From NCBI GenBank assembly GCA_965205155.1, contig OZ242033.1, forward strand, positions 2,036,590 through 2,100,589: a stretch of DNA of 64,000 nucleotides. Reading direction: 5' to 3'. Shown here piece after piece: positions 1 through 64,000 of the stretch. The stretch comes from Candidatus Aldehydirespirator sp. Lineage in GTDB: Bacteria > Actinomycetota > Acidimicrobiia > Acidimicrobiales > Aldehydirespiratoraceae. The position numbers and the translations under genes were made by a program. Below the pieces are notes generated by a model. It made no database searches, was not told the origin of the DNA, and saw nothing but the letters and a program-made list of their open reading frames with translations. Position 1 is the stretch's first letter. Each line of letters starts with the position of its first letter.

Positions 1-134
1 CCTTCGTGGCCATGGTCGGCGGCGCGCCGTCGCCGGTGACCCTGGCCGACGGCCGGGCCCCGCTGGTGATGGGCCTGGCTGCCTGGAAGTCGGTCCGCGA
101 GGGCCGCCCGGTGGCCATCGACGAGATCGGCTGA
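1..134 (+). CDS. 3' end of a gene running off the left edge (tail weakly resembles Gfo/Idh/MocA-type oxidoreductases)
   Basis: Open high-GC3 frame from the window edge, ...PLVMGLAAWKSVREGRPVAIDEIG, TGA at 132-134. Confidence 0.35.
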   Translation, partial: FVAMVGGAPSPVTLADGRAPLVMGLAAWKSVREGRPVAIDEIG

Positions 135-339
135 CCGATCATGCGAACCACCCGCACCCCATACCGGAATTGGCAGCGTTTTGCACGGTATGCGTGCGTA
201 ATGCTGCCAGTTCGGTCACGGCCGCACGGGAGGGGACAGCCATGAGGGCCTATGGAGTCCGCGGGCCGCCGCGCTGGAGGCCCAGGGCTACGCGGCCGAT
301 CCCGAGGCCGCGGCCACGCGGATACTGGACGGCTGGTCG

Positions 340-876
340 GTGGAGGCCGCGGCGGCTTGCGGGGCCTCCGCTGCGAAGCTGCTGATCTTCTACCGTCCCG
401 ACCGCGGCGAGCACGCCGCGGTCCAGGAGCGTGTGGCAGATGAGATCCTCGCCGAGTGCCGTCGGGTGGGGATCCCGCTGGTGCTGGAGCCGCTCTTCTA
501 CGGGCTCGATGACCCCGCCGCCCGCCGCGCCATCGTGATCGAGACGGTCGAACGGTTCGCGGCCATGGACCCCCACCTGCTGAAGCTCCCCTTCCCGGTG
601 GACCCGATGCACGAGCCCGACCGCAGCGTGTGGGCCGCCGCCTGCACCCAGATCACCGAGTGCTGCCACATGCCGTGGACTCTGCTGTCGGGCGGCGGCG
701 ACTACGCCTCCTACCGCGATCAGGTGGAAGTAGCGGTCTCGGCGGGCTGCTCCGGCTTCATGGCCGGCCGGGCCCTCTGGGGCGAAGCCGCCCTGGCATC
801 CCCGTCCGACAGGCCGGGGATCATCGCCGACCTAGTCGCCCCCCGCCTAGCCGAACTCCGCAGCCTTCTCGGCTGA
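340..876 (+). CDS. class I aldolase, LacD/tagatose-bisphosphate-aldolase-like, C-terminal part only (probably 5'-truncated)
   Basis: AAKLLIFYRPD, LVLEPL, HLLKLPFPV and GFMAGRALW motifs. Frame is open only back to 202 and the upstream gene ends at 134. Confidence 0.6.
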   Translation: MEAAAACGASAAKLLIFYRPDRGEHAAVQERVADEILAECRRVGIPLVLEPLFYGLDDPAARRAIVIETVERFAAMDPHLLKLPFPVDPMHEPDRSVWAAACTQITECCHMPWTLLSGGGDYASYRDQVEVAVSAGCSGFMAGRALWGEAALASPSDRPGIIADLVAPRLAELRSLLG

Positions 877-906
877 GGCCCGCCAGACGCTCGGCGCCAG
901 CCAGAC

Positions 907-1248
907 CTAACTCGCGGTCGTGTTCGGTGGCGGGAGGCCGATGCCGAAATGCCCCTCGATGCGGGCCAGCCGCTCGCGGGCGTCGGCGAGGCTGCCGGTG
1001 ACCTCGGCGAAGTTCTTCTCCGTCGTGCGGCGGTGATCCGCGAAGTCGTCGAGCAGGTGCTGCTGGCTGGACTCAAGGACCGCGGTCCGGCCGGCGAGTT
1101 CTCGCAGAGCCTCGTTGTTCTCGTCCAGCTTGTCGCGGGTCTTGGCGCCCTCCCGGCGTTGCTCGAAGATGCTCCCAAGCACGGCGACAAACGTCGCGGC
1201 GACAATCGTTAGTAGTGCAGCGTTCAGCGTGAGGAGTGCGGCCTCCAT
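907..1248 (-). CDS. hypothetical N-terminally membrane-anchored coiled-coil protein
   Basis: One hydrophobic helix (LLTLNAALLTIVAATFVAVLGSIF) then heptad-like charged sequence. AT-rich upstream region. Confidence 0.5.
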   Translation of the reverse strand: MEAALLTLNAALLTIVAATFVAVLGSIFEQRREGAKTRDKLDENNEALRELAGRTAVLESSQQHLLDDFADHRRTTEKNFAEVTGSLADARERLARIEGHFGIGLPPPNTTAS

Positions 1249-1423
1249 GCAAGCAACCCTAGAGGCTGAGTCAACAGGAATACAACCCTAATATCATAGA
1301 ATTATCCAAAGATCACTCAGACTTAGGTTCTCGATGCCCGGCTGAGGGGAGGCGCAGTCCCAGCGCCTTCTCGAGGTTCGACAGGTAGTCGGCGTAGGCG
1401 CGCAATCGCTTGAGCGAGGGGAA

Positions 1424-2344
1424 TCAGTAGCCGAGGGCTACGTCTACTAGGCCGAGCAGGTTCTCGCCGGCTAGCCAGCGGCGCACGTTCTCGCGCACCC
1501 GGTTGGTGATCAGCGGCAGGCCCATCTCGCGGGTGTTGCCGATGTGGGGCGTGATCACGCAGTTGGGCAGGGCCCACAAACCTGAGTCGTCGGGCAGGGG
1601 CTCGGGTTCGGTCACGTCCAGAACGGCCCCCGCGATGGTTCCCACGCGAAGCGCGGCCTCCAGCGCGGCGTGGTCGACGTGACCGCCCCGGGCCACGTTC
1701 ACCAGCCAGCACTGCGGCCCCATCGACTCCAGCAGTGCTCCGTCCACCACGCCGCGGGTCTCGTCGGTCAGCGCCAGCGCCACCACAACCGCGTCGGCCC
1801 CGGCCACCGCCTCATGCACATCGGCCAGCGTCATCGTCCGCACTGCGCCCGCGAAAGCCTCCTCGGAGCGCCGCACCACCGTCACCCGGCAGCCCCACGG
1901 CTCCAGCAGGCGGATCAGCGAGCGGGTGATGCCGCCCCCGCCCAGCACGGTGATTCGGGTCCCGAACAGGTTTCGGCCCGACTCCGCGCACCACGAGTCA
2001 GCTGCCGCGAACAGGTGGAAGTCCCGCAGTCCCATAAGCAGCGCGGCCATGACCCATTCCGCCACGGGATCGGCGTACACGCCCTTGGCGCAGGTCCAGG
2101 TCAGGCGGGTGTCGAGGTAGTCGAGGAACGGCTCCACGCCCGCATAGGGGAGCTGCACCCACTCCACCGACGGGGCCGCCGCGATCACCTCCGGGTACAT
2201 GGCGGCCGCATAGGGGTCGGCCCAGATCAGAGCCCCAGCATCGGCCAGGTCCGCCACGTCGCCGCCCGCGTCGCGCACCGCGGCCGCGAAGGCGTCGTAC
2301 ATCACCGGCCGGGTGTCCGGCGCAACCGCGACGAGCCGGCTCAC
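1424..2344 (-). CDS. D-isomer-specific 2-hydroxyacid dehydrogenase, NAD-binding
   Basis: GGGGITRSL Rossmann motif, ARGGHVD, DVTEPEPLP, TPHIG. Confidence 0.85.
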   Translation of the reverse strand: MSRLVAVAPDTRPVMYDAFAAAVRDAGGDVADLADAGALIWADPYAAAMYPEVIAAAPSVEWVQLPYAGVEPFLDYLDTRLTWTCAKGVYADPVAEWVMAALLMGLRDFHLFAAADSWCAESGRNLFGTRITVLGGGGITRSLIRLLEPWGCRVTVVRRSEEAFAGAVRTMTLADVHEAVAGADAVVVALALTDETRGVVDGALLESMGPQCWLVNVARGGHVDHAALEAALRVGTIAGAVLDVTEPEPLPDDSGLWALPNCVITPHIGNTREMGLPLITNRVRENVRRWLAGENLLGLVDVALGY

Positions 2345-2429
2345 GTGGCGTGTCCGGCGGTCACGCGACTGCGGCGACTGGTCCGGCGGCGACCGGTTCG
2401 GTGGCGGCTTCTCGCGGCGATGAGCCGGC

Positions 2430-3056
2430 TCACGACGGGTTGTACTGGCGGTCCCCGGCGTCGCCGAGCCCCGGCAGGATGAACCCGTTGGAGTCGAGGG
2501 ACTCGTCCATTGCGGCCACGCAGACGGCGTCGGCCAGCCCGGAGTCGCGCACCCGCTCGACCCCCTCGGGCGCTGCGATCACGCACACCGCGGTCAGGTG
2601 GCCCACGCCCGCGGCCCGCAGCAGCTCGCAGGCATGCACAATCGATCCGCCGGTGGCCAGCATCGGGTCCAGGACCAGCGCGTCCCGCCCATCGAGCGAC
2701 TCCGGCAGGGTGCTCGCATACTCCCGGGCCACCAGCGTGCTTTCGTTGCGCCTCAAGCCGACGAAGGCGACCTCCACGTCGCCGAGCAGTTCCAGCGCGG
2801 CGTCGAGCATGCCCAGTCCGGCCCGCAGCACCGGCACCACCACCGGGGCACGCTGGAGGCGGGAACCCACCGCCGGGCCCATGGGCGTGGTGACGTCGAC
2901 GGGTTCGAGCGGAGCCTGCCTCATGGCCTCGTACACCAGGATCGAGCTCAGGTCGCGCAGTAGCTGCCTGAACTCATGGTTCGGGGTGGACGCGTCGCGC
3001 AGGCGGGTCACCCGCTCGGCCACCAGGGCATTGTCGACGACGTGGATCTCGGTCAC
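2430..3056 (-). CDS. upp: uracil phosphoribosyltransferase
   Basis: Full-length 208 aa. VLDPMLATGGS PRPP motif and C-terminal ILPGLGDAGDRQY. Confidence 0.9.
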   Translation of the reverse strand: MTEIHVVDNALVAERVTRLRDASTPNHEFRQLLRDLSSILVYEAMRQAPLEPVDVTTPMGPAVGSRLQRAPVVVPVLRAGLGMLDAALELLGDVEVAFVGLRRNESTLVAREYASTLPESLDGRDALVLDPMLATGGSIVHACELLRAAGVGHLTAVCVIAAPEGVERVRDSGLADAVCVAAMDESLDSNGFILPGLGDAGDRQYNPS

Positions 3057-6000
3057 GGCCTTCTGATTATCTCGATTCGCCCGCCCTCACCGTAGAGCGC
3101 GGCGGCCACCGACTGCACGTCCTCGGGCGTCAGGCGGGCCAGCAACTGGGCCCGTCGCGCCTGGGTCAGCACGCTCTCATCGCCGACGAGGGGCTGGGAG
3201 AGCAGCGTGTTGAGCAGGTGGCTGTTGGTGGACTCGCGGTAGTCGGCGGCCCGGATGGCCAATGCCTGTGCGTACTCGGCGGCGGTGAGCCCGTTGGCCG
3301 CCACGTCGGCGAGTATCTTGAGGACCTCGGCGTAGACCTCGTCGTAGCGGGCCGGATCGAGGGTGAAGAACACCGCCGAATCGACGACGTGCTCGGGGAC
3401 GGCGCCGGTGTCGATCCGGGCGCCCGCCGTGTAGGAGGCCCCCAGTTCCTCGCGGATCGTCAGGAAGAGACGATTGCTGAGCGCGGTCGACAGCACATCG
3501 GTGGCGACCGAACGGAGCGGGGTCACCGCGAGGTCGGCCTCCTGGTAGATCACCAGGATGGCGCTCTCGCCCTCGGTGAGCATGATCTCGCGCTGCACCA
3601 GCTCCGACGGCATGGGCCGGCGACGGTTGACGAAGCTGTCGGGCTCGCCCGCCGGCAGGGTGCCGATGTAGTGGCGGGCCAGGCTCTCGATGACCGAAGC
3701 GTCGATGTCCCCGACGACGGCCACCACCATGTCGTCGACCGACCCGAGACGGCTCTGGTACAGCGACAGCAGGCGCTGCGGGGTGAGCGACGCGATCTCC
3801 TCGCGGCTGGCCACGATGCGGTGCCAGGTGTCGCCGTAGCGGGCCTCCCAGTAGGCCACCGACGCCTGCAGGCGGGGATCGCTCTCGGCTCGCGCCACCC
3901 GCTCCTCGGCGGTGTTGACGGCGTCGCCGTAGGCCCGGTCGTCCACCCGCGGCGCGGTCATCAGCAGGTGCATGAGCTGGAACATGGTCTCGGCGTCCTC
4001 GGGGCTGGCCCCGGCGTTGAAGCCCTCGACCGACTCGCCGATATAGGCGTTGACCACCGCGGCCCGGTCCTCGAGGAACCGGCTCAGCTGCGACCGGGAC
4101 AGGTCGCCCAGGCCGCTGCCCTGGACCGCGTCCAGCGCGATGGCCGACAGGGCCCGGTCGCCGGGCTGGAGGACCGACCAGCCTCCCAGCGACTGGGTGC
4201 GCATGTGGACCAGTCCGGCGGAGATGTCGGAGGGCGCGAAGATCACCCGCGCCCCGTTGGCGAACTCCCACTGGTAGGCGTCCGGCAGCACGTCGACGGG
4301 TCCCTCCGAGACCGGTGCGACCGGCTCGGGCGCGGACATGAGCTCCGTGACGGCGGCCTCCTCGGGCGGTGGAGGCCCGGGCTCGGCAGCCGCCCAGGCC
4401 GCATCGAGGTCGGCCTCCGTCGGCACGCTGGAGGGGTCGGGGCCGACCGCGATGGCCAGCAGCCCGCCCCGGTTCATCTGCCAGCGGTAGTGCTCGGTGA
4501 GCTCCTCGGGCGTTATCTGCTCGAGCAGCGCCACCGTGCGCAGCACCGCCGTCGCGACGGCGCTTATGTCGGCGCCGTAGAAGAAGTGGTTCTCGTAGAG
4601 CCCCGCCCACGCTTCGTCCTGGGTGGTGGATGCCCTGTTCAGCTGCAACTCGAGGGAGACCAGCCGTTGGCTGATGGCACGCCGGAGGTCTCCGGCGGTG
4701 AAGCCGTGCTCCTGCGCGGTGAGCAGCACCGCGAGATAGTCCGTCGAGGCGGTGTCGAGGTTGTCGCCCCGCCAGTTGGTGCCGTAGTAGCGCAGACCCC
4801 GGGTGTAGGTGAAGGCGAAGAAGCTGGGAGGATCGACCTGGCTCAGCTCCCCTCGCTGGTAGGCGTCGTCGAGACGGTTCTGGATCATCACCTCGATGAG
4901 GGTCTCCATCGTTGAGAGCCGGTCCCCGCCGACGGTGCTCAGGTCGTGGGGGGCGATGGGAATGTCGAGGGAGATGTACGAGTAGGCCTGCCTCGGGTCG
5001 GTGAACACATGGGACGAGGACTCCGGGTCGGGGGTTATGTCCGCTCTGGGCGGTCGGCGGCCCTCGCCGGCCGGCAGCGGCGCGAAGTACTCCTCCACCA
5101 GCGCCTCGAGGTCCTCGACGGACATGTCGCCCACGGCCACCACCGCCAGGTTGGCGGGGACGTACCACTTGTCGTAGAAGTCGCGCAGCATCTCGGGTGT
5201 GAACGAGTTCACGGTGCCGGCGTTGCCGATCGGGTCCCGGCCCTCGTAGGGGGTGCCCCGGGTGTAGATCCGGTCGAACCCGCGTGTGATGGTGCCGCTG
5301 AGGCTCGCCAGCGCGAGGCGCATCTCGTCGAGGACCACACCCCGCTCGGATTCGACCGCCTCGGCCTCGAACGTGGCCGAACCGGCCATCTGCGACAGGG
5401 CGTGGAACACCCGGGCCACGTCGGCGGGGTCGTCGGTGCGCACCTGGGCCTCGTAGACGGTCTCGTCGTAGCCCACATGGGCGTTCACGTCGGGCCCGAG
5501 CTCGACGCCGATCTCCCGCAGCGCCGCATCCAGGGTATTGCCGGGATAGTCGGCGGTGCCGTTGAACAGCATGTGCTCGACGAAGTGCCCGATGCCGGCT
5601 TCGTGGTCGGCCTCGTCGACCGATCCGACGTTGACGAGCAGCCGCACGTCGAGGCTGTCGCCCGGGCTGTCGTTTTGGCGCAGGTAGTACGTGAGGCCGT
5701 TGTCGAGTTTCCCGACGGTCACGGCCGGGTCGATGGGCAGCGGGGCGGGGTCCTGGGCGGGCACCGGTTCGGCCGGGTACACCAGCCCGATCGCCCGGGC
5801 CAGGAATGTGGCCATCTCTCCGCGGGTCACATTGTCCTGCGGGCAGTAGCGGGCCGGGTCGCGGTAGCACCCGGCTGTGATCCGCGCGGCTGCGAGCCGG
5901 TCGACGTCGTGGGCGAAGACATGATCGGCGGGCACGTCCGCGAAACCGGCCCTCACACCCTCGTCCAGGTTGAAGGCTCTAGCCAGGACCGCCGCCATCC

Positions 6001-6436
6001 GGCCGCGGTCGACGGGGTCGTCAGGGCAGAAGCTCAAGGGGTCGGTCTCGCACCCCTCGACGATTCCCAGCTCGGCGAGGCGCTCCACGTGCGGGGACCA
6101 CCATGCATCCGGGTCGACATCGGCGAAACGCGACGTCTCGGCCGCGGGCGGGTCGGCGCGGTCGAGGGTCCTGGCCAGCCAGACCGCCATCTCCCAGCGG
6201 GGAAGGTCCTCGTTGGGGCAGAGTTCGTCACTGTCGGCGCAGCCGGTGCGGGAGAACATGTCCACGCCCGTATGGATCTCGAATCTCGCCAGCGCATCGA
6301 TGGAAGGCTGATGGACGCCGGCGTCCTGGCTCGGCGCCGGCGCCGTCTGGCCGGCGGCGGCGGGGGCAAGGGCGAGGACCGAGGCCGCGATGGCGAGGGC
6401 GGCCAGCACGGCGATGCGGCGGTGGGCTTGGAGCAT
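3053..6436 (-). CDS. secreted M16 (insulinase/pitrilysin-type) zinc peptidase with three N-terminal SLH-like repeats
   Basis: HFVEHMLFNGT (HxxEH). Signal peptide MLQAHRRIAVLAALAIAASVLALAPAAAG preceded by AGGAGA. Three FADV...GI..GC...FCP....TR.EMA repeats. Start moved from 6541 to ATG 6436. Confidence 0.85.
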   Translation of the reverse strand: MLQAHRRIAVLAALAIAASVLALAPAAAGQTAPAPSQDAGVHQPSIDALARFEIHTGVDMFSRTGCADSDELCPNEDLPRWEMAVWLARTLDRADPPAAETSRFADVDPDAWWSPHVERLAELGIVEGCETDPLSFCPDDPVDRGRMAAVLARAFNLDEGVRAGFADVPADHVFAHDVDRLAAARITAGCYRDPARYCPQDNVTRGEMATFLARAIGLVYPAEPVPAQDPAPLPIDPAVTVGKLDNGLTYYLRQNDSPGDSLDVRLLVNVGSVDEADHEAGIGHFVEHMLFNGTADYPGNTLDAALREIGVELGPDVNAHVGYDETVYEAQVRTDDPADVARVFHALSQMAGSATFEAEAVESERGVVLDEMRLALASLSGTITRGFDRIYTRGTPYEGRDPIGNAGTVNSFTPEMLRDFYDKWYVPANLAVVAVGDMSVEDLEALVEEYFAPLPAGEGRRPPRADITPDPESSSHVFTDPRQAYSYISLDIPIAPHDLSTVGGDRLSTMETLIEVMIQNRLDDAYQRGELSQVDPPSFFAFTYTRGLRYYGTNWRGDNLDTASTDYLAVLLTAQEHGFTAGDLRRAISQRLVSLELQLNRASTTQDEAWAGLYENHFFYGADISAVATAVLRTVALLEQITPEELTEHYRWQMNRGGLLAIAVGPDPSSVPTEADLDAAWAAAEPGPPPPEEAAVTELMSAPEPVAPVSEGPVDVLPDAYQWEFANGARVIFAPSDISAGLVHMRTQSLGGWSVLQPGDRALSAIALDAVQGSGLGDLSRSQLSRFLEDRAAVVNAYIGESVEGFNAGASPEDAETMFQLMHLLMTAPRVDDRAYGDAVNTAEERVARAESDPRLQASVAYWEARYGDTWHRIVASREEIASLTPQRLLSLYQSRLGSVDDMVVAVVGDIDASVIESLARHYIGTLPAGEPDSFVNRRRPMPSELVQREIMLTEGESAILVIYQEADLAVTPLRSVATDVLSTALSNRLFLTIREELGASYTAGARIDTGAVPEHVVDSAVFFTLDPARYDEVYAEVLKILADVAANGLTAAEYAQALAIRAADYRESTNSHLLNTLLSQPLVGDESVLTQARRAQLLARLTPEDVQSVAAALYGEGGRIEIIRRP

Positions 6437-6500
6437 GGCTGAGTCTCCTGGGGTCCGGTGGGGGGTCGGGGCGGGGGAGGGCTTCAGGTGCGGCCTCGCG

Positions 6501-7547
6501 TCAAGCGGGGGGCTCGCTCTGGGCCGCCTCCAGCGGAGCATATCGAGGCTTGACGATGCCCTCGATTATCTGCAGCCGTTCCCGGAACGGCAGGAAGCTC
6601 GACTTCATGGCGTTGACCGTCAGCCACCGCAGGCGGGTCCAGTCGTATCCGAACGCATCGACGAGGGCGGCCATCTCCGAGGTCATCGACACGTTCGACA
6701 TCAGCCGGTTGTCGGTGTTGACCGTCACCCGGAACCGCAGGTCGACCAGCGTGTCGATGGGGTGCTCCGCAACCGAGGCGAACACGCCGGTGTTGACGTT
6801 TGAGGTGGGGCACACCTCCAGGGGGATGCGGCGGTCCCTGATGTAGTGGGCCAGCCGGCCCAACGTGCGGTCGCCGCCGTCGTCGGTGGCGATGTCCTCG
6901 ATGATGCGGATGCCGTGACCGAGGCGCTCGGCGCCGCAGAACTGCAGGGCCTTCCAGATCGAGCGGGGGCCGTAGGCCTCGCCCGCGTGGATGGTGATGT
7001 GGAAGTTCTCGCGATGGCAGTACTGGAACGCGGCCAGGTGGTCGTCGGGGGGATACCCGTCCTCGGGTCCGGCGATGTCGAAGGCCACCACACCCTGGTC
7101 CCTCCAGCGGACCGCGGCCTCGGCCACCTCGACCGACCGGTGCAGATGGCGCATTGCGCTGCAGATCGCCCGGATGGTCAGGGCGGTTCCGGAGCTCCCC
7201 TGGGAGAATCCCTCGAGGACCGCCTCGACGGCTCCGTCGAGGGTGAGGCCCCGCTCGACGTGCAACTCGGGCGCGAACCTCACCTCGGCGTAGACGACCC
7301 CGTCGGCCGCGAGGTCCTCGGCACACTCGCGTGCCACCCGCACGACGGCGTCGGGGGTCTGCATCACCCCGACGGTGTGGGCGAACGTCTCCAGGTAGAG
7401 GGTCAGGTCCTTGCGGTTGGCGCCCCGCTGCATCCAGGAGGACAGCCCGGCCGGATCGGTGGTGGGCAGATCTGCGTAGCCGGTCTCGTCGGCCAGTTCG
7501 ATGATGGTCTCCGGGCGCAGCCCGCCGTCGAGATGGTCGTGGAGCAC
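6501..7547 (-). CDS. add: adenosine deaminase
   Basis: LHDHLDGG, TIHAGE and NTDNRLMS motifs. First canonical start is GTG 7547, but the frame stays open to 7622 (see finding). Confidence 0.85.
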   Translation of the reverse strand: MLHDHLDGGLRPETIIELADETGYADLPTTDPAGLSSWMQRGANRKDLTLYLETFAHTVGVMQTPDAVVRVARECAEDLAADGVVYAEVRFAPELHVERGLTLDGAVEAVLEGFSQGSSGTALTIRAICSAMRHLHRSVEVAEAAVRWRDQGVVAFDIAGPEDGYPPDDHLAAFQYCHRENFHITIHAGEAYGPRSIWKALQFCGAERLGHGIRIIEDIATDDGGDRTLGRLAHYIRDRRIPLEVCPTSNVNTGVFASVAEHPIDTLVDLRFRVTVNTDNRLMSNVSMTSEMAALVDAFGYDWTRLRWLTVNAMKSSFLPFRERLQIIEGIVKPRYAPLEAAQSEPPA

Positions 7548-7635
7548 AACCTTGGGGGCGTGGCGGATGCGGGCAGGGGTAGGAGGGCCGACCTCGGCAG
7601 CGTTCTCGGGATTCAGGATGCCTCAGGGTAGCCTG

Positions 7636-8874
7636 ATGGTCCTGATGACCCTTTCTGATCCACTCATGGACGATCGCCCCCTCGGAGCCGACGCGGCTGA
7701 ACCTATCCCGACCGGGTCCGGCACCTTCGCCGAACTCGGGTTGCGCGACGAGATCGTGGTGGCGTTGACGGCGCGGGGGATCACCGCTCCGTTCCCCATC
7801 CAGACGCTCACCATTCCCGATGCGCTCGCCGGGCGCGACGTGTGCGGCAAGGCCAAGACCGGCTCGGGCAAGACCCTAGCCTTCGGCCTTCCGGTGTTGC
7901 AGCGGCTTCCCCGGTCCGAGCCCGGCTCGCCCACCGGCCTGGTGCTGGCGCCCACCCGCGAGCTGGCCAACCAGATCTGTGACGAGCTGGCTGCGCCTGC
8001 GGCCGCGGTGCGCCGGCGTGTGCTCGCCACCTACGGCGGGGCGCCCATCGACAAGCAGATCAACCGGCTGCGCGCCGGTGTCGATCTGGTGGTGGCCACG
8101 CCGGGCCGGATGATCGACCTGATCGACCGGGGCGCGGTGAACCTGCGAGCCGTGCGCCATGTGGTGGTGGACGAGGCCGACCGGATGGCCGACATGGGAT
8201 TCCTGCCCCAGGTCGAGTGGGTCCTGCGCAACGTCGAGAGCGGGCATCAGACGCTGCTGTTCTCGGCCACCCTCGACGGCGCGGTCGACTCGTTGATCAG
8301 GCGCTACCAGAGCAACCCCGCGATGCACTCGGTGGCTCCCCGCGAGATCACCGTGGCCGAGATGGTCCACCGATTCGTGGGGGTCCACAAGCTCGACAAG
8401 GTGAAGGTGGCCGCGGCCATCGCCGGCCCGGTGAGGCGCACGCTGATGTTCACCCGGACCAAGGTGGCCGCCGACCGCCTGGCCCGCGATCTGCGACGCG
8501 AGGGCGTCAAGGCCTCGCCCATACACGGCGACCTGCGCCAGACGGCCCGCGAGAAGTCCTTGAGCCAGTTCATCGCCGGCGAACTCCCAGTGCTGGTGGC
8601 GACCGATGTGGCCGCCCGGGGGATCCACGTCGACGATGTGGATGTGGTGGTGCAGTACGACCCGCCCTCGGATCACAAGACCTACGTGCACCGGTCTGGG
8701 CGCACCGCCCGGGCCGGCGAGTCCGGCGTGGTGGTGACCCTCTCGTTGTGGCACGAGGAACTAGACGTGAAGAGGCTCCAGCGGCGGCTCGAACTCGACG
8801 AGCCGATCGTTGAGATGTTCTCCAATGACGCCCGCTTGAAGAATCTGGTCCACTGGGACCGGAGCGCGCGTTGA
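7636..8874 (+). CDS. DEAD-box ATP-dependent RNA helicase
   Basis: Q-motif FPIQ, AKTGSGKT, VVDEADRM, FSAT, HRSGRTARAG. ORF-track start 7501 is antisense to add, so the start was moved to an internal ATG (7636, 7645 and 7666 are all possible). Confidence 0.85.
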   Translation: MVLMTLSDPLMDDRPLGADAAEPIPTGSGTFAELGLRDEIVVALTARGITAPFPIQTLTIPDALAGRDVCGKAKTGSGKTLAFGLPVLQRLPRSEPGSPTGLVLAPTRELANQICDELAAPAAAVRRRVLATYGGAPIDKQINRLRAGVDLVVATPGRMIDLIDRGAVNLRAVRHVVVDEADRMADMGFLPQVEWVLRNVESGHQTLLFSATLDGAVDSLIRRYQSNPAMHSVAPREITVAEMVHRFVGVHKLDKVKVAAAIAGPVRRTLMFTRTKVAADRLARDLRREGVKASPIHGDLRQTAREKSLSQFIAGELPVLVATDVAARGIHVDDVDVVVQYDPPSDHKTYVHRSGRTARAGESGVVVTLSLWHEELDVKRLQRRLELDEPIVEMFSNDARLKNLVHWDRSAR

Positions 8875-8911
8875 TCCTCGCGGCGGCCTAGACTGGTCGG
8901 CGACCCTTACG

Positions 8912-9010
8912 GGTCACGTCATCAAGAGCGGTTCGGCCCCGCGGGGTCGGGCCCGGCAACCTGGGACGGACACCCAAGGTGCCATCCCGCCTCCGGGCGG
9001 GGATGCGGCG
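8912..9010 (+). promoter_or_regulatory. SAM riboswitch of the SAM-I clan (SAM-I/IV-like, no kink-turn in P2)
   Basis: UCAUCAAGAG...GGCAACC...AAGGUGCC core. P1 is CGUCAUC/GAUGCG, P2 is a perfect 11-bp hairpin GGUUCGGCCCC/GGGGUCGGGCC, P3 is UGGG/CCCA, P4 is CCCGCC/GGCGGG. Sits directly upstream of metX. Confidence 0.65.
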
Positions 9011-9141
9011 CCGGCCCGGCCGGCGCAACCAAGTGTCCTACGGGGAACCCCCGCAGTCACTGGCCCTTGAGTATCCGGTCCGGCCGCCGGCCGCCGGTCC
9101 AGAGGAGCGGGGGCGCTGAGCACCGGAAGCGAGGAGCAAGG

Positions 9142-10365
9142 TTGAGCGCGGGTTCCCACATCGAGCCTCCGACTCCCGCGGGCGGGCGAGCCGGCCCCGG
9201 GGGGCGCTTCCCGGCCGGGCTGCCCGTCACCGGCGCCTGGCAGCCCGGCGACCCCGCGGGCGACCGCCGGTTCCTGGCCATCGCCGACGGGCGGCCCTTC
9301 GCCCTGGAGTGGGGCGGCCACCTGACCGAGGTGCGGCTGGCCTACGAGACCTGGGGCGAGCTCGACGCGCGAGCCTCCAATGCCGTGCTCGTGTGCCACG
9401 CACTGACCGGCGACTCGCATGCCGCCGGCGAGAGCGGTCCCGCTCATCCCACCGGGGGCTGGTGGGCCGAGTTGATCGGTCCCGGCAAGGCGATCGACAC
9501 CGACCGCTACTTCGTGGTGTGCAGCAACGTGCTGGGCGGCTGCCAGGGCACGACCGGTCCCGCCGACTTCGACCCCGCGGCCGGGCGGCGCTACGGGCCG
9601 CGCTTCCCGGTCGTGACGATCCGAGACATGGTGCGGGCCCAGGCTCTGCTGGCCGATCACCTTGGCATCGCGGGATGGCTCGGCGTGGTCGGCGGGTCGA
9701 TGGGCGGCATGCAGGTGCTGGAGTGGGCGGCCATGTACCCCAGGAGGGTGCAGTCGATCCTGCCGCTGGCCACCTGCGCCGCGGCCAGCGCCCTGCAGGT
9801 CGCTTGGAGCACGGTGGAGCGCCTGGCCATCGCCACCGACCCCGGCTGGTGCGACGGCGACTACTACGACAAGCCCGAGGGGCCCTGGATGGGCCTGGCG
9901 GTGGCCCGCCAGATCGCCCAGGTGACCTACCGGTCCGGTGAGTCCTTCGAGCGCCGTTTCGGGCGGCAGATGTTCGATCCCGTCGAGGCCTTCGATCTGT
10001 GGGGACGCTTCCAGATGGAGTCGTACCTGGACCACCACGGCCAGAAGCTGGTGAAGCGCTTCGACGCCAACACCTATGTGGTGCTCAACCGGTCGATGGA
10101 CCTGCACGACATCGGGCGGGGCAGGGGCGGCACCGCCGCCGCGCTCGGCCGCATCCGCGTGCCGGTTCTGACCGCGTCGGTTCGCAGCGACCGCCTGTAC
10201 CCGCCCCACGAGCAGCGGGAGCTGCGCGACGGGATCCTCGCGGGCGGCGGGGACTGCCGCCTCGTGACGCTCGACAGCGACGAGGGCCACGACGGGTTCC
10301 TGCTCGAGCACGAGCTGCTGCACGATCCGGTCAGCCGCTTCCTGGAGGAGGTTCACGGTGACTGA
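9142..10365 (+). CDS. metX: homoserine O-acetyltransferase
   Basis: AVLVCHALTGDSH, YFVVCSNVLGGCQGTTGP and GGSMGGMQ nucleophile elbow. In-frame TTG 9142 preceded by GAGGAG. Confidence 0.85.
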   Translation: MSAGSHIEPPTPAGGRAGPGGRFPAGLPVTGAWQPGDPAGDRRFLAIADGRPFALEWGGHLTEVRLAYETWGELDARASNAVLVCHALTGDSHAAGESGPAHPTGGWWAELIGPGKAIDTDRYFVVCSNVLGGCQGTTGPADFDPAAGRRYGPRFPVVTIRDMVRAQALLADHLGIAGWLGVVGGSMGGMQVLEWAAMYPRRVQSILPLATCAAASALQVAWSTVERLAIATDPGWCDGDYYDKPEGPWMGLAVARQIAQVTYRSGESFERRFGRQMFDPVEAFDLWGRFQMESYLDHHGQKLVKRFDANTYVVLNRSMDLHDIGRGRGGTAAALGRIRVPVLTASVRSDRLYPPHEQRELRDGILAGGGDCRLVTLDSDEGHDGFLLEHELLHDPVSRFLEEVHGD

Positions 10366-11554
10366 CGCCGAACTGCACGCCCACACCCGGGCGATCCGGG
10401 CCGGCCGCGCCGACAACCAGAACGCGCTGGCCCCGATCCTGTGGGCCACGTCAACGTTCACCGCGGCCAGCGTCGCCGAGGCCCGCGACCTCGCGGTCGA
10501 CACCCACTCGACCCGGTTCTACACCCGCTACGGCAACCCGACGGTCAAGGCGTTCGAGGACGTCGTGGCCGACCTCGAGGGCACCGAGTCGGCCCGGGCG
10601 TTCGCCTCGGGCATGGGCGCGTTGAGCGCCATCGTGCTGGGGCTGTGCTCCAGCGGCGACCACATAGTGGCCCAGCGCCAGCTCTACGGCGGCACGCAGC
10701 TGCTGTTGCAGACGGCCTGTCCCCGCTTCGGCATCGGCGTGACCTTCGTCGACGGCACCGAGCCCGGCGCGTTCGCCGATGCCGTCATCCCCGGTCGCAC
10801 GATGCTGGTGATCGCGGAGTCGCCCGCCAACCCGAAGCTCGATGTGGTCGATCTGGCCGAGGTGGGCGCCATCGCCGGGCCGATGACGGTGGTGGACTCG
10901 ACGTTCGCCACGCCGCTGGGGCAGAGGCCGGCCGAGTTCGGGGTCGACCTGGTGGTGCATTCGGCCACCAAGGCCATCGCCGGCCACAACGATGCCACCA
11001 TCGGGGTGGTGGCCGGCAGCGAGGAGTTGCTGGCGTGGCTGTGGAACTACGCCGTGCTGCACGGTGCGGCGGCCTCGCCGTTCGACGCCCTGAACGCCCT
11101 GAGGGGAATCCGCACGCTGGCGGTGCGCCTGCGTCAGCAGACCGGCACCGCCACCGCGCTGGCCGAAGCGCTCGGGAGTCATCCGGCGGTCGAGGCCGTG
11201 TACTACCCGGGCTTGGCCTCCCATCCCCAGCATGAGCTGGCGGCCAGGCAGATGGACCTGGCCGGGGGCCTGGTCACCTTCGACCTGAAGGGCGGGTACG
11301 AGGCCGGCAAGGCATTCATGGAGGAGGTCCGGGTGGTGCAGTTCGCCACCTCGCTGGGCGGTCCGGAGAGCCTGGTCACCCATCCGGCGTCCACCACCCA
11401 TGTGAGCCTGCTGCCCGAGGAGCTCGAGGCGCTGTGCGTCGGTCAGGGCACCGTCCGGTTCTCGGCGGGCCTGGAGCACACCGGCGATGTGGTCGCCGAC
11501 GTGGTCGGGGCTCTGGACCGGATCGACGGCAGCGCGGCTTCCTCGGCCCGGTAG
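10358..11554 (+). CDS. Cys/Met-metabolism PLP-dependent enzyme (O-acetylhomoserine sulfhydrylase / cystathionine gamma-synthase family)
   Basis: HSATKAIAGH PLP-lysine motif, 398 aa, overlaps the metX stop by 8 nt. Confidence 0.8.
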   Translation: MTDAELHAHTRAIRAGRADNQNALAPILWATSTFTAASVAEARDLAVDTHSTRFYTRYGNPTVKAFEDVVADLEGTESARAFASGMGALSAIVLGLCSSGDHIVAQRQLYGGTQLLLQTACPRFGIGVTFVDGTEPGAFADAVIPGRTMLVIAESPANPKLDVVDLAEVGAIAGPMTVVDSTFATPLGQRPAEFGVDLVVHSATKAIAGHNDATIGVVAGSEELLAWLWNYAVLHGAAASPFDALNALRGIRTLAVRLRQQTGTATALAEALGSHPAVEAVYYPGLASHPQHELAARQMDLAGGLVTFDLKGGYEAGKAFMEEVRVVQFATSLGGPESLVTHPASTTHVSLLPEELEALCVGQGTVRFSAGLEHTGDVVADVVGALDRIDGSAASSAR

Positions 11555-11562
11555 CGTCGAAG

Positions 11563-12279
11563 ATGGTGCGCTTGTTCAGAGGTTGGATGACGGCACCGCT
11601 GCTTGCGGTGGCGCTGTGCCTGCTGGCGGCCGGGCCGGCCTCGGCTGCCGACGGCGGCGACGAGCTGGTTGTCAGTGTCGACCAGTCCGACTCCCTGGGC
11701 CTGGTCAAGACGGCCCAGTCCGATGGCGGCACCGATGCGGACTCCGGTCCGGACCGGCGCCTGGTCGGGCGGGAGAGCGGCGAGCGGGTGGATGCGGTGG
11801 TGATCGCCCTCTGGACCATCGCCGGGGTGATGACCGTGCTGCTCGGGGTCTTCCTGTGGCACACCAGCCCTCGCCGGCGCCTGCGGTTGGCGGGCCCGTC
11901 GGCTGAGCTGTTCGACGGCGCCGAGGGGAGTGTCGGACCGTCCGAGGATGCGTCGACCGGGGATGTGGCGGCCGAGGATGTGGCGGCCGAGGATGTGGCG
12001 AGCGGGGATGTGGCGGCCGAGGATGCGGCGAGCGGGGATGTGGCGGCCGAGGACGAGTCGCGAGAGGACTCGCTCGAGGGTGGCGTTGGCGGGAGGGTGC
12101 GAGAGGCGCTCCTCTGGCTCCGCTCGCGGGTGGCTCCGCAACAGGTTTCGGTGCCTGCCGTCGATGAGGTTTCGGTGTCTGCCGTCGATGACTCCCAGCA
12201 GGAGTCCGGCAGGGATTCCGAGGACGAGTCGGCTGTGTGGAAGTTCGGCGAGGAGGACGGCGGGGAGCGTTCGGTCTAG
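11563..12279 (+). CDS. hypothetical signal-peptide/TM protein with an acidic repeat tail
   Basis: MVRLFRGWMTAPLLAVALCLLAAGPASA signal, later TM VVIALWTIAGVMTVLLGVFLW, GDVAAED-type repeats encoded by 15/30-bp DNA repeats. Confidence 0.55.
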   Translation: MVRLFRGWMTAPLLAVALCLLAAGPASAADGGDELVVSVDQSDSLGLVKTAQSDGGTDADSGPDRRLVGRESGERVDAVVIALWTIAGVMTVLLGVFLWHTSPRRRLRLAGPSAELFDGAEGSVGPSEDASTGDVAAEDVAAEDVASGDVAAEDAASGDVAAEDESREDSLEGGVGGRVREALLWLRSRVAPQQVSVPAVDEVSVSAVDDSQQESGRDSEDESAVWKFGEEDGGERSV

Positions 12280-12289
12280 ATTGGCGGCC

Positions 12290-12517
12290 ATGGCCGACGG
12301 TTTCGATGCTGACGCGATGATCGAGCGCTTCCGAGAGCGCGCCGCGGGGGTCAAGCGCCGGAACCTTCCGCCGGTGGCGGGCGAGGAGCGGAGGCACTTC
12401 CTGGAGCAGGCCCAGCTGGACTTCCAGGACTTCGCCATGATCGGCGACGCCACCGCCACGTTCACCGAAGGCGTCCTGCAGCTGACCATCGATCTGCGGC
12501 CGCCGGAGGCCGGCTGA
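12290..12517 (+). CDS. small hypothetical protein (75 aa)
   Basis: ATG 12290, high GC3, MADGFDADAMIERFRERAAG... Confidence 0.45.
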   Translation: MADGFDADAMIERFRERAAGVKRRNLPPVAGEERRHFLEQAQLDFQDFAMIGDATATFTEGVLQLTIDLRPPEAG

Positions 12518-12559
12518 AGGCGTGGGCCTCGGGGTGTTGGCGGTAGGATCGGCCATCCC

Positions 12560-12632
12560 GCGGACGTAGCTCAGTTGGTAGAGCGCAACCTTGCCAAGGT
12601 TGAGGTCGCCGGTTCGAAGCCGGTCGTCCGCT
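12560..12632 (+). tRNA. tRNA-Gly (anticodon GCC)
   Basis: Acceptor GCGGACG/CGTCCGC, D arm TAGCTCAGTTGGTAGAGC, anticodon loop TTGCCAA, T arm GCCGGTTCGAAGCCGGT. No encoded CCA. Confidence 0.9.
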
Positions 12633-12635
12633 CGG

Positions 12636-13226
12636 ATGGATACCGCCGGAGCCCTCCGTGGTGACCTTGGAGCGGGGCTCGGCGCGATAGGGGGCGTGGC
12701 GCTCTGCACGCTCGGCGACTATTGGCGACCGGACCGTGACGAGCGCACCGGGATCGGCGAGCTGGTCCACCGGGCCAAGGACGGGGACGATCCGGGGGCT
12801 GCGACGGAGCTGGCTGAGCGGTTCGCCGGCCTGGCACCGGGCCTGCCGGAGGCGCGAGGCGGCGTGCCGCGGCTGGTGGCGCCGGTCCCGTCCCGGCCGG
12901 CCGCGGACGGCGACGATGCCCGCCCGCATCTCGCTGAGCTGCTGGCTGCGTCGTTGGCCGCGGCCGGGGCGGGGGAGTACCGGCCGGAGCTTGTGGAGAA
13001 GACCAACCCCACGCCCCGCCTGCGTCACGTTGATCCCGAGCACCGAGCCGAGGTGGCGGCCTCAGCGGGCTACAGGGCTCGTGAGCCGGTGGCCGGACGC
13101 CACATCGTGGTGGTCGATGATGTGGTGCTCACCGGCACGACGCTTGGCGCGGTGACCGCCTGCCTGCGCGACGCGGGAGCGGCCTCGGTGACGGCGGCGG
13201 TAGCGGCCCGCACTCGGCTGCGCTGA
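12636..13226 (+). CDS. ComF-family / phosphoribosyltransferase-domain protein
   Basis: C-terminal PRTase motif HIVVVDDVVLTGTTL. Start uncertain: ATG 12636 abuts the tRNA, GTG 12696 is the alternative. Confidence 0.7.
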   Translation: MDTAGALRGDLGAGLGAIGGVALCTLGDYWRPDRDERTGIGELVHRAKDGDDPGAATELAERFAGLAPGLPEARGGVPRLVAPVPSRPAADGDDARPHLAELLAASLAAAGAGEYRPELVEKTNPTPRLRHVDPEHRAEVAASAGYRAREPVAGRHIVVVDDVVLTGTTLGAVTACLRDAGAASVTAAVAARTRLR

Positions 13227-13255
13227 AACAGCGCGAGTCAGCGGGCAGGACTCCG

Positions 13256-13660
13256 TCAGTCCCGTCCGGTACCCGGTTGCTCGTGCATGCGCCGCAGCGC
13301 CGCTGCGATGTCGTCAACGCTGAGGGAGCCCGCGGCGGCGGCCATGACGAGTTCGTACACGTCGTCGTTGGCGGCTGCGCGCACGCTGGCCTCGTTGAGT
13401 TCCAGGAAGACGGACGCCGCAAGCCAGCCGAGGCGCTTGTTGCCGTCGATGAGGGGGTGGCTGTTGACGACCGACTGCAGAAGCGCGCCGGCTTTGGTCC
13501 AGACATCCGGGTACGCGTCCTCGCCGAAGGCTGAGGCCTGTGGTCGTGCCGCGGCTGCCCCGAGAAGTCCGACATCGCGCACCGGCGGAGGCTCGCCGAG
13601 CAGCCGGCGGGCCAGTTCCAGGAGGTCCTCAGTGTCGAGGTACTCGAAGCTGCGGCTCAC
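13256..13660 (-). CDS. doc: Fic/Doc-family toxin (death-on-curing)
   Basis: HPLIDGNKRLGW Fic motif, 134 aa, 4-nt overlap with the upstream antitoxin. Confidence 0.85.
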   Translation of the reverse strand: MSRSFEYLDTEDLLELARRLLGEPPPVRDVGLLGAAAARPQASAFGEDAYPDVWTKAGALLQSVVNSHPLIDGNKRLGWLAASVFLELNEASVRAAANDDVYELVMAAAAGSLSVDDIAAALRRMHEQPGTGRD

Positions 13661-13860
13661 TCGCCCAGCCGCCGGAGCGCGTCGGCGTGGCGCTCCATGA
13701 TCGCGTCGGCCGCGGTTGCGACCCGGTCGCGATGCTCAGCCCTGGCGACGTACTCGCGCACCGCCCGCCGGACCGCCTCCTGCATGGAGGTGCCGTCGAG
13801 CGCGGCTCGCATCCGCAGAGCGTCCTGCTCCTCCTCGGTCAACCTGAGTGTCATCGCCAT
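13657..13860 (-). CDS. ribbon-helix-helix antitoxin partner of Doc
   Basis: MAMTLRLTEEEQDALRMRAALDG... RHH-type N-terminus. ATGA overlap with doc. Confidence 0.75.
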   Translation of the reverse strand: MAMTLRLTEEEQDALRMRAALDGTSMQEAVRRAVREYVARAEHRDRVATAADAIMERHADALRRLGE

Positions 13861-13941
13861 GGCAAAATGGTATCAAATCGATATCACACCCGTGCGACGT
13901 GACGTGGGCGACCCCATAGCGCCGGTACGCTGCGAGTCCCT

Positions 13942-14019
13942 GCGCCGGTGCCCGAGCGGACCAAGGGAACGGCCTGCAAAGCCGTAAAGCCGCGGGTTCA
14001 AATCCCGCCCGGCGCTCCA
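13942..14019 (+). tRNA. tRNA-Cys (anticodon GCA), CCA encoded
   Basis: Acceptor GCGCCGG/CCGGCGC, anticodon arm ACGGC-CTGCAAA-GCCGT, T arm GCGGG-TTCAAAT-CCCGC, discriminator T plus CCA. Confidence 0.85.
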
Positions 14020-14183
14020 GTCCAGTTTCCAGTGGCGCCTTCGCCTGCATTCTGCGTTTGGGTTCGCCAAACTGACCGCAAGTGCTCTGGGTGGCGCGAT
14101 TGGATGCCTGGATGGGCTATCTCGCCGTTGGTTGAGCGCGATCCAGGTGGTCGGTGATTCCTCTGGACTGCGCTCGGGTGCGC

Positions 14184-14214
14184 CCAGGTCGGCGGCCTCA
14201 GGCCGCCGACCTGG
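14184..14214. repeat. perfect 14-bp GC-rich inverted repeat (hairpin), loop TCA
   Basis: ccaggtcggcggcc tca ggccgccgacctgg. No T tract follows. Confidence 0.6.
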
Positions 14215-14616
14215 ACTTGAGTCCCTAGTGGGCGTCAGGGGGTGCTCGGTTGGGTTGTGGCTGATTGTTCCCGGGCTCTGGTGCGGGTAAGGGGGTCTGG
14301 CTGCCGTGTTACGGTCTGTGGTCATGGCATGGCCAACTGCTGCAATAGGCAGCACATCCAACCGGCTGCGAGTGTTCTCGTCGGATACCGCGAGCCCCGG
14401 ATTCGTTGCCTTGTGCTGGGGAGGCTTCCAGACTGCTCGGTGGTTGGCATGCTGGCGTACCGCGGGACACCCAGCCTACGTGCGGTGGCACCGGCACTCC
14501 AGAACTCGTACCGAGTATTGGGTCCCCGCAAACAGCACTCTGACGTCGACCGCTCTGGTTGGAGCACCCGGGCCATGCCAACGTAGCGCTACTCGTAGCT
14601 GCGGACTCGCATCAAG

Positions 14617-16680
14617 TTGCCGGAGACATCCGATGCGCGGCCGGCAGTATCTGGACCGACGATCCGGGCCCGATCTCGATTAAGGAAGCTGAGCCTGGGA
14701 AAGAGACCCGTGATACGACACACGACTGATCCGAAGCCCGCTCGTCGCGGTACCACTCACGCGCTAGTCCTCGTGGGTGTCGCCGCGGTCATGTTCTCGC
14801 TTATCCCTATCTCGATCGACGTTTCTGGCAGTAGTGGCGCTCCCATGGCGGTTGGTGCTGGCTTTATCGTCGGCTATGCGCTCTCAACGCATGTGGCGCG
14901 TTACTATAGTTCGGACAATCGACCAGTATCGTATCGACACATACTCCGAAGATGTCGCAGTGGCCAAGTCGCACTCGGAAGTCTCATTTTCTCCTTTGTT
15001 CTGATGGTCATCAACTCGTTCGATTATCTCTTTTTCTCATGGTCTACCGTCTATATGGACACAGCGGTGAGTTCGTCATTGATGGAGATATGGCCGGTGC
15101 TCTGGATCTTGGCCTTCCAGTATATTGACAGGGCGAGATATGGGGTTAGTGAGTATCGAGTTGTTCCATTCATTACCGTCGTCCTAATGATACTGGGAGC
15201 TGGAGCAATAGCCCTTGTCATATTCTCTTCTGTGAGTACACAATTCTCTGATCAGAGCGCATCATTGCCCATACTCGGAATCCTCCTTGGCATTGTGGCT
15301 CCAGCAGTTGGCGCGTTGGGAGCATTCAACTTCCTTCTCACTGATCGAATACTGTTCGGCAAGACTCGGAGCGCCAAGGATGATTGGGCGATACTCGCCT
15401 CAGAGGATGTCGAACTTGAGCAAGTCGAGGAGTCCATCACGCATGCTGGCGTGGTGCTAAGTCGTGTTTGTGCCACACCTATTGTGGTACTTGTTGCTGT
15501 TCTTGATGATGGGTTTAGGTCTGCCCTCTTATCTCGTCCATTCCTGGGAGGACTATTGTGCGGGTTGCTGCTGAATGGACCGGGAAGCGTACTACTTCGG
15601 AGAGCACACATCATTAGTTCACGACGAGAGATCATCTCGCTTCAGTACCTTTCTCCGATCTTGTCTCTGTTCTGGCTAGCACTCTTTACCAGCATCGATG
15701 TTGCAAGGATGGATTTTCTGATATTTGGTACAGTCAGTATTGTCGCACTCAACATGCTGATTAACGCTGACCCGGAGCAAAAGAAGGGAGTAGAGTTTGA
15801 CGATAGGGAAGCCGGAGTTATTCAAGAACGTTACAGCCTAAAGGCTCTTGTGATTTCGTTGCTGGGATTTGGTATGTTGATCTTCTTTCGCGATGAACTC
15901 TTGACTGGTTATGATCTTTCATGGAGCGAAGATGGGAGCTACTGGGCAGTGCTGGGATTGGCTTCTACAGTTTTCGCCCTTCTGTTAGCCTTCAGGCTGA
16001 CTCGTGTAGAATCGTTGCTCCTGGCAGAGGACTATAGGACGCTGGGGATAGTTCGTAGAGTCGAAATGCTTCCGAAGAAGATCTTTGGCACTCAAGATGA
16101 TGAAGACTCAAAGATGTACTTGCTCGAATGGATTCGGCGCCTAAATCGAGCCAACAGCCTCGATGAGTATCGTCACGCATACAATCGTACACATCGCTTC
16201 TTTCAGGTCATATTGAACCGAATCGATGAGGGTGACTTGCAACTAACGGGTGAGGAGAAGCTAGAAGTGAGTGCAATTCGTACCGAACTTGATGCTCTTG
16301 CACATGGAAGGCAACATGCCCGGGAGTTCGCGGAACGGGTTGCCTTGTGGTTGATTGGCGGAACGATTGTAGTGATCTGTATGGCAGTGCCACCACAAGG
16401 CTCGGACTGGGCTCGCGTGTTGTCGGAGATCTTCTCTATTGTTCTTTCCTCAATCGTAATCTATCTCCTATTTCACCTAGCTGATCTGCGCCGGTCACGT
16501 GCTGATGAGCTTCTGATGGAGAAGGATCCCGATTGGAAGTTCTTGTCGGATGGACTATATGTCCGCTTCCGTGACGAGAACGATGCGACATGGCAACGGA
16601 TTTTCTCTGGGCTCATCATTGTCGGGATCGTGGCTACGGTTGTGGGACTGTTGGTTTGGAATCGGTTGGGCTTTACGTGA
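14617..16680 (+). CDS. large polytopic membrane protein, AT-richer than its surroundings (N-terminal half looks EamA/DMT-like; function unknown)
   Basis: 687-aa uninterrupted ORF with more than 12 hydrophobic segments and a helical soluble insert. TTG 14617 or GTG 14710 start. Composition visibly lower in GC than flanking DNA. Confidence 0.7.
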   Translation: MPETSDARPAVSGPTIRARSRLRKLSLGKRPVIRHTTDPKPARRGTTHALVLVGVAAVMFSLIPISIDVSGSSGAPMAVGAGFIVGYALSTHVARYYSSDNRPVSYRHILRRCRSGQVALGSLIFSFVLMVINSFDYLFFSWSTVYMDTAVSSSLMEIWPVLWILAFQYIDRARYGVSEYRVVPFITVVLMILGAGAIALVIFSSVSTQFSDQSASLPILGILLGIVAPAVGALGAFNFLLTDRILFGKTRSAKDDWAILASEDVELEQVEESITHAGVVLSRVCATPIVVLVAVLDDGFRSALLSRPFLGGLLCGLLLNGPGSVLLRRAHIISSRREIISLQYLSPILSLFWLALFTSIDVARMDFLIFGTVSIVALNMLINADPEQKKGVEFDDREAGVIQERYSLKALVISLLGFGMLIFFRDELLTGYDLSWSEDGSYWAVLGLASTVFALLLAFRLTRVESLLLAEDYRTLGIVRRVEMLPKKIFGTQDDEDSKMYLLEWIRRLNRANSLDEYRHAYNRTHRFFQVILNRIDEGDLQLTGEEKLEVSAIRTELDALAHGRQHAREFAERVALWLIGGTIVVICMAVPPQGSDWARVLSEIFSIVLSSIVIYLLFHLADLRRSRADELLMEKDPDWKFLSDGLYVRFRDENDATWQRIFSGLIIVGIVATVVGLLVWNRLGFT

Positions 16681-16710
16681 GCACGAGATGACGCCGAGGG
16701 GATTAACGGC

Positions 16711-17117
16711 GTGACCCCAGGGTGCTATGTTCCGTGTGTGACGCCGGACTTCTTCCATTATGGGAGCAGCGACGTACCTCCGAGGCTTGTTAGGCAGCGT
16801 TCCTGGCCGAGCATTTCGGGAAGTTGGGCCGATCTTGAGGAAAGCACCACCTTGAATCCCTCGCTAGCAGGAGGTGGGCGAACCAGCTACGCAAACCAGA
16901 GTTCGACCGTCGATTGTTGGTCGCGTCGGGTCCTCTCAAGAAGCCCCTGCCCCAAAGCACCCGCGAACAGCAGCGCGAGCACCGCCGTATGTGGGACTGG
17001 ATCAAGAGCGCGGAACGAGTGGCCCTCAGGGAGGCTGAAGAGGACCTTCGCTACTATGGGAATCCTTGGGGAGCATTCAAGACAGCGAAGAAAGTGTACG
17101 ACCGGTTCCGGATCTGA
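16711..17117 (+). pseudogene. decayed paralog of the HExxH protein at 17829-18608 (internal deletion plus frame change)
   Basis: N-terminal LVRQRSWPSISGSWADLEE matches LVRQRPWPTLQGRLPDLEE. In another frame, LVASGPLKKPLPQSTREQQREHRR matches VVASGILRKPLPLDTREQQREHRR. The HExxH core is missing. Confidence 0.55.
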
Positions 17118-17250
17118 GCTGAGGCTTGGCGCGCACTAGGGAAGCCTCCGGGGTAGACGGCGGCGCGTGTCGTTCGCCTCTCGACGCGATGCGTAGCTGA
17201 GCGCTGCCCGCCGGTGGTGCGCGAAGCTAACTGACATCGGCATCGATGAT

Positions 17251-17820
17251 GTGCCCGAACTGATTGGCAACGGCGTGCGTTTGCGCGAACTCCGTGACAG
17301 CGACATCGCGCAGCGGGCGTCGTTGGGGCGTAGCCGTGAGATCATCCGCGGATTCGGCGGCGACCTCGACGCGGACGAGCCCATGACCGAAGCGGACGCC
17401 GCTGCAGAGCTGGGCCAGCGGTTCGGGCCGGGCCCGCACTGGGTGATCGCCGACCAACGCGACGTGTTCATCGGAGTGGTGCGCCTTGCTCCGATCGATG
17501 TTGCGAACCGGTCGGCACGGCTCGGTATCGGCATCCTTGATCCGGATCGCCTCGGTCAGGGACTTGGTAGCGAGGCAATTCGCCTCGCGCTGGGCTACGG
17601 GTTCGACTGTCTGGACCTGCATCGGGTGAGCCTCACTGTCCTGGCGGACAACTCCAGCGCTATCGCGGCCTACGCTCGATGCGGATTCGTCGTCGAGGGC
17701 CGATTTCGCGACAGCCTCTGGCGCGACGGCACGTGGCACGACGACTTGTCCATGGCCATCCTCAAACCGCAGTGGGATGCTCAACGCGCTGGTGAGCAGG
17801 TGCCGCAAGCGGGGCGTTAG
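17251..17820 (+). CDS. GNAT-family N-acetyltransferase (RimJ/RimL-like)
   Basis: LGQGLGSEAIRLALGYGFD...HRVSLTVLADNSSAIAAYARCGF acetyl-CoA-binding core. Confidence 0.85.
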   Translation: MPELIGNGVRLRELRDSDIAQRASLGRSREIIRGFGGDLDADEPMTEADAAAELGQRFGPGPHWVIADQRDVFIGVVRLAPIDVANRSARLGIGILDPDRLGQGLGSEAIRLALGYGFDCLDLHRVSLTVLADNSSAIAAYARCGFVVEGRFRDSLWRDGTWHDDLSMAILKPQWDAQRAGEQVPQAGR

Positions 17821-17828
17821 GGGTCAAC

Positions 17829-18608
17829 GTGTCTGGGTGGGATTACGGAGTGCCGGAGGGCTTTGGCCCGGCGGAGCATCTCGCGCCTAAGTTCCCGCGG
17901 GATTTCTTTGTGTTTCGGGGCACTGATCAGAGATGGGGGTCTGTACATGCTCCCGACAGGCTTGTGCGGCAGCGGCCGTGGCCGACACTGCAAGGGCGTC
18001 TTCCCGACCTCGAGGAAGCCATCGCGTGGTTCGAGCACATCGCTGAGATCAGCGGGATCATGCTGTTGAGGCTGGCTCCGGGCACGGGCCAGGCTGGGCT
18101 CTACAGCCTGCAGGAACGAGCGATCTACCTGGCTGATGAGCTGTTCGAGCTGCCGCCGATGTACGCGTGGGTGCTGGCCCATGAGCTGGCCCACGCCGTG
18201 GATCCGCGTTTTGAGGCGTTCGGCGCGATCGAGTACGGCCAACCCAAGTACAGCCACCGCACCCGCGACTACGAACTGATCGCCGAGAGTGCCGCCATGG
18301 ACGCCTTGTTGTCGTTCAAAGTGATTCCGTTTCAAGACAGCGAGTACCTGTCGGGCCTTGCTGGCAAGAGGTGGCGCAAGAAGCTGACCGGCCCCGACAG
18401 GGGCGCTCGCCTGGTGGTGGCGTCAGGCATCCTGCGCAAGCCGCTGCCACTAGACACCCGCGAGCAACAGCGCGAACACCGCCGAGCTCAACTAAACCTG
18501 CAGGCCACCATCCACCGCCTCGACAAGCGGCTACAACAGGAGATGGCGGTCCACAGATACACGCAGGACCCGTTCTCGCGCAAAGCAATACTCGATCTGT
18601 GGAGATGA
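17829..18608 (+). CDS. hypothetical protein with an HExxH zinc-metalloprotease motif
   Basis: WVLAHELAHAVDP. No family recognised beyond the motif. Confidence 0.6.
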   Translation: MSGWDYGVPEGFGPAEHLAPKFPRDFFVFRGTDQRWGSVHAPDRLVRQRPWPTLQGRLPDLEEAIAWFEHIAEISGIMLLRLAPGTGQAGLYSLQERAIYLADELFELPPMYAWVLAHELAHAVDPRFEAFGAIEYGQPKYSHRTRDYELIAESAAMDALLSFKVIPFQDSEYLSGLAGKRWRKKLTGPDRGARLVVASGILRKPLPLDTREQQREHRRAQLNLQATIHRLDKRLQQEMAVHRYTQDPFSRKAILDLWR

Positions 18609-19253
18609 CCCTGTAGCCGATCAGCGGTCAAGGGCGGCTCTGGTCTGTCGAGGGGTGGTTCGTAGACTTCGACTATGCGGACGCCGTTGTCGGATGGCGA
18701 TCATGAGTTCTTGAGCGGGTTCCGGTTCCAGTCCGAGCGGGTCTGGGATGACGACTCGGCGGTGTCTGATGCGGCGGTGGGGCGGGTGATGCTGTTGGGT
18801 GACATCCACAACAGCCGCAAGGTGTTGGACGCAGCGCTGCGAACCACTCGCGATGAGGATTGCGACGTGTTGGTGCAGGTCGATGACTTCTGGCTCCAGG
18901 ACTCCAACTGGCGTGGCTTCTCTCCCGAGCACGCCGGCGTCATGTACTCGGCGGTGCATGCGCCCATTCCGGTGGTGGTCGTGGATGGCAACCACGAAGT
19001 CTGGCCGTGCTTGTCGGCGTTTCTGGCACGCGACGACACCGCCACGGCTCGCGAGATGGGCCGGCCGCTGCACTTGGCCGGCTCGCTGTGGTGGGCCGAC
19101 CGCGGCAGCACCTAGACCTGGGCAGGCCGACGCTTCGGGGCGCTGGGCGGCTCCGCGTCGCCTGACCGGTGGATGCCCCGCGCCACGCCGTACTGAGGTG
19201 GGTCCCTGATTTGAGTCCGCGTGTTGTGGGTCTGAGTCCCCAAGGATGGGAGG

Positions 19254-19541
19254 ATGACCACAATGAAGCGGAGAAGGCATACTCCGGAGCAGGCGGTTCG
19301 CAAGGTCCGTGAGGGCGAGCGGATGCTGGGCGCGGGCACGGATCTCACCGAGGTTCTGCGGCATCTGGAGATCACCGAGTCGACCTGGCATCGCTGGCGC
19401 CGGGCCTATGCGGGGATGAGCGCGTCGGATGCTCGGCGGCTCAAGGAGCTGGAGGCCGAGAACGCCAGGTTGAAGAAGCTGTTGGCGGAGGCGGAGCTGG
19501 ACAAGGCGATGCTCAAGGAGCTGGCCGAGGGAAAATGGTGA
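19254..19541 (+). CDS. IS3-family transposase OrfA (HTH plus leucine zipper)
   Basis: RRRHTPEQAVRKV..., LKELEAENARLKKLLAEAELDKAMLKE. Confidence 0.85.
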   Translation: MTTMKRRRHTPEQAVRKVREGERMLGAGTDLTEVLRHLEITESTWHRWRRAYAGMSASDARRLKELEAENARLKKLLAEAELDKAMLKELAEGKW

Positions 19542-20383
19542 CCCCGGACCGTCGCCGGATCGCCGTTGAGCGGCTCCAGGTGCGGTTCGGGGTGTCTGAG
19601 CGTCGGGCGTGTCGGGTGGTGGGCCAGCACCGTTCGACCCAGCGCCGGCCCAAAGCGCCGCCGAGCGCAGCTGAGGAGCGGCTGCGGGAGCATCTGCGGG
19701 ACTTCGCGAGATGCCATCCCCGCCTGGGGTGGCGCAAGGCCCATGTGGTCGCTTGCCGGCAGGGGCTGGTGACCAATTCCAAGCGCACACGGCGCCTGTG
19801 GCGTGATGAGGGCCTTCAGCGGCCGCCTCAGCGTCGAGCCAAGCGCCGCCGGCTCACCGACGGCACCGCGGCGAGGCTGCGCGCCAGCTGCCCCAACGAC
19901 GTGTGGGCCCTGGACTTCCAGTTCGACGAGACCGCCGATCTGCGCCGCATCAAGCTGCTCAACGTCGTCGACGAGTTCACCCGAGAGGCCCTCGCCATCG
20001 AGGCCGCCCACAGCATCGACTCCGACGGCGTCGTCGGCACCGTGGAGCGCCTCGTCGCCGACCGCGGCGCCCCAGCGCATCTGCGCATGGACAACGGTCC
20101 CGAGCTCACCGCGGCCGCGCTAAGGGACTGGTGCCGGATCTGGGGCACCCACACCGCCTACATCGAGCCCGGATCGCCCTGGGAGACCCCCTTCGTGGAG
20201 TCCTTCAACGGCAGGCTGCGAGACGAGTGCCTCAACATCGAGGACTTCGCCAACATCCTCGAAGCCCAAGTGATCCTCGAGGACTGGCGAACTGAGTACA
20301 ACCACTACCGGCCCCACCAATCCCTCGGCGGGCTCACTCCCGCCGCCTACGCTTCCCACTGGAAGCAACACCAACACCCATAG
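19535..20383 (+). CDS. IS3-family transposase OrfB (DDE integrase core), probably expressed by -1 frameshift from OrfA
   Basis: WALDFQFD..., LRMDNGPEL, YIEPGSPWETPFVESFNGRLRDE, YNHYRPHQSLG. Confidence 0.85.
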   Translation: MVTPDRRRIAVERLQVRFGVSERRACRVVGQHRSTQRRPKAPPSAAEERLREHLRDFARCHPRLGWRKAHVVACRQGLVTNSKRTRRLWRDEGLQRPPQRRAKRRRLTDGTAARLRASCPNDVWALDFQFDETADLRRIKLLNVVDEFTREALAIEAAHSIDSDGVVGTVERLVADRGAPAHLRMDNGPELTAAALRDWCRIWGTHTAYIEPGSPWETPFVESFNGRLRDECLNIEDFANILEAQVILEDWRTEYNHYRPHQSLGGLTPAAYASHWKQHQHP

Positions 20384-20527
20384 CACCTGGACTCACAAAC
20401 GGGTCCCCCTCAGTACCGCTGGGAACAGGAAACAACCACCAGAGAGGACCTAGAGCGGCTGTTGGACAACGCCTCCGACGGGCTGGATGTACTGATCAGC
20501 CACGACGCGCGCAATGAACGCGCTTCG

Positions 20528-20665
20528 TGGTCTCCTCAAATGTGCAGCAAGGCGATTTCAAATGTGCAGCACCATCTGAGGGTGTTCGTTTGCGGAGGTC
20601 AGGGGATTATGCGAACCCGCCTCCAGTCCCAGCTCCAGTTCAGTCGGCGCCTTCACCCTATCTTG
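20528..20665 (+). repeat. junction element C1: two AAATGTGCAG boxes, a pseudo T-arm and a decayed tRNA-Cys 3' flank
   Basis: Boxes at 20538 and 20560. gaggtcaggggattatgcgaacccgcc-tccagtcc-...-ggcgccttc is collinear with 14004-14042. Confidence 0.75.
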
Positions 20666-20706
20666 GCTTTCTCCCTGGGCTAGGCGAACAGAGTCCGACC
20701 TCGGGC

Positions 20707-21183
20707 CTATTCGAAGACGTCCAGGCGTCCGCTGCCGAGGAGCCGCTTTGCCGCGTCGATCGCGGCTTGTGCGGTGTTGAGGGCTTGCTGGGCGTCGTTC
20801 TCGTCGACTCCGGGGGAGTCTTCGTCGGGATACTCGGTGCGGTTGCGGCGCCGGCGCATGGCGTGCAGGCGGCCGAATACCGCCATTCCGCCTCGATCGT
20901 TGAATTGGGCGCGCACGGCATCGATGACAGCGATGTGGCCCCCTCGGGTGGTGGCGCGCAGCCCTTGTACCGCGAGCAGTGCGGCAGCGGCCTTGCGTGC
21001 GGCGTCGTAGGAAAGCTGGAGCGCGCCTGCCGGGTCGTCTGAGGTGCCCTTTGAGGCGAGCCTGATATGCGCGTCGGCGTCGGCCACCAACCGGCTGGCG
21101 ACCCCGGCCGAGGGGGCCACCTGTTCGAGTTCGCCGTCCGCTATCAATCGTTCGACCTCGGCGTGTCCCCGTTGCCAGCTCAT
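20707..21183 (-). CDS. putative HEPN-like toxin partner of the upstream NTase/HTH protein
   Basis: All-helical 158 aa, 4-nt overlap with the NTase gene, Arg-rich RLHAMRRRRNRTEY segment. Family assignment is tentative. Confidence 0.5.
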   Translation of the reverse strand: MSWQRGHAEVERLIADGELEQVAPSAGVASRLVADADAHIRLASKGTSDDPAGALQLSYDAARKAAAALLAVQGLRATTRGGHIAVIDAVRAQFNDRGGMAVFGRLHAMRRRRNRTEYPDEDSPGVDENDAQQALNTAQAAIDAAKRLLGSGRLDVFE

Positions 21184-21818
21184 GGGGATCTACCACCTTT
21201 GGCTTCAAGCTCAAGGAGTTCTCTTGTTGGTTCGTGTTCATCGTTCGCGAGGACGACGACGAGGGGCCGCGACTTGACTTCCCGGATGAAACTGCTGCGC
21301 TCAGATCTCCACTGGGAGGGCGTGCGGACGGTCGCTTGGACCGGCATCCCGATCCGTTCCTCGACCCGTTGGGCAGCGTCGTCTACGAGATCGCGGTCTG
21401 CGTCTCCGATTACCAGCACGTCGACGTCGTTCGGGGCTCGGCCCGCCTCGCCCAAATAGCGTGCGGCCCAAGAACCGATCAACAGGACCGCTTCAGCCCC
21501 CTGGATGCCGGCGAGTTCTTCGGCAACCACCGTCGGCGGGCCGTATGTGGCGAGAATGATCCGGCGCACCGCGTCGTATAGAGGATGGTCGACCCTGGCA
21601 CGCACTTGCCGCATGGGACCGACCTTCTCGGTGGTGAGGATTCCGGCCTGCTCAGCTCGAAGCACTTCCCGCAGCACCGTCGGCATGCTCGTGCGGGTCG
21701 CGGCGACCAGGTCGGACAAGCTGTGGCTCTTGTCGGGGTCGGCGAGCACGCGCGCCAGGATCCTGCCCTGGGCGTCTGAGCGAAGGATAGGAGCGAGCGG
21801 CGGCGCAGGAACTTTCAT
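21180..21818 (-). CDS. winged-helix plus minimal nucleotidyltransferase (MNT-type) protein, putative antitoxin
   Basis: N-terminal HTH (LSDLVAATRTSMPTVLREV), NTase signature GSWAARY...PNDVDVLVIGD. Confidence 0.7.
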   Translation of the reverse strand: MKVPAPPLAPILRSDAQGRILARVLADPDKSHSLSDLVAATRTSMPTVLREVLRAEQAGILTTEKVGPMRQVRARVDHPLYDAVRRIILATYGPPTVVAEELAGIQGAEAVLLIGSWAARYLGEAGRAPNDVDVLVIGDADRDLVDDAAQRVEERIGMPVQATVRTPSQWRSERSSFIREVKSRPLVVVLANDEHEPTRELLELEAKGGRSP

Positions 21819-21860
21819 AAACCGTATAGAACTATACGCTTTTAGAAAGCAGATGCAACA

Positions 21861-21910
21861 GGGAATTATGCGAAGGCACCTCTAGTAGCTCCTCGAGTTT
21901 CGAATCGCAA
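21861..21910 (+). repeat. partial junction element (gggaattatgcgaaggcacctctag...agtttcgaatc)
   Basis: Matches the ggggattatgcgaaggcgcc...agtttgaacc part of the element at 22.4 kb. Confidence 0.5.
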
Positions 21911-22214
21911 CTACTTTCTCGTCGGGACCCACTTGAAGGTCCGGAGAGCAATAGCGATCGCGGCGATTCCCCAGAAGGTCAACACGAGAGAGGGGCCCAG
22001 AAGTGTGCCGTCTGCCATTGGATCGTAAGCCGATGTGAGGATTCCGACGAGCGCTCGAACGGGGAAGAGGGATACCAGCATCTCCAGCCAACCGGGGATG
22101 CAGCAGGCAGAAGATCTCCCCTCGCTCGATGGAGAACGAGAGTTCTTGCAGCACTGGCTGGGCCCCGAAGGACTTCGACACCCTGTCGACCTTGACCACC
22201 GGAGTCACAACCAC
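21882..22214 (-). pseudogene. remnant of an ABC transporter (ATPase N-terminus fused to permease C-terminal fragment)
   Basis: VKVDRVSKSFGAQPVLQELSFSIERGEIFCLL then nonsense. Another frame reads ...TFWGIAAIAIALRTFKWVPTRK stop. Confidence 0.55.
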
Positions 22215-22321
22215 TCTCCCACCGTGGCCACGAGCGCCCTCGGCACCAGTTCCGACCTCTTCCCCATGCGGCGGTCCAGCCTACGTTACGGCGACGCTCT
22301 GACCTTGATAAACGCGCTTCC

Positions 22322-22461
22322 TGATCTCCTCAAATGTGCAGCATGGCGATTTCAAATGTGCAGCAGCATCCTAGGAGTGCCCGTTTGCCGAGGTCAGGGG
22401 ATTATGCGAAGGCGCCGCCAGTTTGAACCGCCCTGGCTTTCCCGGAGGGTCTTGGTGTGCC
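22322..22461 (+). repeat. junction element C2 (direct repeat of C1)
   Basis: Boxes at 22332 and 22354. About 88 nt nearly identical by eye to 20528-20612, then ttgaaccgccctggctttcccggagggt. Confidence 0.75.
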
Positions 22462-22517
22462 CCGGGCAGTGCGCCTGTCCGGCAGTCCTAGGCCGGCTCC
22501 CTGGTTGCCATCGGGAT

Positions 22518-22544
22518 CGTTTGACATTAGATTAATGTCAAACG
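22518..22544. promoter_or_regulatory. 12-3-12 perfect palindrome, likely operator of the RHH antitoxin operon
   Basis: cgtttgacatta gat taatgtcaaacg, 35 nt upstream of the antitoxin start. Confidence 0.5.
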
Positions 22545-22578
22545 ATTCGATTGACTGCCAGCCGACGAAGGAGTCAGC

Positions 22579-22800
22579 ATGAGCCAGATCACCGCCCGGG
22601 TTCCCGATGAGCTCGTTGAGGCGCTCGATGCGGCCGCTGAGGCTCTGAAGCGCAGCCGGGCCGACGTCATTCGCCACGCCTTGGAACGCTATTTGGAGGA
22701 CTACGACGATCTCGATGTGGCCCTTGAGCGCCTGCGGGACCCAGCTGACCCGGTACTCGACTGGGACGAGGTCCGACAAGAGCTGCTCAACTCGGATTGA
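22579..22800 (+). CDS. ribbon-helix-helix (CopG/RelB-type) antitoxin
   Basis: MSQITARVPDELVEALDAAAEALKRSRADVIRHALERYL. Confidence 0.8.
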   Translation: MSQITARVPDELVEALDAAAEALKRSRADVIRHALERYLEDYDDLDVALERLRDPADPVLDWDEVRQELLNSD

Positions 22801-22847
22801 TCGCCGCGCGGCCCAGAGAACGCGAGATGGCGCAGAAGCCGTAGACG

Positions 22848-23111
22848 ATGGCCGCGTACTCAGTCCGGATCAAGCGCAGCGCCACCCGAGACCTGGCGCA
22901 GATTGCTCGCCAGGATCGCGAGCGCATCGTGTACGCCATCGATCGTCTCGGCGAGCAGCCGCATGCGGGCTACCCGCTGAAGGGAGCCCTGCGGGGCCTT
23001 CGCCGCATACGCGTCGGCGACTACAGGGTCATCTACGAAGTGCTCGACAATGAACTCGTCGTCCTCGTTGTTCGAGCCGCCCACCGCCGAGAGGCCTATC
23101 GCCGCCGCTAG
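22848..23111 (+). CDS. RelE/ParE-family toxin
   Basis: LKGALRGLRRIRVGDYRVIYEVLDNELVVLVVRAAHRREAY. Confidence 0.85.
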   Translation: MAAYSVRIKRSATRDLAQIARQDRERIVYAIDRLGEQPHAGYPLKGALRGLRRIRVGDYRVIYEVLDNELVVLVVRAAHRREAYRRR

Positions 23112-23202
23112 AACGGCAGACCGGTAGGACTCGCCAAGGGCGGCTTGGTCGTTCCAGTGACGCCGCTTTGGTATGGGAATGAGAACGATTATCATTTAGA
23201 TC

Positions 23203-24227
23203 ATGGTTGATGAGCGGGTTCCCGTGACGGTGCTGACGGGCTTTCTCGGTGCGGGCAAGACAACGTTGTTGAATCACATCCTCACCGAGCAGCACGGCAA
23301 GCGGATTGCGGTGATCGAGAACGAGTTCGGCGAGGTTGGCATAGACGATGCCATCGTCCTCGATGCCGAGGAAGAGATCTTTGAGATGAACAACGGTTGC
23401 ATCTGCTGCACCGTTCGAGGCGATCTGATCCGCATTCTCGGCAATCTGATGCGGCGCAAGGACCGGTTCGACCAGATCCTCATCGAGACGACGGGGCTGG
23501 CTGACCCTGCACCGGTGGCTCAGACGTTCTTCGTCGACGATGAGATAGCAGCCCAGCTGCGTCTCGACGCGATCGTCACGGTGGTCGACGCCAAACACCT
23601 GGTTCCACACTTGGACGAGGAGAAGCCCGACGGGGTCGAGAACGAAGCTGTCGAGCAGCTGGCGTTCGCCGATCGGGTCGTGCTCAACAAGATCGACCTC
23701 GCCGACATCAACGAGCTGGACGAGGTGGAGACCCGCATCCGGCAGGTCAACGCACTCGTGCCCATCGTCCGGACCCAGCATGGAAAGGTCGACCTTGATG
23801 CCATCCTCGAGGTCGGCGCGTTCTCGCTCGATCGTGTGTTGGCCGATGATCCCGAGTTCCTCGACCCCGATGCCGAGCATCAGCATGACCTCAGCGTGAC
23901 GTCGGTTGGCATCGAAGCCGATGGCGACCTCGATCTCGACCGGGTGAATGAATGGCTGGTCGATCTCCTGCGCACGAAGGGAACCGACATCTTCCGCTCG
24001 AAGGGCATCCTGTCGATCGCCGGCTGGGATCAGCGGTACGTGTTCCAGGGCGTCCACATGCTGCTTGACTGCGAGGCCCAGGGGGCGTGGGAGGACGGCG
24101 AGGAACGACGCAACCGCCTCGTGTTCATCGGACGCAACCTCGACCGACGGTCACTGTCGGTGCAACCGCATACGGCGGCGTCGGTTGGCACGATGTCGTT
24201 GGACCACGGACCGGCCGTCGACGTCGC
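23203..24227 (+). CDS. CobW/COG0523-family G3E GTPase (putative metallochaperone); reading frame breaks near 24.2 kb
   Basis: [13 protein letters not shown]-loop, [22 protein letters not shown]. The rest of ORF 23203-24618 is Arg/Pro-rich off-frame sequence. Confidence 0.8.
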
Positions 24228-24722
24228 TTCGAATGGAAGGGGTCGCTGCTCTCGCTGGCGATGTCTCCCGATGGAGCATGGGCCTGCGCCGGTGCCCAAG
24301 ACGCGACCGTGCAGCTGTGGCGGCTCTGGAGCGGCCGGGACCTCTCGATGTATGGCTATCCGTCCAAGATCGAGCGACTCGGGTTCCGCCACGACAGCCG
24401 ATGGCTTGCGGTTGCGTGCCTCGACGAGCTCACCGTCTGGGACTTCGGCGGGAAGGGGCCCGCCCGCACCGAGCCGGCAGTTGCCTCCGGTCACGACAAC
24501 CACATCGAGGACCTCGCTTGGGATCCATCCGGCCGGTCGGTCGCCACGGGGGGAGGAGACGGCCGCACCATCGTGTGGGCTGCCCCGACTCGTGCCGGCC
24601 AGGACCTGTCGCCGGTGACTGCACTCGAGTCCGATGCGGCGACCAGTCGACTCCGGTGGGTCAGCGAGGACAGCCTCCTGGTCGGTCGGGCCGACGGATG
24701 TCTGGTAAGACTCGCTCTCTGA
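24228..24722 (+). CDS. WD40-repeat segment (about 4 blades) in a different frame, apparently the displaced C-terminus of the CobW gene
   Basis: [66 protein letters not shown]. Confidence 0.6.
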
Positions 24723-24743
24723 AGAAGCTCTCTGAAGAACAGG

Positions 24744-25379
24744 TCAGAGGAGCCCGGCGAGCCACTCCCGGGCATCGACCATCATCTCGATGGTCTGGCT
24801 GTGAGCCATGTCGTAGGCGTGGTGTCGCAGATTCCACCCGCCATCGCCAAGGGCTGCGATCACCTCTCTGGGCTGCTCTTGGCCGATGAAGGCGTCGCGG
24901 GTTCCCCACTGGAAGAGCGCCGGTCGGCCGCCACCGTTGGACAGGTCGAGGTCGAGTCCTGGTGCGCTTGGAAGGCCGCTGCAGATGGCCCACACACCGG
25001 CGTAGCGGGGCGCCCCAACCCTGCCGGCGAGCGCCAGCGACAGGTAGCCGCCTTGGCTGAACCCGCCCACTATGCACCGCTCGAGGGGCACGCCTGCCTT
25101 TCTGGCCTCGTCCGCGATGAAGGACTCGAGCATCTCGAGCGAGGGCACGAACTGTGAGAAGTCGGATTCGAACGTGTCGAGGTCGATGTACCACCAGCCC
25201 GCGCCGTCGCCATCGGGCATGTCGATCGGTCCCCGCGGCGCGATCGCGCTGAATCGTTCGTCTGGGTCGACCAACGGCACGTACGACGCGAGGTGGTGCT
25301 GCTCGGCGGTGTAGCCGTGCATGAGGAAGAGGAGACGGTCTGCGCCGTCGCGGTCAATCCGGTACTGGGTCAGTGACAT
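24744..25379 (-). CDS. alpha/beta hydrolase, phospholipase/carboxylesterase family
   Basis: LFLMHGY, GGFSQGG nucleophile elbow, C-terminal ...YDMAHS. Confidence 0.8.
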   Translation of the reverse strand: MSLTQYRIDRDGADRLLFLMHGYTAEQHHLASYVPLVDPDERFSAIAPRGPIDMPDGDGAGWWYIDLDTFESDFSQFVPSLEMLESFIADEARKAGVPLERCIVGGFSQGGYLSLALAGRVGAPRYAGVWAICSGLPSAPGLDLDLSNGGGRPALFQWGTRDAFIGQEQPREVIAALGDGGWNLRHHAYDMAHSQTIEMMVDAREWLAGLL

Positions 25380-25656
25380 GGAACGAAACGCTCCTGTGCT
25401 GTTCGTTCGGTGAGCCTATGCGTGAACCGTGAGTGCGGCACGCCCCGACCCATCGTCAATCCGCGCACACCCATACATCGCCTACGGAGATCGCATCTTC
25501 GAGGATTCCCGCTGGAACGACTCTGCCGTCTGCTGACCCCCCGGCTTCGGCTAGCCGGCACTCTCGGGCACGCTGGTGCTTTGGGCGTCTGACATGCGGT
25601 TCTCCCGTCGAGGGGGTCAAGCGGGCACCTGGCAAGTGTATGTACTACCTTTGACC

Positions 25657-28600
25657 ATGGCCGGATGCCGCGTTCAATGGGCCAGACGGTTGGTTGTTTG
25701 GGTCGCTGTTGCGGTGGTGTCAGTGGCGGTGGCAGCCGCGCCGGGCGCGGCCCAGGATGATGCGCCCTATTCGGACGTGGCTGCTGACGCCTACTACGCC
25801 GAGACTGTCAGCAGGCTGTCCGCGGACGGTGTGTTCGAGGGCACAGAGTGCGATGAGGGGTTCTGCCCCGATGAGGCCATAGACCGCGCCACGATGGCGG
25901 TGTGGACCGTGCGTGTCGTCGATGAAGCGGACCCCGCGCCGGTGAGTTCCACACGCTTTGCCGATGTGGACGCGACGCATGCTCAAGCGGCGTTCGTCGA
26001 GCGCCTAGCAGCACTCGGTGTCACCCAAGGATGCGGAGACGGCACCAACTTCTGCCCCGACAGCGCCGTGACCCGCGCCGAGATGGCCGTGTTCCTGTCG
26101 CGGGCCTTCGATCTGGCTGAAGGACCAGATCCCGGCTTCGGCGATGTGCCTGCTGACGCCTGGTACGCGGCCGACGTCGCCAAGCTCGCCGCATCGGGCA
26201 TCACCACCGGATGCGGGGACGGCACCAACTTCTGCCCGGACCAAGACACCACCAGAGCCCAGATGGCCAGCTTCCTGGCCCGCGCGCTGGGACTGGTCGA
26301 GCTGCCTGCATCGGTCCGATTCACAGCCTTGGACACCGGCGAAGCGCATTCGTGCGCGCTACGGACTGACAGCACTGTCGTCTGCTGGGGCGACAATGCA
26401 CACGGGCAGGCTGACGCTCCCGACGGTGCATTCCAGGCGGTTTCCGCTGGCGGAAGTGAATGGGACGGGAGCCATTCGTGCGCGCTGCGGACAGACGGCA
26501 CTGTCGTCTGCTGGGGATCCAACAACGTCGGGCAGAGCGACGCTCCTGGTGGGGAGTTCGTGACGGTCTCGGCCGGCGGCTATCACTCCTGCGGTGTGCG
26601 CGTCGACGCGACGGTCGCCTGCTGGGGCTTGAACACCCGCGGGCGGAGCGACGCTCCCGGTGGGGAGTTCGTGATGGTCTCGGCCGGTGGCGGCCATACG
26701 TGCGGTGTGCGCGTCGACGCGACGGTCGCCTGCTGGGGATGGAGAATTGGCGGGGCGACGGACGCTCCCGGTGGGGAGTTCGTGACGGTCTCGGCCGGCA
26801 GCAGCTCTTACTCGTGCGGTGTGCGCGTCGACGCGACGGTCGCCTGCTGGGGCTCCGACCTCGGGCTGACGGAGGCTCCTGGTGGGCAGTTCGTGGAGGT
26901 CTCGGTCGGCGTCCGCCGTGTGTGCGGTCTGCGAGTCGATGGAAGGGCCGTCTGCTGGCGCCTCCACCCCTGGCAGCAGGCTGTTCCCGACGGGGAGTTC
27001 GTGACGGTCTCCGCCGGGCGACGTCATTCGTGCGGTCTTCGGGTCGAGGGAACGGTGGTCTGCTGGGGCGACCACTCCGAGTACGCCTCGCCGGCTGACG
27101 CGCCTGTCGGGAAGTTCGCTGCTGTGGTGGCCGGTGATCAACATGCGTGCGGCCTGCGGGTCGACAGCAGCGCTGTCTGCTGGGGCAGAAGCCTCTTCGG
27201 GGAGGCGCACGCCTCGCCCGGGAAGTTCAGCGCCGTCTCGGCCGGCGGCTCGCAATCGTGCGGTGTGCGGGTCGATGGCGAGGTCGCCTGCTGGGGCGAA
27301 CGCGCCGAACGGCAGGCCGACGCTACCGGCGGGAAGTTCAGGGCAGTGACGAGCGGCGACAGGTACTCGTGCGGTCTGCGGGTCAACTACACCATTGAGT
27401 GCTGGGGCGTGATCGACGATGCCACCGTCCTGCCGATCCGCGGTCAGTTCGACGAGATCGCTGCGGGCGGCAGGTTTGTGTGCGGGCTGCGTCGTGATCG
27501 CACGATTGCTTGCTGGACGCCGCTGCCCGAGGCGCAGGTCGATCCTCCCGACGGTCGTTTCGACGGGGTGTCTGTCGGTGGAGCGCACGGCTGCGGGCTG
27601 CGCTCGGAGGGCGTGGTCGTCTGCTGGGGCGACGACTCCCATGGTCAGTCCGACGCCCCGGACGGCCGGTTCGTCGAGGTCTCGGCCGGAGGGCTGCATT
27701 CCTGCGGCCTGCGCGCCGATAGGACCGTCGAGTGCTGGGGCGACGACTCTGATGGTCAGTCCGACGCCCCGGACGGCCGGTTCGTCGCGGTCTCGGCCGG
27801 CTCAGACTTCTCGTGCGGAGTGCACGAGTCCGGCGCAATCCGGTGCTGGGGTTCTCATGTAGTCGGTCCGCCGGTCGGGGTGCAAGAAACAGGCGAGCCC
27901 CTCGGGCCCGACCCCCACAGCTGCCGGCCCTTCGCCGATGGGGGCACAGCCAATTGGCGCACAACGACGGGCTTCCCGCCGTCCCCAGAGGTGTCCTCGA
28001 CCACGGGCCGGCTGCGGGTGGCGGTCCTGTTCGTGGACTTCGACGATGCCATAGCAATCAACAGCGCTCAGCAGGAGAGCCTCAAGGGATTGCCCTACAT
28101 GAGGCGGTACCTGGAAGCCTCGAGCTACCGCAGGCTGCGGATCGAGTCCGTGCCGCTGTTGCGGTGGCTGCGGGCCGAGCACGGCTACCAGCACTACTTG
28201 TCGCAGTCGGCGTACGGGCCGGTGGACATCAGGCGCCGCATCGATCGGGAGGTGGTGTGGTTGGCGGATCCCCACTTCGACTTCAGCGGGATCGACGCGG
28301 CGATGATCGTCATGCCCAGCGCGCACTTCAGCGGCGGCAACGCTCGCGGCTACGTCGAGTCCGCGGAAGGACTGGTATCGACGCTGCGGGTCAACACGAT
28401 TCCTGCGGCCGGACACTTGGACGCGGGTTATGTGATGGCCCACGAACTGGCCCACAACCTTGGGTTGGCGGACCTGTACCCCTACAAGGCGCACCCCTAC
28501 ACGAGCATCCGTCGGCCGGCACCTCCTGCCGACGGCAAGTCGTGGCGCTGGGTCGAGCTGGGGCTGATGGGCCTGGCCTCATGGGTGCCGACGGACCGGG

Positions 28601-29043
28601 TCGCCGCCGGCGAGATCGACGCGGACGAGATGCTGGCGTGGAGCCGCTGGCAACTCGGCTGGCTCGGCGAGGATCGGATCCGCTGCATCCGCGAACCGGC
28701 CGAGACGGTGGAGCTGAGCCCGGTGGCCGATCCTGGCAACGGCGTCGCCATGGCTGCCGTGCCGCTGTCGCAAGACGAGGTGATCGTCGTCGAGAGCCGG
28801 CGCAGGATCGGATACGACAAGCGGGCGGCGTGGGGCGAAGGCGCCGTGGTGGTGTACACCGTCGACGCTTGGGTCCCCAGCGGGGAGCTGCCCATCAGGC
28901 TGGCCGGCGACGCCGGGAGGGGGTACACCCGCGAGTCGCCCATTCTCGCCGAGGGCGAGAGCGTGACCGTGCGGGGCTACACGATCACCGTCACAGCCGA
29001 CGACGGCGACACCCACACCGTCCACATCACCAGAACCGACTAG
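25657..29043 (+). CDS. secreted multidomain protein: 3 SLH-like repeats, 14 RCC1-type blades and an M6 (InhA)-like zinc metalloprotease domain
   Basis: Signal MAGCRVQWARRLVVWVAVAVVSVAVAAAPGAAQ. Three F.DV...G(V/I)T.GCGDGTNFCPD..TRA.MA repeats. 14 x ..HSCG(L/V)R.D.TV.CWG.N..GQ.DAP. VMAHELAHNLGLADLY. Confidence 0.85.
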   Translation: MAGCRVQWARRLVVWVAVAVVSVAVAAAPGAAQDDAPYSDVAADAYYAETVSRLSADGVFEGTECDEGFCPDEAIDRATMAVWTVRVVDEADPAPVSSTRFADVDATHAQAAFVERLAALGVTQGCGDGTNFCPDSAVTRAEMAVFLSRAFDLAEGPDPGFGDVPADAWYAADVAKLAASGITTGCGDGTNFCPDQDTTRAQMASFLARALGLVELPASVRFTALDTGEAHSCALRTDSTVVCWGDNAHGQADAPDGAFQAVSAGGSEWDGSHSCALRTDGTVVCWGSNNVGQSDAPGGEFVTVSAGGYHSCGVRVDATVACWGLNTRGRSDAPGGEFVMVSAGGGHTCGVRVDATVACWGWRIGGATDAPGGEFVTVSAGSSSYSCGVRVDATVACWGSDLGLTEAPGGQFVEVSVGVRRVCGLRVDGRAVCWRLHPWQQAVPDGEFVTVSAGRRHSCGLRVEGTVVCWGDHSEYASPADAPVGKFAAVVAGDQHACGLRVDSSAVCWGRSLFGEAHASPGKFSAVSAGGSQSCGVRVDGEVACWGERAERQADATGGKFRAVTSGDRYSCGLRVNYTIECWGVIDDATVLPIRGQFDEIAAGGRFVCGLRRDRTIACWTPLPEAQVDPPDGRFDGVSVGGAHGCGLRSEGVVVCWGDDSHGQSDAPDGRFVEVSAGGLHSCGLRADRTVECWGDDSDGQSDAPDGRFVAVSAGSDFSCGVHESGAIRCWGSHVVGPPVGVQETGEPLGPDPHSCRPFADGGTANWRTTTGFPPSPEVSSTTGRLRVAVLFVDFDDAIAINSAQQESLKGLPYMRRYLEASSYRRLRIESVPLLRWLRAEHGYQHYLSQSAYGPVDIRRRIDREVVWLADPHFDFSGIDAAMIVMPSAHFSGGNARGYVESAEGLVSTLRVNTIPAAGHLDAGYVMAHELAHNLGLADLYPYKAHPYTSIRRPAPPADGKSWRWVELGLMGLASWVPTDRVAAGEIDADEMLAWSRWQLGWLGEDRIRCIREPAETVELSPVADPGNGVAMAAVPLSQDEVIVVESRRRIGYDKRAAWGEGAVVVYTVDAWVPSGELPIRLAGDAGRGYTRESPILAEGESVTVRGYTITVTADDGDTHTVHITRTD

Positions 29044-29102
29044 CGGCGGCTAGCAGACGGCCCTGGTCGTTCCAGCGGACGTCCTCGAAGATGCGATCGG
29101 GA

Positions 29103-30275
29103 TCAGGCCGAGGAGGCCTTCCGTCGTAACGGTTGCCAGGTGCGGTAGGTCGCGCAGCGCCATGCCCATTCGAAGGGTCCGTACCGGAACCGGGCCAGCC
29201 ACCACGTCGACCACCAGAGTTGCAGCCCCCACACGCCGAGGATCCAGGCGGCGATCATGGTGCGGCTGAGGTCGACGCCGTCCCACCACAGCGTGAGCAT
29301 GGTGACGCCGAGGATGGTCTGGGTGAGGTAGTTGGTGAGCGCCATCCTGCCGACGCTGCGGAAGCGCTCGATGTGGTGGCTGCTGCGCCGGTTCCACATG
29401 ATGATCAGCGCCATGTAGCCGAGGGCCATGGGGATCGTCCCCAAGCCGGTGAGGATGTGTCCCGTGAGCGCGTAGTCCGGTGACCAGTCGCCCGCGATCC
29501 GGAACACGAACTCGGCGGCGGTGACCGCCGTTCCGGCGGCGAGACCCCAGCGGGCCATGCGCCGGTAGTACGTGTCGTCTCGCTGTCCCTGCACGATGCC
29601 GAGCCGGAACAGAGCGACGCCGATGAGCATCAGCCCCAGGGCTCGCCCGATGACGTCCAGGAAGAACCAGCCCGAGATCGCGCCCGACTTGCCGACCGCG
29701 TCGGCGAACCAGTAGTCGCCGAGTTCGGCTCCGTCGGCGCCCACGGTGCTCTGGAACAGGGGGGCCGTGAGGCCGCCCGCCAGGGCCAGCACCACCCCCG
29801 AGCCGATCAGCAGGCCCGCCGGGAGCTTGCGGACCAGCAGCACGATCGGCGCGCACAGGGCGTAGAGGACCAGGACGTCGCCCTCCCACGCGGCGGTGTG
29901 GGCGAGGCCGACAGCGAACAGCAGCCCGAAGCGCCACAGGCTCAACCACACGACTCGGCGACCCTTGGCCTTGGCCCGGTCGGCGAAGACGACGACGCCC
30001 ACGCCGAACAGCAGCGAGAACAACGCCATCATCTTCTGGTTGACGAAGACCATGGTCGCCACGCCGACGACCCAGTCGAAGGGTTGACGGATCCCGTCGG
30101 CGGAGACGTTGAAGTAGGCGGCCGGCGCCAGGCCGAAGGCCAGCGCGTTCATGGGCAGGATGCCGAGCACGGCCACACCCCGGACGGCGTCCAGCGAGGA
30201 GATCCGCTCGGCCGCCGAGACCGGTCCCGATGCCCGCCTGCGCTCGGATCGTGGGGTGGGGGACGGCGTCACCAC
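29103..30275 (-). CDS. DUF418 (YeiB-like) polytopic membrane protein
   Basis: RISSLDAVRGVAVLGILPMN, MALFSLLFGVG, C-terminal FRYGPFEWAWR. Confidence 0.8.
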   Translation of the reverse strand: MVTPSPTPRSERRRASGPVSAAERISSLDAVRGVAVLGILPMNALAFGLAPAAYFNVSADGIRQPFDWVVGVATMVFVNQKMMALFSLLFGVGVVVFADRAKAKGRRVVWLSLWRFGLLFAVGLAHTAAWEGDVLVLYALCAPIVLLVRKLPAGLLIGSGVVLALAGGLTAPLFQSTVGADGAELGDYWFADAVGKSGAISGWFFLDVIGRALGLMLIGVALFRLGIVQGQRDDTYYRRMARWGLAAGTAVTAAEFVFRIAGDWSPDYALTGHILTGLGTIPMALGYMALIIMWNRRSSHHIERFRSVGRMALTNYLTQTILGVTMLTLWWDGVDLSRTMIAAWILGVWGLQLWWSTWWLARFRYGPFEWAWRCATYRTWQPLRRKASSA

Positions 30276-30283
30276 CGGTCACC

Positions 30284-30355
30284 CGTCCCGTCGGGGAGGG
30301 CACGGCTCGTCCCGTCGGGGAGGGAACGGCCCGTCCCGTCGGGGAGGGCACGGCT
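30284..30355. repeat. tandem repeat, 3 x 24 bp (cgtcccgtcggggagggcacggct)
   Basis: Three adjacent near-identical units directly upstream of the DUF418 start codon. Confidence 0.9.
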
Positions 30356-30384
30356 CGTCTTGCACGGCGCTGCGGTGAACCACC

Positions 30385-30753
30385 TCAGCGGACGGCCTTG
30401 CGGACGATGGCGGCGAGCTCGGCCTCGGTGGCGTCGTCGAGCGAGGTGAAGAACCACGCGCATTCCATGAGCTGGTGGGGCGCGCCGTCCTGCGTTTCGA
30501 AGCTCGCCTTCTCGGTGAGGCCGAAGGTCATGTAGTCGTCCAGCCGGAAGAAGCACAGGACGGGGCCGGAGCCCTTCGCATAGCCCGGCATCCCGTACCA
30601 CGGCCGGGCTTGGAGCTCCGGTGCGCTCTCGAGGATGAGTTCGTGGAGCCGCTCGCCCATGGCTCGGTAGGGCTCGGGCATGGCTGCGACCTTCTCCAGC
30701 ACGGCCGCTTCGTTGTCGATCTTCTTGTTCGTCGTCTTGCGGGTGCTCGCCAT
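30385..30753 (-). CDS. DUF1801 (YdhG-like) domain protein
   Basis: PWYGMPGYAKGSGPVLCFFRLDDYMTFGL pattern, 122 aa. Confidence 0.7.
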   Translation of the reverse strand: MASTRKTTNKKIDNEAAVLEKVAAMPEPYRAMGERLHELILESAPELQARPWYGMPGYAKGSGPVLCFFRLDDYMTFGLTEKASFETQDGAPHQLMECAWFFTSLDDATEAELAAIVRKAVR

Positions 30754-30830
30754 CGGACGTCCTCGGAGGTCTGCTTGCGGGGTCGTCTGTGCCGATCAGC
30801 GGATGAGCCGTGGCCCTGCACCGGCCGGCG

Positions 30831-30866
30831 CAACTGTGTCTACAGGATCAACTGTGTCTACAGGAT
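30831..30866. repeat. tandem repeat, 2 x 18 bp (caactgtgtctacaggat)
   Basis: Exact duplication. Confidence 0.9.
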
Positions 30867-30904
30867 CAGGTCGGTTAACAGACCGGCGGATGCGGCCACG
30901 ACGA

Positions 30905-30968
30905 ACACGTAGGCGAAGGAACACGTAGGCGAAGGGACACGTAGGCGAAGGGACACGCAGGCGAAGGG
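30905..30968. repeat. tandem repeat, 4 x 16 bp (acacgtaggcgaaggg)
   Basis: Four adjacent units with 1-2 substitutions, immediately 3' of the serpin stop. Confidence 0.9.
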
Positions 30969-30976
30969 CGCGGCCA

Positions 30977-32188
30977 CTACCCGGCCGGGTCCACGAGGCG
31001 GCCCACGAACAGGAGGGCGCCGGTGTCCTGGTGGACGATGGCCCACAGGAAGGGCCGGTCGGCGACGACGGTGAGGTCGGGTCGGGGAGGTGCGGACTCC
31101 TGGAAGGCCATGGCGGTGGCTGCGGCTGCCTCGGTGCCCTTCTCGTCGACGATCACCTTGGCGCCGTGGAGCGCGGCGGTGATGAAGATGCCGGGAGCGA
31201 TGCCGTCGAAGCCGGCGCCGGCGCAGAACCTGAGCGGGCACAGCCACTCGAACAGGTCGGTGGGCGGCAGGGTCTGCTCCCACTTGGGCATGGTGAGGTC
31301 GACGTAGCCGGTCTGGGCGGCGCCCGCCAGCGCGGTCAGTGCTGCGGCGTCGAGCGACTCCTCGACGGCCGCGAGACCGTCGCGGTCGCGGGGCACGACG
31401 ATCCACATGGCCAGCCCGCCGTCGCGGTAGGGCAACTCGACCGCGTCGGCGCCGTCGAGACGGACGTAGCGGCGGTAGCCGGGTTCGCGGTCGGTCATGA
31501 ACGGCACCGTCACCGACCGGTTGTCGCCGGTGGTGAAGGGGCCGTCGCGGGTGTACTCGGGCAGGAACGGCTCGGCCCAGTCCGCTTTCAGGTACACGGT
31601 GTTGACGAGGACCAGCCTCTGGTCCTGGACGGTGTCGCCGTCGACTATCACCGGGACGAGCCCGCGGGTGCTCTCAGACACCCACCGGTTGACGGCGTCG
31701 GCCGCGGCCGCGCCGTCGGCGGTGTCGACCGGCTCGATGCCCGCTCCGTAGTGGGTGGAGGCGACCTCCAGGAACTCGGGCCGCATCGTGAACGCGTCGT
31801 CGGGGAACAGACGGTTGGCCACCTCGAGGGTGGTGGTGTCCGCCGAGGCCCCTCCCAGCGCGAGGTCGACGGCGTTGGCGGCGCGGTGCGTACCGGTCTC
31901 TGGGAATCCGAAGATGTCGTCGAGGGCGGCGGCGGAGTCGGCCGACGCCCCGGCCCGGCTCAGGCTGAAGGCGGTGCCGATGCTGATCGGGCTGGAGACG
32001 GCGTTGCCTCTCAGGTGCCGGTGGAAGTCCCATCCGGCGGCGTTGACTCCGGCGACCCAGTCGGCGGCGGGCGCGTCGGGATCGGCCGGAAGCCGGTCAG
32101 CCACCGGCTCCAACACCGTCGTGTCCGAGGATGCGCAGGCCACCGCGATCGAGCAGAGCAGGACTAGAGGTCCGAGTATCTTGATCAT
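30977..32188 (-). CDS. serpin-family protease inhibitor, lipoprotein
   Basis: LVLVNTVYLKADWAEPF, hinge/RCL DEKGTEAAAATAMAF, PFLWAIVHQDTGALLFVGRLVDP. Lipobox LCSIAVAC. Confidence 0.9.
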   Translation of the reverse strand: MIKILGPLVLLCSIAVACASSDTTVLEPVADRLPADPDAPAADWVAGVNAAGWDFHRHLRGNAVSSPISIGTAFSLSRAGASADSAAALDDIFGFPETGTHRAANAVDLALGGASADTTTLEVANRLFPDDAFTMRPEFLEVASTHYGAGIEPVDTADGAAAADAVNRWVSESTRGLVPVIVDGDTVQDQRLVLVNTVYLKADWAEPFLPEYTRDGPFTTGDNRSVTVPFMTDREPGYRRYVRLDGADAVELPYRDGGLAMWIVVPRDRDGLAAVEESLDAAALTALAGAAQTGYVDLTMPKWEQTLPPTDLFEWLCPLRFCAGAGFDGIAPGIFITAALHGAKVIVDEKGTEAAAATAMAFQESAPPRPDLTVVADRPFLWAIVHQDTGALLFVGRLVDPAG

Positions 32189-32247
32189 GACAGTTGGACG
32201 ATACGGCGGCGCCCCAGGTTCCCGGGGCCGTTGGTAGCGTCTGCCCG

Positions 32248-33006
32248 ATGACTGACCCGGTGGCGATCGAGATCGACGACGGCTACGTGGCCACCATCGA
32301 GTTGCGGCGCCCGCCCAACAACTTCTTCTCGCTGGAGATGATCGACGGGATCGCCGATGGGCTGGAGTCGCTGGACGACGACCCCCGCTGCCGGGTCGCG
32401 GTGCTGTGCGCGCAGGGCAAGCACTTCTGTGCCGGCGCCGACTTCTCGCCCGCGGGGGCCCGTTACACCACCGAGGACCTGTACGCGGCCGCGGTCCGCA
32501 TCTTCCGCACCCACACTCCGGTGGTGGCTGCCGTGCACGGCGCGGCGGTGGGCGGAGGCCTGGGCCTGGCGCTGACAGCAGACTTCCGGGTGGCCGCGCC
32601 CGAGGCCCGCTTCAGCGCCAACTTCGCCCGGCTCGGCTTCCATCAGGGCTTCGGCCTGAGTGTGACCCTGCCCCGGCTGGTGGGCCCGCAGGTGGCCGCC
32701 GACCTGCTCTACACGGGCCGGCGAGTGCCGGGCGAGGAGGCTGCCCGGCTGGGCTTGGCCGACCGCCTAGTGGACCGCGACGAGGTCCGGTCCGAGGCGC
32801 ACACCATGGCCCGCGAGATCGCCATGTCGGCGCCGCTGGCCGTGAGGTCGATCCGGACCACGCTGCGAGGCGACCTGGCCGACCAGGTGGAGGCGGCCAC
32901 GTTCCACGAGCACCGCGAGCAGGACCGCCTCCAGCACACGGCCGACTTCGCGGAGGGAACCCGGGCCATGGCCGAGCGCAGAACGCCCGAGTTCCGAGGC
33001 GAGTGA
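32248..33006 (+). CDS. enoyl-CoA hydratase/isomerase (crotonase) family
   Basis: FCAGADF, VVAAVHGAAVGGGLGLAL. Start moved to ATG 32248. Confidence 0.85.
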   Translation: MTDPVAIEIDDGYVATIELRRPPNNFFSLEMIDGIADGLESLDDDPRCRVAVLCAQGKHFCAGADFSPAGARYTTEDLYAAAVRIFRTHTPVVAAVHGAAVGGGLGLALTADFRVAAPEARFSANFARLGFHQGFGLSVTLPRLVGPQVAADLLYTGRRVPGEEAARLGLADRLVDRDEVRSEAHTMAREIAMSAPLAVRSIRTTLRGDLADQVEAATFHEHREQDRLQHTADFAEGTRAMAERRTPEFRGE

Positions 33007-33029
33007 CGCCTGCTACCCTGCGTGGCTCG

Positions 33030-33107
33030 GGGCCGTTAGCTCAGCCTGGTTAGAGCGCCTGCTCGACACGCAGGAGGTCAGAGGTTCAAATCCCCTACGG
33101 CCCACCA
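33030..33107 (+). tRNA. tRNA-Val (anticodon GAC) with unusual anticodon loop UCGACAC, CCA encoded
   Basis: Acceptor GGGCCGT/ACGGCCC, D arm GCTCAGCCTGGTTAGAGC, anticodon stem CCTGC/GCAGG, T arm AGAGG-TTCAAAT-CCCCT. Confidence 0.85.
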
Positions 33108-33108
33108 C

Positions 33109-33175
33109 GGGGGGTTCGCGACATGGAGCAGTTCGCGTTCGCGAGTTTGTTGAGAGATAAGCCCTCTTGGTGCCT
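33109..33175 (+). repeat. tRNA-Val downstream flank, repeated at 50211-50275
   Basis: ggggggttcgcgacatggagcagttcgcgttcgcgagtttgttgagagat versus ggggcgttcgcgagatggagcggtccgcgttcgcgagtttgttgggagat. Confidence 0.8.
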
Positions 33176-33532
33176 TCTGTTCGGTTGAAGGCTTGATCGA
33201 CCAGCGGTCGGGCGATCCGAATCCGTCCGGAATGCACGCGAGCGCGTCGTGACGTGTTCTTGGGCGCGCTGAAGCTGACAGCGCTCAGGCCGTCAGCTTC
33301 AGGGACAGCACCGCTACCGCGTGCGTGATGCTCGCGCCGTGCGGTGCACGGCGCGTCATGACTCTGGACCTGGGAACGGCACGACGCAGCAAGTCGTTGT
33401 CCTCATAATGCCGCAGGAGAGGGACGAGGACTACCCGGGGGTTACGCTGCTGTAGCCACGCAACCCCTAACGCCACGCCTACATCGGGCGGAACACCGTC
33501 GTATGGGCCCGGGACAAATCCGACTCAATGGG

Positions 33533-33883
33533 TCAAGTCAAGAGCCATCTCTGAGTATCCAATTGTTCGATGGGGCCGCGGACGCTGACGTTCTCGTTGC
33601 CGGGGCAGTCGTGCCACCAGATCACCAGCTCATCGCCCATCACATCACGGAACCTCGCGATGTCGGAACGATCCAATACGTCGCCTTCCGGGTAAGCGGC
33701 GCTGCCCACGTCCTCCAGGCTGATCTGCACAGCGTCGTGGGCTGAGCATCCGCACGGGAACACCGAGGGCCCACCGAACCGGAGGAACTCCTCCACAGCG
33801 CCGGGGCCTGTCTCTGCCATCTGGATGTCCGCCGGGCCGACTCCGCGGCGACGGTGGCTCGGACGCTTGCGTTTGCGGCTCAT
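33533..33883 (-). CDS. hypothetical protein (basic N-terminus)
   Basis: 116-aa ORF in a lower-GC stretch. No recognisable motif. Confidence 0.35.
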   Translation of the reverse strand: MSRKRKRPSHRRRGVGPADIQMAETGPGAVEEFLRFGGPSVFPCGCSAHDAVQISLEDVGSAAYPEGDVLDRSDIARFRDVMGDELVIWWHDCPGNENVSVRGPIEQLDTQRWLLT

Positions 33884-34056
33884 GACAGCACCTCCGTTGA
33901 CGACAGCGGATCGATGGGGGACGCGGGAGCCTCAAGCGAGGCAAGTCCCGTGGACGTAACTTACGGCCGAGGTGTGACATTTCGGAGCGCTGACTGTTTC
34001 AGGGCACCTGCGCAGGCCAGAGCCGACGAGCGTTAGCTAAGGCACCAGACACCCTT

Positions 34057-34225
34057 CGCACCACTCTGACCTCGTTAACTGAGCGTTGTCGATGGGCGTT
34101 GTAAATCAGCGTTCTGACGCCAGCGGACGGCCAAGAAAGTCAAGAAACCACCCTTCCGGATGTGAAGGTCTTTCCGCCAGTTACTAGAACGCCGAAGTCA
34201 AAGATGGTTGCCCCCGGGTCGAGGA
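34057..34225 (+). repeat. degenerate junction element V1
   Basis: cgcaccactctgacctcg...ggatgtgaaggtc...ctagaacgccgaagtcaaagatggttgccccc is collinear with the elements at 50.1 and 51.6 kb. Confidence 0.55.
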
Positions 34226-34656
34226 CCGCGCTTCATCAGATTTCTTCGCTAAAGGGTTGCTACGCAGAGTGAGCAGAATCTGCACGGTCCAACTGTTCAT
34301 TGGAACTATCAAAGAACGGGCGTCGTGGGCCGTAGCCATGCGCGTCTAGTGGCGAACACAGATCTAGACGCTCTGCGCAAGTCGTGTCTCTCACAATGAA
34401 GATCGAACAACGGAGAACAGCCGCTGAATGGGTTCTCTCAAACAAGTCTTGGTCTTCAGGCATTACGGATATCTGACTTTGTCGCCGTGGCTCAGAACTC
34501 ACTTTGAGCCCCTGCAAAAAAGTACGTGCGATCGCGAGAGTTGACCCGTACCGTCCCGCCTATACGACCTCAACCCACACCACCAAGGGGCTCACAACTG
34601 TCGGACTACGGTCGCAGGTGCCATCTATTGTTCCTTTCTCTGGGAAAGGAGCAGGC

Positions 34657-35694
34657 ATGACTCTTCGAACCATCACCAATAGGACGATGATCGCGGCCCT
34701 AGCAGCGGCCACGATGGTCGCCTCCGCGTGCGCCAGCGAAGCCGACCCCTTGGAGGCCGTCTCGACGACGGCGGCGGCCCCCGCGATCACCTCGGCACCC
34801 ACCATGACCGCCGTCGCCGAGCCGACCGCCTGCGACGATCCGTCCGCAGAGTATCTCGGCGACGGGCGCTACGAGCGCGACGGACTCGTCTACAAGTTGA
34901 TCGAGGGGCACTGCCTGATCCGACCGAACCGACCCGACGACGCTGATGATGTCCTCGACGACGCTCCCGTGCTGCATGGCGCAGACGCCGCCGGTGGTCA
35001 GGCGACCGTGATGGCGGAGCAGGTCTGCGTCGAGGGCGTGTGTGTCGACGTGCCACAGGACGGTTCGCCTATCGAGTTGCCTGAGGGTTTCGCCAACCAC
35101 GAGCACCCGACTGAGACAGAACCCGACCCTGAGGCTGCGGTCGCCTCCGCCACGACCGTGCCCGCGGTGGAGGCGACCACCACAGCCGCGCCCGAGCCGG
35201 ACCCCGGGCCGACCACCACAGCCGCGCCCGATTCGGAGCCTGAGGCAACCACCAGCACAACCACCTCGACAACGACCAGCACAACGACCACAACGACTTC
35301 GACGACGACCAGCACGACGACTGTGCCACCGCCGTCCACGACGGCTCCGCTGCCCGAGCAGGTCGGCGAGGTCATCACCGTGGACTTTGAGGTAGACCGC
35401 GAGTGCCACGACACGGGATGCACGCGGCCGTTGCTGTTACAGGTCGGGTCGGTGCTGCGCCTGAGCGATTATCCCGAGGATCACATTGTGATCGTCGAGA
35501 TGGAAGAGCCGGCATTCGACGGGGTAGTGGTGCTCTGGGTCTGCTGGGAATACGCCTCGGATGGGTTCTACGGGCGGTTTCGGTGGAGCGCCTGGGACAT
35601 GTCTTGGCGGCCGGACAAGTCGGGCGCCTATGAGCCGGTGCCGGGCACCTACCGCCTCGGGGACAACCTGTCCGACTATCACGGGCCGTGTTGA
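34657..35694 (+). CDS. lipoprotein with a Thr-rich linker (module A, N-terminal-type domain)
   Basis: GGAAAGGAG SD, lipobox MVASAC. ACDDPSAEYLGDGRYERDGLVYKL domain shared with 37608-39740. TTSTTTSTTTSTTTTTTSTTTSTTT linker. Confidence 0.7.
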   Translation: MTLRTITNRTMIAALAAATMVASACASEADPLEAVSTTAAAPAITSAPTMTAVAEPTACDDPSAEYLGDGRYERDGLVYKLIEGHCLIRPNRPDDADDVLDDAPVLHGADAAGGQATVMAEQVCVEGVCVDVPQDGSPIELPEGFANHEHPTETEPDPEAAVASATTVPAVEATTTAAPEPDPGPTTTAAPDSEPEATTSTTTSTTTSTTTTTTSTTTSTTTVPPPSTTAPLPEQVGEVITVDFEVDRECHDTGCTRPLLLQVGSVLRLSDYPEDHIVIVEMEEPAFDGVVVLWVCWEYASDGFYGRFRWSAWDMSWRPDKSGAYEPVPGTYRLGDNLSDYHGPC

Positions 35695-36938
35695 CGCGTC
35701 GCCGCCGCTGGCTGCTGCGCGCCCTGGCGGCGGTGACGCTTCTCCCGGTGATGTCGCCTGCGACGACATCTGCTGACCACGGCACCCCCGACACCGGTCG
35801 CCTCAAGCAGGTCTACACCCGCTACTACCATCACAATCCTTGGATCTGTGAGTCGTCCTTCGATGATCAGACCTACACGCTGCCCGACTGCGACTGGCCA
35901 AGAACTCTGTCAGAAACCGGATACAAGAGCACACCTCCCGAGCGAGTGGGCGGCGCGCCGCATCAGGGCACTGTCGTCACGCGATGCGAGATCGACGCCA
36001 CAGACCCGGCGAGTTCAGCGAACTGCGGTCACAGCCCGCGGGACACCGGGAATCCGTTGACGTCGTGGCGGTTCGGCGGGCAGTACCATCCCATCCACCA
36101 AGACGAAATAGGCGTCGCGGGCAGAACGGCGTATGTGTGCAGCGCGTCTGTCTCCAGCCTGTCCATCTACACCTCGTCGATGGGGCCGCTGTATCGGGCG
36201 GACGGGCATCCGGTGCAGGCCGGCGCCGGGGAATACTGCGGCACCGCTGCGCATCAGTTGTGCATCAGCGAGGTGACTGTCACCGAGGGCGCCCGCGCCA
36301 TATTGACGATCACCGCGTCGGGCGGCACCGGCACCGGGACGGTGCGGTTCGCGACCTCTGACGGCACCGCCGCGGCGGGCAGCGACTACACGGCCGTCGT
36401 GCCGTCCGTTCACACATTCGATGCGTCGACGACCTCGCAGCCGGTGATCGTGGCCACGATCGACGACACCGATGTGGAGTCCGCTGAGACGTTCACTGTG
36501 ACCCTCTCCAACGCCGACTCGGGGGCGTCCATCTCGTGCGCCACGGCGACGGTCACGATCCTCGACAACGAACCCCCGCCCACTACGACCACGACCGTGC
36601 CCAGCACCCCCACTACGACCACGACCGTGCCCAGCACCCCCACTACGACCACGACCGTGCCCAGCACGACCACTACCACGCCGCCGATGGCGGGCTGTGA
36701 TGCACCCCACACCCGGCTGAGTTCGTTGTACGGGCTGGAACGGGCCGGCTACATCGCCGAGACCAAGGCCATGTACTGCGAGGGCAGCCGCGCCCATCTG
36801 CACAACTATCCGCAGTTCCACGGCCCCTGGGTGGCGTCTTGGCTGCCTCCCGACGGGACGGTCTGCTTCGAGGCGGCGCTGCTGCACGCGGCGCGCACCG
36901 GCACCTACGACGAGGCCACGCGGGTCAAGTTCTGTTGA
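35688..36938 (+). CDS. secreted Calx-beta-domain protein with PTTTTTVPST repeats and a conserved Cys-containing C-terminal domain (module A)
   Basis: RRRRW signal. Calx-beta pattern TVRFATSDGTAAAGSDYTAV...VATIDDTDVESAETFTVTLS. Last 70 aa shared with 37608-39740. Start overlaps the upstream stop. Confidence 0.75.
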   Translation: MLTRRRRWLLRALAAVTLLPVMSPATTSADHGTPDTGRLKQVYTRYYHHNPWICESSFDDQTYTLPDCDWPRTLSETGYKSTPPERVGGAPHQGTVVTRCEIDATDPASSANCGHSPRDTGNPLTSWRFGGQYHPIHQDEIGVAGRTAYVCSASVSSLSIYTSSMGPLYRADGHPVQAGAGEYCGTAAHQLCISEVTVTEGARAILTITASGGTGTGTVRFATSDGTAAAGSDYTAVVPSVHTFDASTTSQPVIVATIDDTDVESAETFTVTLSNADSGASISCATATVTILDNEPPPTTTTTVPSTPTTTTTVPSTPTTTTTVPSTTTTTPPMAGCDAPHTRLSSLYGLERAGYIAETKAMYCEGSRAHLHNYPQFHGPWVASWLPPDGTVCFEAALLHAARTGTYDEATRVKFC

Positions 36939-36956
36939 GCCCATGAGGAGGGGACA

Positions 36957-37112
36957 ATGACCGACACACGCCACGACGCCCGACGCCGATGGGTGCTGGT
37001 AGCGGTGTCGGTCGCCGTGGTCCTCTACGGCATCGTCGGGTTCCCCAGCATCGAACGGCAGTGTGGGATTCCTTCTCTCCCGTCTGGTCAACGAACACCC
37101 GCGCCCACATAG
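36957..37112 (+). CDS. small membrane protein (51 aa), short paralog of 37302-37592
   Basis: GAGGAGGGG SD. MTDTRHDARRRWVLVAVSVAVVLYGIVGFP matches MTDTRRHARRRWALYAVVAAVVLYGIVGFP. Below the ORF-track size cutoff. Confidence 0.55.
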   Translation: MTDTRHDARRRWVLVAVSVAVVLYGIVGFPSIERQCGIPSLPSGQRTPAPT

Positions 37113-37181
37113 CGCTCGTCAGCACCGCCTTGGCCTCTCCCAATACGTCAAGCGGCCATCGTGAACGGGCCTACGCCACGC

Positions 37182-37292
37182 CTGTCGGAACGCAGTCCGT
37201 TGCGCTATACGAGAAATCCGCTACAGAACCTCATTTGCGACCCTGCAAGATCGTTGCAGTCTCAACGATCTTGGGACTAACGCACCAACCCC
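37182..37292 (+). repeat. about 111-bp repeat with an internal 11-bp-stem hairpin (copy A)
   Basis: ctgtcggaac...caagatcgttg cagtct caacgatcttg ggactaacgcaccaacccc. Direct repeat of 39774-39885. Confidence 0.8.
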
Positions 37293-37301
37293 GGGCGGCA
37301 G

Positions 37302-37592
37302 CTACTGAGCCGTCGTGGTGGGCGTCGGCCTGGCCGTCGTGGTGGGCGTCGGGGCGTGGGTGTGGGGCTTGTTGTAGCAGTACGGCGTGTCGAGCCTCTG
37401 CCCCCAGAAGGTGGTTATGCACTCGCGCTGCGTGTCGGCGGCGGCGGGCGCTATGTCGAAGTCCAGGGCCGCTCCGGGGTCGGTGACCAGATCGTCGGGC
37501 GTGGGGAAACCGACTATGCCGTAGAGGACCACCGCGGCCACCACCGCGTACAGCGCCCATCGGCGGCGGGCATGGCGGCGGGTGTCGGTCAT
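37302..37592 (-). CDS. small N-terminally anchored membrane protein (96 aa), partner of the module B secreted protein
   Basis: TM AVVAAVVLYGIVGF, starts 16 nt after the stop of 37608-39740, PTPTTTARPTPTTTAQ tail. Confidence 0.6.
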   Translation of the reverse strand: MTDTRRHARRRWALYAVVAAVVLYGIVGFPTPDDLVTDPGAALDFDIAPAAADTQRECITTFWGQRLDTPYCYNKPHTHAPTPTTTARPTPTTTAQ

Positions 37593-37607
37593 CGCATCCT
37601 CACGCTC

Positions 37608-39740
37608 TCAGCAGTACAGGACCTTCGTGGCTTGGTCGTAGACGGCGGTGCGGGCGGTCTCTAACAGCGCCGCTTGGAAGCAGACCGCCCCATCAGGCGG
37701 CAGCCACAAGGCAACCCACTCGCCGTGGAACTGCGGGTACCTCTTGAGGTTCTCGGAGGTGCCGGCGCAGTGCATGGCCTTCATTTGGGCGATGTAGTCG
37801 GCCCGCGGCAGGCCGTAGCCCTCAGCGGCGGTGTCGGTGTCGCCGGGCCGGGCCGCTGCCGCGGCATCTATGACCGCCTCGCAGCGCAGCCGGAAGCCCG
37901 CCGTGCGCAACTCTGCGGGCAACAGTCGGCTGGCATGGGTCTCGCAGTTCGCCCATGAGTGCTCTCCCGCGTAGTACAAGCCGCGCTCGCTGTCACGGAA
38001 GAGTTCCGCCCGGTCCCTGGCCTTGCGCTCAGCGACCAGTCCCACATACTGCTCGGCGGCGCACTCCGCTGTGACGCCCAGATAGCGCACCGGGTTCCCG
38101 AAGTCGTTGATGAGGAGGGTGCAGAAGTGGACGGTCATCCACTCGCCGCCGCCCGGCGACGTCCAACCCGGCGGGGGCCCCGACAGCGCGTCGCGGTAGC
38201 AGCCGTAGAGCGCCGCCACCAGCGGCGGTTCGTTGGGCGGCAGGATGTAGTTGTCTTCCACAAGCGACGTGTCGTGACCCTCGGCGCGCAGCGCCTTCTC
38301 GTTTCCGCCCTCCAGCAGCCGGGGCCAGCAGCCCACCAGCAGCGCCGGACCGTTGGCGTCGGGGTAGCTCTCCCATATGGCGTCGGCGGTGGCGTACTCG
38401 CAGGGGTACTGGCCCTCCAACATGCGTTCGGCCTCGGCCGCGGTGATCTGATCCCACCACGCCTTGATCCGCTCACAGGAGTCGCTGCCGCCCTGCACCA
38501 CCGGCTCGTAGTGCCCGGCTGCTGTCGTGCCGACTAGAGCCGACACCCGCGTGGCGCCGTACCAGTCGACCTCGCTGGCGCACTGCTCCAGCGGCTCACC
38601 GACCAGCCACGCCGCAGGCTCCGGCTCAGGAGGCTCGGTCGTGGCCGTGTCGGGCTGCTCGTGCCAGCAGTCCAGCACTTCATCTATGTACTGGCAGATG
38701 TAATCCTCGGGGTAGGGGAAGCCGTCCTGGTCCCCCTCGGGCCACAGCTCAGCCGCCGCAACAGGCTCAAGACGCGCCCTGTCCCACGGACCGGGCCCCT
38801 CCACCGAAACCGGCGCAGTGGTGGTCGTGACGGGCTCGGGCTCAGGCTCGGGTTCCGGCTCAGGTTGTGGTTCAGGCTCGGGCTCGGGCTCCGGCTCGGG
38901 CGTGGCCTCAGGCTCGGGGTCTGGTTCCGGTTCCGGTTCGGGTTCGGGCGGTGCCGTGGTAGTGGTCGTGGTGGTCGGCCCGGGCTCGGTCGGTGCCGGT
39001 GTGGGCTCGACAGTGACCACAGCGGCGGCGGACTGGACGCGCTCGTGGTCGCTGGCGACCCACACGAAGTCTCCCGCAGCGACGGCGTCGCGTGTCACGA
39101 CGAAGAAGCCGCCGCTGTTGACCTCCGCGGCCTCGAGTGAGTCGAGATCGCAGTCGGAGACATCAACCAAGGCTGTGGCGGCGTTCAACTCGTCTTCTGT
39201 GGCGTCCTCGGGCAGGCCTTCCGCCAGATCGCACAGCATCGTGAAGATCGCAAGGCTCGGATCGAACCCCGACCCGAAGAGAGTGAAAGTGGTGAGACCC
39301 TCCGACACCGTGACCGGGTCAACGACCAGGTGCGGAGCAGCAACTGCGTCTGACGGCGCCGTGCTCGGGACCAGATCAGACTCGACCGCTGCATCAACGA
39401 CGGCATCCGCTTGGCCGGTCCCTTCAGCGACGGCTGGGTCGGGCAGTCCGCGGGGCCGAGGCAGGCACCTAGTGTCGGTCATCTCATAGACCAGCCCGTC
39501 GCGTCGGAAGAACCCGCCGCCGAGGTCCTCGGCTGCGGGGTCGTCGCAGGCGCTGAGCTCTTCGGCGGGAGCGGTGGTCGAGGACGGCTGATCGTGCCCG
39601 ATGGATGTGGTGGCTGCTTCCGTGACAGAGGGCGCGGCGGGCTGGGGAACGGTCGGTTCCTCCGAGGCGCAGGCTGCGGCCACTGCGGCCGCGGCGACGA
39701 GGGCTATGCCGATCTTTCGGATACTGGCTGAGCGAAGCAT
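37608..39740 (-). CDS. large lipoprotein (module B) combining the N-terminal domain of 34657-35694 and the C-terminal domain of 35688-36938
   Basis: GAGGAG SD, lipobox [30 protein letters not shown], (PE)n linker, C-terminal [19 protein letters not shown]...[21 protein letters not shown]...KVLYC. Confidence 0.75.
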
Positions 39741-39773
39741 GGCAACTCCTCTGCAACTGGGTGGCGCAAACGC

Positions 39774-39885
39774 TCTGTCGGAACCCAAATCCGTTTCGCC
39801 ATACGGGAAATCCGTTTCAGGCCTCCATCAGCGACCCTTCAAGATCGTTGAGATTTCAACGATCTCGGGACTCACGCACCAGCCC
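39774..39885 (+). repeat. about 112-bp repeat with an internal hairpin (copy B)
   Basis: ctgtcggaac...agatcgttga gatt tcaacgatct...cgcaccagcccc, between the divergent starts at 39740 and 40079. Confidence 0.8.
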
Positions 39886-40078
39886 CCGCATCCGATCATC
39901 CCAACCAGCCTCGGCCCAATTCGCTGACGTCCCCTCTCAGGTCCCGGCAGCCAGCGTAATGACCTTCTCGGCTCGCATGCCGCTGACGACTCGACAGGCC
40001 GTGCGCGTCCCGACAGGGGCAAAACCCGTTTCGCACTCGGTCTACGGTTCTGCGACGCCCAACCGCCGAGGTGAGACA

Positions 40079-40735
40079 ATGGGAACCAGTCTTGACAACA
40101 CGGATGCTTGTGATGGCCTCGGTGAGGCCGCCGCGGTGCGTCCCATCGACGATACCGCGAACCGGGCGAGCGAGACCCACTTCTGGTTCGAGGCCGCCAG
40201 CCCGCTGGGAACCGTGTTCGTCACCCATTGCCGCGGGTGGGTGTCAGGAGTTCGCCTAGCGGCCACCCCCGACTGCCTGGAGGTTGACCGCAGTGACGCC
40301 GAGTGGGGCTTCTGGGATGCTGACACGTTCGTTCAGCTCATGCCCGGTGAGATCAAGGTTCGCTCCGTCGAGCCCGATCGAGGCCACGACCCAGCTTTCC
40401 AGGAACGCATACGAGGAGCCCTCATCGAGGGACGCACCGACATACCAATAGACCTCATGTGGCTCAAGACGGCTCCGAAGCACCGCATGGCGTTGCAAGC
40501 CGTTACCAGAATCCCTCGCGGCGCAACGCTTACTTACGAAGCAATCGCCAACATCTGTGAGTCTAGGGGCGGCCGGTGGGTGGGCAGAGCCATGAAGCGC
40601 AACCCGGTGCCGCTGTTGATCCCCTGTCATCGCGTCATCCATCAACAGGGCGAAGACGACAGGTGGGGCTACGGCAGAGGCCTCAAGAAGAAACTGCTGG
40701 CACATGAGCGCGAAGAGCGCGTAGCAACATGCTGA
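40079..40735 (+). CDS. methylated-DNA-protein-cysteine methyltransferase (MGMT/Ogt) family protein with an unrecognised N-terminal domain
   Basis: C-terminal TYEAIA...GRAMKRNPVPLLIPCHRVI (PCHRV active-site motif). Confidence 0.7.
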   Translation: MGTSLDNTDACDGLGEAAAVRPIDDTANRASETHFWFEAASPLGTVFVTHCRGWVSGVRLAATPDCLEVDRSDAEWGFWDADTFVQLMPGEIKVRSVEPDRGHDPAFQERIRGALIEGRTDIPIDLMWLKTAPKHRMALQAVTRIPRGATLTYEAIANICESRGGRWVGRAMKRNPVPLLIPCHRVIHQQGEDDRWGYGRGLKKKLLAHEREERVATC

Positions 40736-41207
40736 GCGACCCACCCCGTGGAGTGCTGCCGTGAGCCGACGCAGCAGCTACCGCTCCCGGGGTGTCGCAA
40801 GGCACCATGCAGCTCTTCTGGGCGGCGGTGCTTCTCGTGGTGATCGCTGTCTTGGTCTACTCCGGTTTGTGGACAGGCTTTCTCGGCTTGGATAGGCGAC
40901 ATGATCGTCTGTTGATCGGGTCACGGAAATTGACAATACGCAGCCGGAGTGACTGTCAGCGGGACACCGATGGTGGCGACCAGCTAGTACACGAGTCAGT
41001 ACGGCGTGTCATCGCCTTGTGCTGGCGACGGCCCCGGACTCGAACAGCCGCAGCACGATGTGGCGACTGTCGTCGGATGATCTGCCGGTTACCCACAACT
41101 CATCGAAGGGTGGAGCGTCTGATGGAGCGGCTTGCTGGTGATGTTGCCGACCTCGTCGCGGACAGGCTGAAGGGCGAGGAGGACACCTGACCGCCCAGAA
41201 GCGGCAT

Positions 41208-41711
41208 CTAGCCCCAGATGTTGTCGGATGGGTCGTCGCTAGCCCGTGGGAGCTTCGCCCTCTTGCGGAGCGCGGACGACAGCGATACGGCGTCACGCTG
41301 CAACTTGGAGCACCGCTTGCGTCGAAACACGAACGCTTCCTCGTGTTCGGGAGGGGTGACATGATCTCCTAGGTAACCCAACTCCTGGTCGGCTCTGATC
41401 GTCGCGAGCGGCAGCGACAGGATTCGGTTGGCCAATTTCGGGTTGATGGATGTCCAATCCACCCCGGTAGGGAATTCGGGCCCGGTCGGCATCGGCACGC
41501 TGAAGTGCCGGGTGCCCGAAGCGTGCCGCTGTCCGTCGTCATCGATGGTTGCCTGGCAGTCAGCCGCGAACCGGTCCAAGACGGGACACACCAGCAGAGC
41601 CAGCGCACGGCGTCTCCGTCCCTTGGCGAGCCAGTGGGCCACCTCCTGAGCGAAGACAGTCAATACCGCACCGACGCCGACGCCGATGAGTCCGCTCATT
41701 AGTCCATTCAC
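41208..41711 (-). CDS. hypothetical N-terminally anchored membrane protein
   Basis: GGAG then GTG 41711 (or ATG 41699). TM MSGLIGVGVGAVLTVFAQEV. Confidence 0.45.
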   Translation of the reverse strand: MNGLMSGLIGVGVGAVLTVFAQEVAHWLAKGRRRRALALLVCPVLDRFAADCQATIDDDGQRHASGTRHFSVPMPTGPEFPTGVDWTSINPKLANRILSLPLATIRADQELGYLGDHVTPPEHEEAFVFRRKRCSKLQRDAVSLSSALRKRAKLPRASDDPSDNIWG

Positions 41712-41856
41712 AACGATTCGGGCTCCTTGCTGTGCGGGAGGGCGACGGCCAGCCACGCTACCGAGGAGCGCAACGCGGAAGGGCTCTACGCTGACGCGCA
41801 CCGCATGCGGCGAGACGACAGACCTCGGCTGCACAACCGGGCGCGGGTTAGGGGAG

Positions 41857-42174
41857 CTAGTGCGATGGTGCGACAGCAGCGCAACGGTGGCGGTCAGCCG
41901 GCAAGCACCTCAGCGCGGGCACGATCTTGTGCCGTGGGGCGTCACCTGTCTTGAGCAGGCGCAGCACGATGTGGCTTCTGTCTTGGAATGCTCTGCCGGT
42001 GATCCAGACCTCGTCGAAGTAGTCGAATGTGAGCCTGCCGAGCACTTGGTACGGACAGCGGTCCGATGCTTCTAGTTCCTGGCAGGCGGGACCGAAGTAG
42101 TCGTCTAGCTGCGCTGCGGCCGTGTTGTCGTCCAGCACCACGAACAGCCACTTCAGGCCGGGGGCGTTCTCCAT
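41857..42174 (-). CDS. hypothetical protein; a fragment copy of its 3' part lies at about 41009-41110
   Basis: FDEVWITGRAFQDRSHIVLRLLKTG versus FDELWVTGRSSDDSRHIVLRLFESG. Confidence 0.45.
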   Translation of the reverse strand: MENAPGLKWLFVVLDDNTAAAQLDDYFGPACQELEASDRCPYQVLGRLTFDYFDEVWITGRAFQDRSHIVLRLLKTGDAPRHKIVPALRCLPADRHRCAAVAPSH

Positions 42175-42252
42175 CTGCGCCTTGGTGGTCTTCTTGTCTA
42201 TGCGGCGATGGGAAGAGGCAGAACAGGATCATCGCCCGTCGCTCCCCGGAGG

Positions 42253-42483
42253 TCATGTGACAGCAGACCAGACGAGCAGGAACAACGCTGTCAGCACCAT
42301 GAGGAAGCTGGCGAGGGAGGCGAGGTAGGTGAGGTACCGGGTGCGGCGCAGGTCCTGCCATGCCTGCGCTTCCCGCTCCGATGCCCTCGCTTCCCGTTCC
42401 TCGGCTCGGGCGACGTCCTTCTCGAGGGACTGCTCGATGCGCTGCATCTGCCGCCAGAACTCGGTGTCGTCCTTTGGGTTCAT
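42253..42483 (-). CDS. small tail-anchored coiled-coil membrane protein
   Basis: Charged helix then C-terminal TM YLASLASFLMVLTALFLLVW. Confidence 0.45.
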   Translation of the reverse strand: MNPKDDTEFWRQMQRIEQSLEKDVARAEEREARASEREAQAWQDLRRTRYLTYLASLASFLMVLTALFLLVWSAVT

Positions 42484-42621
42484 CCAGTGCCTTTCGTCGG
42501 TCGGATATTAGAGGATCGGGCGTGCAACCGAACCGGGCCCCACGGGCCGCTTCCAGTTGTCTCCTGGCTTCATAGCCGCATCGCCTCATAGCCCCGGTCG
42601 CCGCATACACGCTGCTGTGCT

Positions 42622-42715
42622 GCGGGGTGGCCGCAACCAGGCCTGGGCTCGGCGCTCCAGTGCCTGAACGGCGAAACCTTCACATCCTGTAGGGAGCTTC
42701 TTCACATTGCACAGT
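42622..42715 (-). repeat. junction element V2 (inverted orientation)
   Basis: Reverse complement reads aatgtgaagaagctccctacaggatgtgaaggtttcgcc...cctggttgcggccacccc. Boxes 22 nt apart. Confidence 0.65.
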
Positions 42716-42798
42716 CAGCGTCAGCGTCCTGGCCTCAGTGGGGGCCACAGTCAAGCGTTGCATAGCCGCAGGTCTTCCCGACTCGGCGACCGCCGGTT

Positions 42799-43116
42799 TC
42801 AGGAGTCCAGCGCCGCGGCTGGCTGCATGCCTGCGGACAGGCGCTCGGTCTCGGCTGCGGCGGTCTCCTTGATGCGGGCCAGGGCCGCCATCGCCTTCGG
42901 GTTAGCCCGAAGCGTGCCCGGCACCACAGGACGCGCGCCCATGTATGCCTCGTCCTCGGGAGAGCATCTCGGGCCCTCGGCCACCAGTCGGCGCTTGAAT
43001 TCGTCGGACGCGCCCGGGCGCGTCAACTGCAGTAGGCGTGCCCGCTCCTGGAAGTAGCGCGCACGCCGCTGGTCAGGCGAGCGGCGGCACACGAACGACT
43101 CGATGGACAGCAGCAT
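42799..43116 (-). CDS. hypothetical protein
   Basis: 105-aa ORF, moderate coding look, no motif. Confidence 0.35.
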   Translation of the reverse strand: MLLSIESFVCRRSPDQRRARYFQERARLLQLTRPGASDEFKRRLVAEGPRCSPEDEAYMGARPVVPGTLRANPKAMAALARIKETAAAETERLSAGMQPAAALDS

Positions 43117-43499
43117 CCGCTCGTGCTGCTCAGGGGTCCGCTGTTGCGACAGGTAGCGCGGCCGCTTTGTATGACAGTCCCAGGGCCTTGCTCACGCGCC
43201 CGCGGACACGGACGTCCAGCCGCCGTGGCCGCCACAGCCGCCGATGCATGATCAGCGGCGGCGGCTCGCCTTCGATGTTTCGGACTAGGCGTCTCATGCC
43301 CTCTCTCCTAGCTCGCAGGCTAGTGCCCGGGCATAGGCCCGCACGAAGGTGTGACGCGGCAGCCGAGATGCCGGTGCAGGGGCCTTGTGCCGCCAGCCGC
43401 GTCTCGCAGGCGAATAGGTTGAGGCTTCCCTCCATGCCTCCGCAGGTGGCAGCGGGGACGCTTCTTCGTGCCGGGTATCTGCGGGAGGCACCGCGTCGG

Positions 43500-44678
43500 T
43501 CAGCGGCGGCGGACGTCCAGCAGCACCCTGTAGGTTCGCTTGAAGCGGGGGTCCTCCAGCGATCTCACGCCGAAGAGCACGATGGACCCCTCCGTGCCGC
43601 CGCGAACTATGCGACGCACGGCCGTGGAATCGGATTCGTCGCCGCTGGTTGGGACCGCCGTCCGCACTTCGCTGCCCGGCGTGAGAGCGTTCAGGGCGTC
43701 GTTCGACAGACTAGGTGTCCATCGCGCCCGCGGTCCGTATTCTCGCGTCCCGTGCGCGGAAACCTCGTAGCCGTCTGCTGCGGTCGCCGTCACAGTCAAT
43801 ATCTTCGACAAACCGGGAGATGGCAGCACCCCGTCGTACGAGATCAAGATGTTGTAGCGCAGGATGTCCGGGTCGAACGGAGGGTTCAGCCTGTCGCCGT
43901 CGAACATGAGTCCAGGCAGGTCCGACTCGAGGGGGCTTATGGAGATACTGATGCCGCTGAGGTGCGGTAGCGGGTCGGTGACGGTGAGCGTGACCTGCGG
44001 TTGGAGTATTGTGCCGTCCTGCCCGCGGCTGGCGAGGATGTATGAGAATGTGGTTTGGGCTGGACTAGTGACGTCGACCGTGAACTCCCCGCTGGGCAGG
44101 GAGAGGTCGATGCCGCTGCTGTTGATCCCCTCGAACCCCATTTCACGGAACTCAGAACCTGTGGTGCTGTAGCTCAGCGTCACCGTCTCGCCGAGGCGGA
44201 CACTTGTGGGCCCGAGGACCTCCAGCGTCGCTGTGTGGTCGCTGTCGCCCTGTTGCTCCGAGGCGGTGACGCTGCTGCCGGCTGATCCGGTGTCGGCGAC
44301 CGTCCCTTCCGGCACAGCGGCCGTGGTCGCTGGTGCGGCCGTGGGCTGAGCCTCCTGCGCCACTTCGGCCTCGCCGTCCTCCTGGGCGGCTGGGGCCACG
44401 TCGTCCTGCTGCGCCGCTTGGGCCTCGGCGTCTTGCTGCGCCGCTTGGGCCTCGGCGTCCACTTGGAGTTCCTGGGAGTCGTCGCCCTCTTGGGCCACGT
44501 CGCCATCTTGCGGCTCCTGGGTGGCCTGGGCGGCTTGAGCCTCCTCGACAGCCTGGACCTCGCCGCCCTCGTCGTCAGCGCCGCACGACACCATGGCCAT
44601 GGCCAGCACCGCAGCGGTGACCGCGAGCAGCAGCGGACGGGCTGCCATCCGCCTGGGGATAGTGGCGTGTCTGGGCAT
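43500..44678 (-). CDS. lipoprotein with an acidic AQ/E-rich linker and a cadherin-like beta-sandwich domain
   Basis: Lipobox AMAMVSCG (start ATG 44678 or 44648). LSGISISISPLESDLPGLMFDGDRLNPPFDPDILRYNILISYDG...LTVTATAADG pattern. Confidence 0.65.
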   Translation of the reverse strand: MPRHATIPRRMAARPLLLAVTAAVLAMAMVSCGADDEGGEVQAVEEAQAAQATQEPQDGDVAQEGDDSQELQVDAEAQAAQQDAEAQAAQQDDVAPAAQEDGEAEVAQEAQPTAAPATTAAVPEGTVADTGSAGSSVTASEQQGDSDHTATLEVLGPTSVRLGETVTLSYSTTGSEFREMGFEGINSSGIDLSLPSGEFTVDVTSPAQTTFSYILASRGQDGTILQPQVTLTVTDPLPHLSGISISISPLESDLPGLMFDGDRLNPPFDPDILRYNILISYDGVLPSPGLSKILTVTATAADGYEVSAHGTREYGPRARWTPSLSNDALNALTPGSEVRTAVPTSGDESDSTAVRRIVRGGTEGSIVLFGVRSLEDPRFKRTYRVLLDVRRR

Positions 44679-45364
44679 CGGGTCAACGAGATTACACCGT
44701 CGGGGCACCGTCATCTGGCTGCGCTGAGTGCGCTTGCTGCAACTGCGGCTCATGGAACGGGAAGGCGCCCGTCCGGGTCGTGGGCCGGATCGGACATCAC
44801 GCCCAGCGCCGACGTCGAGAGCCTCGGCTGGCAAGGCTCCCCTCGCGCCCGGCCGTGGCAGGGGCCACCAGGCGGTTGCCTGGCGGGTCGTGTCCATCTT
44901 CGGCAGTCGTCGGCGTGGCACGCTGGTAGCGCCATAGCTCATGGCGCCTCCTAGCAGCCTGAGTGCCCCGGCAGCCGACGCCGGGGCACTCACGCGTCCG
45001 GGTGGCTATGGGCGGCGTCGGACGCTGCTTGCTCCACGCTCTCTCGCTCACGACGATGCTCGGGCAAGCCGCCCTACATCAGAGCGCCCGCCTGCATCAA
45101 CAGCCGGGGCGCTCTGATGGTTCGGTTGTCGCTCGCCATGGGTGTGGCGGGCCTCCACACTCTACAGCCTCTCTGACCTGCGCTGTCGTGACGCTATGCG
45201 GTCCCCCATCGCCGACTCGCCGCCAGGCCCGCATCCGATTCAGCGTCTGACCGCGGCCCGACAGGCCCACAGGCTAGGAGACCGGCATGGCCGACCAGCA
45301 CGGGCAGGCGGAGCGCCGCTAAGCCACCGCCACCAAGCGCCGGATCAGGCCCATGGCCGTCTGC

Positions 45365-46510
45365 TCATGGTTCGCAGGACTCAGCGAGCGACAGCTGGAA
45401 CGCTCTCCACGCAGGCTCTTCCGGGATGAACTTGCTCGTGGCTTCCCATAGAGCTTCATGTCCGATTCGGCTAACGTACCCGGCCTCGACCCAACGATCG
45501 TGGTGGAACGACACAAAGCCAAGAGGGTCGAATCTGGGAATGGACTCACCTAGATTCTCCAGTTCGAGATACCGTTCGTAAGGTCGGAACTCCCCGCCAG
45601 ACTCCAGGAAGGCTCTCTGTAGGGCATGAGCGGTCACATACTCCATGTCAGCAGCAGCGAAGATGTCGGATACGGCCACTAGTTCCGCCTGGAGCCGCTC
45701 ATAGGCACCCCACGCTTCTCCTAGCTGTTGTGCATCTTGGATTGCGTGGTATGCGTCCACCGCCGCTGCTTTGGCTGCATCGCTCTCATGCTTCAATCTT
45801 GTCATCTCTGCGTGAATGAGGTCTATGGCGGCGCGCAATTCTTCCCACATGCGTGCATCCATCTCGGGCGAAACTGGCTCTCCGGGCAGGACTGGATGCG
45901 GTGTAGACAGTCTCATCGTTGGCGCATCGCTCATAGGCGCACTCATGGATGTGACCTCGATCATCTCGACAAGTTCCGGGGAGGCAACCTCTGCGAAGGC
46001 ATCCCGGGCCCGACTGATAGCTATCCGCGCCGTTTCCTCGTCCGCGTAGGGAGAGCCTTCTAGTGCATGTGGGGCAAGTGGCGCCATCGCTTCCCTTGCC
46101 GCCTGCACAAGGTCCAGCCGTGCGATGTCGTACTTCTCCTCAGCGGACTCGTAGTCGCTCAGCGCTTCGGCCTTGTCCAGTTCGTCTGTGGCGGCTTCGA
46201 AAAGGCTCTGAGCCTTGTAGTAGCGAAGCTCGGCCCTATGTGCCGCCATCCAACGGCCTGAGAACCCGCTCCAAGCCTGTTGGATGGTCGCGCACCAGAC
46301 GAACCGGTTGCCGAGGCGCACCGTCATCTGAGGCTCGGGTTCTGTGCCCGCGTCTGGGCGCTCGCTGGCATCTGTCGGCGACTCCTGCCCACCTGCATCC
46401 AAGGCGACTTCGGCCGCTTCGGGCTGCGCATCTTCCGCTGCGGGAGAGTCATCGCCTCCGCAAGCCGCGGCCAAGAGAACGACTGCAAGCAACACAGCGG
46501 CTAGGCGCAA
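45365..46510 (-). CDS. helical lipoprotein, function unknown
   Basis: In-frame TTG 46510 gives (M)RLAAVLLAVVLLAAACGG lipobox. The longer ORF-track N-terminus is Arg-rich noise. Confidence 0.6.
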   Translation of the reverse strand: MRLAAVLLAVVLLAAACGGDDSPAAEDAQPEAAEVALDAGGQESPTDASERPDAGTEPEPQMTVRLGNRFVWCATIQQAWSGFSGRWMAAHRAELRYYKAQSLFEAATDELDKAEALSDYESAEEKYDIARLDLVQAAREAMAPLAPHALEGSPYADEETARIAISRARDAFAEVASPELVEMIEVTSMSAPMSDAPTMRLSTPHPVLPGEPVSPEMDARMWEELRAAIDLIHAEMTRLKHESDAAKAAAVDAYHAIQDAQQLGEAWGAYERLQAELVAVSDIFAAADMEYVTAHALQRAFLESGGEFRPYERYLELENLGESIPRFDPLGFVSFHHDRWVEAGYVSRIGHEALWEATSKFIPEEPAWRAFQLSLAESCEP

Positions 46511-47156
46511 GATGCAGGCCTGGGCCGGTGTGGGGTGGGTGTCGCGCGAGTCGGCATTCAAGGCCGCTCCTCTCGTGTCGTAGCAAGCTGAAGTGTCCGA
46601 CCCATCCGCGGCTCGGCGCCGGAGCGCTGGTAGCGCTCGCAACGAGGCACTGGATGCAGGGCCTGGCCTGTGGCTGTTCTCGGCATAGGTGGCATCTCTG
46701 GAGCGGGTCTGGGCATGCTTGCCAGAGAACGCCTTGCAACAGGACCGGAGGGAGCCTCGACTGGGCCCACCGCGGCGGGCCCAGTCGCTCAACGGGATTG
46801 CCGGATACCGATGTTCTCGGACGGCGGGCACCGTAGCTGCGGCCGTCACAGTGGGCAAGCCCCGAGACTGCTTGCTGCAGCACGACCATGCCAGCAGGTG
46901 CAGCAGCCGCACGCGTCGGACCCCACCGCGCGAAGCCCATCGTCGATGGAATGGCGTCAGATGGGTTGGAGTGAGCTGTCCAGGTTGAGCAGAGCGTTGA
47001 GCTCGGGATCCACGATGTGCAGCGCGCCGTCGACATGGCGTTTGGAGGTTGGATACGAGCCGTGCGACGGTGTTGCCGCATGCCCCTTCGTGGACCTGAA
47101 CCCGCAGAAACTCCGACTGGGCTTCGACCCTCAAGCTCGCACCGACATGCAGGTCG

Positions 47157-47260
47157 ACCGCGTTCGCGAATCACCCGATTCGCGTTCGGGAATTCGCCAA
47201 ATCGCGTTCCGACTACGACTCGGCGCAAGCTGCTGACCTAGGGGTTCGTGATTTCGCGCC
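47157..47260 (+). repeat. partial junction element V3 (gttcgcga-type flank repeats plus tgacctagg box)
   Basis: gaccgcgttcgcgaatc...gattcgcgttcgggaattc...cgcaagctgctgacctagggg. Confidence 0.5.
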
Positions 47261-47368
47261 ACGCCCCACAGGCCGGGCAGAATCTCTGGACAGGTCCAGC
47301 AGCCGTCCCAAGGAATCCCAGCCCCAGTCCACAGGCAGGGCCCTCTGGCGTCACGCCCCGTCGATAGG

Positions 47369-48118
47369 TTGACCCGGAGTGACCTGCTCACATCGTGCGA
47401 CCACCGACCGAGGAGACCAGCCGTGGGTATAGCCGATTCCGAGTTCGCGCTGGAGAAGCTGAGAGAGTTTCTCGCGCTAATCGCAGAGAGCGACCACGAC
47501 GCAGTTCATAGGTCGCTGCCCATCATCGAAGCAATCGCGAAGCAGGTGGACCCCGGCAATGTCCTAGAACTGAGATCGGTGGCTCTGCCCCTGGGTGGAG
47601 TGAGTTGGGAGCCCGCTCGCGTGGAGGCCCTTCGGCTCGTCGGGATTGTGGAGCAGGACGCGGACTTTCAGCGGATGAGCGGCCCTGTGGGCCCGATGTT
47701 GGCTGCTAGTCGTCTGCATCGTTGGGTCTGGAACGCCGCGGCGAGCCTGTGGGATGACGGGCACTACGAGCCTGCCGTGCATGAGGCGGCCAAGGCTGTG
47801 GAGCTACGAACGCAGTTGAAGGTCGGCCGCCGCGACATCAGCGGCAAGGACTTGTACGCCCAAGCCTTCTCGGTCAAGGAGCCGACAGGCAAGATGCCCC
47901 GCCTTCGGTTCTTGCACATTGACAGGAACGAGCGACCCGATGACTGGACCTCCGCGCACGAGGGAGCCATGCATCTCGGGATGGGCTGCGCTCAGGGCAT
48001 CCGCAACCCGCAAGCGCATCCGTCGGAGGACATCACAGAGCAGGAAGCGCTGGAGCAGCTGGCCGCTCTGAGCGTGCTGGCTCGCTGGGCGGACGCGTGC
48101 GAGGTCGTCGCGAGTTAG
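47369..48118 (+). CDS. TIGR02391 (Hypoth_Ymh)-type protein, a family commonly seen in Abi/TA contexts
   Basis: LHRWVWNAAASLWDDGHYEPAVHEAAKAVE...SAHEGAMHLGMGCAQGIRNPQAH...EALEQLAALSVLARW. Confidence 0.65.
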   Translation: MTRSDLLTSCDHRPRRPAVGIADSEFALEKLREFLALIAESDHDAVHRSLPIIEAIAKQVDPGNVLELRSVALPLGGVSWEPARVEALRLVGIVEQDADFQRMSGPVGPMLAASRLHRWVWNAAASLWDDGHYEPAVHEAAKAVELRTQLKVGRRDISGKDLYAQAFSVKEPTGKMPRLRFLHIDRNERPDDWTSAHEGAMHLGMGCAQGIRNPQAHPSEDITEQEALEQLAALSVLARWADACEVVAS

Positions 48119-48183
48119 ACACCTCTCAGCCGCAACCGGCCTCTACGGGTTGGAGCTGACCCGGTTTCGTTGACACCGGGTGG

Positions 48184-49062
48184 TTATGCGGCGTGGGCCG
48201 CGGGTTGGTGGTGTTGTTCGTAGCGGATGGGTGACAGGTTGTCGAGTCGGGTGTGGCGGCGGTGGTGGTTGTACCAGTCGATGAAGCTCATGATTTGGGT
48301 GCGGGCGTCGGTGTGGCTGCGGAACCGGGTCTTGTCGAGCAGCTCGCACTCGAGGGTCGCGAAGAACGATTCGGCCATGCTGTTGTCAAAGCAGTCGCCT
48401 CTGGTGCCCATCGACAGCACGATCCCGGCGCGGCGGCAGCGGCGCCCGAACGCGATGCTGCCGTATTGGGATCCCTGGTCTGAGTGGTGGATGAGGCCTC
48501 GGGGCGGTCGGCGGGTCTGGATGGCCATGTCGATGGCGTCAACGATCAACTCTGTGCGCATGTGGGTGGCGTAGGACCAGCCCACGATGCGGCGGCTGAA
48601 CACGTCGAGCACGGTGGCGAGGTACCCGAACCCGGCCCAGGTCGGCACGTAGGTGATGTCGGCCACCCACAACTCGTTGGGGCCCGCCGCGGTGAACTGG
48701 CGGTTGACCCGGTCCGGTGCCGGCGACTGCGAGTCGTCGCGGCGTGTGGTCCAGGCCTTCTTGCGGCGGTGACAGCCGGCGATGCCGGCCTGGCGCATCA
48801 GGCGGGCGACCCGTTTTCGGCCGCAGCGAATGCCGTAGTCATCGGCGAGCTCGGCACAGATCCTCGGGGCCCCGTAGTTGTGCCGCGAGTCGGCATGGAT
48901 CTTCTTGATGACCGCGGTGTAGGCCGCGTCGGTGATGCGACGTTGAGAGGGCGGCCGCTTGCGCCACGCGTAGAAGCCCTGGCGGGTGACGCCGAGGCGC
49001 TCGCACATGAACTTGACCGGGAAGTTGGCCTTCTCCGCCTCGATGAAGCTGAACACCCTCAC
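48184..49062 (-). CDS. IS3-family transposase OrfB (DDE)
   Basis: WVADITYV, IHHSDQGSQYGS, DCFDNSMAESFFATLECEL, YNHHRRHTRL. Confidence 0.85.
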   Translation of the reverse strand: MRVFSFIEAEKANFPVKFMCERLGVTRQGFYAWRKRPPSQRRITDAAYTAVIKKIHADSRHNYGAPRICAELADDYGIRCGRKRVARLMRQAGIAGCHRRKKAWTTRRDDSQSPAPDRVNRQFTAAGPNELWVADITYVPTWAGFGYLATVLDVFSRRIVGWSYATHMRTELIVDAIDMAIQTRRPPRGLIHHSDQGSQYGSIAFGRRCRRAGIVLSMGTRGDCFDNSMAESFFATLECELLDKTRFRSHTDARTQIMSFIDWYNHHRRHTRLDNLSPIRYEQHHQPAAHAA

Positions 49063-49361
49063 CGCGTCGGGGCGTTCTTCGCCGCGAAGAAGGCCGCGGC
49101 TGCTTTTTCCAGCAGGTCCTTCTCCATGCGCAGCACCCGGTTCTCGGCCCGCAGCCGGCGAAGCTCGGCCTTCTCATCGGTCGTGAGCCCGCCCCGCTGG
49201 CCGTCATCGATCTCGGCCTGGACGACCCAGTTCATGATCGACTGCGCCGACGGCTCGAACTCGCGGGCAAGCTCCGACGGCGACCGGCCCTCCTCACGGA
49301 CCAGCCGCACCAGCTCGGCCTTGTACTCAGTCGGATACGGCGGACGAGTGCGTCCTCCCAT
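49059..49361 (-). CDS. IS3-family transposase OrfA
   Basis: ATG 49361. PPYPTEYKAELVRLVREEGRSPSELAREF, LRRLRAENRVLRMEKDLLEKAAAFF. Confidence 0.85.
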   Translation of the reverse strand: MGGRTRPPYPTEYKAELVRLVREEGRSPSELAREFEPSAQSIMNWVVQAEIDDGQRGGLTTDEKAELRRLRAENRVLRMEKDLLEKAAAAFFAAKNAPTR

Positions 49362-49631
49362 AGTTGACTCCCCTCTGGACCCCCTCAAGGATCCCAGGAT
49401 CAGGGTGTCAACCAAACCGGGTCAGCTCCAAACTGCCCTTGAAGCAAGTCTGGACGCTGGTAGAGAACTGAGCATGGCGGGCGGGAGTCGGCTCGCCCAG
49501 CCCAGACCTTCCCGCAAAGCAAACGCTGTGCTCCTCGTCCCGAGAGATCACCGAACCGTCCGACTGGACCTGCCAGAATTCGCCTCCGTGAGGCATCCCG
49601 TGCGCGAGCGGTTCCCCTCGGGCGGTGACGC

Positions 49632-50027
49632 GTGACGACGGTGCTGGTATCAGCCGCGGTGAGCGCGGTCGTGGCTTTGCTCGTGGTGCTACTGGCCCAG
49701 CACTTGTCGGACCGGTCCGAACGACGCCGCCTGCGTCGCGACGTGCTGCGCAAGCTCGCAGGACACCGCTACCTGATCGCCGGAGACGTCAGCCCTGTGC
49801 CCAACGAATTCTGGGTGGCACTGAACGAGGTCGGCATCGCGTATCTGGACGACGATGAGGTCATGGAGGCACTGCGTGTGTTCAGGACACGAGTCAACCG
49901 CGGACAGGTGGCCGAGGACTTCGTTCCGCTCATTGAGGCGATGGCGAGAGCGGCCAGGCTGCCCGCTGAGCGCCTCGATTCTGAGATGCTGACGACTCCG
50001 TTCGCTCCGCAGAATCCTAAGAGCTAG
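49632..50027 (+). CDS. hypothetical N-terminally anchored membrane protein
   Basis: TM VLVSAAVSAVVALLVVLLA then a soluble helical domain. Confidence 0.5.
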   Translation: MTTVLVSAAVSAVVALLVVLLAQHLSDRSERRRLRRDVLRKLAGHRYLIAGDVSPVPNEFWVALNEVGIAYLDDDEVMEALRVFRTRVNRGQVAEDFVPLIEAMARAARLPAERLDSEMLTTPFAPQNPKS

Positions 50028-50078
50028 CAGTGAACCGGACGGGCTTCGCCGTCCAGCACGCACTGCCTGGGAGTCGCC

Positions 50079-50280
50079 GCGCACTACCTTTGACCTAGGC
50101 TTTTGCGGCCAAATGTGGAGTCCCCTACCAACCAAATGTGGAGACCTCTTCTTCGGAGTGCGCTAGAAGGTAGAGGTCAAGGCAGGTCGCGAACACCCTA
50201 CAACAACTATGGGGCGTTCGCGAGATGGAGCGGTCCGCGTTCGCGAGTTTGTTGGGAGATGGGCATTCTTGGCCGGGAAG
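50079..50280 (+). repeat. junction element V4: tgacctagg box, two AAATGTGGAG boxes, a decayed tRNA-Val 3' half and a copy of the tRNA-Val downstream flank
   Basis: Boxes at 50111 and 50134. gaggtcaaggcaggtcgcgaacaccctacaacaactatgggg aligns with tRNA-Val gaggtcagaggttcaaatcccctacggcccaccacgggg, then the flank repeat. Confidence 0.8.
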
Positions 50281-50445
50281 ATGCGAAGAGCCCGCGGGCG
50301 GCTGCCCGGCGTCACTTTCCTTCTTGGTGCGCGAGTGGCGGATGCGACTCTTGGCGCCCCGGAGCTCGGCCGGCACGAGCCCGTCCGCAGGCACGGTCCA
50401 GAGCTCTGGCAGCCGTTCTGGCAACGGGTGCCGAGGGTCGAGCCC

Positions 50446-50991
50446 CTATGCGCTGGTAGCGGGTTGCGAGGATGCCTGGTCCGAGGTGTCAACCGCGATG
50501 TGCTGCATGAAGACACGGTATGTCTCTGCTGATTCTTGAAGGGTGTTCCCCAAGTCCGCTAGCAGGCGCAGCGCCTCGCGCTGCTCTTCAGTGAACTTCC
50601 GGCTGGCTGGGTGTATCGCTGTGCGGAACATCGCGATCCAGGCGTCAGGCCTCTCCTCGTGGTCTTGGTGGGCTGTGCGGGTGTGGGTGGTCAGCGGGAT
50701 GCGCTCGTTGTCGAATACGGCGGTCACCTCTAGGTGGCCGCCCATGCCTTCGACCGCCATCCGCAGAGTCGACACCAGGTTGTCGGCGGCGGTCTCCATT
50801 GCCGACACGGACGCCTGGGCGCGGTCAAGGCGTCGTGCCAGCTCGGTCTGGGTGAGATTGCGGCGCTGGCGCAGTTCCTTGAGGGTGTAGGCCACGGTCT
50901 CGGCGCGGGCTTCCTCCTTGAGGGCCTCGACCCGGGCGCGCTGCTCAGGGGTCAACTCGCCGACGAGTTCATCGAAGTCGTAGTAGGTCAT
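50446..50991 (-). CDS. XRE-family HTH antitoxin (HigA-like) with a C-terminal extension
   Basis: LKELRQRRNLTQTELARRLDRAQASVSAMETAADN. Start ATG 50991. Confidence 0.75.
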   Translation of the reverse strand: MTYYDFDELVGELTPEQRARVEALKEEARAETVAYTLKELRQRRNLTQTELARRLDRAQASVSAMETAADNLVSTLRMAVEGMGGHLEVTAVFDNERIPLTTHTRTAHQDHEERPDAWIAMFRTAIHPASRKFTEEQREALRLLADLGNTLQESAETYRVFMQHIAVDTSDQASSQPATSA

Positions 50992-51038
50992 GTGGGGTGG
51001 TCTCCTGTGGTGGGGGCGGTGCATCGTGGGGCTGCTGG

Positions 51039-51426
51039 CTACGGGTCTGGGAACTCGCCTTGGGATCGGAGATCGGCCAGGTACTGCTCGTACAGGCGCT
51101 CCGCCTCCGGGATGGCGCTCCGGTACCAGTCGTTCCATTGGCGGGCTTTGCTGCCTCCGAACAACAGGATCGCCTGCCGGCGCGGGTCGAACATGAACAG
51201 GATGCGCAGGTTCCTGCCCGCGCCGCGGGGTCTGAGTTCTTTCATGTTCTGATGTTGGGAGCTGTGGATCCGTTCGACGATGGGACGCCCCTACGTCGGG
51301 CCGCCCTCGCGCAGCAGCTCTAGGGCAGCGATGAACGAGAGCCGCTCTTCTTCGTTGAGCGACTCCTGCCAGGACTTCACCTGCGCTGTCGCCTTGATCT
51401 CCCACGCCACCAACATAGTATAGGGC
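51039..51426 (-). pseudogene. HigB/Gp49-like (RelE superfamily) toxin interrupted by an in-frame TAG at 51291-51293
   Basis: ...LELLREGGPT*GRPIVERIHSSQHQNMKELRPRGAGRNLRILFMFDPRRQAILLFGGSKA... Both halves are in the same frame. Confidence 0.7.
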
Positions 51427-51570
51427 TGACTCGATATAGGTGCTACTTGTGTCAGATGGCCGGTCGCGGATCCGTGGTGCTGTACGCCGCGTCTGGCACA
51501 CAGTAAAGGCGCACTCGCCGTCGAGCCACACACGGCCGTAGCGCGGCACCCTGAACGGAGGGCCCATCCT

Positions 51571-51700
51571 CGCACCGCCTCTGACCTAGGGTTTTCTCCG
51601 CGAAATGTGAAGAAGGCACCTCTCAGGATGTGAAGGTTTCGCAGCGAGGTGCTAGAACCCCGAGGTCAGAGGTGGTCGCGAACACCCCACTGACTGACCG
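51571..51700 (+). repeat. junction element V5
   Basis: cgcaccgcctctgacctagg, AAATGTGAAG at 51603, GGATGTGAAG at 51626. gaggtcagaggt is identical to 12 nt of tRNA-Val, then ggtcgcgaacacccc. Confidence 0.75.
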
Positions 51701-51752
51701 AGGGATGTCACGCCGCTGCGACCGCCACGGACAACGACACGGAGCCTCTCGA

Positions 51753-52463
51753 TCAGTACTCGACGTAGAGGCCCAAGTCGGTGCATAGTTCCGTGACCAG
51801 AGCCAGCCCATCCCCGTCCCCTAGGTCGTCGTATTCGATTGAGGCTTCAAGATGCTTGATTGCTTCTCCGGTGATGTCATGGATGACAGCCGTGCGGGCG
51901 GCTTGTTCGACGCCTGTCAACAGGATCCGCATCGGCATCCTCGCATGCGTAGCGGCAAGCTCCATCTGGCGGGAATGCCAGATCATCCCGGTCGTCGCCT
52001 TCCCCTTGAAGTGGGATTGGAGGTGATGGTGCGCCCAGCGGCGCGTGCACGCGTAGTGCTCCGAGGGACTGGAAACGAGTTGCTCTCGGCTGAGTCCATA
52101 TCTGGCGAGCTGTTGATCTTGCAGGTCAACGACGTGTAGGTCGCTCGTGCATACGATGCGCCGCAGGCGACGCCCACTCAGATCGACATGCTGCACGGCC
52201 CGATTGGTCCCCCAGACATCGTGAAGCGCGGTCTCCAGCAGCGCACCGATTGGGTTCTGCGCGAGATAGACGTAGGGAACCGCCTGACCCGCGGAGCTGA
52301 ACAGCGGAGCGAACCGGCTGTCTCCTCCCCCAGCCGAGTTGAGCACTTCGTCGTGGCGCGACACGTTGAACCACTCTGCGCCTGCCTTGATGACATACGG
52401 TCGAAATGCCCTACCAGCACCAGGATGTAGAACCCGGCAGCTAGCCGGGTCAGGGCAGGTCAC
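51753..52463 (-). CDS. RES-domain toxin
   Basis: SRFAPLF...VPYVYLAQNPIGALLETALHDV, ACTRRWA, GMIWHSRQ (R/E/S signature positions). Confidence 0.75.
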   Translation of the reverse strand: MTCPDPASCRVLHPGAGRAFRPYVIKAGAEWFNVSRHDEVLNSAGGGDSRFAPLFSSAGQAVPYVYLAQNPIGALLETALHDVWGTNRAVQHVDLSGRRLRRIVCTSDLHVVDLQDQQLARYGLSREQLVSSPSEHYACTRRWAHHHLQSHFKGKATTGMIWHSRQMELAATHARMPMRILLTGVEQAARTAVIHDITGEAIKHLEASIEYDDLGDGDGLALVTELCTDLGLYVEY

Positions 52464-53095
52464 TCTGCGAGTTGGGCTGCTCGGCGTTCGGCTGCCGCGT
52501 ACACGCGGTCAGGATTGTTCTCGATGACATCGGCGGCGACCTCGCCAGACAGACCGGCGTTGGCTTCCGCTATCCAACGCCAGATTCCCCAGCCGTTCAT
52601 ACCGGCCTCCCGCAACGTTGACACGACAGGCGCCCAGTCCTCGCGCACTTCAAGCGCGTCATCAAGCAACACGGCAGGCACGTGCTTCTCGCCATTGACT
52701 CCAACGGTGAAGAGGGCACCGCGCTCGCAGGCTCGCCGAACCTCCTGGTGAACAGTGTTCCTAGGGCGACCACGCGCCGCTGCTATCTCCCCTACCGTGC
52801 ATGTCCCTTGGTCGACCAGCGCCTGCCGTCCGGCGTGGATACGCGCCACGTTCAACAGCAGAGCCTCCGGATCGGGTCGCTCGTAGCGATCCCCGACGGC
52901 GCGGCGCGCCTCGGCTGCGCTGAACTCGTACTCATCGCGATGCGGCTGCGATCTGAGGCCAGACCGAGCGGAATCCGGGTTCGCGAAGCCCCACAGAGTG
53001 AACCATCGGGCGCAATCGGCAACCTGAGCGCCGACCAGTCGGATCGTTCTTGTGGTCGAATCCTCGCCGTCAAGTTCTCTGAGCACGGCAAGCAC
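52460..53095 (-). CDS. Xre/MbcA/ParS-type antitoxin cognate to the RES toxin
   Basis: 4-nt overlap with the RES gene. C-terminal W..WI.EANAGLSGEVAADVIENNPDRV resembles the toxin-binding domain of this family. Confidence 0.65.
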   Translation of the reverse strand: MLAVLRELDGEDSTTRTIRLVGAQVADCARWFTLWGFANPDSARSGLRSQPHRDEYEFSAAEARRAVGDRYERPDPEALLLNVARIHAGRQALVDQGTCTVGEIAAARGRPRNTVHQEVRRACERGALFTVGVNGEKHVPAVLLDDALEVREDWAPVVSTLREAGMNGWGIWRWIAEANAGLSGEVAADVIENNPDRVYAAAERRAAQLAE

Positions 53096-53472
53096 CTCCT
53101 GTCCAAAGCGTACACAAGCTATACCTATGTGACAATCTAGACAGCATAGAGAAGCAGTCAGCTCGCCTCACTGACCTTTCAGCCGCCAGCGCTGGCGATG
53201 CGTACAGCAGACTGTTGACGCGCGTGTCGGCAGTGACGATGTTGCCGGCCCGGTGCAGCAGGCGGGCGCAACCCATGATCAGTCCCGACGCTGCCCCGAA
53301 GGCCGCCGAGCGGGTAGCGCCCAATCCGCCGAAGGCGAACGTCAGCCCAACCGCGGCCGCGATCGGAACGCTTACCGCCGAGGCGGCGAACGGCGACCAC
53401 CACAGGGCGACGCCGTACTCCTTGACGGAAGCCTCAGATAGCCTCGGCGGAGGAGGAGGCGGCGGGCGAGGA

Positions 53473-55116
53473 ATGACGACTCCGGGCAAGGTCCGCGCCG
53501 GCCTGATGTCGGCGCTGGCCCTGGCGTTCCTGTCCCCGGTGACGGCGGCCTGCACCGATCCGCCGACGCCGCCAACCCTCGCGCCCACGACGACGCCCGC
53601 TCAGTCGCCGGCGCCCAACCCAACGGTGACGTCCTCTCCAACACCGACCTCCGCGCCGACGGCCTCGCCCACTCCGACATCTATGCCGACACTGTCTCCG
53701 ACCCCCGCGCCGGCGGCTGCGCCTACTACGACCTCTGCGCCGACACCATATCCAACGCCCGATCCGACCTCTGCGCCGGTGGCTGTGCCCGATCCGACCT
53801 CTGCGCCGGTGGCTGTGCCCGATCCGACCTCTGCGCCGGCGGCTGCGCCTACTACGACCTCTGCGCCGGTGGCTGTGCCCGATCCGACGCCTACGTCTGC
53901 ACCGACACCCGCACCCGCTCCCAGCCCCGAGGAAACGGCGCACGCCGTCCTGTCGCAACTGCTCCCGTGGTACGACGATCCGCCGTACCCGCTCGCCGTC
54001 GTGCCAATCGTCGAGGTGTGGCTGAAGGACGCCGAACTCGGCATGGAGCTGGCCCGCGCGCCGTGGCTCAACGACGGCCTGGGCCCGCTGGAGTCCGACG
54101 CCGTCTACGGCCTCTCCTACCTGTACGACTGGGACCCCGCCCTGGCGCGCCGGATGCTTGCCCACAGCGTGGAGACGCCGGTGCGGACCCTCAACGTCGA
54201 TGCCCTCTACGCGCTGGGAGACATGGCGTGGCAGCACCCGGACAGCTTCAAGCGCCTGGAGGCCCAGGAGTGGTTCGCCGACGGCCTCTCGCCGGAGGAG
54301 AGCGCCTTCGTGATCGTGCTGGCGAAGATCGTCGGCGATGACGCGCTCTACGCCGACCTGCTGGAGGAACGCTTCACCGAGTCGGCGTCCGTCGATCTGC
54401 CGCTGAGCGGCGCGGTCGGCCTGTGGGCCTTCGGGCACGGCGCCGTCGAGGGCGACGTCCTGGGTGCTATGGAGGCCGGCGCCCGGGCGGCCGAGCGGGT
54501 GATGGCCAGCCCGTTTCCGGTGACCGACATCATCGTGCTCCAGGTCGACGCCGAGAAGTACGGGTACGGGTTCGGCGGGGCGAACTTCCGGGACTCGATG
54601 GTGCTGTCCATAGGGAGCGATTGGGAGGACTTCGCCCACGCCGACCTGCTGTACCACGAGGTCGCCCACTACCACCTGGCCTTCGAGGTCGGGCCGCACT
54701 GGCTGGTGGAGGGCGGCGCCGACTTCGTTCGGGCCTACCGGAATGCGTGGGACGGCACCGAGGACTGGGACGGCGAGGTGCCCCTGTTCGAGGGCAACGA
54801 GTATGCCGGCAAGGTGTGGTGCGTGAACAACGGCGTCGCCACCATCGCCGCGCTCGCGGAGCCCAGCGAATTCCGGGACCCGTGCGGCTACGCCCTGGGC
54901 CAGTATTTCCTGACCCACCTGTACGGCGCCATGGGGCTGGCCGCCTTCTCGTCGGCGATGCGGGAGCTCTACGAGCGGTACCTGGACTACCAGCATCACC
55001 CGACCGAGGAGCAGGTCTACCTCGTCTTCCTGGAGCACACCCCGCCGGACCGCGAGGCGGCGTTCCAGGACGTGTACCGGCGGCTCCACGGCGGGCCGTC
55101 CTCAGACTGGGAATGA
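53473..55116 (+). CDS. lipoprotein with a Pro/Thr/Ala repeat linker and a peptidase-MA-like HExxH domain
   Basis: GGAGGAGGAGG SD, lipobox PVTAAC, PDPTSAPVAV repeats, LLYHEVAHYHLAFEVGPHWLVEGGADF. Confidence 0.7.
   Translation: MTTPGKVRAGLMSALALAFLSPVTAACTDPPTPPTLAPTTTPAQSPAPNPTVTSSPTPTSAPTASPTPTSMPTLSPTPAPAAAPTTTSAPTPYPTPDPTSAPVAVPDPTSAPVAVPDPTSAPAAAPTTTSAPVAVPDPTPTSAPTPAPAPSPEETAHAVLSQLLPWYDDPPYPLAVVPIVEVWLKDAELGMELARAPWLNDGLGPLESDAVYGLSYLYDWDPALARRMLAHSVETPVRTLNVDALYALGDMAWQHPDSFKRLEAQEWFADGLSPEESAFVIVLAKIVGDDALYADLLEERFTESASVDLPLSGAVGLWAFGHGAVEGDVLGAMEAGARAAERVMASPFPVTDIIVLQVDAEKYGYGFGGANFRDSMVLSIGSDWEDFAHADLLYHEVAHYHLAFEVGPHWLVEGGADFVRAYRNAWDGTEDWDGEVPLFEGNEYAGKVWCVNNGVATIAALAEPSEFRDPCGYALGQYFLTHLYGAMGLAAFSSAMRELYERYLDYQHHPTEEQVYLVFLEHTPPDREAAFQDVYRRLHGGPSSDWE
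53761..53880 (+). repeat. intragenic tandem repeat, 4 x 30 bp
   Basis: gatccgacctctgcgccggtggctgtgccc repeated; the first two units are identical. Confidence 0.9.
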
Positions 55117-55160
55117 AGCGACCCTGGGCGCGCGACGCGGAGTTTCATCAGCAACGAGTT

Positions 55161-55217
55161 GGATTGTGCCTCTAGGAATCTTGAACCGCCTGGCTTTCTT
55201 GGAGGGTGGTTGACACC
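55161..55217 (+). repeat. partial junction element (flank-type part)
   Basis: gtgcctctagg...ttgaaccgcctggctttcttggagggtggttgacacc matches 22423-22461 ttgaaccgccctggctttcccggagggtcttggtgtgcc. Confidence 0.6.
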
Positions 55218-55268
55218 ATCTCGCAAGGCGCGGCAAGCTCGTGGCAGATAGCCAACCGGGGAGTGACG

Positions 55269-55481
55269 ATGGCTCGCCGCGAGTTCGACTTCGGCTTCGC
55301 GCTCGACTGGATGCGCAAGGACCGGGCCATCTGCTTCGCGGAGGCTGAGCGCGTCGGCGCCACACTTCCGGTCACCGCGGGCGATCGACCAGTTCTACGC
55401 CAGTTCTACGCCCGGCTCCAGTGCCAGGGACGGGGCCGCTGGGACACCAGCTCGCTCATCGAGTTGCTGGTGGACAACTAG
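55269..55481 (+). pseudogene. C-terminal remnant of a 3-hydroxyisobutyrate/6-phosphogluconate-dehydrogenase-family gene
   Basis: FDFGFALDWMRKDRAICFAEAERVGATLPVTA...QFYARLQ.QGRGRWDTSSLIELL. The N-terminal Rossmann domain is absent. 11-bp tandem duplication at 55390-55411. Confidence 0.5.
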
Positions 55482-55489
55482 GCAGGCTG

Positions 55490-55882
55490 ATGAGCAGAGA
55501 TCCCAGGCTGCTCCTCCTGGTCGCGATAGCTGCCGTGGCTGGGGTCGTGTTGCTGCCTGAGTGGGTGGGGTTCTTGATCCTGCCGGTGACGGTGTTCGCA
55601 GCGGGTTGGCTCTTTCCGGAACATCCCGTCGTGACAGCGACCGCGGTAGCTGCGTTCACCATCCTGCCAGGCGTCGTGATGCTTCTCTTGCGTGCAGACT
55701 CCTGGTTCACGCACTACTGGGACGGCTACAACCTGCTGAGCTTCGATCTGGCGCCCGCGTTCCTCTTGGTCGCCGTGGATTTCGCGGTGAACATTCTGGT
55801 CGCCTGGGGATGGCTGGTCTTCGCGGGCTACATGGGGGCAGGCATAGCGCTGCGTCTGCGGAAGCGGGCAGCCGCCGCCTAG
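55490..55882 (+). CDS. hypothetical 4-TM membrane protein
   Basis: ATG 55490, four hydrophobic segments. Confidence 0.55.
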   Translation: MSRDPRLLLLVAIAAVAGVVLLPEWVGFLILPVTVFAAGWLFPEHPVVTATAVAAFTILPGVVMLLLRADSWFTHYWDGYNLLSFDLAPAFLLVAVDFAVNILVAWGWLVFAGYMGAGIALRLRKRAAAA

Positions 55883-56049
55883 CGAGTCCCTGATGGCCCC
55901 TGCCCGGTCCGGTTTGCGGTTCATCCGCCACTTCGCCGGGACGGCGCGCCATCCACGGGTCGCCTCGCCGGGGTGGCGAGCGGTAGGAGCAGGTGAAGGA
56001 GACCTTGGTTGTCGGCACGTGAGACGCTGATGCGGGCCCCGGCATCATC

Positions 56050-56733
56050 GTGAGTTCCCGGACTCCCGGCGCTGGCACGGGGCACGCGCCGGCGCACCTC
56101 GAGTTCGCTGGCAGGGCTGTGCGTCTAGCAGCGCGGGCCATAGACGCTGTGATCATGGTCGGCGCGTACTGGCTGCTGGAGGCACTGGATGTGGCCCCGC
56201 CCGCCCATTTCAGTTCCCTGGTGACGGGTGACGCTCTCGACACCGGCATCGCCTCACTGCTTCGAGCAGTTCTGGTCATCCCGCTGATCACGCTGGCGAT
56301 CTGGCTGGTCTTCGAGGTTGTGCCGACAGCCGCGTGCGGTCGCACGATCGGCAAGCTCATCGTGGGCCTCAAGGTGCTGCGCGCCGACACCTGGAGCGAG
56401 CCGGGAGTGGGCAAGTCGCTGGGACGCTGGGCTGTTCCCGCCGCCCTGTTCTTGGTGCCCGGCTTCGGAAATCTGCTGGTTGCGCTCGTGTATGCGTCGG
56501 TGGTCTGGAATAGGCAGGGCCAGGGCTGGCACGACAGGGCCGCCGGCACCGTGGTGGTGCGCGCCCGGGTCGACCGGTTGCACCCCGCAAGAACTCGACC
56601 GGAGGCGCCCGACGCGTCCGCGCCCCCGGCAGCCGTCTCCATGGCCGACACCGACGCCTGGGCGCGGTCCAGGCGTCGGGCCAGCTCGGTCTGGGTGAGC
56701 TCACGGTGTCGGCGCAGCTCCCCGAGGGTGTAG
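56050..56733 (+). CDS. RDD-family membrane protein with a foreign 3' end
   Basis: AGRAVRLAARAIDAVI, CGRTIGKLIVGLKV, GWHDRAAGTVVV. The last 35 or so codons are antisense to an antitoxin fragment. Confidence 0.7.
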   Translation: MSSRTPGAGTGHAPAHLEFAGRAVRLAARAIDAVIMVGAYWLLEALDVAPPAHFSSLVTGDALDTGIASLLRAVLVIPLITLAIWLVFEVVPTAACGRTIGKLIVGLKVLRADTWSEPGVGKSLGRWAVPAALFLVPGFGNLLVALVYASVVWNRQGQGWHDRAAGTVVVRARVDRLHPARTRPEAPDASAPPAAVSMADTDAWARSRRRASSVWVSSRCRRSSPRV

Positions 56734-56790
56734 GTCACCATCTCGGCGCGGGCCTCGTCCTTCAGCGCCTCCACGCTGGCCTTGGGGCAT
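56635..56790 (-). pseudogene. 5' fragment of a HigA-like antitoxin gene (paralog of 50446-50991)
   Basis: VEALKDEARAEMVTYTLGELRRHRELTQTELARRLDRAQASVSAMETAA. DNA is collinear with about 50790-50940. Confidence 0.6.
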
Positions 56791-56951
56791 GGCCCCGAAC
56801 CCAAGGGGTCGGCCTTACTGTGCTGGGTTGCATGACAGTGTATGTGATATTACATTGAACATCGAGCCTTGCCACCGGGTGTCAGCGATGCGCCAACCAG
56901 CACGACACTACCCGACAGGATCCCTGCCAAGGACACCCGAGAGGCACCCGA

Positions 56952-57300
56952 GTGACCGCAACCGCAGCTGAGTCGACCCAGATGGCCCACACCCCTGACG
57001 CGCGACCCGACCCGCCCGCAGCCAACGGGGCCGCGGCCGGGGCCCGCCTTCGGGCCGTGCTCGGCGACAACCCGCTCCAGACGGCGTTGGCCACTGTCGC
57101 GGTGGCGCTGCTCGTCTTCGTGCTCACCGACAACCGCAGTCGCGTCGACCGCGTCGAAGACACAGTGAACGCCAGGATCGACCGCCTCGAGGACACCATG
57201 AACGACCGCTTCGCCGAGCAGGACGCCAAGATCGATGAGATCAACTTGAAGCTGACCGCGCTGATCGCCGCGTTGAACAAGACCCGCGAGGTCGACGCGG
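56952..57300 (+). CDS. membrane-anchored coiled-coil protein (same architecture as 907-1248), 3' end apparently replaced
   Basis: TM LATVAVALLVFVL, then VDRVEDTVNARIDRLEDTMNDRFAEQDAKIDEINLKL. Sequence after ...TREVDAA runs into the VapC fragment. Confidence 0.5.
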
Positions 57301-57303
57301 CTG

Positions 57304-57639
57304 GTGAACGGAACCGAGCGAGTCGGTGTTCCGTGGCTTGTAGCGGCAGGGTTCGTGCGGCTGCTCACCCACCCCAGCGTTCTGAGCACTCCAGCGGCTC
57401 CCGAGCGGGCCGTTGACCTCATGGCCCAATGGTTTCGCTCACCCAGCGTCACACCGTTGAACCCAGGTACCCAGCACATCGCCATCTTCCGCAACATGCT
57501 GGTCGCCGCCGGCGTAGCGGGGAACCTCGTTACCGGCGCCCACATCGCTGCGCTGGCCATCGAGCACCAAGCCGAGGTCCACTCCAACGACAGCGACTTC
57601 GCACGCTTCCCGGGACTGCGCTGGCGCAACCCCCTCTGA
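57304..57639 (+). pseudogene. PIN-domain VapC toxin lacking its N-terminal 30 or so residues; no antitoxin gene
   Basis: VGVPWLVAAGFVRLLTHP...GNLVTGAHIAALAIEHQAEVHSNDSDFARFPGLRWRNPL. Frame closed by TGA at 57274. Confidence 0.6.
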
Positions 57640-57694
57640 CGCTGCAACTTGTGAGACGAGGGCCCCTAGACCGCAGTCCCCTGTGGGGACACCC

Positions 57695-58996
57695 ATGACA
57701 AGAGATGAACACGTCTGGCCCCAGCAGGGCATGAGCCTCGCACAGGGCTCTGTGCCTGACATCGATTCTGGGGCTGCATCCAATCCAGCCGTCGTGGAGT
57801 GGGAGGCGGCCGGTCTGCGGGCCCCGGACATGGACGCCGTCCGCTCGTGGCGGCTCCGCCAACTCCGGGACCAGCTCGAGGACGAGGATCTGGCCGGCAT
57901 CGTGTTGCTCGACCCGCTCAACATCCGGTACGCCACCGACGCGACCAACATGCAGGTGTGGACCACCCACAACCCGGTGCGGTACGCGTTCGTGGCCACC
58001 GACGGTCCGGTCGTCTTGTTCGATCTGGCCCGCTGCGAGCATCTGGTAGAGCATCTGCCGCTGATCGACGAGGTCAGGCCGGCGACAGGCTGGTTCTTCT
58101 TCGAGAACGGCCCCCGGGAGGCCGAAGCGGCCGATCGATGGGCCGACGAGATCGCCGACTTGGTGCGGAGCCATGGCCGGGGCAGCCTGCGGATCGGGCT
58201 CGACAAGTGCGAGTGGCTCGGGCTGGCCGCGCTGCAGCGCCGCGGCCTCGACACCGTCGCCACGATGCGCACGGCCGAGTTGGCCCGCTACCGCAAGCAC
58301 CCCGAAGAGATCGTGGCCATGCGCCGGGCCGTGCATGCCGGCCAGCAGGCGGTGGGGGAGATGTGGCAAGCGCTCGAGCCCGGGATCACCGAGGCGCAGC
58401 TGTGGTCGCACCTGCACGCCGGCAACATCGCCCGCGGCGGAGAGTGGGTCGAGACCCGGCTGCTGTCGAGCGGCCCGCGCACCAATCCGTGGTTCGCGGA
58501 GTGCTCCCACCGGGTGATCGAAGCCGGCGACCTGGTCTGCTTCGACACCGACTTGATCGGCCCCTACGGATATGCCGTCGACATGTCCCGCAGCTGGGTC
58601 ACACCGGGCCGTGAACCGACCCCGCAGCAGCAGTCGCTGCACTCGCTCGCCTGCGACGTGCTCGCCCACAATTGCGCCCTACTTGAGCCCGGGGTGACCT
58701 TCCGGGAGTTCGCCGAACGCAGCTACCAGCTGCCGGACCGGTACCTGCCGAACCGGTACGCCGACATCGCCCATGGCCTGGGCCTATCTACCGAGTACCC
58801 CATGATCCACTACATCCAGGACTGGGACACTCACGGCTACGACGGCGTCATCGCCGACGGCGTGGTGATGTGCCTCGAGGTGTACGTCGGCGAACCCGGC
58901 GGACCCGAGGGAGTCAAGCTCGAGAACCAGATCCACGTCACCGACGACGGCGCCGAAGTGCTCGACACCTTCCCCATGGCACTGACCCCAAACTGA
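57695..58996 (+). CDS. M24-family metallopeptidase fold protein (creatinase/prolidase/DddP-like)
   Basis: Creatinase-type N-domain LLDPLNIRYATDATNMQVWTTHNPVRYAFV. Pita-bread domain FDTDLIGPYGYAVDMSRSW...LENQIHVTDDG. Confidence 0.8.
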   Translation: MTRDEHVWPQQGMSLAQGSVPDIDSGAASNPAVVEWEAAGLRAPDMDAVRSWRLRQLRDQLEDEDLAGIVLLDPLNIRYATDATNMQVWTTHNPVRYAFVATDGPVVLFDLARCEHLVEHLPLIDEVRPATGWFFFENGPREAEAADRWADEIADLVRSHGRGSLRIGLDKCEWLGLAALQRRGLDTVATMRTAELARYRKHPEEIVAMRRAVHAGQQAVGEMWQALEPGITEAQLWSHLHAGNIARGGEWVETRLLSSGPRTNPWFAECSHRVIEAGDLVCFDTDLIGPYGYAVDMSRSWVTPGREPTPQQQSLHSLACDVLAHNCALLEPGVTFREFAERSYQLPDRYLPNRYADIAHGLGLSTEYPMIHYIQDWDTHGYDGVIADGVVMCLEVYVGEPGGPEGVKLENQIHVTDDGAEVLDTFPMALTPN

Positions 58997-59039
58997 CAGG
59001 GCCCACCGGGCTTCGCTCTTGTGACCAGCCGGGGGCGGT

Positions 59040-59310
59040 GGTCCGTGGGCTGGTGGCGGGTCTGCCCCGCTGCGTCACGCCGCGACAAGCCCGCAGCCTG
59101 CGCCAACACGCCTACACCGCCGTCGCCGTGACGCTCCCGCACCGCGAGTCCAGTAGCCGCGTCGGCCTGCAACACCGTCAACTGCGCGCCGTATGTCTTG
59201 CACTCTCCCAGCACCGCCTGCAGATCCGCAGTCGAGGTGGCCGGATCGTTCACCAGCCGGATCAGCTCCGCCAGCCCCTCCCGCACCCGTCGTGCCGTGT
59301 TCATCACCAT
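59040..59310 (-). pseudogene. possible N-terminal fragment of a DUF222/HNH-endonuclease (13E12-type) gene
   Basis: REGLAELIRLVNDPATSTADLQAVLGECKTYGAQLTVLQADAATGLAVRE...LAQAAGLSRRDA pattern only. Weak. Confidence 0.3.
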
Positions 59311-59417
59311 GCGCACATGCTGCCACGGGGGTGTGGCATCTGTCAGTGGTTTCAGATAAAAATCAGGATCTATCAGTGTCTTCCAGGCGATAGACGCGGG
59401 CCTTGCGCGGGACGGTG

Positions 59418-59834
59418 CTAGGTGTGGACGGTGAAGGCTTGGCGGCGGTCGCGCCCGAACCGGTAGATCGAGTAGTCCCGATCGAACGAGACCGCCTCGT
59501 GCACGCCGAGACGCTGCATGATCGACCAGCTCGTACGATCGACGATCGAGAACTCCTGGTCGGCGAACGCATTGTGGATCTGCGCGGCAACCTCCAGATC
59601 GGCGACAGTGGCGACCGCGACGCGGGCCCTGCCGGCGCGGATCGCGGTGACCAGCGTCTCGGCAACATCGACGCCGAGACGGTTCGCGGCCAGGAACCAC
59701 GTCTCGACGAGCACATGGTCGCTCGTCAGCAGGTCTCCGGAGAACTCGCTGAGCCGCTCGACGGCTCGACCGTGATGGACGCCGCCGAGGTCGGCCGCCG
59801 CGTACCACGCAGACGTGTCAACGAAGACACTCAC
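59418..59834 (-). CDS. vapC: PIN-domain toxin VapC
   Basis: MSVFVDTSAWYAAAD..., TSDHVLVETW, FSIVDRTSWSIM, VSFDRDY. Confidence 0.85.
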   Translation of the reverse strand: MSVFVDTSAWYAAADLGGVHHGRAVERLSEFSGDLLTSDHVLVETWFLAANRLGVDVAETLVTAIRAGRARVAVATVADLEVAAQIHNAFADQEFSIVDRTSWSIMQRLGVHEAVSFDRDYSIYRFGRDRRQAFTVHT

Positions 59835-60073
59835 CGCTCGGCGGCTCTAGCGGCTATCGCCTCGGCCGTGGCCCCCTTGCGGTCGAGGGCGATGTCGCTG
59901 CCGCCGGAGTCTCCGATACCGAAGATTGCAGAGATGTCAGCGCCCGGGCCTGTCTGCGCGAGGTCGCGCTCGACGAGGCGGCGGATGTACTCGGCCATGC
60001 TGATGCCCAACTCGGCGGCCTTGCGCTTGACGAGCGCATGCTGCTCAGCCTCGAGATCTATCTGTGTACGCAT
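59831..60073 (-). CDS. vapB: antitoxin VapB (RHH-type)
   Basis: 4-nt overlap with vapC. MRTQIDLEAEQHALVKRKAAELGISMAEYIRRLVERDL. Confidence 0.75.
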   Translation of the reverse strand: MRTQIDLEAEQHALVKRKAAELGISMAEYIRRLVERDLAQTGPGADISAIFGIGDSGGSDIALDRKGATAEAIAARAAER

Positions 60074-60126
60074 GACGCTACATCATAACATCAGAGGAGT
60101 TCGACCCCGCAGTCGATGCCGGCGGA

Positions 60127-60606
60127 ATGGGCCAGCCGCGCGTCATTCTCCACGCAACCTTCGCTGCACCGAACGATCGCACTCCCAGAGCAGCCGTGGT
60201 GTGGTTGACGAAGCAGCTCAAGTCAGCCAATGGGTCGCTGCTGGTGGATGCCTACGCGCGCAACGCCAAGCATCCGGTCACGGCCTCGCTGGAAGAACTG
60301 CGCGATGATCCCCGTAACGGACTGGGACCGGCCAAGCAGATGCCAGCGCGGTTCCAGCTTCGCTACTCCGCGCCTATGGGTCAGGGTCGCCGCAGCACAC
60401 GCAAGAAGGGCTTCATCGACTCAGTGCTCGACGCGGTGATCGGCTTCTACGGTGACGTCCTGCAGGACCTCAAGCCGTTCGTGCCCAGCGCCCCGGCCAT
60501 CGACCGGCGCAGCATTCCTGCCAGCGCCTCCGACACTCCGAAGAGCCCGCCACAGTCATCGGGAGGCGCGGGATCGGCCACGATGACCGATGCCAGCAGT
60601 CGGTGA
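60127..60606 (+). CDS. hypothetical protein
   Basis: 159-aa ORF, reasonable GC3, no motif. Confidence 0.4.
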   Translation: MGQPRVILHATFAAPNDRTPRAAVVWLTKQLKSANGSLLVDAYARNAKHPVTASLEELRDDPRNGLGPAKQMPARFQLRYSAPMGQGRRSTRKKGFIDSVLDAVIGFYGDVLQDLKPFVPSAPAIDRRSIPASASDTPKSPPQSSGGAGSATMTDASSR

Positions 60607-60724
60607 ACGTCAGAGCGACGGGCTATCGCGACCGGCCACAAACTGCAGGTCAGAGCAGATTTCGAGTGCTGCGATCTGGCGGTTAGTGTCGCAGCCGCGT
60701 GGGAGCGGCCACTCGGTCGGCGTT

Positions 60725-61042
60725 CTAGCGGAGGTCGAGGACGGTGCTCAGGGCGGTGTCGATGCCCCACTGCTCCTCGGGGCGCAGATGCCCAGCCAGG
60801 TCGCCCAGACGGGTGACATCGACGGCTCCGACCTGTTCGACGAGCACGGTTGTCTGCTGTCCGTCGAGCTCGATGAGAGGGCGGAAGGAGGCGGGCCGAG
60901 CACTGGTGGAGGTTGGTGCTACCAGCACGACGGAGCGAGGCAGGAGCGCGTCGGACTGCACCACCACACCGAAGCGGCGGCCCCGCTGCTCATGGCCCAC
61001 GCCTCGAGGGACGCGCAGCTCGAAGATGTCACCCCGGCGCAC
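60725..61042 (-). CDS. mazF: MazF/PemK-family toxin
   Basis: GTG 61042. RRGDIFELRVPRG...RFGVVVQSDALLPRSVVLVAPTSTS. Confidence 0.8.
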   Translation of the reverse strand: MRRGDIFELRVPRGVGHEQRGRRFGVVVQSDALLPRSVVLVAPTSTSARPASFRPLIELDGQQTTVLVEQVGAVDVTRLGDLAGHLRPEEQWGIDTALSTVLDLR

Positions 61043-61268
61043 GCAGTTGCTCCATGAGGCTTGCGACTGCGGCCATCTCAGCCCGGTCGGCTTCGTCGGC
61101 CTCCAGGGCGGACACTTCCGCGGCGAGCGCCTGGCGGGCCCGCAGCCGAGCTGCCTCATGTACGAGAGACGACCGGATCGCCTCCGACTGTGTAAGGCCC
61201 TGCGCCTCCAGCTGGCTGAGCGCCCGCAGGGCATCGTCGTCAAGTCGCACCGAGATCGCACGGGTCAT
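61029..61268 (-). CDS. RHH antitoxin partner of MazF
   Basis: MTRAISVRLDDDALRALSQLEAQGLTQSEAIRSSL. 14-nt overlap with the toxin. Confidence 0.75.
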   Translation of the reverse strand: MTRAISVRLDDDALRALSQLEAQGLTQSEAIRSSLVHEAARLRARQALAAEVSALEADEADRAEMAAVASLMEQLRAPG

Positions 61269-61277
61269 GCGAGTAGG

Positions 61278-61296
61278 GTATCACGAAACGTGATAC
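61278..61296. promoter_or_regulatory. 8-3-8 perfect palindrome, candidate operator of the MazEF-like operon
   Basis: gtatcacg aaa cgtgatac, 10 nt upstream of the antitoxin start. Confidence 0.45.
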
Positions 61297-61472
61297 ATCA
61301 GGGATTGGAGGCCGTGAACTAACCTTCACATGAGCCTCGATGGCATTCCTCTGGTCCCGGAACTGTCCAAGCGGATCGGGTTGACGCTGGCGGAACAACG
61401 AGTCTTCGAGAAGACAGGCACTGTGAGCCTGGTCTATGCGGTGAACGAGCAGCCGGCGATAGGTTCCCGTCC

Positions 61473-62378
61473 GTGAGTATGGGCAGTATCGACCTGGGCC
61501 GGGTCGGGATCTGGACCGGGCTCCTGGACCAGGTGCCGTCGTCCCAAGCGATCGAGCTGGCGGCCGAGGTGCAGGAGATGGGCTACCGAGCGATCTGGAT
61601 CCCCGAAGCGGTCGGGCGGGACCCGTTCGTGGCGGCGGCGCTGCTGCTCCAGGGCACCTCCTCGATCAAGGTCGCCACCGGCATCGCCAACATCTACGCC
61701 CGCGACCCGATGACGACGGCCAACGCCCAGCGAACCGTCGAGGAGGCGTTCCCGGGCCGCTTCCTGCTGGGGCTCGGGGTCAGCCACCGGCGCCTGGTGC
61801 AGGACCTCCGCAACCACGAGTACTCGCGCCCGCTCAGCTACATGCGCGACTACCTCGCCCGCATGCGCGAGGCACTGTTCCTGGCCCACGGCCCCCAGGA
61901 ACTGCCCGAGATCGTGCTGGCCGCGCTCGGCCCCAGGATGCTCGCCCTGTCGGCCGAGGCCGCCGCCGGAGCGCACCCGTACTTCGTGCCGCCCGAGCAC
62001 ACCGCCATCGCCCGCGACGTCATGGGCCCCGACGCGGCGCTGTACCCCGAGCAGATGGTCGTACTCGAGACCGACCCGGCCACCGCCCGCGCCCTCGCCC
62101 GCAAGAACATGGCGCCGTACCTCGGGCTGCCCAACTACACCAACAACCTCCTCCGCCTCGGCTTCGAGCAGTCCGACATCGGCGGCGGCCCCGGCGGCGG
62201 ACCCTCCGACCGCCTGGTCGACGCCATCGTGGCCTGGGGCACCCCCGAGCAGGTCACGTCACGCGTCCGGGAGCACCTCGACGCCGGTGCCGACCACGTC
62301 GGGGTGCAGGTCCTAGCCGACAACATCGACACCGCCGCCGACGGCTGGAGAACCCTCGCTCCCCACCTGCTGAGCTGA
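61473..62378 (+). CDS. LLM-class (luciferase-like) F420-dependent oxidoreductase
   Basis: GIWTGLLD..., GYRAIWIPEAVGRDPF, FLLGLGVSH, C-terminal GADHVGVQVL. Confidence 0.85.
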   Translation: MSMGSIDLGRVGIWTGLLDQVPSSQAIELAAEVQEMGYRAIWIPEAVGRDPFVAAALLLQGTSSIKVATGIANIYARDPMTTANAQRTVEEAFPGRFLLGLGVSHRRLVQDLRNHEYSRPLSYMRDYLARMREALFLAHGPQELPEIVLAALGPRMLALSAEAAAGAHPYFVPPEHTAIARDVMGPDAALYPEQMVVLETDPATARALARKNMAPYLGLPNYTNNLLRLGFEQSDIGGGPGGGPSDRLVDAIVAWGTPEQVTSRVREHLDAGADHVGVQVLADNIDTAADGWRTLAPHLLS

Positions 62379-62648
62379 CTGAGCCGACCGCGGCTGCCGT
62401 CCGGCGTGGACTGACAGGCAGCGTGCCCGTCTCGATGCGGGCAACGACAACAACAACGCTCGCCTAGCAGTTCAGACCGGCTGATCGGGCAGTTGCACTC
62501 TTGTGGGCTTGCCGTTGGTGTAGCTGACGATCTCTCGTGGCACTCTCAACCGTTTGTCGCGCCCGAACCGGCCCTTCGGGAGATCGGACAGCAGCGGGTG
62601 GGTCGGCAGCGCGGTCATCGCAGTCGGCGAGCAGTAGTACTCCATCGT

Positions 62649-63572
62649 TCAGAACATCTGCCATCGCAGCGTTGGATCGTCCCAGTGATCCACGCGCCGT
62701 GTGAGTTCCTTGTCGGCGCCCGGCACGACGCCCCACAGACAGGCGAGCCACACCAGTTCGTTGACCTCTTCCGCGGCGTAGATCTCGGCCAGCAGTCGCT
62801 CGTTCACCGCGCCGTGATAGGCGGCGCGGATCCGCTCCACCACGTCCGGCTCCTGGTCGTGACGCTGGTATTGCACTCGCACGGTCGACAGATCCACCTC
62901 CGGTGGGCCGATCCCGATGTAGTCGAGATCCACGAACGCCAGGGTCCCGTCGCCGCGGCGCACGACATTGGGCGGGTAGGCGTCGCCGTGGATCAGCACC
63001 CGGGACTGAGCCTCTCCCCCGGAGTCGGCCCAGCACTCGCTGAGCGCCCCCAACCGGCGGTGCAGCGTCACCTCGAGGAAGGCACGCACACGGGCGGGCA
63101 CGCCTCTCGCCTCCATCAGCGGCACTCGGTTCGTCCACCGCGTCAGGAAACACGCCTCCGGGCCCCACACCGGCAGAGCGTCCGACGCCTCAATGCGATG
63201 GCATCGCCAGACCAGCTCGACGAGCGTCTCGAGGGACACCTTCGGTGCGGGGGACTGCATCGGCCAGAAGGTGACGATCCGACCGTCGCTCAACCGGCAT
63301 GGATCGCACAGCGGAGCCACGAACGGAGCACCCGCTGCCGCCAACTGCTTGAGGCGGCTGTGATGAGCGATGTGGTGCTCGAGCGGCTGGCGACTGAGGT
63401 ACCCGACCCGGGCCACGACCTGATCGTCGAGGCTTCCCAGCACGATGTGGTTGCCCACTCGAAGCAGCCTGAACCCAGCCGCGGTGAGTTCCAGCCCGAG
63501 AGCTGCGTCATTCACCAACTGGGCGGTTCGCTCGATATCTGGCTCGGCGTCGGCTCCGGCCCGGGCATCCAC
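62649..63572 (-). CDS. aminoglycoside/choline-kinase-type phosphotransferase (APH family)
   Basis: VLIHGDAYPPNVV catalytic loop, FVDLDYIGIGPPEVDLS. Confidence 0.8.
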   Translation of the reverse strand: MDARAGADAEPDIERTAQLVNDAALGLELTAAGFRLLRVGNHIVLGSLDDQVVARVGYLSRQPLEHHIAHHSRLKQLAAAGAPFVAPLCDPCRLSDGRIVTFWPMQSPAPKVSLETLVELVWRCHRIEASDALPVWGPEACFLTRWTNRVPLMEARGVPARVRAFLEVTLHRRLGALSECWADSGGEAQSRVLIHGDAYPPNVVRRGDGTLAFVDLDYIGIGPPEVDLSTVRVQYQRHDQEPDVVERIRAAYHGAVNERLLAEIYAAEEVNELVWLACLWGVVPGADKELTRRVDHWDDPTLRWQMF

Positions 63573-63635
63573 GACCCGCGACGATAAACGGCTGGGTGCT
63601 AGCTTGCGGGCCGATCCGGGCCGGATGGGGGACCA

Positions 63636-64000
63636 ATGGACGCGGCGCTAGTCAGCCCGATACCGCTGGAGGAGTTCGAGGCGTCGGCCACCGACATCGA
63701 CCAGGCGGTCACGCTGCCGCCCGGCGCCTACACCCGGGCCGACTTCCACCACTTCGAGCTGGCCGCGGTGTTCGACCGCAGCTGGCTGTGCGTGGGCCGC
63801 ATCGACGAGATCCCCGAGCCGGGCGACTACTTCACCACCACCCTGCCCGGTGGCGAGAAGGTCATCGTCGCCCGGGACAAGCAGCACAACGTCAACGTCA
63901 TATCGTCGGTGTGCCAGCACCGGGGCATGTGCGTGACCGCCCCGGCCAAGCGCGAGCGCGACTCCTGGTACGCGGAGCCCGGTGAGCAGCGGGGCAACGT
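63636..64000 (+). CDS. Rieske [2Fe-2S] ring-hydroxylating oxygenase alpha subunit, 5' part (runs off the right edge)
   Basis: ATG 63636. SWLCVGRIDEIPEPGDYFTT..., VCQHRGMC (CxH Rieske ligands). Not in the ORF track because no stop falls in the window. Confidence 0.8.
   Translation, partial: MDAALVSPIPLEEFEASATDIDQAVTLPPGAYTRADFHHFELAAVFDRSWLCVGRIDEIPEPGDYFTTTLPGGEKVIVARDKQHNVNVISSVCQHRGMCVTAPAKRERDSWYAEPGEQRGN

Follow-up and report, generated by a model that had tools for sequence, protein, structure and literature searches.

A probable mosaic of surface-protein cassette fragments behind a tRNA-Val gene

The stretch of DNA analysed here (64,000 nucleotides, called the window below) carries two convergent groups of genes downstream of a tRNA-Val gene. 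Module A, on the forward strand, consists of A1, A2 and the small ORF A3, and module B, on the reverse strand, consists of B1 and the small ORF B2. All five open reading frames of the initial annotation are present at the positions given below, and the three likenesses that it reported between the modules are far above chance in BLASTP: a common N-terminus (B1 2-97 against A1 3-91, 45% identity, E 2e-13), a common C-terminus of 69 residues (B1 642-710 against A2 348-416, 65%, E 1e-28) and a common start of 31 residues in the small ORFs (B2 1-31 against A3 1-31, 77%, E 2e-10). The modules lie tail-to-tail, however, and not head-to-head as had been stated. Logan contigs of two runs carry 36638-40100 with zero differences and zero alternative joints, and every junction is spanned by contigs of two runs; the stretch is therefore not a misassembly, with the qualification that the two runs may be the same sample as the source of the genome assembly. 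The host is probably a sponge- or marine-associated Acidimicrobiales bacterium, and the relatives compared here come from sponge and marine metagenomes. A Ca. Aldehydirespirator genome belongs to the window's genus.

A1 (34657..35694, forward strand) is a putative lipoprotein gene that appears intact. Its product has an N-terminal C..C mini-module in common with B1, an acidic/PT linker and a ~115-aa C-terminal domain with a final Cys. Judged by eye against the lipobox pattern [LVI][ASTVI][GAS]C at the signal peptide end, both A1 (MVASAC/ASE) and B1 (AVAAAC/ASE) have a relaxed lipobox with a hydrophobic residue at -4. A full-length A1 ortholog occurs in the congener G017 (40% identity, E 4e-42), where it is paired with an A2 counterpart of 1613 aa through the same 7-nt stop/start overlap that links A1 and A2 here. 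The leader and upstream block of A1 (34391..34656, forward strand) is held in common with the B1-type SLH gene of the congener G035; by tblastx and DNA alignment it matches L028 8036-8291 at ~80% identity by eye, a match that takes in the upstream block and runs through codon 8 (MTLRTIT). The G017 ortholog of A1 does not share it.

By homology, A2 is a chimera, with residues 1-347 assigned to the start of a giant surface protein and residues 348-416 to a B1-type tail. The 5' part (35688..36728, forward strand), delimited by Pfam and by homology to G017, encodes a signal peptide, a Cys-rich region, one Calx-beta domain and a PT linker with three 30-nt repeats. The Calx-beta domain had been named before and is confirmed: PF03160 matches residues 204-294 (36297-36569) with 52.3 bits (E 6.9e-14), above the gathering score of 27 that decides membership. 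This part aligns with residues 1-342 of the 1613-aa G017 protein (40% identity, E 4e-62), and the homology ends at GCDAPxTRLxxL, the start of the G017 giant's cadherin-like domain. The 3' part (36729..36938, forward strand) would be a graft of the last 69 codons and the stop of a third B1-type gene, encoding its terminal helical subdomain. It matches positions 269-340 only of the B1-type profile, so A2 carries a fragment of the domain without being a full member of the B1-type family; an exhaustive profile search likewise reached A2 only through its last ~70 aa, and no other inspected hit of that search combined Calx-beta with a B1-type tail. The tail is 84% identical in amino acids to the metagenomic homolog P0007 and 65% identical to B1, and together with the A3 start it is nearest to L001 (84% across the tail), not to B1. 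The A2 tail is therefore not an in-situ paralog of B1, as the initial annotation had taken it to be. The fusion is in frame, and a fourth Cys (in GCDAP) is added to the three of the graft. Modelled alone, the tail gave a pLDDT of 79 and zero PDB matches. Because the dN/dS of the graft (0.41-0.55) is no different from that of intact-gene pairs (0.45-0.63), decay of the graft is not demonstrated.

B1 (37608..39740, reverse strand) is an intact gene for a putative lipoprotein of 710 aa, built from an N-terminal C..C module, a conserved middle (VDPVxVSEGLxTF...GSGFDPSL) that looks Ig-like by eye only, a PE/PT linker and a ~340-aa C-terminal domain. This last domain (37611-38621), which had been described as 70 aa long, has 12 conserved Cys and matches the full profile; A2 has just its last ~70 aa. 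Homologs align with the last 330-340 aa of B1, and the domain always stops at the final residue of the protein, a Cys. The N-termini of these proteins vary, carrying either a lipobox (L-x-A-[AGS]-C, by eye) or SLH. The family is rare, with 43 cluster representatives among 1.84 billion. An AF2 model of the domain reached a pLDDT of 89.5 and a pTM of 0.89 and had no fold match in PDB or BFVD, nor was there a sequence-profile match in PDB. As previously stated, no known family could be assigned to the C-terminal domain, the N-terminal module or the small ORFs, with zero matches in Pfam or NCBIfam. Fragments of B1-type genes are common: there are 10 hits in G012, two of them with internal stops, a degenerate tail copy lies downstream of a G012 gene, and P0038, P0047 and P0050 are short pieces lacking the 5' part. 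The middles of A1 plus A2 and of B1 are unrelated, so the earlier suggestion of a single protein, divided in one module and joined in the other, does not apply.

The partner of B1-type genes becomes apparent in relatives, where six loci have such a gene followed by an anchored Calx-beta giant. These giants are 800-1270 aa long, N-terminally anchored and Cys-rich, with Pfam Calx-beta scores of 48-176 bits. They measure 798 aa in L032 (P0073, behind a 15-nt spacer), 1256 aa in G035/L028, 1066 aa in L002/P0056, 1274 aa in L034, 797 aa in L035 and 1098 aa in G012/L031, where the gap after the B1-type gene is 718 nt. Taking an intact cassette to be one in which an anchored Cys-rich/Calx-beta giant starts 13-21 nt downstream, we found it in L032, L028, L002, L034 and L035; what the window retains of such a giant gene amounts to just 95 codons as B2 and 31 codons as A3. 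P0073 also has a weak LapA-domain match below threshold (E 5.9e-5). The expectation that homologs elsewhere would be followed by the same small partner was thus half right: the start MTDTR..RRRW..LYGIVGFP does recur, but the gene that it opens encodes an 800-1270-aa anchored Calx-beta protein.

Aligned with these loci, the so-called small membrane partners are the apparent cut-off front ends of giant genes. B2 (37302..37592, reverse strand) has an Arg-rich N-terminus, a transmembrane segment, a C..C motif and a PT linker, and matches the first 95 codons of the 798-aa P0073 at 95% amino acid and 96% nucleotide identity. The blastn homology to L032 stops at 37309; B2 is cut inside the PT repeat and reaches a stop two codons on. 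A three-way DNA alignment with the B1/B2 junction and L001 indicates that 36939..37049 (forward strand), comprising a spacer with a ribosome-binding site (GAGGAGG) and A3 codons 1-31, carries the start of the gene normally found 3' of a B1-type gene. A3 is a 51-codon ORF (36957..37112, forward strand) whose codons 1-31 would be the stub of the partner gene; no relative was found for codons 32-51.

B2 could nonetheless be retained as a functional small membrane protein. We consider it improbable, though worth weighing, that both small ORFs are true small membrane proteins, such that the N-terminal 95 aa of the partner (transmembrane segment and C..C ectodomain motif) are the piece interacting with the B1-type terminal domain and the truncated allele is a working minimal partner. 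Three strains, represented by the window, the X3 contig and L122, all keep the B2 ORF open, even though the sequences have diverged by 4-11% and the PT repeat has changed: in X3, seven amino acids are changed and there is a compensating pair of indels, and in L122 (109 aa) the number of PT repeats differs and identity is 89% across the aligned part, with the same stop in all three. B2 has a ribosome-binding site at 15-nt spacing and a GC3 of 0.91, the spacer and ribosome-binding site are conserved, and conservation among the downstream genes, which otherwise differ, is highest in their first 31 aa. However, it is in the ectodomain motif that the residues changed in X3 are concentrated, B2 ends in bare linker, and A3 has no relative past codon 31. 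A set of 5.8 billion clustered proteins contains a single other small homolog, again this truncated allele, and all six intact loci encode an 800-1270-aa protein at this position.

The initial annotation had also likened the modules to effector-partner systems, with a C-terminal effector domain on a secreted protein that is protected or partnered by a small membrane protein. Polymorphic toxin-immunity systems have a conserved N-terminal delivery region and variable C-terminal toxin domains. A large secreted protein followed by a small ORF does occur here twice inside an island, but the conservation is the reverse, with a conserved C-terminal domain and N-termini that switch between lipobox and SLH. 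The 12 conserved Cys are those expected of a stable extracellular domain, there are zero matches to toxin, immunity or secretion-system families, and in place of a small cognate immunity gene the true neighbour is the giant Calx-beta protein. This analogy therefore seems very unlikely to hold.

The common C-terminus, the spacer and the small-ORF start form one continuous inverted repeat of ~320 nt in the DNA (36729-37047 against 37502-37817, 73-81% identity). A second repeat of ~110 nt, D3, has only two copies in the genome: copy 1 (37183..37292, forward strand) abuts the cut end of B2 and contains an 11-6-11 palindrome (CAAGATCGTTG-CAGTCT-CAACGATCTTG), and copy 2 (39777..39886, forward strand) lies 37-146 nt upstream of the B1 start. 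In L001, too, the left half of copy 2 precedes the B1-type gene and is oriented towards it in the same way, and D3-like copies occur in other contexts of marine and sponge metagenomes. With ~320-nt arms flanking a 454-nt segment that holds a perfect palindrome, the repeat might be read as the crossover site of a programmed invertible switch resembling a shufflon or the Mu G segment, swapping what follows the convergent genes. The arms are just 73-81% identical, though, and the A-side arm resembles a foreign homolog more closely than it does its B-side counterpart. The neighbouring ORFs that were scanned gave no match to a recombinase family. A single orientation without alternative joints appeared in contigs of two runs, which can hide rare variants, and inversion would swap only the tails of two stubs. 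We regard such a switch as highly improbable.

The tRNA-Val(GAC) gene (33030..33107, forward strand; ARAGORN, Rfam 62.5 bits) is the anchor of the island. Downstream of it, GC3 drops from ~0.92 to 0.75-0.88. In L122 an identical 3' half of tRNA-Val lies 17 nt from D3 and module B, and module A is missing; since module B directly adjoins the tRNA gene there, 33108-37210 of the window, including module A, is extra DNA. Insertion at the tRNA 3' end, atypical composition and presence or absence among strains are thus all seen, as in tRNA-linked islands. No integrase was found within 33.1-40 kb; further along, at 48.2-49.4 kb, there is an IS3 transposase. Islands of this kind may also have direct repeats that stem from the tRNA 3' end, but the left part of D3 shows no significant similarity to that end: 788 and 480 of 2000 shuffles reached the score. 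Furthermore, the B1-B2 segment is inverted in comparison with L032, relative to the shared flank 40974-42055.

The two modules, then, probably derive from cell-surface cassettes of two genes each, copies of which have been rearranged and in part truncated behind a tRNA-Val gene; homologies, breakpoints and the conserved pairing of genes were observed directly, and the junctions were shown to be real. We put at roughly 80% the probability that the region is a mosaic of surface-cassette fragments, and the following course would account for it. Fragments of three cassettes would be stacked behind tRNA-Val, in a stretch with no integrase. In the intact B-type cassette of relatives, gene 1 encodes a protein anchored in the envelope, which starts with a lipobox or SLH and continues through linkers to the ~340-aa disulfide-rich C-terminal domain, and gene 2, 13-21 nt on, a giant N-terminally anchored protein of Cys-rich mini-repeats and Calx-beta domains. 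Cassette B would have kept gene 1, its gene 2 having been cut to 95 codons in the Pro/Thr linker repeat at the D3 edge. Cassette A would be of a second type, with the A1 lipoprotein and the A2 giant, the latter reduced to 347 codons, which join in frame with ~320 nt from a third cassette, of B type: the end of its gene 1 (69 codons), the spacer and the start of its gene 2 (31 codons, A3). The N-terminal likeness of A1 and B1 would reflect an anchoring module present in both cassette types, and the stubs and the chimera would be by-products of recombination, not a designed system.

We infer that the intact pair is an envelope anchor or dock and a giant adhesin at the cell surface; as the lineage is probably sponge-associated, this role would be played at the host interface. 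A bolder proposal, which we hold only tentatively and think rather doubtful, is that the intact cassette is a surface system, not described before and confined to one lineage, of probably sponge-associated Acidimicrobiales. An envelope-anchored protein whose 340-aa domain has six disulfides and a new fold would dock or process the neighbouring Calx-beta/cadherin giant, the block of terminal 70 aa, spacer and first 30 codons would be both the interaction interface and the crossover point between cassettes, and the short B2 allele, which three strains keep open, would act as a minimal but functional partner.

Several known systems resemble parts of this arrangement. According to PMC11706023, sponge symbionts of the genus UBA11606, in the family Aldehydirespiratoraceae, show an enrichment of Calx-beta and cadherin genes. 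These 'eukaryotic-like' surface proteins come from the same or a closely related lineage of Acidimicrobiia, and the cassette giants, whose relatives are from sponge and marine metagenomes, likewise carry Calx-beta and cadherin-like domains. In the portion considered here, that paper counts domains per genome and does not describe an upstream anchored protein with the 340-aa Cys-rich domain or a two-gene cassette, and it could not reveal cassette decay or mosaicism in a tRNA island. Bacterial repeat adhesins of the LapA, Bap and SiiE type, which have dedicated accessory genes, are also very large surface proteins of beta-sandwich repeats encoded beside a smaller envelope protein gene. They differ in their type I secretion signal and transporter genes, which are absent here; the giants of the cassettes instead start with a membrane anchor or a signal peptide. 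The accessory protein here belongs to an unannotated family, and adjacency alone suggests its functional link to the giant. CDI, Rhs and LXG polymorphic toxin-immunity loci share the large secreted protein followed by a small ORF, the mosaic structure and the orphan fragments, but differ in the reversed conservation, the lack of a toxin or immunity domain here and the small ORFs, which appear to be truncated giants. Shufflons and the Gin/Hin invertible switches have an adjacent recombinase and both orientations, neither of which was seen here. With integrase-less stacks of cassettes and tRNA accretion of the CIME type the difference is that D3 does not duplicate the tRNA 3' end, and mobility here is putative; in common are a region directly 3' of a tRNA gene, a module (B) between ~110-nt direct repeats, 33.1-40 kb free of an integrase and a related strain without module A at the site.

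Both modules proved to be laid out as the initial annotation had described them. Its five open reading frames were recovered, with A1 (34657-35694), A2 (35688-36938) and A3 (36957-37112) on the forward strand converging on B1 (39740-37608, 710 aa) and B2 (37592-37302) on the reverse strand. The likenesses it had noticed between the modules were also borne out: residues 642-710 of B1 are 65% identical to residues 348-416 of A2 (E = 1e-28), residues 2-97 of B1 are 45% identical to residues 3-91 of A1 (E = 2e-13), the first 31 residues of B2 and A3 are 77% identical, and A2 does contain a Calx-beta domain. At the DNA level, the shared C-terminus, a spacer that includes the ribosome-binding site, and codons 1-31 of the small ORF run without interruption as an inverted repeat of ~320 nt (36729-37047 versus 37502-37817, 73-81% identity). 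What did not survive is the suggested resemblance of the modules to an effector-partner system. B2 and A3 are instead gene stubs and A2 is a chimera, and the region is a case of ordinary mosaicism and decay of surface-protein genes within an island.

Logan contigs from two runs, which may represent the source sample of the assembly, carry 36638-40100 with no differences and no alternative joints, and the arrangement is therefore real. These contigs break only where the A2 linker carries an exact tandem repeat of 30 nt. They also bear on the possibility that the inverted-repeat arms serve a programmed inversion switch; the second orientation is absent from them, no recombinase was found among the neighbouring ORFs scanned, and the arms are not nearly identical. 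The repeats encoding the PE linker (38821-38961, 12-nt units) and the PT linker (36579-36679, 30-nt units) also matched many foreign contigs and showed loose ends and minor differences in length in the runs, and the copy number of these coding repeats probably varies between strains.

The nature of B2 is clearest in the closest relative, locus L032, whose B1 ortholog is 89% identical at the nucleotide level. There, a gene 15 nt past the stop codon of the B1 ortholog encodes a 798-residue protein (P0073), which begins MTDTRRNARRRW... and contains a transmembrane segment and a C..C motif as well as PT repeats, Cys-rich mini-repeats and three Calx-beta domains. B2 differs from the first 95 residues of this protein at 5 positions. 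Nucleotide homology between B2 and this gene ends at 37309, within the PT repeat, and the B2 stop codon follows two codons on. Giant genes also follow B1-type genes in genome G035 (1256 aa, locus L028, sharing ..ALYGIVGFPTPDD.. with B2), at loci L002 (P0056, 1066 aa), L034 (1274 aa) and L035 (797 aa), and in genome G012 (1098 aa, locus L031); at two loci the B1-type gene has no giant downstream. At these loci the gene in the position of the small membrane partner is, where present, a giant of 797-1274 aa. In A3, only the first 31 codons are common to this downstream-gene family, and no relatives were found for the remainder of A3. At locus L001, where tandem B1-type SLH genes lie at 9028-12635, the second gene has an MTDTR start (MTDTRHDARRRW) joined to a signal peptide duplicated from the first, upstream gene. 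Each gene copy contains frameshifts, and contig coverage is only 3x.

Among 5.8 billion clustered proteins we found one small relative of B2, the 109-residue P0077. It is preceded in locus L122 by a 701-residue protein, judged B1-like on position and size alone. P0077 ends ...TTTAQ*, as B2 does, and is likewise followed by D3, a repeat of ~110 nt that lies beside module B in the window; it is thus the same truncated allele in another strain. The same B2 junction, with the ORF open, is present in a marine-metagenome contig (X3). Less probably, the short allele has persisted as a functional small membrane protein; its ORF is open in three strains, and one of the three carries a compensating pair of indels. 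Against this, the amino-acid changes fall in the ectodomain motif, the protein terminates in bare linker, and the clustered proteins hold no independent small homologs. We read B2, like A3, as the remnant of a giant gene.

The origin of A2 is indicated by a congener, genome G017, which encodes an A1 ortholog that aligns over its whole length (40% identity, E = 4e-42). This ortholog ends inside the start of the following gene, with the same 7-nt overlap as A1 and A2 in the window, and the following gene encodes a protein of 1613 residues containing five Calx-beta stretches and, from residue 339, a cadherin-like domain. Residues 1-347 of A2 align with the first 342 residues of this giant (40%, E = 4e-62), and the alignment stops at GCDAPxTRLxxL, the opening residues of the cadherin-like domain. 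The A2 sequence from residue 348 onwards is that of a B1-type terminal subdomain, which makes A2 an in-frame fusion with its junction at nt 36728/36729. In protein sequence the graft is 84% identical to a metagenomic homolog (P0007) but only 65% identical to B1, and the graft, spacer and A3 start together give a better alignment to L001 than to the B1/B2 junction, indicating that the graft derives from a third cassette and not from B1. In an exhaustive profile search A2 matched solely through its tail, and none of the other hits inspected combined Calx-beta with a B1-type tail. Modelled alone, the tail is a helical unit of moderate confidence (pLDDT 79), and Foldseek found no match in the PDB for this 82-aa model. 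Estimates of dN/dS for the grafted tail and the stubs did not separate decaying from intact copies, and a look for RNA sequencing runs turned up none.

The conserved C-terminal domain had been put at 70 aa. In B1 it comprises the last 330-340 residues, over which, and not over the last 70 alone, B1 homologs align. The exhaustive profile search (1.84 billion cluster representatives) recovered 43 proteins of this family. In full-length members the domain ends on the protein's last residue, an invariant Cys, and in B1-type domains 12 Cys are conserved or nearly so. The N-termini are of two kinds, putative lipobox-type signal peptides and SLH repeats, with PT/PE linkers after them, and several lipobox-type members, including B1, have a conserved middle region in common. 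The family occurs in 6 of 37 genomes of the window's genus; of 24 genomes belonging to other families of the order, none has it. The genome of the window itself has two matches to the domain, B1 (complete) and A2 (last 70 aa). One of the six, G012, has ten matches, four over long open frames (602-618 aa) and the remainder fragments, some with stops; at its locus L012, the sequence immediately 3' of an intact B1-type gene (612 aa) is a degenerate terminal-subdomain copy containing a stop.

The initial annotation could not place the C-terminal domain, the N-terminal domain or the small partner in a known family, and Pfam and NCBIfam scans of all five proteins likewise detected only Calx-beta, in A2; weak matches to CwsA, KdpC and TonB were dismissed as low-complexity or transmembrane noise. 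AlphaFold2 models B1 374-710 confidently (pLDDT 89.5, pTM 0.89). Foldseek found nothing significant for this model in the PDB (best E 0.66, TM 0.12) or in BFVD, the family alignment used as a sequence profile found nothing in the PDB, and two alignment-based searches for related loci found no relatives of the domain in genome or metagenome contigs. The 340-aa domain represents an unannotated family whose fold is apparently new. Lytic transglycosylases (MltF, MltE, SltB1) and phage tape-measure/minor-tail proteins recurred among the non-significant fold matches, at values too weak for use (E 0.7-9, TM 0.1-0.16), and for B1 374-710 a possible lysozyme-like subdomain is a lead, not evidence.

Other segments are shared across genes as well. 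An ACDDPxAE..G....DG.VY....C module occurs in A1 and its G017 ortholog and in B1 and its L032 ortholog, and is probably an anchoring module common to both cassette types. The ~270 nt 5' of A1, together with its first 8 codons (34391-34680), match positions 8036-8325 of locus L028 at roughly 80% identity by eye. This is the region upstream of an SLH-type B1-family gene in G035, though the proteins differ. The block does not resemble the region upstream of the G017 A1 ortholog and has no Rfam match; it may be a portable promoter or leader. Because a leader and an N-terminal module are shared across cassette types and genes, the loci look like mosaics of exchangeable blocks. The breakpoints lie in the Pro/Thr linker repeat in B2, past the transmembrane segment in A3 and, in A2, where the cadherin-like domain begins. 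Such loci evolve as entire blocks (leader, N-terminal module, terminal subdomain plus junction) are swapped or fused.

The island setting is marked by a tRNA-Val (33030-33107), a fall in GC3 from ~0.92 to 0.75-0.88 between 33 and 61 kb, and an IS3 transposase at 48.2-49.4 kb. D3 is present as two copies, 80% identical, one on each side of module B, with no further copies in the genome. Each contains a perfect 11-6-11 palindrome (CAAGATCGTTG N6 CAACGATCTTG; 37246-37273 and 39840-39867), whose geometry is that of a tyrosine-recombinase core site or an operator. D3-like copies with other flanks occur in sponge and marine metagenome contigs (X3, X5, X6). Shuffling ruled out a decayed tRNA-Val 3' end as the source of D3, and as to a riboswitch or leader, Rfam found only the tRNA across 33-41 kb. 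In L122, D3 and module B are 17 nt away from an identical 3' half of the tRNA-Val, so that 33108-37210, which holds module A, is extra DNA between the tRNA and D3. Compared with L032, the B1-B2 segment is inverted relative to a common flank (40974-42055, 94% identical). A simple inversion between the two arms restores no intact gene, and no single-step history or defined series of events that would account for the region was found. Between the second D3 copy and this flank, 40079-40735 encodes an MGMT-type DNA-binding/alkyltransferase domain (residues 137-211, Pfam E = 3.8e-20), with no family match for the ~130-aa N-terminal part. A metallophosphatase gene lies 5' of the B1-type genes in L032 and L001; a relative 75% identical to that of L032 (6776-7257) is at 18712-19193 in the window, in another island behind tRNA-Cys.

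One housekeeping protein encoded in the window has 89% identity to its counterpart in an Acidimicrobiaceae MAG and 77% to the one in Candidatus Aldehydirespirator sp. OZ244822.1, and partial matches to the sequence occur in sponge and marine metagenomes. The lineage is probably sponge-associated. One study describes those members of the genus UBA11606, of the family Aldehydirespiratoraceae, that are sponge symbionts as enriched in Calx-beta, cadherin, fn3 and LRR genes (PMC11706023).

Reading A2, A3 and B2 as fragments guards against their being annotated as a new system. The interest that remains is in the intact cassette of the relatives, where the rare, Cys-rich 340-aa domain family is consistently paired with Calx-beta/cadherin giants. 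Given the anchoring signals, disulfide-rich domains, adhesin-type repeats and conserved adjacency, the predicted products would act at the cell surface as an envelope anchor or dock and a giant adhesin-like protein, and the pairing is a concrete, testable candidate for how bacteria retain or handle these giants at their surface. A toxin-immunity system, the known arrangement that the modules might recall, is contradicted, as the pattern of conservation is reversed, the domain is Cys-rich and the neighbouring gene is a giant.
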